Positions 1 to 27,286 of a DNA stretch of 27,286 nucleotides are shown piece by piece. The stretch's first letter is position 1, and the number at the start of each line of letters is the position of its first letter. The DNA comes from an uncultured Gammaproteobacteria bacterium (lineage in GTDB: Bacteria > Patescibacteriota > Microgenomatia > UBA1406 > GWC2-37-13): NCBI GenBank assembly GCA_964431935.1, contig CAYSLG010000001.1:2867-30152 (forward strand), given 5' to 3'. Both the position numbers and the translations under genes were made by a program. Under the pieces are notes generated by a model. The model saw only the letters and a program-made list of their open reading frames with translations. It was not told the DNA's origin and searched no databases.

Positions 1-1221
1 CCTCAAGATTTCTTCAAGGGCAAGATTGAATTGGTAATTTTTAATATGTTCTATAAATCCTCCGGTTTCTAAGGAATACGGCAAATCTGATTCTGTTTTT
101 GTTTCAAATACAATAGTATTTTTTTCGCACAGCGTTAATACGCGGGCAACCAAATTTCCCAATCCGTTTGCAAGATCCGCATTATATACTTCCTTAAATC
201 TATTTTCGGAATAATCTCCGTCATCAAGCGAGGGAATTTCACGCAAAAGGTAATACCGCACCGCATCAACGCCATATGTTTGCACCAACGCAAAAGGATC
301 AATAACATTTCCCAGCGTCTTGCTGATTTTTTTTCCTTCAGATGTCAGAAATCCGTGGACGAAAATTTTTGTCGGCAGGGGAAGGTTTGCAGAAAGAAGC
401 ATTGCAATCCAATAAATCGCATGGAATTTGATAATATCTTTTCCCACGATATGAAAGCGATCTGCATTCTCCAGCCAGAAGGTTTGGAAGAGCTCTCCGT
501 TTTCGGAAAAATCAAGTCCGGTAATATAATTGGTAAGCGCATCAAACCAGACATACATACGTTGCGACTCGTCATTCGGAACAGGGATACCCCAGTTTTT
601 TGTGCGTTCCTTCGGTCTGGATATTGAAAAATCCTCAAGCCCCTTGCGGACAAAATTCAACACTTCTTCCTTTTTGAATTCGGGAAATATTTGTATTTCT
701 CCGTTTTGTATTTTTTTAAGAACGGTGTTTTGATAGCGCGACAATGCAAAGAAATAATTCGTTTCAGAAACAATTTCAAGCTTCCGGTTATGAAGAGAGC
801 ACATATTATCTATATATTCTTGGTCTTTATAAAATGTTTCGCAGCCAACGCAATACAATCCCTTATATTCTTTTTTGTAAATATCATTTTTGCAGCGCAT
901 CCAGAATTCTTGAGCTCCTTTTTTATGAGTATTTGACGTCGTGCGGATAAACCGGTCAAACGTAAGGTTGAGCGCAGGTTTCAGTGCAAGAAACGCCTGC
1001 GAATTTTTATCAACAAGTTCCTGCGGAGACAGTCCTTGTTTTTCCGCACTTTCAACATTTTTAATGGCGTTTTCGTCGGTGCCGATGAGAAAGAAGACAT
1101 TATTTCCGGCAAGGCGGTAGTAGCGCGCCAGTACATCTGCCTGAATCACCTCAAGAGCATAGCCGATGTGGGGCTCTGCGTTGACATAAGGGATGGAAGT
1201 GGTAATAAAAATATTCTTCAT
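1..1221 (-). CDS. metG: Methionyl-tRNA synthetase (3' end runs off the window)
   Basis: Hand translation of the minus strand from ATG at 1221: MKNIFITTSIPYVNAEPHIGY (HIGH motif), GTDENA, Zn-knuckle YCVGCE, YVWFDAL, HIVGKDIIKFHAIYW and KISKTLGNVIDP (KMSKS motif). Frame stays open to base 1 (407 codons). Absent from the ORF track because it has no stop inside the window. Confidence 0.96.
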   Translation of the reverse strand, partial: MKNIFITTSIPYVNAEPHIGYALEVIQADVLARYYRLAGNNVFFLIGTDENAIKNVESAEKQGLSPQELVDKNSQAFLALKPALNLTFDRFIRTTSNTHKKGAQEFWMRCKNDIYKKEYKGLYCVGCETFYKDQEYIDNMCSLHNRKLEIVSETNYFFALSRYQNTVLKKIQNGEIQIFPEFKKEEVLNFVRKGLEDFSISRPKERTKNWGIPVPNDESQRMYVWFDALTNYITGLDFSENGELFQTFWLENADRFHIVGKDIIKFHAIYWIAMLLSANLPLPTKIFVHGFLTSEGKKISKTLGNVIDPFALVQTYGVDAVRYYLLREIPSLDDGDYSENRFKEVYNADLANGLGNLVARVLTLCEKNTIVFETKTESDLPYSLETGGFIEHIKNYQFNLALEEILR

Positions 1222-1225
1222 TCTG

Positions 1226-1516
1226 CTATTGTACCAAAAGCCTTAAACAGGCAACAAATAAAAGCAATAATACAGTTGTAATACTATTAAAGCCCGAAAC
1301 ATAACTGAGGAAAAGAAACAAAAAAATAAACAAACAGAAAAACATGCTGTCTTTTCGTGTAAGCAGTAGAAGCAATATAAGATACGTGAGATAAGAAACC
1401 AAAAAAATAAATACAATGATAAGGTATGGAGTATCTGGGGGAATGAATATAATAAAAGAAACAGTCAAACACAACAGCAAAAATATGGAAAAATACGGCT
1501 TTGATCGTTTCAGCAT
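1226..1516 (-). CDS. Small hydrophobic membrane protein of unknown function, about 96 aa, 3-4 predicted TM segments
   Basis: ORF 1226..1540; ATG at 1516 preferred (MLKRSKPY, basic N-terminus followed by hydrophobic runs). Ends 4 nt before the metG start, consistent with an operon. No family recognised. Confidence 0.6.
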   Translation of the reverse strand: MLKRSKPYFSIFLLLCLTVSFIIFIPPDTPYLIIVFIFLVSYLTYLILLLLLTRKDSMFFCLFIFLFLFLSYVSGFNSITTVLLLLFVACLRLLVQ

Positions 1517-1523
1517 ATGGTTA

Positions 1524-1549
1524 AGCAAAAACTCTTGCAAGTTTTTGCT
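1524..1549. repeat. Perfect 10-bp inverted repeat AGCAAAAACT-N6-AGTTTTTGCT in the divergent intergenic region
   Basis: Arms at 1524-1533 and 1540-1549 are exact reverse complements. The repeat straddles the predicted rpsO -35 element. Confidence 0.85.
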
Positions 1550-1563
1550 CTATCCATTATAAT
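1535..1563 (+). promoter_or_regulatory. sigma70-type promoter of rpsO-pnp
   Basis: TTGCAA (1535-1540), 17-nt spacer, TATAAT (1558-1563); ATG lies 7 nt downstream of the -10. Confidence 0.75.
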
Positions 1564-1570
1564 CTTCGCT

Positions 1571-1840
1571 ATGGCACAAATACGAGATGATAAATTGTCA
1601 GTTATTGAGAAGTTTGCCCAAAAAAAAGGAGACACAGGATCACCGGAAGTCCAAGTGGCGCTTCTTACTCAAAAAATCAACAAACTTACCCTTCATCTTG
1701 AAATCAACAAAAAAGACAATCACTCACGAAGAGGATTATTAAAAGTTATTGCAAAACGCAGAAGAATTTTGAACTATCTTCAAAAACTGGATGGAGACAG
1801 ATACAAAAAACTTATTAAGAGCCTCGGCTTGAAGAAATAA
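1571..1840 (+). CDS. rpsO: 30S ribosomal protein S15
   Basis: 89 aa from ATG 1571 with GDTGSPEVQVALLT and HLEINKKDNHSRRGLLKVIAKRRRILNYL. Directly upstream of pnp. The ORF-track start at 1517 is an upstream extension. Confidence 0.97.
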   Translation: MAQIRDDKLSVIEKFAQKKGDTGSPEVQVALLTQKINKLTLHLEINKKDNHSRRGLLKVIAKRRRILNYLQKLDGDRYKKLIKSLGLKK

Positions 1841-1842
1841 TT

Positions 1843-3945
1843 ATGAATGTTGTTAATGATTCTATTGAAATAAACGGTAAAAAACTTACGTTCCAGATCG
1901 GAAAACTTGCTCAGGCGGTTGATACATCTGTGTATGCGGAAATGGGAGGAACTGCCGTTCTTGTTACCGTTGCGGTCGGACCGGAAAATCCTTCTTTAAA
2001 TTATTTTCCTCTCTCTGTTGAGTATGTTGAAAAACTGTATGCGGGAGGACTTATCAAAGGTTCCCGCTGGGTTAAGCGGGAAGGCCGTCCTTCGGATGAA
2101 GCGGTGTTAATAGGCAGACTTATTGATCGCTCCATCCGCCCTCTTTTCCCCAAAACATACAAAAAGCAGGTGCAGATTGTCATCACTCTTCTATCGGTTG
2201 ACGGTGAGAATGCCCCGGAAATCGTATCGGCGATTGCAACGTCGCTTGCAATTCATATCTCAAGCGTTCCGTGGGACGGCCCCATCAGCACCGGACGGGT
2301 TGGGTATGTAAAATCTCCGGAAAACGGATCGGGAAATTTGATGTTTAATCCGGCAGATGAAGAGCAGAATTTTTCCGTACTGGATTTGGTTGTCTCAACA
2401 ACCAAGGAAAAGGTTCTCATGATTGAAACAAAAGCAGAATCGGTTGATGATGCGGTTATTCAGGAAGGAATTGAAATGATAAAGAAAGAAAATAAAAAGG
2501 TTATTGAATTTATAGAATCCATGCGGGAAAAGATCGGCAAACCAAAAAGCGTTGTTCCCGAAGGAGAGCAATACGAAGAAATTATTCAGCTTATAAAAAA
2601 ACAGCATGCACAGGAAGCCGATGAAGCGGTCAAAGAAGCGGCGAAAACAGCAGGCAGCAACAGTGATTCTTTAAACAATCTTGTTGAAATAATATATGAG
2701 GCAATGGAGAAAAAATTTGACAAGAGTGTTGTCATATCCGCGATTGAAAAATACAACTACGAAAAAATTAAAAAAACCATTCTTGAAAAAAAAGTACGTC
2801 CTGACGGAAGAAAACCGGAGGACATGCGAGAAATCAAAGTAGATGTGGGACTTCTTCCCAGAACGCACGGATCGGCATTATTCCAACGGGGTCAGACGCA
2901 GGTTCTTTCCATTGTCACCCTTGGATCAACAACGCTTGAACAGCTTATTGAAGGCCCTGAAGGAAAAGAAGTCAAGCGGTATATTCATCACTATTCGGAC
3001 GGACCGTATTCGTATGGCCAGGTCGGAAGAATGTTTGGCCCAAGCCGCAGAGCAATCGGTCACGGGGCTTTGGCAGAGAAGGCTGTGGAGCCTATTCTGC
3101 CTTCAGCAGAAAAATTTCCGTATGCAATCCGCGTCGTATCAGAAATTTTATCCGAAAACGGATCATCGTCCATGGGATCGGTTTGCGGTTCTTCTCTTGC
3201 GTTGATGGATGCGGGAGTTCCTTTGAATAATGCAGTTGCAGGAGTTGCATTGGGGATAGTCTCAAAATCAGATGACGAATATGTAATATTGACAGATATT
3301 GTGGGGCTTGAAGATTTTTCCGGAGAAATGGATTTTAAAATTGCAGGGACTTTGGATGGAATTACCGCAATCCAGCTTGATGTAAAAAATAAAGGACTGA
3401 CTGCGGAAATGATTCAGAAGATTTTTGAACAAGGAAAAAAAGCACGCCTTATCATTCTGGAAAAAATGAATGCGGTTATTTCCAAACCAAAAAAAGAAGT
3501 TTCACAATACGCACCCAAAGTTATCGTATTGACTCCTCCGCAGGAAAAAATCGGAGAAATCATCGGGCCGGGCGGAAAAAATATCAGAAGCCTCATTGCA
3601 AAAACCCAGACGGAGATTAACGTCGGCGATGACGGAAAAGTAACCATTAGCGGTTTGGATAAAGAAAAAGTTGAAGAGGCCGCCAAGCTTATTGAAAACA
3701 TGACAAGAGAAATTCAAGTGGGAGAAATGTTTGAAGGAGAAGTCAAGCGCATACTTCCTTTCGGAGCGTTTGTTGAACTTATTCCCGGTAAAGAAGGCAT
3801 GGTGCATGTGTCAAAAATGGGGATGGGATATGTGAAAGATGCGCACGATGTTGTCAAAGTCGGCCAGAAAGTAAAAGTAAAGGTCAATGAAGTAGACAAT
3901 CAGGGAAGAATAAATCTGATAATGGTAAAGGAAGCTTCCAAGTAA
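1843..3945 (+). CDS. pnp: Polyribonucleotide nucleotidyltransferase (PNPase)
   Basis: Two RNase PH domains (RLIDRSIRPLFP; RRAIGHG; NGSSSMGSVCG; DIVGLEDFSGEMDFKIAG), KH domain (IIGPGGKNIR) and S1 domain (FGAFVELIPGKEGMVHVS); rpsO-pnp synteny. Confidence 0.98.
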   Translation: MNVVNDSIEINGKKLTFQIGKLAQAVDTSVYAEMGGTAVLVTVAVGPENPSLNYFPLSVEYVEKLYAGGLIKGSRWVKREGRPSDEAVLIGRLIDRSIRPLFPKTYKKQVQIVITLLSVDGENAPEIVSAIATSLAIHISSVPWDGPISTGRVGYVKSPENGSGNLMFNPADEEQNFSVLDLVVSTTKEKVLMIETKAESVDDAVIQEGIEMIKKENKKVIEFIESMREKIGKPKSVVPEGEQYEEIIQLIKKQHAQEADEAVKEAAKTAGSNSDSLNNLVEIIYEAMEKKFDKSVVISAIEKYNYEKIKKTILEKKVRPDGRKPEDMREIKVDVGLLPRTHGSALFQRGQTQVLSIVTLGSTTLEQLIEGPEGKEVKRYIHHYSDGPYSYGQVGRMFGPSRRAIGHGALAEKAVEPILPSAEKFPYAIRVVSEILSENGSSSMGSVCGSSLALMDAGVPLNNAVAGVALGIVSKSDDEYVILTDIVGLEDFSGEMDFKIAGTLDGITAIQLDVKNKGLTAEMIQKIFEQGKKARLIILEKMNAVISKPKKEVSQYAPKVIVLTPPQEKIGEIIGPGGKNIRSLIAKTQTEINVGDDGKVTISGLDKEKVEEAAKLIENMTREIQVGEMFEGEVKRILPFGAFVELIPGKEGMVHVSKMGMGYVKDAHDVVKVGQKVKVKVNEVDNQGRINLIMVKEASK

Positions 3946-3956
3946 TTACTTCTCAA

Positions 3957-4601
3957 TCAATTTTTTTCTTCTGATGGTTTTATATTATTTCTGACGGACT
4001 TATCAGAAATGACAGCGTTTACTATTTTTATTATTGCCGCCCCATGTTTGCTTGCAGAGTCTATATGCGGTGTGGTTTCTTGCGGAAAGACGAGTTTTGA
4101 AACAGTGATTTCCACTCCTTTTGATTTTTGTTTTCCCGAGGATACTATATATAAGTTTTCTTCCCCATTTTGAGTGGTAATAGTAAAGATTATTGTATCG
4201 TCATCATTATTTTTTCTCAGTCCGACTCTATATATACCAATAATCTTTGCAATTCCTGCATAAAGAGGAGCTTTGTTTTCAGCGGGTTCTCCATGAATTA
4301 CTTCAAACGTAAAACCTTTTTTAGGATAAACATGAACAGAGTATACGCAATAATGAGATGAATCATTCACAATAACGACAGTGCGTCCTTCCCTTTCCGT
4401 TGTGTTTTCAGGATAAATAATGCTGCGAAGTTTGGCATCAATTTCGTACACTTGATTGCATAGGCTAATTATTTTTTTATTTCCTCTTTCTGGTGAAGAA
4501 AGGGGAGCGATATCTTTATTAGAAAAAAGGATATTCCTCGTTAATGTAGCAAGCGTTAATCCAAATTCTATGAATCTTCTGGGTGTTGTTTCAATCCGCA
4601 T
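3957..4601 (-). CDS. Hypothetical protein, 214 aa
   Basis: Long open frame filling the pnp-ftsK gap, with TATAAT 9 nt upstream of the ATG. No motif recognised. Confidence 0.7.
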   Translation of the reverse strand: MRIETTPRRFIEFGLTLATLTRNILFSNKDIAPLSSPERGNKKIISLCNQVYEIDAKLRSIIYPENTTEREGRTVVIVNDSSHYCVYSVHVYPKKGFTFEVIHGEPAENKAPLYAGIAKIIGIYRVGLRKNNDDDTIIFTITTQNGEENLYIVSSGKQKSKGVEITVSKLVFPQETTPHIDSASKHGAAIIKIVNAVISDKSVRNNIKPSEEKN

Positions 4602-4610
4602 TATATCGCT

Positions 4611-4616
4611 ATTATA
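4611..4616 (-). promoter_or_regulatory. Putative -10 element (TATAAT) for the 3957..4601 gene
   Basis: ATTATA on the + strand; no convincing -35 at 17 nt. Confidence 0.45.
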
Positions 4617-4627
4617 CTATAAACGAT

Positions 4628-4647
4628 CTGATATGGCTTTATATCAG
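4628..4647. repeat. 7-bp inverted repeat CTGATAT-N6-ATATCAG between the divergent orphan and ftsK promoters
   Basis: Exact reverse-complement arms at 4628-4634 and 4641-4647. Confidence 0.55.
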
Positions 4648-4675
4648 CGCATAAAGGTTGAAGCGGTTGATTTTG

Positions 4676-4704
4676 TTGCATTTTTTTTCAAGCTGCACTA
4701 CAAT
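4676..4704 (+). promoter_or_regulatory. sigma70-type promoter of ftsK
   Basis: TTGCAT (4676-4681), 17-nt spacer, TACAAT (4699-4704); ATG lies 15 nt downstream. Confidence 0.65.
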
Positions 4705-4719
4705 GTAACATAATCACCT

Positions 4720-6888
4720 ATGGCACGAAGACGGTCAATTTTCAAACTGCCCTTCTCAAAAGTAAAAATAAAAATAAACAGTAAGACGATATTTAATATC
4801 ATCGGTTTTCTTTTGATATTAACCGGCATTATTACATTGTTGTCTTTTGCAAACCTCCTTTCTCCTTCGGACGCGAATGGAAAAATGCTCGCAAAAATAA
4901 ATCAGTCGTTGATTGCATTATTTGGAGGCATGTCTATTTTTATTCCTTTTATAATCCTTCTTTTTTCAGGTCATTTTTTTAACGGAAAAAAACTAAAGCT
5001 GGTTAAGCCGAATATAAGCATAGGAATTACTCTCATATTTATCGCTTTACTGGGATTTTTTAATGCCGGAGCAGGGGGGAAAAGTATATATGAAAACCTT
5101 TCGCAGGATTTTACCTCTTTTGGAGCGGTTATTATTCTTCTTGTTACTTTTTTAATCGGGTTGATTCTATTTTTAGATACGTCAGTTGATGCGTTTATTC
5201 TTTTTTTGTTGAGACTGGCAAAATCCTCTTTTTTATTCATCAAGCGGTACATACTTAGAGAGCTTCTGTATGGCAGAAAAGAATCCAGAAAAGAAGAGAA
5301 AAAAGAGCACAAAGAACATACGGACGATGTTTTTATAAAAGACGCAAAGACATTGATTCAAAAACCCGTTCCCGCAACTCAAACCGCCGCTCCCGAAAAA
5401 AAGGATTTTGTTATTAAGCCGATCATATCTACAGGTTCTGTATCATGGAATTTTCCTTCATTCAACTTTCTGGCTGATATTGCCCAAAGAGCGGCAGACA
5501 GGGGTGATGTGAATGAAAATGCGGATATTATTGAGAAAACATTGGATAGTTTTGGTATACGGGCGCGCGTTGTTGACACGAATTTCGGGCCGACCGTTAC
5601 CCAATACGCTCTTGAAATCACCCGCGGAACAAAACTTTCAAAAATTACCGCGCTTGGCAATGATCTTGCTCTTGCTCTTGCGGCTCCAACAGGCCAGGTA
5701 AGAATTGAAGCGCCGATTCCAGGACGGGCATTGGTCGGTATTGAAATACCCAATATAAAGCCGGAAATTGTAACGCTGAAAAAACTGCTTTCAGGTCCTT
5801 TATTTACGCAAAATCCCGATCCTCTGCTGGTTCCTTTGGGACTTGACGTTGCAGGAGAGCCGCAGGTTGCCAGTATCGGAAAAATGCCTCACGTACTGAT
5901 TGCCGGTACAACCGGATCAGGGAAATCGGTTATTTTAAATGCATGGATCACGACATTTCTTTATAGAACAAAACCGGATGACCTGCGCATGATTCTTGTT
6001 GATCCAAAGCGTGTTGAACTAACGTTGTATAACGGTATTCCCCATTTATTGACAGAAGTTGTTGTGGAGCCGGATAAAATTATTTCTGCTTTGCGGTGGA
6101 CTGTTGGCGAGATGGAAGCACGGTATAAAGAATTTTCAAAAGCAGGCGTACGGAATCTTGAGGGATATAATCAGATAGAGGGTATTGAAAAAAAGCCATA
6201 TATTTTATTTGTTATTGACGAACTTGCGGATCTTATGATTTTTGCGCCGGGTGATGCAGAAGAGTTGATTACGCGTATTGCCCAGATGGCGCGTGCAACC
6301 GGTATTCATCTTATTCTTGCAACGCAAAGGCCGTCGGTTGATGTCATCACCGGCCTGATGAAGGCGAATGTTCCGACACGCCTTGCTTTCAACGTATCAT
6401 CTATGATTGATTCGCGCGTCATCATTGATATGCCGGGTGCTGAAAAACTGCTTGGAAAAGGAGATATGCTGTATCTTCCGCCGGACCAGGCAAAACCAAA
6501 GCGTATCCAAGGCCCTTTTATTACGGAGAAGGAAGTCAATCAGGTTGTACATTTCCTGAAATCCCAGACTCCCGAAGTTCACTATACGTCCGAAATCACC
6601 GAGCAGGAATCTGTTTCTTTCAAAAGAGGAGGAACGATGATTGTGGGCTCTGACGATAACAACGATCCATTGTTCAAGCAATCGGTTGAAATTATTTCGC
6701 AATTTGACAAAGCATCGGCATCTCTTTTGCAAAGGAGGCTCTCTATCGGATATGCAAGAGCAGCGCGGATTCTTGATCAGCTTGAGGCAGCCGGTCATGT
6801 AAGTCCCGCCGAAGGCTCAAAACCAAGAACAGTAGTAAAAAGACCTAATGTTCAAGAGGAAGTCCAAGAAGAGATTATAAGCGAATAA
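4720..6888 (+). CDS. ftsK: DNA translocase FtsK/SpoIIIE
   Basis: N-terminal multi-TM domain, short linker, RIEAPIPG, Walker A GTTGSGKS, Walker B ILFVIDELADLM, GIHLILATQRPSVDVITG, and gamma domain ASASLLQRRLSIGYARAARILDQLE. Confidence 0.97.
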   Translation: MARRRSIFKLPFSKVKIKINSKTIFNIIGFLLILTGIITLLSFANLLSPSDANGKMLAKINQSLIALFGGMSIFIPFIILLFSGHFFNGKKLKLVKPNISIGITLIFIALLGFFNAGAGGKSIYENLSQDFTSFGAVIILLVTFLIGLILFLDTSVDAFILFLLRLAKSSFLFIKRYILRELLYGRKESRKEEKKEHKEHTDDVFIKDAKTLIQKPVPATQTAAPEKKDFVIKPIISTGSVSWNFPSFNFLADIAQRAADRGDVNENADIIEKTLDSFGIRARVVDTNFGPTVTQYALEITRGTKLSKITALGNDLALALAAPTGQVRIEAPIPGRALVGIEIPNIKPEIVTLKKLLSGPLFTQNPDPLLVPLGLDVAGEPQVASIGKMPHVLIAGTTGSGKSVILNAWITTFLYRTKPDDLRMILVDPKRVELTLYNGIPHLLTEVVVEPDKIISALRWTVGEMEARYKEFSKAGVRNLEGYNQIEGIEKKPYILFVIDELADLMIFAPGDAEELITRIAQMARATGIHLILATQRPSVDVITGLMKANVPTRLAFNVSSMIDSRVIIDMPGAEKLLGKGDMLYLPPDQAKPKRIQGPFITEKEVNQVVHFLKSQTPEVHYTSEITEQESVSFKRGGTMIVGSDDNNDPLFKQSVEIISQFDKASASLLQRRLSIGYARAARILDQLEAAGHVSPAEGSKPRTVVKRPNVQEEVQEEIISE

Positions 6889-6905
6889 TTTACATGAAGG
6901 TAGTT

Positions 6906-7907
6906 CTATAAGGTTATATTTGATTCCACAAAAATAATTCTGTCTGCAATGTCTTCTCCAAAAAAACGAGCTAATGCAATAAGATTCCTTTTATAGGTAT
7001 CATACGCTTGCTTCATTTCTTCAATAGAGCCGGAGTCGGTTTTTGATTTTGCAATTTCACGACCTAAGCGGAGAAGTTTTAATAAGCATCTTGGCAAAAG
7101 ATGTTTTCTAACAGATTGGTTTATTTTTTCTCTATCCTCAGGGCTTAAAAATTCATTCCCGATGATATTGAGTGATTTGGACAAAGCGATAAGAGTATCT
7201 TCAGGTGAAGTATTTGCCGTATTGGAGTCTTGACTAAGGAGTTTTTCCACTCTTTTTTTGTAAAACATAACAAGATGCTTATCAATAAATGTTTTATCAA
7301 GAGCAGATCCTGCTTCTTTCATAAGAGCATGAGCTCCGTTAAGATAGGCAATGGCGATTTCTTCAAAATAAGGATCAACATCAGGAATGAGGAAAATAGA
7401 AGTTCTAGATGCTCTGATGTAATCTTTTACCAGTATTAATGTAAGAAAATCATCGGCACTACTTGATATATCTTGCTGATCTGAAAGAACTGTATTTCTA
7501 AAAGTAACAAATTCTGAAGCTCCTTTTTTATGTGATACATTGTGTCTTGCGCTTTCAACAAAATCTATAATAAAATCGAAGAATGTTTTTCCTGATTGGG
7601 TAATCATTTCATCAATCTCAGGCATAGTTGGAATATAGGTAATTTGCGGATTACCTGTTTTATAGTGGAATCCTAAGGAGAAACTATATTGGATAGGTAT
7701 GAGCTCAGAAGAAGATGGTTTCTGTAATTGTGGAGCTGTGTTATGTATTAAATTAATAAAGATTCCGGCGTTTAATAGACGGAGCAAAGTCTTTTGAAGA
7801 AGAAACGATTCAACAATCCCCTTTTTTCTTCTATCAGATAATTCTTGCAGATATGGTTTTATTGGCGTTACACCGCTTCTTGAAAGAATGTCTTTAGCCC
7901 TTTCCAT
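6906..7907 (-). CDS. Hypothetical protein, 333 aa, probably soluble and largely helical
   Basis: Long open frame; TATAAT 8 nt upstream of the ATG; lower GC than ftsK in hand-counted lines. No motif recognised. Confidence 0.75.
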   Translation of the reverse strand: MERAKDILSRSGVTPIKPYLQELSDRRKKGIVESFLLQKTLLRLLNAGIFINLIHNTAPQLQKPSSSELIPIQYSFSLGFHYKTGNPQITYIPTMPEIDEMITQSGKTFFDFIIDFVESARHNVSHKKGASEFVTFRNTVLSDQQDISSSADDFLTLILVKDYIRASRTSIFLIPDVDPYFEEIAIAYLNGAHALMKEAGSALDKTFIDKHLVMFYKKRVEKLLSQDSNTANTSPEDTLIALSKSLNIIGNEFLSPEDREKINQSVRKHLLPRCLLKLLRLGREIAKSKTDSGSIEEMKQAYDTYKRNLIALARFFGEDIADRIIFVESNITL

Positions 7908-7915
7908 AAAGATAA

Positions 7916-7921
7916 ATTATA
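7916..7921 (-). promoter_or_regulatory. Putative -10 element (TATAAT) for the 6906..7907 gene
   Basis: ATTATA on the + strand, 8 nt from the start codon; -35 is weak. Confidence 0.45.
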
Positions 7922-7953
7922 CACCAAGCCATTTTTTTATAAGGAGATTTTAT

Positions 7954-8907
7954 TTACCGCAGATATTTTTGAATATTCACATTGTGTTCTTCAAGAGTTT
8001 CCGCATAGTGTATATTGCCTGATGTATCGGAAAGGTAATACCAGTACTGTGTTGATCCGTTGGCATTTGCGGCAGCCTGTAGTGAGGCGAGCCCGGGATT
8101 ACTGATCGGACCCGGCGGAAGACCGGTGTTTTTATAGGTGTTATATGGAGATTTGATTGCCAGATCATCAAGTGTCAGATTTTTTTTCCACCATGTTTTT
8201 TCATTCGGCTGATATCCTGCCGCGTATTGAACCGCTGCATCAATCTGCAAAGGCCAGTCGTTTTTCATTCTTTTTACTATAATATTTGCCACTGTCAATC
8301 TGTCCTCGTCGCGCCTTACCTCCCGCTCAACAAGTGAAGCGAGCGTTACTATTTGATGTTTGGTAAGCGACGTATTTGCCTTTGAAATACCGCTGAATTT
8401 ATTTTCAAAATTATTCTGAAAAATTGAAACAATCATCTCCGCGGTTGCCGTCTTGGGAATAAGATAAGTATCAGGAAATAAATATCCTTCCGGAGCGCGC
8501 TGTATAAATTCAATTTCAGGTATGTCAAAATTTTTGCTTATGACGCTTGCTATTTCTTCTCTTCTCAATCCTTCAATAACAGTAGTCCACACATCCAGCG
8601 TGCCATGGGTAAGCGTTTTTGCAATGTCATGTGCGCTCATAGAAGGGGAAAGCCGGAAATCCCCAGCCTGTATGCTTTTTTCAATACCAAGCTGTTTAAC
8701 GACAATATAGAATACAATTCTGTTTCTGATAAGGGATTCGCTTGCAAGGTTTTTGATAATTGCATTAAGTCCATCGCCCTTTCTTATAACAAAAATTTTT
8801 GTTTCGGTTTTTGCCCTGTCAACAGGAAGCGCTCCTTCACGATAAATAAGGTAAAGAAATAATGTGCTCATTACTATGGCGGTAAGAAAAATAAAAATTT
8901 TTTTCAT
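7954..8907 (-). CDS. mltG: Endolytic transglycosylase MltG (YceG family)
   Basis: N-terminal membrane anchor, IQAGDFRL, EGYLFPDTY, LASLVERE (catalytic Glu), LQIDAAVQY, SPYNTYKNTGLPPGPISNPG. Confidence 0.95.
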   Translation of the reverse strand: MKKIFIFLTAIVMSTLFLYLIYREGALPVDRAKTETKIFVIRKGDGLNAIIKNLASESLIRNRIVFYIVVKQLGIEKSIQAGDFRLSPSMSAHDIAKTLTHGTLDVWTTVIEGLRREEIASVISKNFDIPEIEFIQRAPEGYLFPDTYLIPKTATAEMIVSIFQNNFENKFSGISKANTSLTKHQIVTLASLVEREVRRDEDRLTVANIIVKRMKNDWPLQIDAAVQYAAGYQPNEKTWWKKNLTLDDLAIKSPYNTYKNTGLPPGPISNPGLASLQAAANANGSTQYWYYLSDTSGNIHYAETLEEHNVNIQKYLR

Positions 8908-8915
8908 TTTATATT

Positions 8916-10181
8916 TTAAGACTCAATGGAAAAAATAGGAAAATGCTCTATTGTGACCTTTGCCTCTTCCAGTTTATATTTATTTTCAGCATATAATGTG
9001 AGAAGAATGTCTCCCTTATCCAGAACTTGGTCAACTTTTTTTATCAAGTAGATACCGGCCATTTTATCATTCGGAGCTCCCAAAACCTTTGCAACCGTAT
9101 TGAGATTATAATTATTTATCTCCTTAATTTTACCAGAGCGGTTTGCTTTTAGCTCAAACTTGTGCTGTGGAAGTCGTAAAGCGTTGGAACTTATTTCATC
9201 AGAACCTTTTTGGGCGCGTACAATTTCTTTAAATTTTTTGAGAGCGCTTCCGTCGGTAAGTATTCTTTTTGCTTCATCCTCTCCGTTTTTTTTAATGCCG
9301 GCATCTTCAAAACATATGGTAAGAAGTTTGCCGGCAAGCCTCAAGGCCTTTGCCTCAAGTTTCACAGGACGCTCTTTTTTTTGTTCAAGAACATATAAAG
9401 CGTCGCGTCCCTCCAACAAAGGTCCAACGCCGTTTCCGGCAGGTTCAATGGTTTCGTTGATATCCGCAATAATCTTCATGCCGAATTTTTTTCCTAAGGC
9501 CTGGAATTTGCGCATGATTTTTTCAGCATCGGTGTAATGACGGATTTTCATGGTTTTTCCAACAGGAATATCAAGAATGACATGAGTAGTTGAAGCTGCT
9601 ATTTTTTTTGCCATGATTGAAACGATAATCTTGTCAAAGGACTCAAACATAAGCTGTTCTTCAATTTTGATGATGATGTCATCAGCCGGCGCTATGCCCA
9701 GATGCCCGCCCCACACGATACACCCGCCGACAGTATCTACAATATGGGATATGGTTTTTAAGTCAAATGTTACTTTTGCAAAAATTTCCATGACATCGGC
9801 GGTACCTGCGGGAGAGGTGATTGCTCGTGAAGATGTTTTGGGAATTTTGACCCCTGCCGCTGCGATAATCGGGACAATAATAAGGGTGGTGCGCGTTCCC
9901 GCAACGCCTCCGGTTGAATGTTTGTCTGCAATAATCCCGTCAAAATGCAGTCGGTTTCCGGTTTCTACCATGGCTTTTGTGAGAAAATATAATTCATCTG
10001 CAGAAAATCCTTCTTTGAAAGACGAGGCGACAAAATATGTTGTAAGAACATCGCTTAATCTCTGATTGGCGATTTCGTCCATGATGGCATAAATTTCCCT
10101 ATAGGTAAGTTTTTTTCCAAGGAGTTTTTTTTGGATTGCACTTACCGCTTGCATGATGCTTATATTCTTTTTGTCGCTCAT
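8916..10181 (-). CDS. AMP phosphorylase-type (archaeal thymidine-phosphorylase-like) nucleotide phosphorylase lacking the N-terminal extension
   Basis: DKHSTGGVAGTRTTLIIVPIIAAAG and KIPKTSSRAITSPAGTADVME match the AMP-phosphorylase subfamily. Classical DeoA/Pdp has KMSGRGLGHTGGTLDKLE instead. Start overlaps the murJ stop by 4 nt. Confidence 0.88.
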   Translation of the reverse strand: MSDKKNISIMQAVSAIQKKLLGKKLTYREIYAIMDEIANQRLSDVLTTYFVASSFKEGFSADELYFLTKAMVETGNRLHFDGIIADKHSTGGVAGTRTTLIIVPIIAAAGVKIPKTSSRAITSPAGTADVMEIFAKVTFDLKTISHIVDTVGGCIVWGGHLGIAPADDIIIKIEEQLMFESFDKIIVSIMAKKIAASTTHVILDIPVGKTMKIRHYTDAEKIMRKFQALGKKFGMKIIADINETIEPAGNGVGPLLEGRDALYVLEQKKERPVKLEAKALRLAGKLLTICFEDAGIKKNGEDEAKRILTDGSALKKFKEIVRAQKGSDEISSNALRLPQHKFELKANRSGKIKEINNYNLNTVAKVLGAPNDKMAGIYLIKKVDQVLDKGDILLTLYAENKYKLEEAKVTIEHFPIFSIES

Positions 10182-11803
10182 AAAGAACTATATATTGTAA
10201 CAATTTTTTTATGGTATTCTTTTGCTTTGGTGAGAAGCCGGCCGATAAGGTACATTTCCTGTATTTCAAAAAGCCAGCACAGACTTAGGTAAAGAAGCCC
10301 GAAAACGAACGATATCACCATAAGAAGAAAAAAAACATTGAGTGTTCGCGTCGTATCAAACACCAAGCCGTCCAACAATTTCATAAGTTTGTAAGCAATA
10401 ACGGAAGAAACAACGGAAGCGGAGAAGATTTTTGTAATCTCAACGAGAAGAAATTTGAAATTAAAGCCGTGCAACCGTTTTGAAAGAACAAAAATTAACA
10501 ATACGACATTCAGTATCATTGCGAATGAAAAAGAAATTCCCAGCGACCAGATGGGAAGTTTTAAAAACAGAATAAAATAAATACTCATAAAAGCATTGAC
10601 GCAGATGGAAAAAAGCCCCTGATAAAAAGGAGTTTTGCTGTCCAGAAGCGCATAAAAACAGCGGGTAAGAAAATAATAAATTGAATGGAATGGAAGAGAA
10701 AGAGAAAACGCAGAAAGAGTCATGGCGGTAAGAACCGTCGCGTCCCAGTCAAACTTTCCTCCTCCAAAAAAAAGACGAACCAGCGGTGTTCTGGCAAAAA
10801 TAAAAAGCCCCATAATCGGTATAGTAAAAAAAGAAAGATTTACGATAGAATCTACAATAATTTTTTTCATTTCCTCAATTTTTTTCTCCTGGTACATTTC
10901 CGAAAGATAGGGGAGGGAAGCCTGGCCGAATGCAACGCCGATGATTGACACAGGAAGAAGTTGAAGATGTTGAGCAAAGTAAAAAACCGTATATGATCCG
11001 GCGCCAACAAATGTTGTAAGAGTCAGATCTATCGTTGCATCAATTTGCGCAACGGTAACGGTAAGAACACGCGGAATAACCATGCGAAAAAAATCTTTTA
11101 ATCCGGTTGTCAGGCGAAGCGTAAACAGATACCGGTAGTCGCTGATAAAAAGGAAAGGGATTTGTATTATGAAAAAAAGAATTGCTCCTAAGACAACGCC
11201 GGCAATCGGAGCAAGAAGAAACATTTGCTGGGCAAGAAAAAATGTTGCGGCGATAATTGCGATGTTATAAAGAACAGGGGCAAGGGCGGAAAGGATAAAG
11301 ATTTTGTTTGCCTGACCAATACCGGTTAAAAAGTTTCCTAAAACTAAAAACGGGAGTTGTCCAACCAGTAAAATCCTTGAATAGGAAATAATCAATCCGT
11401 TTTTTTCAGCCGAGAACCCCGGCGTTATAAGAGGAATAAGAAATGGCATAACAAAAAACAGAATAGAAATAAAAGCAAAGAGAATAATAGATATTAAATT
11501 AATGATTGAAGAAATATTTTTGTGTAAATCAAGCTTTGTTTTTTGGTACTTGATAAAAATGGGGATAAATGAAGATGTGAGAGCGCCGGTGATGAGGATT
11601 TCAAAGATCAAGTCGGGGATACGGAAAGAAGCAAAAAAAATATCCAGTTCTTCCTTGGTAAAATACCCTGCCAGAATACGGTATCGTAGAAAGCCAAACC
11701 CTCTGGAAAGCATGAGTGTAAAAGAAAGAATAATCGCCGAAGATATAATACTGCCTTGTTTTACAAGAATAAAATTCTTTGTTCTGTCCAGAAATTTTTC
11801 CAT
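10178..11803 (-). CDS. murJ: Lipid II flippase MurJ (MviN)
   Basis: Polytopic membrane protein with SRGFGFLRYRILAGYF, FRIPDLIFEILITGALTSSFIP and RCFYALLDSKTP. Start reassigned to ATG 11803 (MEKFL), 7 nt after a TACAAT box; the track start at 11863 runs through the mraZ promoter. Confidence 0.94.
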   Translation of the reverse strand: MEKFLDRTKNFILVKQGSIISSAIILSFTLMLSRGFGFLRYRILAGYFTKEELDIFFASFRIPDLIFEILITGALTSSFIPIFIKYQKTKLDLHKNISSIINLISIILFAFISILFFVMPFLIPLITPGFSAEKNGLIISYSRILLVGQLPFLVLGNFLTGIGQANKIFILSALAPVLYNIAIIAATFFLAQQMFLLAPIAGVVLGAILFFIIQIPFLFISDYRYLFTLRLTTGLKDFFRMVIPRVLTVTVAQIDATIDLTLTTFVGAGSYTVFYFAQHLQLLPVSIIGVAFGQASLPYLSEMYQEKKIEEMKKIIVDSIVNLSFFTIPIMGLFIFARTPLVRLFFGGGKFDWDATVLTAMTLSAFSLSLPFHSIYYFLTRCFYALLDSKTPFYQGLFSICVNAFMSIYFILFLKLPIWSLGISFSFAMILNVVLLIFVLSKRLHGFNFKFLLVEITKIFSASVVSSVIAYKLMKLLDGLVFDTTRTLNVFFLLMVISFVFGLLYLSLCWLFEIQEMYLIGRLLTKAKEYHKKIVTIYSSL

Positions 11804-11810
11804 TGCTCCC

Positions 11811-11840
11811 ATTGTAATGGTTTTTATCCATACTCTGCAA
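11811..11840 (-). promoter_or_regulatory. sigma70-type promoter of the murJ-phosphorylase-mltG operon
   Basis: Minus strand TTGCAG (11840-11835), 18-nt spacer, TACAAT (11816-11811). Confidence 0.6.
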
Positions 11841-11856
11841 GAGGATTCTCTTCTCC

Positions 11857-11885
11857 TTGACAAACGGTTTAAAATGGTTTTAAAT
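11857..11885 (+). promoter_or_regulatory. sigma70-type promoter of the dcw operon
   Basis: Perfect TTGACA (11857-11862), 17-nt spacer, TTAAAT (11880-11885, 4/6 match); ATG lies 8 nt downstream. Confidence 0.65.
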
Positions 11886-11910
11886 GGTTATATATGGTGT
11901 TTTTTGGTGA
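11861..11910 (+). promoter_or_regulatory. Putative MraZ operator: five direct repeats with a (T/C)GGT core at 10-bp period
   Basis: CAAACGGTTT / AAAATGGTTT / TAAATGGTTA / TATATGGTGT / TTTTTGGTGA. Characterised MraZ sites are short G-rich boxes at 10-bp period upstream of mraZ. Confidence 0.78.
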
Positions 11911-12289
11911 ATACTCTGTTTCATTTACCGCTCCAGGGCGGATTGTATTGCCCAAAAAACTCCGCGAACTTTTAAAAGGAAATATTTTTGTTCTGACAAA
12001 AGGTTTTGATTTCTGTTTGGCCGGATATGACAAAGAAGATTGGGAAGGAAGAGCGAAGGCTTTGTTACATGTTCCGCTTCTTGAAAAAGAGAATCTTGAA
12101 AAAAGAAGGTTTTTGTTTTCTTCTGCCGTATATCTGGAAATTGACGAACAGGGAAGATTTGTCATTTCAAGAAATCTTCTGCAATATGCGGGGTTGCATG
12201 AAAAAGTGCTGATTATCGGAATCGGCGACCATTTTGAAATCTGGGAAGAGAAGCGGTGGGAAAAATATATAAAAACAGCAAACAATTAA
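11894..12289 (+). CDS. mraZ: Division/cell-wall cluster transcriptional repressor MraZ
   Basis: FFGEY, GRIVLPKKLR, LTKGFDFCL, EIDEQGRFVI, IIGIGDHFEIW (two SpoVT/AbrB repeats); upstream of rsmH. Confidence 0.96.
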   Translation: MVFFGEYSVSFTAPGRIVLPKKLRELLKGNIFVLTKGFDFCLAGYDKEDWEGRAKALLHVPLLEKENLEKRRFLFSSAVYLEIDEQGRFVISRNLLQYAGLHEKVLIIGIGDHFEIWEEKRWEKYIKTANN

Positions 12290-12299
12290 CGAATTAACG
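12284..12299 (+). repeat. Tandem 8-mer (AATTAACG)x2 spanning the mraZ stop codon
   Basis: Read directly; the same unit recurs at 15087-15109. Confidence 0.7.
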
Positions 12300-12311
12300 G
12301 ATTTTGTGAGT

Positions 12312-13142
12312 ATGCATACGCCAGTACTTTTGCAGGAAGTAATAGAAGCTTTAGAAATACGCAAAGGAGGCAAATATATAGACGCAACATTCGGCGAGGG
12401 AGGACACGCAAAGGCAATTATAAAACAAGGAGGAAGAGTATTAGGAATTGAGCGAGACATGAATCAAATTCAACGTTCAATGTTCAACGTTCAACGCTCA
12501 GAAAAACTTATTCTCATACATGGGAATTTTGCCGATATAGAAGAGATTGCAAGAAAGAATGGTTTTTTTCCCGCAGACGGCATCGTATTTGATCTTGGGT
12601 TGTCAATGAGACAATTGCAGGAAGGAAAAAAAGGACTGTCATATAAAAAAAAAGACGAACCGCTTGATATGAGAATGGATGAGGCAATTGAAAAAAATGC
12701 ATCGGAACTTGTTAATAGTTTATCCGCCGAAGAATTGTATGAAATATTTTCGCGATATTCTGAAGAAATCAATTCTCGGGCAATTGCTCATACTCTTGTT
12801 CGGTCCCGTTCTGTAAAAAAGATACAAAGCGTTGGAGATGTATTAACTCTTATTGACAGTGCCATCGGAAAAAGCGATGTAAAAGTGTATAGCAGGATTT
12901 TTCAGGCGCTGCGAATTGCAGTGAATGGCGAGTTTGACAATGTAACAAAAGGGTTGGAAGGAGCAATAAAAATAACAAGAGACGGCGGAAAAATTGCCGT
13001 AATTTCTTTTCATTCTCTTGAAGACAGAATAATTAAACAATTCATCAGAGGTTATGGATTTAAGCAAGATTTGATATCGGGAGAAAAGGGATATTCATTT
13101 GAGCGTTCGGCAAAATTACGAATTATACACAAAACAACATAA
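12312..13142 (+). CDS. rsmH: 16S rRNA m4C1402 methyltransferase RsmH (MraW)
   Basis: HTPVLLQEV, YIDATFGEGGHA, FDLGLS, PLDMRMD, FQALRIAVN, ISFHSLEDRIIK, RSAKLR. ATG 12312 preferred over GTG 12306. Confidence 0.96.
   Translation: MHTPVLLQEVIEALEIRKGGKYIDATFGEGGHAKAIIKQGGRVLGIERDMNQIQRSMFNVQRSEKLILIHGNFADIEEIARKNGFFPADGIVFDLGLSMRQLQEGKKGLSYKKKDEPLDMRMDEAIEKNASELVNSLSAEELYEIFSRYSEEINSRAIAHTLVRSRSVKKIQSVGDVLTLIDSAIGKSDVKVYSRIFQALRIAVNGEFDNVTKGLEGAIKITRDGGKIAVISFHSLEDRIIKQFIRGYGFKQDLISGEKGYSFERSAKLRIIHKTT
12469..12496 (+). repeat. In-frame heptad array (TTCAA[C/T]G)x4 inside rsmH
   Basis: TTCAACG TTCAATG TTCAACG TTCAACG, encoding part of IQRSMFNVQRS. Confidence 0.85.
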
Positions 13143-13146
13143 TAGC

Positions 13147-13425
13147 ATGAAACAGTTTATATCCTACATATTTTTGGTTGTTTTTTTAGTACTTATGACG
13201 GTAAATGTTTTTGTTTTTATGTCGGGTATACGGCTCAGTGATGAAATTAGCAAATACGACAAAGAAACAATGGTTTTAAAAAAGGAAAATACAGAGCTTG
13301 AAAAACAGGTGTATGAAATTTCTTCCCTACAGTATGCGGCGTCAATATCCGCCCAGCTTGATTTTTCTCAAGAAGCGGAACCCATATATTTTAGCAGCCT
13401 CAAATATGCTTTAAACCGACAATAA
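13147..13425 (+). CDS. ftsL: FtsL-like bitopic division protein
   Basis: 92 aa from ATG 13147: one TM segment followed by a coiled-coil-like stretch. Sits between rsmH and ftsI; the call rests on position and topology. Confidence 0.7.
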   Translation: MKQFISYIFLVVFLVLMTVNVFVFMSGIRLSDEISKYDKETMVLKKENTELEKQVYEISSLQYAASISAQLDFSQEAEPIYFSSLKYALNRQ

Positions 13426-13429
13426 AAAA

Positions 13430-15085
13430 ATGTTGAAAGCAAAACTTTTATTTCTTCTGATAAGCGTTTGTTTTATCGTTGTTATAGCAAAACTTTTTTT
13501 TATACAAATTATTACTCCGCATAATTTTATTCAAAATAATATAGCGACAAAGCGGATTCTTCCTGAGCGGGGCAAAGTATATGACAGAAATAAAGAGCCT
13601 TTGGCTGTAAACCAGACAACATATCAACTCTATTTTGAACCGAAACATATAGAGGACGCGTTTCTTACCGTAAAGGGAATTGAGAGTATTCTAAAAATCG
13701 GTGAAGCAACGCTGGAAGGAAAAATTGACAGGTCAAAAGACTGGGTTGCGGTAACGGCAGGAATTGAAGAAAAACAAAAAGAGGAGCTGGAGCGCTTAAA
13801 ATTGAAAGGAATAGGATTTTTGGAGGAGTCAAGAAGATATTACCCGGAAGGGTCATTGTCTGCTCATCTTCTGGGGTTTGTCGGAAAAAATGAAGAAGGG
13901 GACAATATAGGATATTTTGGATTGGAGGGGTTTTATGATAAAGATTTAACAGGTCTTCCCGGTCTTATAAAATCAGAAGAAGATCTTGCGGGAAAAGCAA
14001 TATTTGTCGGCACACAAAACAAAATTGATCCGGAAAACGGAAGAGACCTCATTCTTACTCTTGATAAGTCAGTCCAGAAAATCATAAAAACAAGGCTTCA
14101 GAGAGGTATGGAGCGCTATGAGGCAAAAGAGGGATGTATTATTGTGGCAGATCCCGGCAATGGAGAAGTTCTCGGATTATCGTGTCTTCCGGATTTTGAT
14201 CAGGATCAATACTACCGGTTTTCGGAGCTTTTTTTCATGAATTCTTCAATATCCGGCGGGTATGAGCCCGGATCAACATTTAAACCTCTTGTTGTGGCTG
14301 CTGCGCTTGAAGAAAAAGCAATCAAACCCGACGATGTTTTTCAGGAAGATGGACCGGTTACCGTTGGAGACTATGTTATTAGAACATGGAATAACAAATA
14401 TGAAGGAAAAATTTCTATGACGCGAATTTTGGAAAAATCATCTAATGTAGGTATGGTATATATAGGAGAGAAGCTTGGGGATAAAAAAATATATGAATAT
14501 ATTAAAAAACTTGGATTCGCAGAATTGACGGGTATTGATTTGCAGGGCGAAATTGCAGGATATTTACGGCCCCGTCAGCAGTGGTATCCGATTGATTATG
14601 CAACGGCAACATTCGGACAGGGAATTGCAGTGACGCCAATACAGATGATACGGGCTTTTTCAGCTCTGGTAAATGGGGGAGAGCTTTATAAGCCGTTTAC
14701 GGTCCGCGCAATGGTATCACAGGGTACGGAACGGATTATTCACCCGAAAAAAGAAAAGACTATCTTCAGCAAACAAGTATCCGAGACAATAAAAAAAATG
14801 CTTGTTTCAACGATTGAAAACGGAGACGCCAGATGGGCAAAGCCAAAAGGATACACAATCGGAGGAAAAACCGGTACAGCGCAAATCCCAATCAAAGGCC
14901 ATTATGATCCCACAAAAACAATTGCGGCTTTTATCGGATTTGCGCCAGCAAACAATCCTCGTTTTATTGCCATGGTTATATTGAGAGAACCGCAGTCGTC
15001 GCAATGGGGCTCTGAAACAGCAGCTCCTCTGTTTTTTGAAATAGCGAAGGATTTGTTAGTGTACTATAATATAGGCCTACAATAA
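13430..15085 (+). CDS. ftsI: Class B penicillin-binding protein (FtsI/PBP2-type transpeptidase)
   Basis: N-terminal TM, RGKVYDRN, RYYPEG, SxxK (GSTFKP), SxN (KSSNVG), KTG (GKTGTAQ); dcw position. Confidence 0.93.
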   Translation: MLKAKLLFLLISVCFIVVIAKLFFIQIITPHNFIQNNIATKRILPERGKVYDRNKEPLAVNQTTYQLYFEPKHIEDAFLTVKGIESILKIGEATLEGKIDRSKDWVAVTAGIEEKQKEELERLKLKGIGFLEESRRYYPEGSLSAHLLGFVGKNEEGDNIGYFGLEGFYDKDLTGLPGLIKSEEDLAGKAIFVGTQNKIDPENGRDLILTLDKSVQKIIKTRLQRGMERYEAKEGCIIVADPGNGEVLGLSCLPDFDQDQYYRFSELFFMNSSISGGYEPGSTFKPLVVAAALEEKAIKPDDVFQEDGPVTVGDYVIRTWNNKYEGKISMTRILEKSSNVGMVYIGEKLGDKKIYEYIKKLGFAELTGIDLQGEIAGYLRPRQQWYPIDYATATFGQGIAVTPIQMIRAFSALVNGGELYKPFTVRAMVSQGTERIIHPKKEKTIFSKQVSETIKKMLVSTIENGDARWAKPKGYTIGGKTGTAQIPIKGHYDPTKTIAAFIGFAPANNPRFIAMVILREPQSSQWGSETAAPLFFEIAKDLLVYYNIGLQ

Positions 15086-15086
15086 A

Positions 15087-15109
15087 AATTAACGAATTAA
15101 CGAATTAAC
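15087..15109 (+). repeat. Tandem 8-mer (AATTAACG) x about 3 directly after the ftsI stop
   Basis: AATTAACG AATTAACG AATTAAC read directly. Confidence 0.8.
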
Positions 15110-15126
15110 AACAAGAATAATAAAAT

Positions 15127-16350
15127 ATGTTTCAAAAAATAAAAAATACTTATCATCTCCTAAAGGCAATAATTGCGAATGTATGGTACGGATTTCCCAG
15201 CCGAAAACTTTCGGTAATTGGCGTGACCGGAACAGACGGAAAAACAACAACCTCCCATCTTATATACCATATCCTTCAGGCTGCGGGAAAAAAAGCATCC
15301 CTTATTTCCAGCGTATATGCAAAAATAGGAGGGAAAGAATATACTACCGGTCTTCATACGACAACACCCGATGCATTCTATGTGCAAAAACTTATTGCCG
15401 CCGCGGTTTCGCATGAAGACGAATACCTTGTATTGGAGGTTACCTCTCACGCTTTGGATCAAAACAGAGTGTTCGGGATTCATTTTACAGCCGGTGTTTT
15501 AACCAATATTACCCGCGAACATTTGGATTACCACAAAACATACAATCAGTATTTACAGGCAAAAGCAAAATTGTTTTTCAATACGGAGAAAATTATCATA
15601 AACACCGACGATAATTCATTCGCCATGCTCTCAACATATCTGAAAACTATGCGGAAAACATTCCATACATATGGATTTTCAAAAAAGGCTGATTTTCAAA
15701 ATAATATTGGAACAATAATCAATCAGGAACTTCCGAAATTCAATTCATATAATTTTCTTGCAGCATATTCAACAGCCATGCTGTTGAATATTCCGGAAAA
15801 AATAATTATTCATGCAATAAAAACATTCAAACTTCCAACAGGAAGATTGGATGCGGTATATGAAAATTCATTCAAAATTATCGTTGACTTTGCCCATACG
15901 CCAAACGCAATTGACTCGCTATTGCAATATATAAAAAAAACATATGGCGAAACAGGCAGGATTATTCATGTTTTCGGGTCTGCAGGTCTGCGCGATTTTA
16001 CAAAACGTCCGCTTATGGGCGAGATGAGCGGGAAATGGGCAGATGCGGTTATTATTACCGAAGAGGATTACCGCACCGAAGATCCGGAAAAAATCTCAAA
16101 ACAAATAGCTGAAGGTTTGGAGAAGAACGGTTTTATGTATAAAAAAGATTTTACCGCAGATAAAAAAACCTATACTGTCATTATTGACAGAAAAACAGCG
16201 ATTAAAAAAGCAATCTCAATTGCGCAAAAAAGAGATGTGATTATTTTAACAGGAAAAGGCCATGAGCAAAGCCTCTGCAGAGGGACGGTTGAGTATCCGT
16301 GGGATGATAGGAAAGAAGTACTTAAGATAATCAATAATATAAAAATGTAA
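15127..16350 (+). CDS. murE: MurE-family UDP-MurNAc-dipeptide ligase, N-terminally truncated
   Basis: VIGVTGTDGKTTT, HTTTPDA, LEVTSHALDQNRV, TNITREHLDYH, VDFAHTPNA, VFGSAGLRD, LTGKGHE. 407 aa with the P-loop at about residue 35. Confidence 0.9.
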   Translation: MFQKIKNTYHLLKAIIANVWYGFPSRKLSVIGVTGTDGKTTTSHLIYHILQAAGKKASLISSVYAKIGGKEYTTGLHTTTPDAFYVQKLIAAAVSHEDEYLVLEVTSHALDQNRVFGIHFTAGVLTNITREHLDYHKTYNQYLQAKAKLFFNTEKIIINTDDNSFAMLSTYLKTMRKTFHTYGFSKKADFQNNIGTIINQELPKFNSYNFLAAYSTAMLLNIPEKIIIHAIKTFKLPTGRLDAVYENSFKIIVDFAHTPNAIDSLLQYIKKTYGETGRIIHVFGSAGLRDFTKRPLMGEMSGKWADAVIITEEDYRTEDPEKISKQIAEGLEKNGFMYKKDFTADKKTYTVIIDRKTAIKKAISIAQKRDVIILTGKGHEQSLCRGTVEYPWDDRKEVLKIINNIKM

Positions 16351-16384
16351 AAAGAAAAAACTTTTTAAGATTTTACATTGTTAT
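16339..16384 (+). terminator. Weak AT-rich inverted repeat followed by a T-rich tract; possible terminator or attenuator after murE
   Basis: ATAAAAATGTAAAA (16339-16352) and TTTTACATTGTTAT (16371-16384) pair at 13/14 positions. The stem has almost no GC, so function is doubtful. Confidence 0.25.
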
Positions 16385-16414
16385 TTTTATATTTTATTTT
16401 TTATTTTTTCATTC

Positions 16415-17152
16415 ATGTTGACTTATAACCTTGATACCAATATATTTTCTTCTTCGATCATAAATAATAACCATTATATATCCGGTTTCAGCACCCGTTT
16501 GCTTGGTGACGGAAGAAATACACAGGTAATTCAGAATTTTTTGTCGGAAAACGATATTTCGTATGCAGCCCTTGTTTTACCCGAGCAGATACATTCTGCA
16601 AATGTTGCCGATATTACCGAAACCGCGGCCAGAATACAAAAAATAGACGATACCGACGGGGTTGTAACAAATCTGGAACGTGTTATTCTGGTTGTCAGGA
16701 CCGCAGATTGCGTGCCGATGATATTTGCCGATAAAAAAGCAGGGACTATCGGGATTTCCCATCAAGGATGGAGAGGGTCATTGAAGCGTCTACCGGAAAA
16801 AATAATACACGCGATGAGAAAAAAAGGAGCAGACTCGTCAAATATTGAAATTGCAATCGGTCCGGCTATCGGCGATTGCTGTTATGACATTTCCGAAGAC
16901 AGGTATTATGCATTCATGGAAGAATTCAACGGATTTTCCGACAAAATCTTTTCTTTCAGAAGAGGAAAACGGCATTTGAACCTTGCGCTGTTAAACTATT
17001 TGCTTGTGCTTCATGCGGGTGTAAAAAAAGAACATATTGATTTTTTCCCGTTTTGCACCTCCTGCGATAAAAACCGTTTTTTTTCTTTCCGGCGCGACGG
17101 AAAGACGGAAAAATTCGGGGAAATGTTCAGTTTTGTAATGAGAAGAACATAA
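16415..17152 (+). CDS. pgeF: Peptidoglycan editing factor PgeF (YfiH/LACC1 family)
   Basis: EQIHSA, RTADCVP, SHQGWRG, IGPAIGDCCY, CTSC..FFSFRR: the His-Cys-His triad motifs are present. Confidence 0.92.
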   Translation: MLTYNLDTNIFSSSIINNNHYISGFSTRLLGDGRNTQVIQNFLSENDISYAALVLPEQIHSANVADITETAARIQKIDDTDGVVTNLERVILVVRTADCVPMIFADKKAGTIGISHQGWRGSLKRLPEKIIHAMRKKGADSSNIEIAIGPAIGDCCYDISEDRYYAFMEEFNGFSDKIFSFRRGKRHLNLALLNYLLVLHAGVKKEHIDFFPFCTSCDKNRFFSFRRDGKTEKFGEMFSFVMRRT

Positions 17153-17165
17153 AAGTTTATATAGC

Positions 17166-17252
17166 GTCATCCCCGCGCAGGCGGGGATCCAGTCTATAAT
17201 TACCTTATGTTCAATACTTATTCATCTGGATTCCCGCTTCCGCGGGAATGAC
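17166..17252. mobile_element. REP doublet / REPIN-like miniature palindromic element (GTCATTCCCGC...GCGGGAATCCAG family)
   Basis: Two 27-bp internally palindromic units in inverted orientation (17166-17192 and 17226-17252, 23/27 identical) flank a 33-bp AT-rich spacer. The GC-rich units stand out against the AT-rich intergenic background. Confidence 0.85.
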
Positions 17253-17272
17253 AAACAATTGTATAAGAAACT

Positions 17273-18667
17273 ATGAAACAGAAATATACAAACATTTTTA
17301 TCGTCGGCATCAAAGGCGTTGCCATGGCAAACCTTGCCGTTATACTGAAGCAGATGGGAAAACAGGTAACAGGTTCTGATGTTGCCGAAGAATTTCCCAC
17401 AGATGAAATCTTAAAACAAAACAATATTGCATGGTCGGAAAACTTTGCGCAAGAACATATTACAAATTCCATAGACGCGGTTATATATTCTGCTGCCCAC
17501 GGAGGATTGGAAAATCCGCAGGTGCAACATGCGTGCGCGCTGGGAATTGACGCCTTGCATCAGGCGCAGGTTATCGGAGAAATCATGGATCAATTTAAAA
17601 CAACAATTGCGGTATGCGGGTCGCACGGGAAAACAACAACGTCATCTCTTCTTTCATATGCGCTCATCCGGCTGCAGGCCCATCCGAGTTATCTTGTCGG
17701 CTCAACGGGTTTTACCGGCAATGCAGGCGGAGTTTATCAGCAGTCTGATTTTTTTGTTGCAGAGGCCGACGAATACGGTTTGAATCCTCCGGCAGACAAA
17801 ACACCAAAATTCCACGCTCTTCGCCCGGCATACATACTTGCAACCAATGTTGATTTTGACCATCCGGACGTATTCAACAGCATTGAACAGATAAAACAGG
17901 AATTTCTTACATTTTTTGGCACAAAACAATTATTTCTTTGCAGTGATAACGAGTATCTTCGTTCGCTTTTTCCGGCTGTACAAGGACAATTCAAGACATT
18001 TGGATATGCCGAAGACGCCGATATGCGGATTGCCTCCGTAACAAACAGTGAGGAAAAAACAGAATTTTATCTGACATACAAAGGAAACGAGTTGGGGAAA
18101 TTTGAAATAAGCATTTTTGGAGAAAAAAACGTATCAAATGCGGCGGGCGTTGTCCTTGCTCTTATGAATCTTGGATTTTCTTCCGATAAGATACGTGAAG
18201 CGATTAAAGGATTTGGCGGAGCTGCAAGGCGGTTTGAAAATATCGCTTATATAAATAATACGTATCTTTTTGACGATTATGCGCATCATCCGGCTGAAAT
18301 TGAGGCAACGATCAAAGCGGCAAAAGCGCGATTTCCAAACAGGCGCATTGTTATCATTTTTCAGCCGCATACGTATTCGCGCACGGCAATGCTAAAAAAT
18401 GAATTTGCAAAAAGTCTCTCACTGGCTGATATATGCCTCATTGCCCCTGTTTTTGCCTCTGCCCGCGAGAGGGGAGGGGATTTTTCCGATATAGAAAACG
18501 CGGCAAAAATGCAGGGAAATGGGCATATATTCGCTTTCAGATCAAAAGAAGAACTTCTCACGAAGTTTGAGGCTGTTTTGAGGCTGAAGGATGTGGTTTT
18601 TACCATGGGAGCAGGCGACATCTACGCACTTAAAAATGGTATAATAAAGGTAATTGGAGCTTTATAG
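17273..18667 (+). CDS. murC: UDP-N-acetylmuramate--L-alanine ligase
   Basis: IVGIKGVAMANLA, VTGSD, AVCGSHGKTTT, VAEADEY, DFDHPD, GAARRFE, DDYAHHPAEI, FQPHTYSRT, TMGAGDI. Confidence 0.97.
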   Translation: MKQKYTNIFIVGIKGVAMANLAVILKQMGKQVTGSDVAEEFPTDEILKQNNIAWSENFAQEHITNSIDAVIYSAAHGGLENPQVQHACALGIDALHQAQVIGEIMDQFKTTIAVCGSHGKTTTSSLLSYALIRLQAHPSYLVGSTGFTGNAGGVYQQSDFFVAEADEYGLNPPADKTPKFHALRPAYILATNVDFDHPDVFNSIEQIKQEFLTFFGTKQLFLCSDNEYLRSLFPAVQGQFKTFGYAEDADMRIASVTNSEEKTEFYLTYKGNELGKFEISIFGEKNVSNAAGVVLALMNLGFSSDKIREAIKGFGGAARRFENIAYINNTYLFDDYAHHPAEIEATIKAAKARFPNRRIVIIFQPHTYSRTAMLKNEFAKSLSLADICLIAPVFASARERGGDFSDIENAAKMQGNGHIFAFRSKEELLTKFEAVLRLKDVVFTMGAGDIYALKNGIIKVIGAL

Positions 18668-18673
18668 CAATCT

Positions 18674-19651
18674 ATGAGTACATATGAACATTTTGACGCA
18701 TTGGAAAAAGCGTTTGGAAAAGACCGCGTCCAGACATATGCTGATATTTCCAAATACATTACCATTCATACGCCCTGTACTGCGGATGTTTTTATTGAAG
18801 CGGTTACCCGAGATGATCTGATTCTTGCAAAACACATAGCTTCCCGGCACGCAATCCCTCTTTTTGTATTGGGCGGAGGCTCAAACAGTGTTTTCAAACA
18901 AGATCGTTATCATGGACTGGTAATAAAAAACTCGTATATGGATTATCACATAGTAGAAGAAACAGAGCGATATGTTGACATTCTTATTTCATCGGGTTTT
19001 CCGGTTTCCCGGCTGATTGCGCAGACTGTTGAAAAGGGATATGAAGGATTTGAATACCATAAAGGATTGCCGGGCACGGTCGGTGGAGCAATATATATGA
19101 ACTCAAAATGGACGAGACCTCTTTCCTATTTCGGCGACAATCTTAGCTTTGCATTTCTTGCAGACGGAAGCATGAATCCAAAAAAAGTAGAAAAAGGATA
19201 CTTTCGTTTTGCATACGACTACAGTATCCTGCAGAATACGCATGAGATACTTCTTGAGGCAATATTCAGATTAAAAAAAACAGATGCGGGCGTATTGAAG
19301 CAAAGAGCTGAGGAAGCCTTTGTATACAGAAAACAAACGCAGCCCTTTGGCGTGTTAACCAGCGGATGTTTTTTCCAGAATATTTCAGAAGAAGACCAAA
19401 AACGCCTGGGTTTACCGACAGCGTCTGCCGGCGCTTTGATTGATCAAACAGGTCTGAAAGGATACGCGCAGGGAGCATTTGTTGTTTCGCCCCTTCATGC
19501 AAATTTCATACTAAACGAAGATAAAAAAAATGCCCGACTGGAAGACCTGATACAACTTCTTTCCTTGATTAAACAGAAAGTAAAAGAAAAATTTGGAGTA
19601 GAATTGAGGGAAGAAGTGATATTCATTAAGAATGAAGAATTAAGAATTTAG
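18674..19651 (+). CDS. murB: UDP-N-acetylenolpyruvoylglucosamine reductase
   Basis: LGGGSNS, GLPGTVGGAIYMN, FAYDYS, SGCFFQN, AGALID, HANFILN, FGVELREEV. Confidence 0.95.
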   Translation: MSTYEHFDALEKAFGKDRVQTYADISKYITIHTPCTADVFIEAVTRDDLILAKHIASRHAIPLFVLGGGSNSVFKQDRYHGLVIKNSYMDYHIVEETERYVDILISSGFPVSRLIAQTVEKGYEGFEYHKGLPGTVGGAIYMNSKWTRPLSYFGDNLSFAFLADGSMNPKKVEKGYFRFAYDYSILQNTHEILLEAIFRLKKTDAGVLKQRAEEAFVYRKQTQPFGVLTSGCFFQNISEEDQKRLGLPTASAGALIDQTGLKGYAQGAFVVSPLHANFILNEDKKNARLEDLIQLLSLIKQKVKEKFGVELREEVIFIKNEELRI

Positions 19652-19712
19652 TTAAAAGTTAATAATTTTTAACTATTCATTAAATTCTTAACTCTTAATT
19701 TTTAACTTTTAA
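19626..19712. repeat. Inverted pair of heptad arrays (TTAAGAA-type / TTCTTAA-type) around a 9-bp inner stem at the murB-murA junction
   Basis: 19626-19646 pairs with 19685-19705 at 18/21 positions; inner TAGTTAAAA (19649-19657) / TTTTAACTA (19667-19675) is perfect. Confidence 0.75.
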
Positions 19713-19722
19713 TTGAAATTAT

Positions 19723-21048
19723 ATGGAGGATGCATATACAATACGGGGAGGAAAGAAACTAAAGGGAGAGATTACTCTTTCAGGTGCAAAAAACATTGCG
19801 CTTAAAACCATCATAGCGGCGCTTCTTTTTGATAGGCCGGTTACCTTAGAAAATATTCCGCGCATCAATGACGTGTTTGAATTGTTGCATCTTATTGAAG
19901 GATTGGGTGCAAAGGCGGAATTCATAGAAAAAAACACGCTTCTTATTGATGGCGGTTCCATGAATAACAACCGCGTTGACTTGCTTCATGCTTCAAAAAT
20001 ACGCGTTTCATTCATGCTGTTTGCTCCGCTTCTTTACCGGTTCAAACACTGTTTTGTTCCTAATCCGGGAGGATGCCGGATTGGTGCACGTTCAATTGAC
20101 CGTATTATTGACGGTATGAAACATTTGGGAATTTCTATTTCCTATGGATCAAGTACGGGATATTACGAAGCAAAAACAGCAGTTGACTTCGGGGGAACAT
20201 ATCAATTTGAAAAACCAACGCACACAGGAACAGAAACATTAATTCTTCTTTCCGCGCTATCCGGCAAAGAAACAACGCTCAAAAATTGCGCTCTTGAGCC
20301 GGAAATTGGAGAGCTTATTCGGTTTCTCAATGAGGGAGGCGCTTCAATTGTACGAAACGGTGACACGATTCACATACAAGGCTCATCTGCCTTGAGACAA
20401 AAAAAACCATTTGCAATCAGTCCTGACAGAAATGAGGCGGTTACGTTCGCATCGCTTGCGATTGCAACGCGCGGAGAGATAATAATTCACGGCATACATA
20501 AAGATCCAATTCATTCATTTGTTCAGGAACTTATAAACGTTAATGGAGGTGTGGAATCCGTTTCTGAAAATTCTTTGAAGTTTTTTTACCAGGGACCGCT
20601 TCGCAGCTCAACTATTGAGACAAATCCTCATCCGGGATTCATGACAGACTGGCAGCCGAACTGGGCTATTCTTATGACGCAGGCGGAAGGAGAATCGGTT
20701 ATTCATGAAAAAGTATTTGAAAACAGGTTTTCATATGTGGGGGAGGTGAGAAAGCTTGGCGCGAAAATTGACTATATTGAGATTCCGGTAAAAGACCCGT
20801 ACTCGTTTTATCATTTTAATTACCATAAAAATGTATATTACCGCCAGGCAATCAGGATTTTTGGGCCAAGGCGCTTGCATAACGCAGTTTTGACAATAGG
20901 AGATCTACGCGCCGGAGCAACGCTTGCCATAGCTTCTCTTGTTGCGCATGGAGATTCCATAGTGCAGGGTGCATCCATTATTGAGCGCGGGTATGAAGAC
21001 TTTGTAAAAAAAGTCCAGAATATCGGAGGCGAAATTGATAAAATATAA
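19723..21048 (+). CDS. murA: UDP-N-acetylglucosamine 1-carboxyvinyltransferase
   Basis: LSGAKN (catalytic Lys), PGGCRIGAR (catalytic Cys loop), HPGFMTD, VFENRF, DLRAGA, IERGYE. Confidence 0.97.
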   Translation: MEDAYTIRGGKKLKGEITLSGAKNIALKTIIAALLFDRPVTLENIPRINDVFELLHLIEGLGAKAEFIEKNTLLIDGGSMNNNRVDLLHASKIRVSFMLFAPLLYRFKHCFVPNPGGCRIGARSIDRIIDGMKHLGISISYGSSTGYYEAKTAVDFGGTYQFEKPTHTGTETLILLSALSGKETTLKNCALEPEIGELIRFLNEGGASIVRNGDTIHIQGSSALRQKKPFAISPDRNEAVTFASLAIATRGEIIIHGIHKDPIHSFVQELINVNGGVESVSENSLKFFYQGPLRSSTIETNPHPGFMTDWQPNWAILMTQAEGESVIHEKVFENRFSYVGEVRKLGAKIDYIEIPVKDPYSFYHFNYHKNVYYRQAIRIFGPRRLHNAVLTIGDLRAGATLAIASLVAHGDSIVQGASIIERGYEDFVKKVQNIGGEIDKI

Positions 21049-21051
21049 CCT

Positions 21052-22308
21052 ATGAAGTTTAAAAATGCTGTAATTTTAGCAGGCGGTGCCGGTGAGCGAT
21101 TTTGGCCTCTGCAAAACAAAGCGTTATTTTCTTTCTGCGGAAAACCGCTTCTTGCATATCAGATTGAAACGATTCTTCAATATGCCGAACAGGTTTTTGT
21201 TGTTGCGCATGAAAATACAGAAGAATCTGTAAAAGCAATATGTGCAGGATATGGAAACGTGAAGACGGCAGTTCAAAAAGGAGCAGGACAGGCTGCGGCA
21301 ATGCTTGCTCTTAAAGATCATATTCAGGGAGAAGTATTGGTTTTTAATGCTAACGACGTATTCCACCCGGATATTTTTACGTCTGTTTTGCAGGAAAAAA
21401 ATTTGCAGAATGCGGATTGTCTTTTGACGGCAAAAAAATCAGATGTCTATTTTCCCGGAGGATATATAAAACTGGAAGGAAATAGGATAACGGAAGTTAT
21501 TGAAAAACCAGGGGCAGGCAACGAACCATCGCAGTTTGTCCGGCTGGCTGTTGATTATTTCAAAGACGTAAACGAATTTATAAGAAGCATTGAAGAAACA
21601 AATACAGAGCAGGATGACCGTTATGAACAGGCTTTGACAGCTTTTATCCGGAGAGGAAAATCCGTCAGATATATTTCATATGAAAAGGATTGGTATCCGC
21701 TCAAATATCCATGGCACGTACTTCCTCTTCAACAGTTTTTTCTTTCAAAAATCCGCTCTCACCGCGGTTCTCACGTTACAATAGGTAAAAATGTTGAAAT
21801 ACAGGGAGATGTATATATTGGAAACAATGTAAAAATATACGGCAATGCGACAATTGTCGGTCCCTGCTACGTGGGAGATAATACGGTTATCGGTTCATAT
21901 GCGCTTATTATTCAAAGCAATGTTGAGCATGATTCTTTGATCGGCGGATATTGTGAAGTAACACGGTCGCACATCGCCTCGCGTGTTATGTTGCATAGAA
22001 ATTATGTGGGTGATTCGGTGCTTGACTCCGGCGTATTGATGGGAGCAGGCGCAGTACTTGCGAATTTCCGTTTTGACGAAAAACCAATTTCTTCCATAAT
22101 CAAGGGAGAAAAAATATCTACGGGTTTAACAAAATTCGGCTCCACTATCGGTAATTCCTCAAAAATCGGAGTGAATGCAACGATTGCCCCGGGAATAAAA
22201 ATCGGAAAAAACACCATTATCGGTCCGGCAAGCTATATTGATAAGGATATTGAGAACGACAAGTTTGTGTATAAAGGAGAGATAGGGGTTAATTCAAAAT
22301 TCCAATGA
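21052..22308 (+). CDS. glmU: Bifunctional sugar-1-phosphate nucleotidyltransferase/acetyltransferase, archaeal GlmU type
   Basis: LAGGAGERFWP and EKP in the NTP-transferase domain; hexapeptide beta-helix with NYVGDSVL, GAGAVLANFRFD and TGLTKFGSTIG resembling archaeal GlmU; sits directly after murA. Confidence 0.78.
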   Translation: MKFKNAVILAGGAGERFWPLQNKALFSFCGKPLLAYQIETILQYAEQVFVVAHENTEESVKAICAGYGNVKTAVQKGAGQAAAMLALKDHIQGEVLVFNANDVFHPDIFTSVLQEKNLQNADCLLTAKKSDVYFPGGYIKLEGNRITEVIEKPGAGNEPSQFVRLAVDYFKDVNEFIRSIEETNTEQDDRYEQALTAFIRRGKSVRYISYEKDWYPLKYPWHVLPLQQFFLSKIRSHRGSHVTIGKNVEIQGDVYIGNNVKIYGNATIVGPCYVGDNTVIGSYALIIQSNVEHDSLIGGYCEVTRSHIASRVMLHRNYVGDSVLDSGVLMGAGAVLANFRFDEKPISSIIKGEKISTGLTKFGSTIGNSSKIGVNATIAPGIKIGKNTIIGPASYIDKDIENDKFVYKGEIGVNSKFQ

Positions 22309-23285
22309 TGAAAAAAACAGTAACGGTAATCGGCGGCGGGACAGGAACATTTATTGTATTGTCCGATTTAAAAAAGTATCCTCTTGATTTGGGGGTAATC
22401 GTCAATATGATGGATTCGGGCGGATCAACAGGCAGGCTTCGCGATCAATTGGGAGTACTTCCTCCGGGGGATCTTCGCCAGTGTCTTGTTGCTTTGTCGG
22501 AAGTGTCTGATTTTTGGAGAAAGCTTTTTTTGTACCGCTTTGAAACAGGTGACTTAAAAGGTCACAATTTTGGCAATATTTTTCTTTCGGCGCTTGAAAA
22601 AGTATCCGGCTCATATGATGAAGTTCTTGGTGCGGCAGAGCATATCCTGAACTTAAAAGGAGAAGTGATTCCCGTTACGTATGAAAAAACGCATGTATGT
22701 GCAGAATATGAAAACGGCACACAGATAAACGGAGAAGATAGTATTGATGAAAACAGGCAGGAAAAAAGCAGGATAAAAAGCATATTTCTTCTGCCTCCGG
22801 TTTGCGCAAACCAGAAAGCTCTGAGCCGCATTGCCAAATCAGATTACCTTATCGCAGGTCCGGGAGATTTATATACGAGTATTATTCCTATTTTTCTTGT
22901 GGACGGTGTTAAAAAAGCAGTGCAGGAATCTTCCGCAAAAATCATATACGTCATGAATCTTATGACAAAATCAGGTCAGACCACCTGCTATACCGCAATG
23001 GATCATGTGAACGACTTTTCCCGTTACGCGGGAAGATTGCCTGATGTTATCGTCATGAATACCACAGAGATTCCCCAAAATATATTAGAATGGTATAAAA
23101 GTCACGATGAAACGCCGATTGTGAATGATCTTGATGAAGAAAGACTTTCGGGAACACGGATTGTTGTGGGGGATTTGATTAATGAAATACCGTTTTCACA
23201 ACATGCCGCCGATGAAAAAAACAGGGCGGTTTTGCGTCATGATGGAAAAAAGCTGGCAGAAATTTTACACTCTATTATCGCATGA
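22305..23285 (+). CDS. yvcK: YvcK/GlmR (CofD-related) UDP-GlcNAc-binding protein
   Basis: VIGGGTG, DSGGSTGRLR, PPGDLRQCL, GHNFGN, GPGDLYTSIIP, NLMTKSGQT, RHD; 4-nt overlap with glmU. Confidence 0.92.
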   Translation: MMKKTVTVIGGGTGTFIVLSDLKKYPLDLGVIVNMMDSGGSTGRLRDQLGVLPPGDLRQCLVALSEVSDFWRKLFLYRFETGDLKGHNFGNIFLSALEKVSGSYDEVLGAAEHILNLKGEVIPVTYEKTHVCAEYENGTQINGEDSIDENRQEKSRIKSIFLLPPVCANQKALSRIAKSDYLIAGPGDLYTSIIPIFLVDGVKKAVQESSAKIIYVMNLMTKSGQTTCYTAMDHVNDFSRYAGRLPDVIVMNTTEIPQNILEWYKSHDETPIVNDLDEERLSGTRIVVGDLINEIPFSQHAADEKNRAVLRHDGKKLAEILHSIIA

Positions 23286-23653
23286 TAAAAAAACATACAA
23301 TCTCTTTTAAAAACGCTATAAACGGGCTGGTATGGGTTCTTAAAACGCAACCAAATTACAGGGTGCATCTGTTTTTATCATTCATAGCGCTTGGTGCAGG
23401 ATATTTTTTGAAAATTTCCTATGAAGAATTTTTGACAATACTTGTTTTAATCGCTGTGGGTTTGGCGATTGAAACAGTCAATACTGCAATAGAAGCGACA
23501 AATGACGCAATTGATACTAAGTGGCGGGAAGAAATAAAAATTGCCAAAGATGCTTCTTCTGCAGCAGTGCTTATTTTTTCTTTTTTTGCATTCCTTGCAG
23601 CCTGCATTATATTTATTCCAAAAATATATTCTGTTTTTCCGTTTCGCCTTTAA
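23282..23653 (+). CDS. dgkA: DgkA-family kinase (probably undecaprenol kinase)
   Basis: SFKNAING, NYRVH, ETVNTAIE, IAKDASSAAV; three hydrophobic segments. Gram-positive-style members act on undecaprenol, and the position next to mraY fits that. Confidence 0.88.
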   Translation: MIKKHTISFKNAINGLVWVLKTQPNYRVHLFLSFIALGAGYFLKISYEEFLTILVLIAVGLAIETVNTAIEATNDAIDTKWREEIKIAKDASSAAVLIFSFFAFLAACIIFIPKIYSVFPFRL

Positions 23654-23658
23654 TGTTT

Positions 23659-23673
23659 CCTGCCTGCCGGCAG
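23659..23673. repeat. GC-rich palindrome CCTGCCTGCCGGCAG (core CTGCCGGCAG)
   Basis: 23664-23673 is a perfect 10-bp palindrome in an otherwise AT-rich spacer. Confidence 0.55.
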
Positions 23674-23680
23674 CTATAGA

Positions 23681-23711
23681 ACTTTGCACTTTGCACTTTG
23701 AACTTTGAACT
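23681..23711. repeat. Heptad tandem array (ACTTTG[C/A])x4.4 upstream of mraY
   Basis: ACTTTGC ACTTTGC ACTTTGA ACTTTGA ACT read directly. Confidence 0.9.
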
Positions 23712-23717
23712 AATAAT

Positions 23718-24755
23718 ATGTCAATATATCTTTTCGCTGCGTTTATTTCATTCATTTTCAATTTTTCCCTTATCGTGCCTTTTATTAATTTTTTGTACCG
23801 CGTAAAATTCCAGAGGGCTTCTCAAAAAACAAAAGACGCTTTTGACAAACCCACTCCTATTTTTGACAAGCTGCACAGTCATAAAAGCGGAACGCCTGTC
23901 GGCGGAGGCCTGCTGATTATCATAACAACGGTTCTTCTTTTTAGTATATTTCTTTCTTTTTTTATTTTTTCTAATCAAAAAATACAGTCTAATTATCCTT
24001 CAATTATGAATGAAATAAAAATTATTTTGATTACGTTTATCGGATTTGGCATTCTTGGTCTGTATGACGATTTGAATAAAATATTTTTTTGGAAAAAAGA
24101 ACAGTTTTTCGGGTTGCGGATACGACACAAACTTATTCTTGAAATTATTCTTGCATTTATTATCTCATATTGGCTTTTTACCGATCTGAAAATCAGTATT
24201 ATTCATATTCCGTTTTTTGGTGTGTATGAACTTTCTTTTTTCTATATTTTATTTTCTTCATTTGTGATTGTTGCATTTGCAAATGCGGTGAACATAAGCG
24301 ATGGATTGGATGGGTTGGCATCTGGCGTTCTTATGATTGCGCTCGGCGGATTTTGGCTTATAGCCCGATCATTTCTTGATGTTCCGACCTCATTGTTTAT
24401 CAGTGTGTGGCTGGGGGGGCTTATGGCGTTTTTATACTTTAACATCTATCCTGCGCGTTTGTTTCTCGGCGATTCCGGCTCCTTGTCGTTTGGCGCAACA
24501 TTTGCGGTTATCGGGCTGATTCTGGGGAAAGCCTTTGCCCTGACTATTATCGGCGGGGTTTTTCTTCTGGAGGTGTTGAGTTCGGGTATCCAGCTTATTG
24601 GAAAACAATATCTGAAAAGAAAAATTTTTCCGGTTGCGCCGTTTCATCTATGGCTGCAAATGAAAGGATGGGAAGAACCGAAAATTGTCATGAGGCTTTG
24701 GCTGCTTTCCATTCTTTTTGGCGTATTCGGGTTGATGATCGCGTTTATGAAATAA
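23718..24755 (+). CDS. mraY: Phospho-N-acetylmuramoyl-pentapeptide transferase
   Basis: KSGTPVGGG, GLYDD, NAVNISDGLDGL, FNIYPARLFLGDSGS, APFH, GWEEPKIVMRLW; polytopic membrane protein. Confidence 0.96.
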   Translation: MSIYLFAAFISFIFNFSLIVPFINFLYRVKFQRASQKTKDAFDKPTPIFDKLHSHKSGTPVGGGLLIIITTVLLFSIFLSFFIFSNQKIQSNYPSIMNEIKIILITFIGFGILGLYDDLNKIFFWKKEQFFGLRIRHKLILEIILAFIISYWLFTDLKISIIHIPFFGVYELSFFYILFSSFVIVAFANAVNISDGLDGLASGVLMIALGGFWLIARSFLDVPTSLFISVWLGGLMAFLYFNIYPARLFLGDSGSLSFGATFAVIGLILGKAFALTIIGGVFLLEVLSSGIQLIGKQYLKRKIFPVAPFHLWLQMKGWEEPKIVMRLWLLSILFGVFGLMIAFMK

Positions 24756-24757
24756 GC

Positions 24758-24841
24758 GCATAACGTATAACCTGTAACATATAACAAAGATTTATCTCTT
24801 TTTTGCTTTTTAGGTTACACGTTACACGTTATACGTTATAC
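24758..24841. repeat. Inverted pair of 4x heptad arrays (NNNTAAC / GTTA[C/T]AC) at the mraY-murD junction
   Basis: 24758-24785 pairs with 24814-24841 at 24/28 positions around a 28-nt loop. Confidence 0.88.
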
Positions 24842-24850
24842 ATTTTCAGG

Positions 24851-26167
24851 ATGACTCAAGTTGTAGAGAATCTAAAAAGAAAATATCAGCATAAGAAAAT
24901 TCTTATTGTCGGTCTTGGTCTTCAAGGCGGGGGAGCAGGGCTCGCAAAATTTTTTGCGGAGCTTGGAGCATATGTTCATGTTACGGATAAAAAACCAAAA
25001 GAAGCATTGATTCCGTCTCTTAAAGTATTGGAGCATCTTCCTGTTTCATACACATTAGGCAACCACAAGCTTAGCGATTTTCTTCAGGCGGATGTTATTT
25101 TCAAGGGTCCGTCGGTTCCGTGGAATCTTCCCGAAATTATTGAAGCGCAGAAGAGACATGTTCCTGTTGAAATGGAATCTTCTTTTTTTGCATCGCATTG
25201 TCCTGCAAAGATTATCGGCGTTACCGGCACACGGGGCAAATCAACAACATCCGCAATGATATATCATGTGATGAAAAAACACACGATGCCGGTATATCTT
25301 GCCGGCAATATCCCCGGCGTTTCCACCATATCATTACTGCATCATGTTACGGAATCAGATTGGGTAATTCTTGAACTTTCTTCATGGCAGCTGTCGGGAT
25401 TTCACCGGAAAAAAATCAGTCCGCATATCGGTATTCTGACCAACATATATCCCGACCACTTGAATTATTATGAAACTATGGACGAATATATCTATGATAA
25501 AAAAGCGGTGTATGCGTATCAGGAAGAGGATGACTATCTTGTTGTAAATAATAGTTTGAGAAAGATGGTAGAAAACGATAATCCGAAAAGCTCCGTAATT
25601 TTTTTTGAGAATACCAGTAATCATATTGAAGAAAACAAATCGGCAGCGCGTGAAGTTATAAAAATCACAGGGTGCAATGCCGAATCATTTGATCGGGATA
25701 TTTGCGACTTTGCAGGGCTTCCGTACCGCCTGCAGAAAATTTCTTGCCAAGGCAAGCACTCTGGTATTATCTTCATTAACGACAGCGCCTCAACAACCCC
25801 CACCTCAACAGAAAAAGCAATTGACTCTTTCCCCGGCTCATCAATTATTCTCATCCTTGGCGGCAATTCCAAAAAACTTCCATGGGACACGCTGATGAAA
25901 AAATTAAAAGCGGTAAAACAGGTTGTTCTTTTGAAGGGATCGTTTACCGATGAGATTCTCCCGGAGTTGCAGCAACATTATGCCGATACAATAACAAAAG
26001 TGTTTGATAATTTGGAATGTGCGGTAGGAAAAGCGTATGAAACCGCAAAAACACAAAAAGAAAAAACCGTTATTCTTTTTTCTCCTGCCGCCACTTCATT
26101 CGCCATGTTCCAAAATGAGTTTCATAGGGGAGAGGAGTTTGATAAAATAATAAAAGGATTGTTTTAA
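24851..26167 (+). CDS. murD: UDP-N-acetylmuramoyl-L-alanine--D-glutamate ligase
   Basis: ILIVGLG, IGVTGTRGKSTT, LAGNI, LELSSWQL, NIYPDHL, GLPYRL, NDSASTTP, FSPAATSF..F.NEFHRG. ATG 24851 preferred; the track start at 24803 translates the repeat arm. Confidence 0.95.
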   Translation: MTQVVENLKRKYQHKKILIVGLGLQGGGAGLAKFFAELGAYVHVTDKKPKEALIPSLKVLEHLPVSYTLGNHKLSDFLQADVIFKGPSVPWNLPEIIEAQKRHVPVEMESSFFASHCPAKIIGVTGTRGKSTTSAMIYHVMKKHTMPVYLAGNIPGVSTISLLHHVTESDWVILELSSWQLSGFHRKKISPHIGILTNIYPDHLNYYETMDEYIYDKKAVYAYQEEDDYLVVNNSLRKMVENDNPKSSVIFFENTSNHIEENKSAAREVIKITGCNAESFDRDICDFAGLPYRLQKISCQGKHSGIIFINDSASTTPTSTEKAIDSFPGSSIILILGGNSKKLPWDTLMKKLKAVKQVVLLKGSFTDEILPELQQHYADTITKVFDNLECAVGKAYETAKTQKEKTVILFSPAATSFAMFQNEFHRGEEFDKIIKGLF

Positions 26168-26185
26168 GACAATTTAAAAGTACTC

Positions 26186-27286
26186 ATGAAGTACGAAAAA
26201 AACAAGCTTTCAAACGGTGCTACATTAGGAGTAATTCATATTCCAGGTATAGAATTTGTAACTATTTCTGCTTTTATTAAATCGGGATTCAAATATGATC
26301 CGCCAGACAAACGAGGTATAGCCCATCTTACCGAACATATGCTTTTTAACGGGACTGCAAATCATCCGTCATCAAAATTATTTGCATGGGCGATTGAACG
26401 TTTGGGAGGTTATTTTTATGGCTTTACATGGATAGAATATCAGCAATATACTCTGTGCCTTCCTAAAAATTTTTTTGAGCAAGGAATTTCGTTATTGTTT
26501 GATATGATTGTTCATCCTTTGTTAGATGAGAAAGATTTTGAACAAGAAAAAAAACGAGTTCAAGAAGAAATTTTGAGAAATACAACTAATTCTGAAAATG
26601 CGGTTTTTGAATATGTGTGGTTACCTTTATTTTTTCAAGGGACACATCTGGATCATCCGTATTCAGGATTTAAAAAAGATATTGAAAAACTTACCATTGA
26701 TGACTGCCGTCTTTTTTTTAAGCAAAATCTGCTTCCGGAATCTACTGTTTTTATCATTGCAGGAGATTTGTATAAAAGCACTATTCTTAAAGTTTTCAAT
26801 CAATACAATATACAATATCCCAAACAGGAAGATTCTCGGCAAATAACAATCGCGCCAAGACAAAAAAAACACGTTTCAATCGCAAAAAGCGATAACGAAC
26901 GGTCGTCAATCGTTATTGGAATGGGCGGAGTTAATTTTCAGAGCAAAGAAAAGCATATTTTAGAATTATTAAAAGATTTACTAGGAGGATATTTTGGGGC
27001 ACGTCTTCCCCAGCGCCTTAAAGAAGAAGGAGGCTTAATTTACAATTGGGATATTTGGCAGGAAAACTTATCAGATACCGGCTATATGATATTCAGGACA
27101 TCAACTCATAATAAAAACGTTGAAACATTAATTGCTATTGTATTGGATGAATTTAGCAAATTAACAAAAGAACTGGTAAAAAAAGAAGAACTTGATGTGG
27201 TTAAAGGGCATGTAAGCGGTAGTTTGTTCTGTAATATTCAAACAGCTTTTGACTTTACTCAATGGTATGGATTGCAGGAATTGTTG
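26186..27286 (+). CDS. M16-family (insulinase/pitrilysin-like) zinc peptidase, 3' end runs off the window
   Basis: Hand translation from ATG 26186: MKYEKNKLSNG, GIAHLTEHMLFNGT (inverted zincin HxxEH), EKKRVQEE, LGGYFGARLPQRLKEEGGLIY. Frame open to the window end (367 codons). Not in the ORF track. Confidence 0.92.
   Translation, partial: MKYEKNKLSNGATLGVIHIPGIEFVTISAFIKSGFKYDPPDKRGIAHLTEHMLFNGTANHPSSKLFAWAIERLGGYFYGFTWIEYQQYTLCLPKNFFEQGISLLFDMIVHPLLDEKDFEQEKKRVQEEILRNTTNSENAVFEYVWLPLFFQGTHLDHPYSGFKKDIEKLTIDDCRLFFKQNLLPESTVFIIAGDLYKSTILKVFNQYNIQYPKQEDSRQITIAPRQKKHVSIAKSDNERSSIVIGMGGVNFQSKEKHILELLKDLLGGYFGARLPQRLKEEGGLIYNWDIWQENLSDTGYMIFRTSTHNKNVETLIAIVLDEFSKLTKELVKKEELDVVKGHVSGSLFCNIQTAFDFTQWYGLQELL

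Follow-up and report, generated by a model that had tools for sequence, protein, structure and literature searches.

Why does a gene for an AMP-phosphorylase-type enzyme lie between two cell-wall genes in an uncultivated ultra-small bacterium? The source belongs to Candidatus Roizmanbacteria (class Microgenomatia), with an assembly of 0.84 Mb that is 88% complete and consists of 109 contigs. The window, i.e., the whole stretch of DNA analysed here, has a length of 27,286 nt. In CPR genomes, homologues of AMP phosphorylase are routinely taken as markers of RuBisCO-dependent nucleotide salvage. The initial annotation had proposed that the linkage with cell-wall genes couples UMP released by MraY to nucleotide salvage or, alternatively, is incidental operon packing.

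Organization of the locus

Three genes on the minus strand make up the putative operon. Its first gene, murJ (10178..11812), encodes a lipid II flippase, with matches to PF03023 (1.3e-67) and TIGR01695 (257.1 bits, cut-off 235.6). The start of murJ is uncertain, the candidates being ATG at 11812 or 11803 and TTG at 11863. The ORF as listed spans 10178-11863 from the TTG, and the initial annotation placed the end coordinate at 11803; an ATG start fits because the MurJ matches of relatives span ~541 aa. The murJ stop codon and the phosphorylase start codon overlap by 4 nt (ATGA, 10178..10181). The phosphorylase gene (8916..10181) encodes a 421-aa protein (P0001) with the Pfam domains PF02885, PF00591 and PF07831, which profile and PDB matches assigned to a short form of the AMP-phosphorylase type without the N-domain. 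Residues 115-129 (9795..9839) carry the clade signature KTSSRAITSPAGTAD. An 8-nt spacer (8908..8915) separates the TAA stop codon from the ATG of mltG (7954..8907), which encodes a 317-aa endolytic murein transglycosylase of the YceG family (PF02618, 1.4e-73; TIGR00247, 199.9 bits). The overlap, the spacer and the signature, all described in the initial annotation, were confirmed by reading the sequence of the minus strand.

We infer from the spacing that translation may be coupled across murJ, the phosphorylase gene and mltG. No Shine-Dalgarno-like run was visible before the phosphorylase or mltG start, and promoter and terminator scans of the operon, including internal sites, gave counts equal to the shuffled expectation. 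On the plus strand, mraZ (11894..12289; TIGR00242, 114.6 bits) heads a divergent mraZ-rsmH-ftsI cell-division and cell-wall cluster, with rsmH and a PBP gene downstream of it. The 333-aa gene after mltG showed no family match and no synteny in relatives.

Family placement and active-site residues

The phosphorylase exceeded the cut-offs of NF003338, the archaeal-type 'putative thymidine phosphorylase' model (460.7 bits, cut-off 434), and of TIGR02645 (438.0 bits, cut-off 434.6). With TIGR03327, the AMP phosphorylase equivalog, it aligned at profile positions 86-492 and scored 429.8 bits, below the cut-off of 535. The DeoA/Pdp models TIGR02643, TIGR02644, NF004490 and NF004747 all remained below their cut-offs (142.3 vs 570.7, 220.9 vs 409, 203.9 vs 269 and 178 vs 559 bits, respectively). 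The best match among solved structures was the AMP phosphorylase of Thermococcus kodakarensis (TK0353; PDB 4GA4, 4GA5 and 4GA6), with 4GA4/4GA5 at the top (E 1.9e-86, residues 11-411), compared to 3e-40 for PyNP. The two enzymes have all three Pfam domains and the SSRAITS-x-AGTAD loop in common. However, the window enzyme is devoid of the N-domain of ~85 aa, and its alignment covers no more than the segment retained in 4GA4, which was deposited as a truncated chain.

E. coli DeoA and Geobacillus PyNP belong to the same fold family and have the same length. The phosphate-site residues of DeoA are retained as K87, H88, S89, T99, S117 and T127. In DeoA numbering, Lys84, His85, Ser86, Ser113, Thr123, Ser186 and Lys190 are identical and Ser95 is conservatively replaced by Thr. 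In contrast, Glu174 occupies the position of DeoA Arg171, Lys212 that of Phe210 and Thr122 that of Gly118, Tyr168 is replaced by Ile, and the GLGHTGG loop becomes AITSPAG; the DeoA equivalent of KTSSRAITSPAGTAD is ISGRGLGHTGGTLD. Arg171, Ser186 and Lys190 of DeoA, which we take to be its pyrimidine-binding residues, with Arg171 presumably binding thymine, form an incomplete set here, in which Ser188 and Lys192 are kept. Glu174, Lys212, Ile171 and Thr122 are common to the long CPR forms and are conserved in 37-39 of 39 sequences in the Roizmanbacteria order.

By these comparisons, the 421-aa enzyme is a member of the archaeal AMP-phosphorylase clade and not of the DeoA/Pdp group. The placement relative to archaeal and DeoA/Pdp enzymes comes from HMM scores, PDB scores and residue mapping to E. 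coli DeoA, and the phosphorylase tree is one of close relatives without archaeal or DeoA/Pdp sequences. The assignment made in the initial annotation is thereby upheld, and the enzyme does not group with ordinary thymidine or pyrimidine-nucleoside phosphorylases.

A shift of the truncated enzyme to nucleoside phosphorolysis, which would make it in practice the thymidine/pyrimidine-nucleoside phosphorylase of its NCBI annotation name, is rather unlikely. The relatives are indeed annotated as 'thymidine phosphorylase', the length equals that of DeoA, the N-domain reportedly needed for AMP phosphorylase activity is missing, and such an activity would fill a gap, no PNP/UDP-family phosphorylase having been found in the genome. 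However, the PyNP/TP models gave 142-221 bits, far below their cut-offs, versus 430-461 bits for the AMP-phosphorylase-type models, and Glu and Lys replace the thymine-binding Arg171 and Phe210. Furthermore, no phosphopentomutase (DeoB) for the use of ribose-1-phosphate was found in the genome, where the sole Metalloenzyme-family match was iPGM, and no residue change sets the RuBisCO-less short enzymes apart from the RuBisCO-linked ones.

Position 175, Arg in the long forms and Glu here, was considered as a residue switch for lost NMP binding and rejected. The T. kodakarensis enzyme has Arg at this position (read by eye from the structure-match alignment), and Glu175 is also found in short enzymes whose genes directly follow an isomerase~RuBisCO fusion. 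Clade effects aside, no column divides the RuBisCO-less from the RuBisCO-linked short forms.

The missing N-terminal domain

The archaeal-type N-terminal domain (~85 aa) is missing from the gene itself, as only 2 open codons precede the phosphorylase ATG. At every Microgenomatia locus, at most 57 open codons lie upstream of the homologous region, where homologues from outside Microgenomatia have ~90-100 aa. We used 23 long forms to build an N-domain HMM; neither the six-frame translation of the genome (E up to 10) nor any short-form locus gave a match, and we therefore rejected the supply of this domain in trans. In the T. kodakarensis enzyme the N-terminal domain is reportedly required for activity and multimerisation, so the activity of the natural truncation is not self-evident. 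The short form, co-operonic with isomerase/RuBisCO genes in sister lineages, also bears on the need for the archaeal N-terminal domain in activity.

Short deoA genes have been reported before in Gottesmanbacteria, and an N-terminal deletion of ~80 aa in OP11 deoA as well as isomerase-RuBisCO fusions are also published (Jaffe et al. 2019, Mol Biol Evol, PMC6389311). The window enzyme is of the same class, with the same deletion and in the same vertically inherited clade. The OP11 genes, however, have e2b2 and RuBisCO of form III-c/III-like as associates, in some cases as consecutive or fused genes (PMC6389311), whereas both partners are absent order-wide here. We found no mention of a linkage of short deoA to mltG or murJ in the portions read of this paper or in full-text literature searches.

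Gene order across Microgenomatia

The first survey found murJ-phosphorylase-mltG in the same order and strand at 30/30 loci of the Roizmanbacteria order, and all told murJ stands in front of the phosphorylase gene at 67-68 loci. Class-wide, mltG was the same-strand downstream neighbour at 154 of 158 short-form loci; the other four end too early to judge, and mltG is thus present at all 154 assessable loci. The adjacency is therefore not peculiar to this genome. At the murJ-phosphorylase junctions, 46/68 overlap (by 4 or 8 nt) and 18/68 have gaps of 0-20 nt; for the phosphorylase-mltG junctions, the counts were 45/154 and 50/154, respectively. The gene upstream of the phosphorylase varies between murJ, sortase and R15P (ribose-1,5-bisphosphate) isomerase with or without fused RuBisCO, the two commonest being the cell-envelope genes murJ and sortase. 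In sister lineages, the start of the short phosphorylase overlaps with or abuts either an R15P-isomerase~RuBisCO fusion (717 aa) or an isomerase gene on its own, with mltG downstream.

The phosphorylase has been lost in 4-5 of 41 relatives in the order, four of which show a clean loss with murJ followed directly by mltG. Around the long-form homologues of other classes, no mltG lies within 1.5 kb. The protein tree tracks the organism families, with the long forms (SH-aLRT 99) and the Roizmanbacteria order each forming one clade and two relatives (G005 and G024) on very long branches. Some families have phosphorylase-mltG spacers of ~200-225 nt, for which an Rfam search of 10 loci gave no match (E up to 0.1), leaving a regulatory RNA there without Rfam support.

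The phosphorylase-mltG adjacency has a single origin at the base of Microgenomatia. With one origin, the murJ-phosphorylase-mltG linkage is best read as inherited, strongly retained operon structure. The short phosphorylase was fixed directly upstream of mltG once, and murJ came to precede it when the order that contains Roizmanbacteria arose. The notion of incidental operon packing fits better in this sense than the proposed coupling of MraY-derived UMP to salvage.

In that proposal, the enzyme shares an operon with wall genes because it clears or reuses the UMP that MraY releases, or other nucleotides from wall synthesis. The mltG adjacency is invariant across the class while the flanks change, the commonest upstream genes are envelope genes, stop/start overlaps are frequent, and the mraZ cell-wall cluster is transcribed divergently from the operon. 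In addition, the T. kodakarensis enzyme reportedly also accepts CMP and UMP, and in E. coli an 11-nt overlap joins mltG to tmk, the gene for thymidylate kinase, a second pairing of mltG with a pyrimidine-nucleotide gene. We nevertheless regard coupling to peptidoglycan synthesis as unlikely. An adjacency of single origin counts as one observation, long forms of other classes are not near mltG, 147 of 201 sampled Microgenomatia genomes have no such phosphorylase, and in four relatives its deletion left murJ-mltG in place. Furthermore, sister lineages overlap the same gene with R15P isomerase/RuBisCO, and destruction of UMP would be costly where neither UPRT nor uridine kinase matched above cut-off in the genome. 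The cell-wall context is a robust gene-order marker for Microgenomatia and no evidence for a wall-nucleotide pathway.

The persistence of the mltG adjacency through all rearrangements of the flanks exceeds what drifting synteny ordinarily shows, and a real dependency may lie behind it. The N-domain-less phosphorylase might be tied to envelope growth, either by controlling the UMP/NMP pool from lipid I/II synthesis or by providing R15P or PRPP for a step coupled to glycan-strand release. This is a speculative idea that we consider improbable; if true, the phosphorylase and mltG would form a true functional pair, and nucleotide salvage would be linked to peptidoglycan assembly in CPR bacteria in a way not known before.

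Pathway partners and a stand-alone role

The absence of RuBisCO and R15P isomerase from the window, stated in the initial annotation, extends to the whole assembly. In the Roizmanbacteria order, neither RuBisCO nor the IF-2B/R15P isomerase was found in any of the 41 genomes, 36 of which contain the phosphorylase. The sample of 201 Microgenomatia genomes had the phosphorylase in 54, RuBisCO in 22 (all within the 54) and the isomerase family in 21. Levybacteria-type lineages also keep a well-conserved short form without R15P isomerase and RuBisCO. A pathway inferred from the phosphorylase gene alone is therefore wrong in these lineages and in the Roizmanbacteria order, and the enzyme there must serve a second role that does not depend on RuBisCO. 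That the partners exist and were missed, through gaps in the assemblies or excessive divergence, is scarcely credible. This assembly is indeed incomplete and fragmented, but 36 of the 41 order genomes are at least 90% complete, several are in 10 contigs or fewer, and the same searches detected both genes in 20-22 other genomes of the class and in control genomes.

The short enzyme is well preserved. Mean identity to the window proteins within the order was 63.7% for the phosphorylase, versus 56.8% for MltG and 56.9% for MurJ. Lineages without RuBisCO show equal conservation at 54 of the 59 columns that are conserved in the long and RuBisCO-linked short forms, and no stops were found in ~160 copies. 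That the gene is decaying after loss of the AMP pathway, and is retained only since its deletion would disturb mltG expression, is very unlikely with such conservation, even though some relatives have lost the gene and G005 and G024 have long branches. The better conservation relative to the neighbours and the kept family and phosphate-site residues argue for a RuBisCO-independent role, which is probably stand-alone nucleotide phosphorolysis.

The account we favour, with moderate confidence, is that a short enzyme of the AMP-phosphorylase clade phosphorolyses NMPs to R15P, is co-transcribed in an inherited operon and works alone without its partners. It builds on the family placement, the truncation, the absence of the partners, the conservation and the history of the gene order, all of which are shown; what it adds as predictions are the substrate and reaction direction, what becomes of the R15P, and transcription together with murJ and mltG. 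The middle gene encodes a naturally N-terminally truncated member of the archaeal-type AMP (nucleoside-monophosphate) phosphorylase clade, and the likeliest chemistry is the reversible conversion of NMP and phosphate to free base and R15P. In some sister lineages, the short enzyme behind R15P isomerase, with or without fused RuBisCO, would serve the known AMP pathway. In the Roizmanbacteria order, where both partners are missing, the phosphorylase would therefore work alone. Its position beside murJ and mltG would reflect inherited operon structure rather than a metabolic pathway, and its role would most plausibly be nucleobase or pentose salvage, with expression alongside envelope genes related to growth.

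A search of the genome for R15P sinks found neither R15P isomerase nor PhnN, and UPRT and uridine kinase gave no match above cut-off, so the stand-alone forward reaction has no visible purpose. HGPRT and PRPP synthetase are present, the latter ordinary and unlinked. In this respect the enzyme differs from PhnN- or PRPP-synthetase-fused AMP-phosphorylase-type phosphorylases (P0238, P0248, P0259, P0271 and P0174), in which the fusion partner, either ribose-1,5-bisphosphokinase or PRPP synthetase of the PRK07199 type, provides an obvious link from R15P to PRPP. These fused enzymes are likewise used outside the RuBisCO route, and two of them, P0271 and P0174, are also without the N-domain.

A short AMP-phosphorylase-type enzyme between murJ and mltG

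ORF calls with Pfam and NCBIfam identified three co-directional genes on the minus strand: murJ (10178-11863 from a TTG, with in-frame ATGs at 11812 and 11803, the latter being the coordinate used in the initial annotation), a 421-aa three-domain glycosyltransferase-family-3 phosphorylase (8916-10181) and mltG (YceG/MltG; 7954-8907). The window sequence confirmed the adjacency reported in that annotation: murJ ends and the phosphorylase begins within a shared 4-nt ATGA, and the phosphorylase TAA is separated from the mltG ATG by 8 bases. Residues 115-129 of the phosphorylase are KTSSRAITSPAGTAD. The operon is divergent from mraZ-rsmH-ftsI, and scans for promoter and terminator consensus sequences found sites no more numerous than in shuffled sequence. 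A 138-aa ORF (11869-12285, minus strand) was rejected as a gene; it merely reflects mraZ on the opposite strand (11894-12289, plus strand) and "matches" relatives solely because mraZ is conserved. At the other end, a 333-aa ORF (6906-7907, minus strand) lies 46 nt 3' of mltG and is convergent with ftsK. It had no Pfam or NCBIfam match, was absent at that position in every relative and appears helical and cytoplasmic.

Archaeal-type profile models scored 430 to 461 bits on the phosphorylase. NF003338 (460.7 bits) and TIGR02645 (438.0 bits) exceeded their cut-offs, and TIGR03327 (AMP_phos) reached 429.8 bits, under its cut-off of 535; the PyNP/TP models gave 142 to 221 bits, well short of theirs. 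The top match among solved structures was the AMP phosphorylase (AMPpase) of Thermococcus kodakarensis (4GA4/4GA5, E 1.9e-86), followed by PyNP (E ~1e-40). When the protein was aligned to Escherichia coli DeoA, Lys84, His85, Ser86, Ser113 and Thr123 were identical, Ser186 and Lys190 were retained, and Ser95 was replaced by Thr. The thymine-binding Arg171 is replaced by Glu, Tyr168 by Ile and Phe210 by Lys, and the GLGHTGG loop reads AITSPAG. These replacements are common to the long CPR forms and almost invariant within the Roizmanbacteria-containing order. The profile scores, structure ranking and residue mapping group the predicted enzyme with AMP phosphorylases, bearing out the identity first proposed; a grouping with ordinary thymidine/pyrimidine-nucleoside phosphorylases was not seen.

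Every model aligned the protein from profile position ~86, and therefore the archaeal N-terminal domain is missing. A mis-called start was rejected as the cause of the short length, because the frame stays open for just two codons before the ATG. Throughout the class Microgenomatia (OP11), every short-form locus had at most 57 open codons upstream of the homologous region, compared to ~90-100 aa for homologues in the phylum's other classes. An HMM of the N-terminal domain, built from 23 long forms, had no match in the six-frame translation of the source genome or in any short-form locus. According to a structural paper on the Thermococcus AMPpase, this domain is reportedly required for activity and multimerisation. 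A conserved ~80-aa deletion in the deoA of Gottesmanbacteria had been described by Jaffe et al. 2019 (PMC6389311).

Gene neighborhood and pathway partners in relatives

The initial annotation had remarked that both partners of the canonical AMP pathway were absent from the window. Neither RuBisCO (PF00016) nor the R15P-isomerase family (PF01008) was found in the source genome (88% complete) or in the genomes of the order (0/41 for each; 36 genomes at least 90% complete), 36 of which carry the phosphorylase. Short-form phosphorylases occurred in 54 of 201 genomes of the class, with all 22 RuBisCO-positive genomes among the 54, and long forms in 29 genomes sampled elsewhere in the phylum, 24 of them with RuBisCO; owing to the relatedness of the sampled genomes, these proportions are descriptive only. 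An IF-2B-family match was found in 21 genomes of the class sample. All except one of these (20/21) were also phosphorylase-positive, including one whose IF-2B match was weak and under the cut-off.

A first survey found murJ-phosphorylase-mltG in 30 of 30 loci of the order, and the arrangement was seen at 67 loci in total. Across the class, mltG lay directly 3' on the same strand in 154 of 158 short-form loci, which are not all independent, a few genomes having been reached twice; the remaining four stop 83-530 bp past the phosphorylase. The junctions comprised 45 overlaps and gaps of 0-20 nt (50 loci), 21-100 nt (21), 101-400 nt (35) or more (3). About 30 loci of other families (L026-L030, L035, L041-L056) had a near-uniform spacer of 200-226 nt, without overlap, for which Rfam gave no family match at the 10 loci tested.

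The gene 5' of the phosphorylase varied by lineage, being murJ in the order. The upstream block in Levybacteria-type and several other families consisted of alaS, a ~750-aa baseplate-J-like-domain protein (weak Baseplate_J match) and a sortase, running on into the phosphorylase and mltG in most Levybacteria-type loci (for example L134:768-5722). Other lineages had an R15P isomerase or an isomerase~RuBisCO fusion at this position. The fusion is one ORF of 717-757 aa (L069:18-2171; G055:C11; G087:C20; G060:C37), and in three genomes (G071, the source of L069; G055; G087) the short phosphorylase starts within or right at the 3' end of this ORF, with mltG next; in L069 the phosphorylase spans 2153-3409. 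Such fusions are already in Jaffe et al. 2019 (PMC6389311); the mltG continuation is not given in the paper's passages on them. Long forms outside the class had no mltG within 1.5 kb, and several of them adjoin RuBisCO. The adjacency is real, strongly retained and not unique to this genome, extending order-wide with murJ and class-wide with mltG. Separately, in E. coli K-12 (L199, 1154112-1155765) mltG and tmk, the gene for thymidylate kinase, share an 11-nt overlap, a second, independent instance of mltG beside a pyrimidine-nucleotide enzyme.

Earlier publications cover the enzyme family, its occurrence in CPR and the short variant of OP11. In the literature searched, we found neither the class-wide phosphorylase-mltG pairing nor the order-wide operon, and no mention of large clades keeping a strongly constrained enzyme without either pathway partner.

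History and constraint of the phosphorylase

In a maximum-likelihood tree of 100 phosphorylase sequences, the long forms made one clade (SH-aLRT 99), as did the phosphorylases of the order (support 86). The topology tracked organism families, and the RuBisCO label required 7-8 changes, in agreement with the published view (PMC6389311) that deoA is vertically inherited and RuBisCO is mobile. Long forms and RuBisCO-linked short forms share 59 columns with conservation of 90% or more. RuBisCO-less lineages keep 54 of these to the same degree, conserved columns of the phosphate loop and base site among them, and a column-by-column search found no residue separating RuBisCO-less enzymes from the rest. 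Mean identity within the order was 63.7% for the phosphorylase, compared to 56.8% for MltG and 56.9% for MurJ; elsewhere in the class it was 55.3%, compared to 46.9% for MltG. A relic gene was rejected on this retention of columns and on conservation exceeding that of MurJ and MltG. Two phosphorylases of the order (L075 in G005, L076 in G024) lay on very long branches (~1.5 changes/site), with open frames and the murJ/mltG flanks kept; their branch lengths may reflect relaxed or altered constraint.

Probable inherited operon structure and possible role

The initial annotation had weighed a link to the cell wall, by salvage of UMP released by MraY, against incidental operon packing. The adjacency with mltG is of single origin and is absent around homologues elsewhere, canonical pathway genes lie alongside in sister lineages, and the phosphorylase is dispensable in 147 of 201 class genomes and in four relatives, where murJ is followed directly by mltG. 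Because of these features, the murJ-phosphorylase-mltG adjacency looks like inherited operon structure, and it lends no independent support to the UMP-salvage link. Such a UMP-destroying link would also be costly here, since searches of the source genome (88% complete) gave neither a uracil phosphoribosyltransferase nor a uridine kinase above cut-off, and the bacterial UMP-kinase model matched at best with just 44 bits, under its cut-off, in a 444-aa ORF (L197). Given the inherited structure, this lack of support and this cost, we read the gene product as an NMP phosphorylase predicted to act on its own and to be expressed together with envelope genes related to growth.

This stand-alone reading is weakest on the fate of R15P: PhnN, a PNP-family phosphorylase and phosphopentomutase were searched for in the source genome and not found. 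HGPRT, PRPP synthetase and an unassigned phosphoribosyltransferase are encoded there. Most of the best 150 representatives examined from a global homologue search were ~500 aa long, and five were fused AMPpase-type phosphorylases (P0238, P0248, P0259, P0271 and P0174). Four carried PhnN, the PRPP-forming ribose-1,5-bisphosphokinase (171-184 bits; cut-off 156), and one a PRK07199-type PRPP synthetase; two of the five are without the N-terminal domain. The AMPpase family is thus also used in a PRPP-linked setting that does not involve RuBisCO. Because related enzymes are fused in this way, a RuBisCO-independent role is plausible by analogy for the window's phosphorylase, although PhnN was not found in its genome. 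Three other AMPpase homologues (P0145, P0171 and P0205; 640-950 aa) contained an intein with a LAGLIDADG endonuclease near the DKHSxGG phosphate loop.

Follow-up and report, generated by a model that had tools for sequence, protein, structure and literature searches.

Heptanucleotide repeat arrays in the dcw/mur cluster of Candidatus Roizmanbacteria

Tandem arrays with a period of 7 nucleotides recur across Candidatus Roizmanbacteria, a group of uncultured bacteria, in which they form a class of heptanucleotide simple-sequence repeats (SSRs) found throughout the lineage, and in the sampled DNA their signal is concentrated in the spacers of the dcw operon. The stretch of 27,286 nucleotides analyzed here (the window) represents the dcw/mur cluster in a genome of this candidate phyla radiation (CPR) group. 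We consider, with a probability of approximately 0.6, that the arrays are lineage-specific repeats produced by slippage and spread by copying, which occupy optional gaps between dcw-mur genes and three poorly constrained linkers in an operon without Shine-Dalgarno sites. A dedicated enzyme or reader protein is not needed, and a role for the arrays in expression is only putative.

Arrays and units in the window and its relatives

Arrays in the window were called by TRF at a minimum score of 30 (Table 1). Five period-7 arrays of at least three copies were present against a mean of 0.08 in 200 dinucleotide-preserving shuffles, none of which reached five (maximum, 1). Related loci gave the same picture, with 104 period-7 arrays in genomes (8.3 in shuffles) and 53 in metagenomes (4.3 in shuffles). 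In 1.82 Mb of de-duplicated related loci, 139 arrays had a period of 7, while periods of 6, 8, 9, and 10 accounted for 18, 31, 27, and 22, respectively; the head-to-tail 7-nt units thus exceed both neighboring periods and shuffles, as is characteristic of heptameric SSRs. More distant relatives of equal GC content lacked the arrays, and no Rfam family matched them.

Table 1. Repeat features of the window, in positions of the whole stretch
Position	Strand	Feature	Location	Called by
11874-11897		MraZ operator, ATGG x3, period 10	mraZ promoter	
12284-12303	+	AATTAACG x2.5, period 8	mraZ-rsmH spacer	TRF
12469-12500	+	TTCAACG/TTCAATG x4.6	within rsmH, codons ~53-63	TRF
15087-15109	+	AATTAACG x2.9, period 8, 100% matches	pbp-murE spacer	TRF
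16370-16409	+	ATTTTAT x5.7, T-rich	murE-pgeF spacer, up to pgeF start codon	TRF
17166-17252		GTCAT...ATGAC MITE		
19625-19714	+	hairpin	murB-murA spacer	TRF, inverted repeat, RNA folding
19625-19648		ATTAAGA x3.4	murB-murA spacer	TRF
19686-19712		TCTTAAC x3.9	murB-murA spacer	TRF
19625-19665		A-rich arm, ATTAAGA units	over last 8 codons and stop codon of murB	
19666-19714		T-rich arm, TCTTAAC/TTTTAAC units	ending 8 nt upstream of murA ATG	
19626-19705		40-nt arms, 83% complementary, 0 loop	murB-murA spacer	inverted repeat
22291-22304	+	AATTCAA AATTCCA, two copies only	glmU/yvcK overlap	sequence
23679-23711	+	GAACTTT/GCACTTT x4.7, direct array	dgkA-mraY spacer, ending 6 nt upstream of mraY ATG	TRF
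24757-24841	+	hairpin	mraY-murD spacer, ending ~10 nt upstream of murD ATG (24851)	TRF, inverted repeat, RNA folding
24760-24786		array x3.9	mraY-murD spacer	TRF
24814-24838		GTTACAC x3.6	mraY-murD spacer	TRF
24760-24839		26-nt arms, 88% complementary, loop 28 nt	mraY-murD spacer	inverted repeat

A preliminary description of this DNA listed five period-7 sites scattered through the dcw operon, with the period conserved and the sequence not. The gene map, the excess over neighboring periods, and the units of the window and its relatives bear out this account for four of the sites; the fifth, in the glmU/yvcK overlap, was rejected because its two copies were not reported by TRF at the minimum score used and are indistinguishable from chance. 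The murE-pgeF array was absent from that list, and two of the listed sites are long inverted repeats.

The array in rsmH occupies a variable linker after the G-I/L-D/E-x-D motif and reads in frame as NQIQRSMFNVQRS; the ORF is uninterrupted (RsmH score, 242.7 bits), and a heptad array occupies this linker in at least 10 related genomes. As RNA, the murB-murA spacer is predicted to fold into a hairpin of -23.7 kcal/mol (z=-5.0, 0/200 shuffles). The mraY-murD hairpin (-22.5 kcal/mol, z=-4.2) has ATAACGT/ATAACCT/GTAACAT units in its 5' arm and GTTACAC/GTTATAC units in its 3' arm, and this GTTAYAC family also occurs at ftsQ-ftsA (L020), at murB-murA (L104), and in L004, L077, and L099. The arrays at murE-pgeF (z=+0.8) and dgkA-mraY (z=-0.45) are without RNA structure; the former junction showed a lag-7 autocorrelation of 0.51 across relatives, and the latter array, which reads TCAAAGT/GCAAAGT on the minus strand, belongs to a unit family that, including the A/C variant, was also found in murE of L123/L119 and at murB-murA of L018. 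The two period-8 arrays share one unit; that at pbp-murE is wholly unstructured (minimum free energy, 0), a similar unit is present in murC of L024, and no junction in relatives has a stronger heptad signal than pbp-murE (lag-7, 0.57 and 0.53).

Regarding the units, those in the window are unrelated (TTCAACG, ATTAAGA, GAACTTT, GTTACAC, and ATTTTAT). The loose NNYAANR frame that had been proposed to unite them is at chance level, being matched in some rotation or strand by 54% of the 139 related arrays, compared with 56% of units with shuffled letters and 50% of 7-mers drawn at random from intergenic DNA. More specific cores were enriched: TCAAA was found in 22% of units and in 4-6% of controls (0/200), and the frequency of TAAC was 17%, against 10%; in intergenic arrays, both cores are enriched in either orientation. 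The rotated consensus reached 3.89 bits versus 3.0-3.4 for shuffled units. Units of the same genome resembled each other more (21.5%) than units of different genomes did (13.5%; p=0.014); the latter were approximately twice as similar as random AT-rich heptamers (identical pairs, 1.26% vs 0.5%), and the unusual families GTTAYAC and GTTCAAA/GTGCAAA recurred at differing junctions of distant genomes.

Placement and turnover

Most arrays (133/146) were dcw-associated. They fill intercistronic spacers at pbp-murE, murB-murA, dgkA-mraY, mraY-murD, ftsA-ftsZ, and other junctions, which they span from stop codon to start codon: for half of them, the next ATG lies no more than 10 nt beyond the array end, and more than half begin over the previous stop codon or no more than 10 nt from it. 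Spacers are 0-16 nt long without arrays and 30-150 nt with them, and one and the same junction may be filled by an array in some relatives but measure 0-15 nt in others; the arrays are dispensable at every junction. Approximately half of the array spacers form a long hairpin with an A-rich 5' arm followed by a complementary T-rich 3' arm, and sense-strand polarity is maintained (Wilcoxon p=1.5e-4); many other arrays are direct-only, unstructured, and non-palindromic. Arrays are also found in three variable segments that encode linkers of RsmH, MurE, and MurC (C-terminus); these arrays add no length, were all in frame, and keep period 7, resulting in a super-period of 21 nt or 7 amino acids.

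The lag-7 autocorrelation excess was +0.047 (CI 0.034-0.066) for the spacers of dcw, compared with +0.005 for same-strand spacers outside dcw on these contigs, and array density was 1.77 versus 0.71 per 10 kb (p=8e-5). In the dcw-centered loci, arrays outside the dcw zone occurred at ~0.4-0.7 per 10 kb against a shuffle expectation of roughly 0.06. The per-junction difference between dcw and non-dcw was not significant (4.5% vs 2.7%, p=0.42), which counts against the explanation favored here, and local clustering is inseparable from a dcw-specific function because sampling beyond the cluster amounted to only ~0.39 Mb.

Relatives differed by whole-unit indels, by the presence or absence of whole spacers, and by copying between junctions. 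Between L049 and L052 (95.5% identical), one TTTTGAC unit was gained or lost at murE-pgeF and the murB-murA spacer was replaced; in L052, the latter is a near copy of the murE-pgeF spacer 3 kb away. The murA-glmU array has 3.6 versus 9 copies in L095/L102, length differences of 7 nt were found at ftsA-ftsZ of L118/L123 and ftsW-murG of L095/L102, and spacers of L091/L100 measured 0 versus 112 nt and 7 versus 163 nt. Only 5 of 28 spacer length differences were multiples of 7 because many spacers were replaced outright.

Relation to known repeats

Cyanobacterial STRRs (short tandemly repeated repetitive sequences), cited as a precedent in the preliminary description, are a fair comparison: their three families of fixed consensus units share with the present arrays the tandem heptanucleotide structure at gene boundaries and the restriction to a lineage. 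However, STRRs are dispersed genome-wide in heterocystous cyanobacteria, whereas the arrays of Candidatus Roizmanbacteria, in another phylum and seen in dcw-centered loci, have AT-rich, diverse units and no fixed one, and were not assigned to the STRRs.

The over-representation of heptameric SSRs and its explanation by polymerase slippage have already been published for other bacteria, as outlined in the summary of Mrazek et al. (2007) in PMC4692102, which also covers the intergenic arrays GGGAATC of Xanthomonas and GGGGAYT of Nostoc. In common with these SSRs, the present arrays favor period 7, lie between genes, include some inverted pairs with stem-loop capacity, and change by whole units between related genomes (L049/L052, L118/L123, L095/L102). 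Unlike the Xanthomonas and Nostoc heptamers, their units are AT-rich, of many kinds per genome, and without G-quadruplex potential; unlike the published SSRs, in the sampled DNA they are concentrated in one operon, also occur in frame within ORFs, and belong to a CPR bacterium whose sampled genes have no Shine-Dalgarno signal. Borg tandem repeats are likewise A-rich, fast-evolving, locally arising, genome-specific, and both intergenic and within ORFs, often beginning at an ORF end (PMC9879509), but the length of their units varies widely and, within ORFs, is always a multiple of three, whereas period 7 is kept in ORFs here.

Origin and possible role

According to the explanation we favor, replication slippage would create the arrays, by way of the bias toward heptamers that has been put forward for bacterial polymerases. 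Template switching or gene conversion involving neighboring arrays would spread them locally, and they would persist because intercistronic spacers are tolerated. Slippage alone does not account for the missing signal in other same-strand spacers of the same contigs or for the twofold similarity of units between genomes (TCAAA, 22% vs 5%), and the recurrence of unusual unit families at different junctions of distant genomes also speaks against it. Furthermore, a one-unit slip in the near-perfect x7.7 array inside the essential murE ORF of L049/L052 would be lethal, which argues for low slippage rates or the import of ready-made arrays.

Alternatively, the hairpin spacers might be small non-autonomous mobile elements of the MITE/REP type, comparable to Rickettsia palindromic elements, inserted between genes or sometimes in frame within them, with the heptad substructure of their arms incidental or gained after insertion. 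We regard this as unlikely, even though whole hairpins of 112-163 nt are present or absent between 85% identical genomes, related copies occupy several junctions per genome (three in L004, two each in L100 and L052), and bona fide palindromic elements use the same sites, namely the GTCAT...ATGAC MITE of the window and the palindrome CCTGCCTGCCGGCAGGCAGG, which other genomes carry at dcw junctions and within rsmH/murC. In L012 and L093, elements are also inserted in frame into the RsmH linker. Comparisons of empty and filled sites revealed no target-site duplication or shared ends, and no conserved termini, near-identical multicopy consensus, or linked transposase was found; units drift continuously, copy number shifts in 7-nt steps, the many direct-only arrays have no palindrome, and BLAST clustering depends on low-complexity similarity. 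It is somewhat less probable still that the arrays act as cis-regulatory platforms, with a nucleic-acid-binding protein recognizing them in a 7-nt register and coordinating dcw expression; they would then be either DNA operators for a ribbon-helix-helix (RHH) repressor of the omega type, with one dimer per heptad, direct or inverted, or RNA targets of a cold-shock or KH-domain protein. The omega protein (ParB-pSM19035) uses 7-10 contiguous WATCACW heptads, direct and inverted, as parS sites and operators (PMC9499535), which the direct and inverted arrays of 3-10 units resemble; a period-8 minority similar to MetJ/ParG-type spacing, the concentration in one operon, the two enriched cores, the likeness of units within genomes, and the sense-strand polarity point in the same direction. 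However, omega sites have one consensus, overlap promoters, and adjoin the omega gene, whereas the window has at least five unrelated units, several are found per genome, and sigma-70-like promoters were at shuffle level (48 vs 40.3 +/- 7.7); together with their dispensability and the lack of an Rfam match, this weighs against such platforms, and assignment to omega/RHH operators was rejected. Among the scanned ORFs, which were those of the window, no RHH or other small DNA-binding gene was found except mraZ, whose product has its own conserved operator at the mraZ promoter; the heptad arrays, with their period of 7, were ruled out as MraZ boxes, which are direct repeats with ~10-bp spacing.

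The preliminary description had envisaged an uncharacterized system acting genome-wide, either a length-specific enzymatic process, such as templated addition of 7 nt by a reverse transcriptase (RT) or primase-polymerase, or a binding protein that recognizes YAA at 7-bp intervals. A conserved period with a variable sequence and the above-shuffle density outside the dcw zone would suit it, but we judge it very improbable: the YAA frame is at chance, the lag-7 signal is missing in non-dcw spacers, no RT or primase-polymerase is encoded in the window, heptamer bias is known in bacteria without such an enzyme, and the observed changes have the look of slippage, copying, and deletion, not of terminal addition. 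The arrays look like fast-evolving slippage repeats and not a new enzyme system. Equally little credence is given to contingency loci, in which slipped-strand changes in copy number would turn single dcw genes on and off or tune them by phase variation. Seven is not divisible by three, arrays are found immediately upstream of start codons and inside ORFs, and relatives differ by whole units; nevertheless, the genes targeted have essential housekeeping functions (murE, murC), in-ORF arrays are all in frame, and the 99.9% identical loci of L118 and L119 have identical arrays with no length difference. In the loci compared, the arrays were thus not classed as phase-variable.

Shine-Dalgarno-like 4-mers at -20 to -4 amounted to 6.8%, compared with 13.7% for a control window, and these genomes have start regions rich in A/T; because of these two features, AU-rich spacers and hairpins may tune how individual cistrons are coupled in translation or how stable their mRNA is.

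Period-7 arrays in the window and among its relatives

A tandem-repeat scan (TRF) of the window detected period-7 arrays at 12469, 19625, 19686, 23679, 24760, and 24814, together with a further array at 16370 that the preliminary description had overlooked. Four of the five sites listed in that description were recovered (12469, 19625/19686, 23679, and 24760/24814), whereas the item at 22291 comprised two copies only and was not significant. When arrays of at least three copies were counted, the window contained five, against a mean of 0.08 and a maximum of 1 in 200 dinucleotide-preserving shuffles, and the excess over shuffled sequence is therefore real for this stretch.

The 73 related genome loci (1.19 Mb) held 104 such arrays of period 7 against 8.3 in shuffles, with 14, 24, and 19 arrays for periods 6, 8, and 9, and 80 metagenome loci (0.84 Mb) held 53 against 4.3. 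Because some loci are common to both sets (L125 equals L053, L133 equals L059, and L075 equals L041), these are not entirely independent of each other; after the removal of near-duplicates, 1.82 Mb contained 139 period-7 arrays versus 18, 31, 27, and 22 for periods 6, 8, 9, and 10, which bears out the proposed dominance of period 7 over its neighbours. Genomes with arrays span 25% to 45% GC, and more distant relatives with a comparable GC content (e.g., loci L124, L131, L136, and L149-151) have virtually none, indicating that base composition alone is not their cause. No earlier description of such arrays in CPR bacteria was found in the literature.

The cluster that carries the arrays in the window (11.9-26.2 kb, + strand) reads mraZ, rsmH, an ftsL/DivIC-like gene, a class B PBP gene, murE, pgeF, murC, murB, murA, archaeal-type glmU, yvcK, a DgkA-family kinase gene, mraY, and murD; murJ, AMP/thymidine phosphorylase, mltG, ftsK, pnp, and rpsO lie upstream of mraZ. 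The best relatives of MurA were from Candidatus Roizmanbacteria and Microgenomates MAGs (57-63% identity), and no relative with an amino-acid identity above 63% emerged from either the genome scan or the metagenome scan. Like other CPR bacteria, Candidatus Roizmanbacteria are uncultured. GlmU (21052-22308) belongs to the archaeal bifunctional type (TIGR03992) and the phosphorylase (8916-10181) to the archaeal AMP/thymidine type, both of which are common among CPR genomes. MurE (15127-16350) has just 407 aa and matched its profile from position 88 onward, its N-terminal domain apparently being missing; the proteins at related loci are similarly short (384-412 aa).

Features located in the window
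Feature	Position	Strand	Basis or detail
mraZ promoter	11857-11897		TTGACA 11857-11862, 17-nt spacer, TTAAAT 11880-11885, 8 nt to ATG
Period-8 array, unit AATTAACG	12284-12303	+	mraZ|rsmH junction; TRF
Period-8 array, unit AATTAACG	15087-15109	+	pbp|murE junction; TRF
Long inverted repeat, arms are heptad arrays	19626-19705	+	RNA fold z = -5.0
DgkA-family kinase	23282-23653	+	ORF annotation
Long inverted repeat, arms are heptad arrays	24760-24839	+	RNA fold z = -4.2

Junctions, coding arrays, and turnover

The junctions richest in arrays were pbp|murE, murB|murA, dgkA|mraY, murE|pgeF, mraY|murD, and mraZ|rsmH, with others further downstream at ftsW|murG, ftsQ|ftsA, and ftsA|ftsZ. More than half of the arrays overlap the preceding stop codon or start no more than 10 nt from it, and half end no more than 10 nt before the next start codon. 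Across genomes, the spacer at one and the same junction measures 0-16 nt without an array and 30-150 nt with one; the arrays thus are the spacer, and are dispensable.

Well within homology-supported ORFs lie 38 arrays, mostly at RsmH residues ~52-63, MurE residues ~165-195, and the MurC C-terminus. Alignments showed that they take the place of a variable linker of approximately equal length without adding residues, and the reading frame was kept in every coding array aligned. In contrast to Borg tandem repeats, the in-ORF units of which are always multiples of three, the period within ORFs here is 7, giving 7-residue peptide repeats such as QISNIKY and KSKVKSQ. The sense versus antisense stop-codon content of the units was uninformative.

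Comparisons of related loci revealed how the arrays change. At murE|pgeF, exactly one TTTTGAC unit separates L049 from L052 (95.5% identical), and their murB|murA arrays are unrelated; the murB|murA spacer of L052 closely duplicates the one at murE|pgeF in the same genome, which indicates that sequence was copied non-reciprocally between these junctions, 3 kb from each other. At murA|glmU, one shared unit is present in 3.6 copies in L095 and in 9 in L102. In L091 and L100, which share 85% identity, the murE|pgeF spacer measures 0 and 112 nt, respectively, and the ftsW|murG spacer 7 and 163 nt. No array differences were found between genomes that are 99.9% identical, and hence the arrays are fast-evolving, not hypermutable.

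The preliminary description had envisaged a process acting genome-wide. Among spacers of at least 25 nt, the lag-7 autocorrelation excess was +0.047 in the dcw cluster (bootstrap CI 0.034-0.066; 255 spacers), and in the non-dcw sample, which consists of the flanks of the dcw-centred loci, it was +0.005 for same-strand spacers (87 spacers) and -0.002 between opposed genes. This difference is clear, and the window alone points in the same direction (lag-7 value of 0.49 for dcw versus 0.24 for non-dcw). Array-positive loci carried 1.77 arrays per 10 kb in the cluster and 0.71 outside it (p=8e-5), whereas the proportion of junctions with an array did not differ significantly (4.5% versus 2.7%; Fisher test, p=0.42), such that the enrichment is significant only in the per-bp and autocorrelation tests. 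Since the density outside the cluster still exceeded the shuffle expectation, the arrays are concentrated in the dcw cluster but not exclusive to it.

Initiation signals, unit sequences, and the origin of the arrays

The sequence ahead of 1,394 start codons contained fewer SD-like 4-mers than a control window (6.8% versus 13.7%), and the final 13 nt before start codons were A/T-rich. T occupies position -1 in 65% of genes in the window and the comparison loci L001-L153, and TATAAT-like boxes precede the ATG of several monocistronic genes by 6-12 nt, which suggests that mRNAs in this lineage may be leaderless or have very short leaders. At the mraZ promoter, three ATGG boxes stand exactly 10 nt apart (11874, 11884, and 11894), the third being the mraZ start codon, in a promoter/operator layout strongly conserved in ~40 related loci. 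This arrangement looks like a classical MraZ autoregulatory operator, and the transcript would be leaderless or nearly so. A role as the MraZ operator was rejected for the heptad arrays in favor of this period-10 triplet.

Neither a promoter scan (48 versus 40.3 in shuffles) nor a terminator scan (11 versus 14) rose above the control, and the arrays are thus not obviously promoters or intrinsic terminators; Rfam returned no family at gathering thresholds. On the sense strand, heptad spacers are A-rich in the 5' half and T-rich in the 3' half (p=1.5e-4). A fold z-score below -2 was obtained for ~46% of dcw spacers versus 30% of other spacers, values being only moderately lower in bulk, and the arrays at 15087, 16370, and 23679 lack structure as RNA. 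Fold-based accessibility of start codons did not set heptad spacers apart from non-heptad ones.

The N-N-Y-A-A-N-R frame advanced in the preliminary description fits 54% of units, equal to controls, and was abandoned as a chance-level match. The units are nevertheless non-random: units of different genomes are identical, or differ by one mismatch, approximately twice as often as shuffled or random intergenic heptamers, and two cores are enriched, TCAAA in 22% of units (4-6% in controls) and TAAC in 17% (10% in controls). Both cores are equally frequent in either orientation in intergenic arrays; in coding arrays, the avoidance of stop codons in all three frames may account for part of the TCAAA preference. 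Units are more alike between sites of one genome than between GC-matched genomes (21.5% versus 13.5%, p=0.014), and the GTTAYAC and GTTCAAA/GTGCAAA families of the window recur in distant genomes at other junctions. The period-8 unit AATTAACG, identical at two junctions 2.8 kb apart, is a within-genome dialect that the two sites share, as is the case for heptad units in loci L004, L008, and L052.

The over-representation of heptamers among bacterial SSRs has already been reported, as have intergenic arrays of heptamers whose flanking genes stay the same although their length and sequence change, occasional inverted pairs, and a proposed explanation by polymerase slippage (PMC4692102). The most economical reading of our results is that the arrays are made by slippage and spread locally by copying; they would be tolerated as intercistronic spacers and hairpins in an operon without Shine-Dalgarno sites, and perhaps exploited. 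Slippage alone fails to explain the concentration in the dcw cluster, the recurrent unit families, and the near-perfect arrays inside essential ORFs, and these same three points keep alive two rivals, namely, a protein that would read heptads, for which omega/ParB-pSM19035 is a known model, and a MITE-like family of mobile hairpins. No evidence was found for a templated-addition enzyme, which had been suggested earlier. We consider it unlikely that the arrays form an operon-wide code, in which a dedicated protein would bind TCAAA/TAAC-core units in a 7-nt register and, in concert with the A-arm/T-arm hairpins, would set how strongly each dcw cistron is expressed relative to the others in bacteria without Shine-Dalgarno initiation, or, as a variant, that the heptad hairpins are a new kind of self-copying intercistronic element; the binder would either recognize DNA, as a ribbon-helix-helix protein resembling omega, or the polycistronic mRNA, as a protein of the cold-shock/KH type.

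In the sampled loci, junctions throughout the most conserved bacterial operon carry repeat-built spacers and hairpins that turn over rapidly in 7-nt units. If neutral, the arrays preserve a clean natural record of the bias in polymerase slippage and of local template switching, both within a reduced genome, and show that the essential enzymes RsmH, MurE, and MurC tolerate linkers derived from out-of-frame repeats; if functional, they would represent a new kind of intercistronic control element. In practice, they are useful as strain markers and probably give rise to errors of assembly and gene calling in metagenome-derived CPR genomes.

Other elements at the same sites

The pgeF|murC spacer of the window holds an 87-nt MITE-like palindromic element (17166-17252) with the terminal inverted repeats GTCATCCCCGCGCAGGCGGGGATCCAG and CTGGATTCCCGCTTCCGCGGGAATGAC, each end itself being a GC hairpin. 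Loci L013 and L051 have related copies at other junctions of the dcw cluster, and the RsmH linker of L012 contains an in-frame insertion of a related element. A GC-rich palindrome, CCTGCCTGCCGGCAGGCAGG, is truncated to CCTGCCTGCCGGCAG in the window (23659-23673) and was found in other loci at L014:8274, L047:8286, L093:230 and 2965, L029:9959, and L118:2639; in distant Roizmanbacteria, it occupies dcw junctions and lies in frame within rsmH and murC, the same permissive positions as the heptad arrays. That heptad spacers and linkers also host small palindromic elements suggests that they are generally permissive landing sites. A larger insertion beside murD in L052 (15000-21200), absent from the 95.5%-identical L049, contains an ORF of ~915 aa followed by a CRISPR array with a 25-nt repeat, CACCGAAGGTTAGGGACAAAAAGGC, and short spacers of ~17-20 nt.
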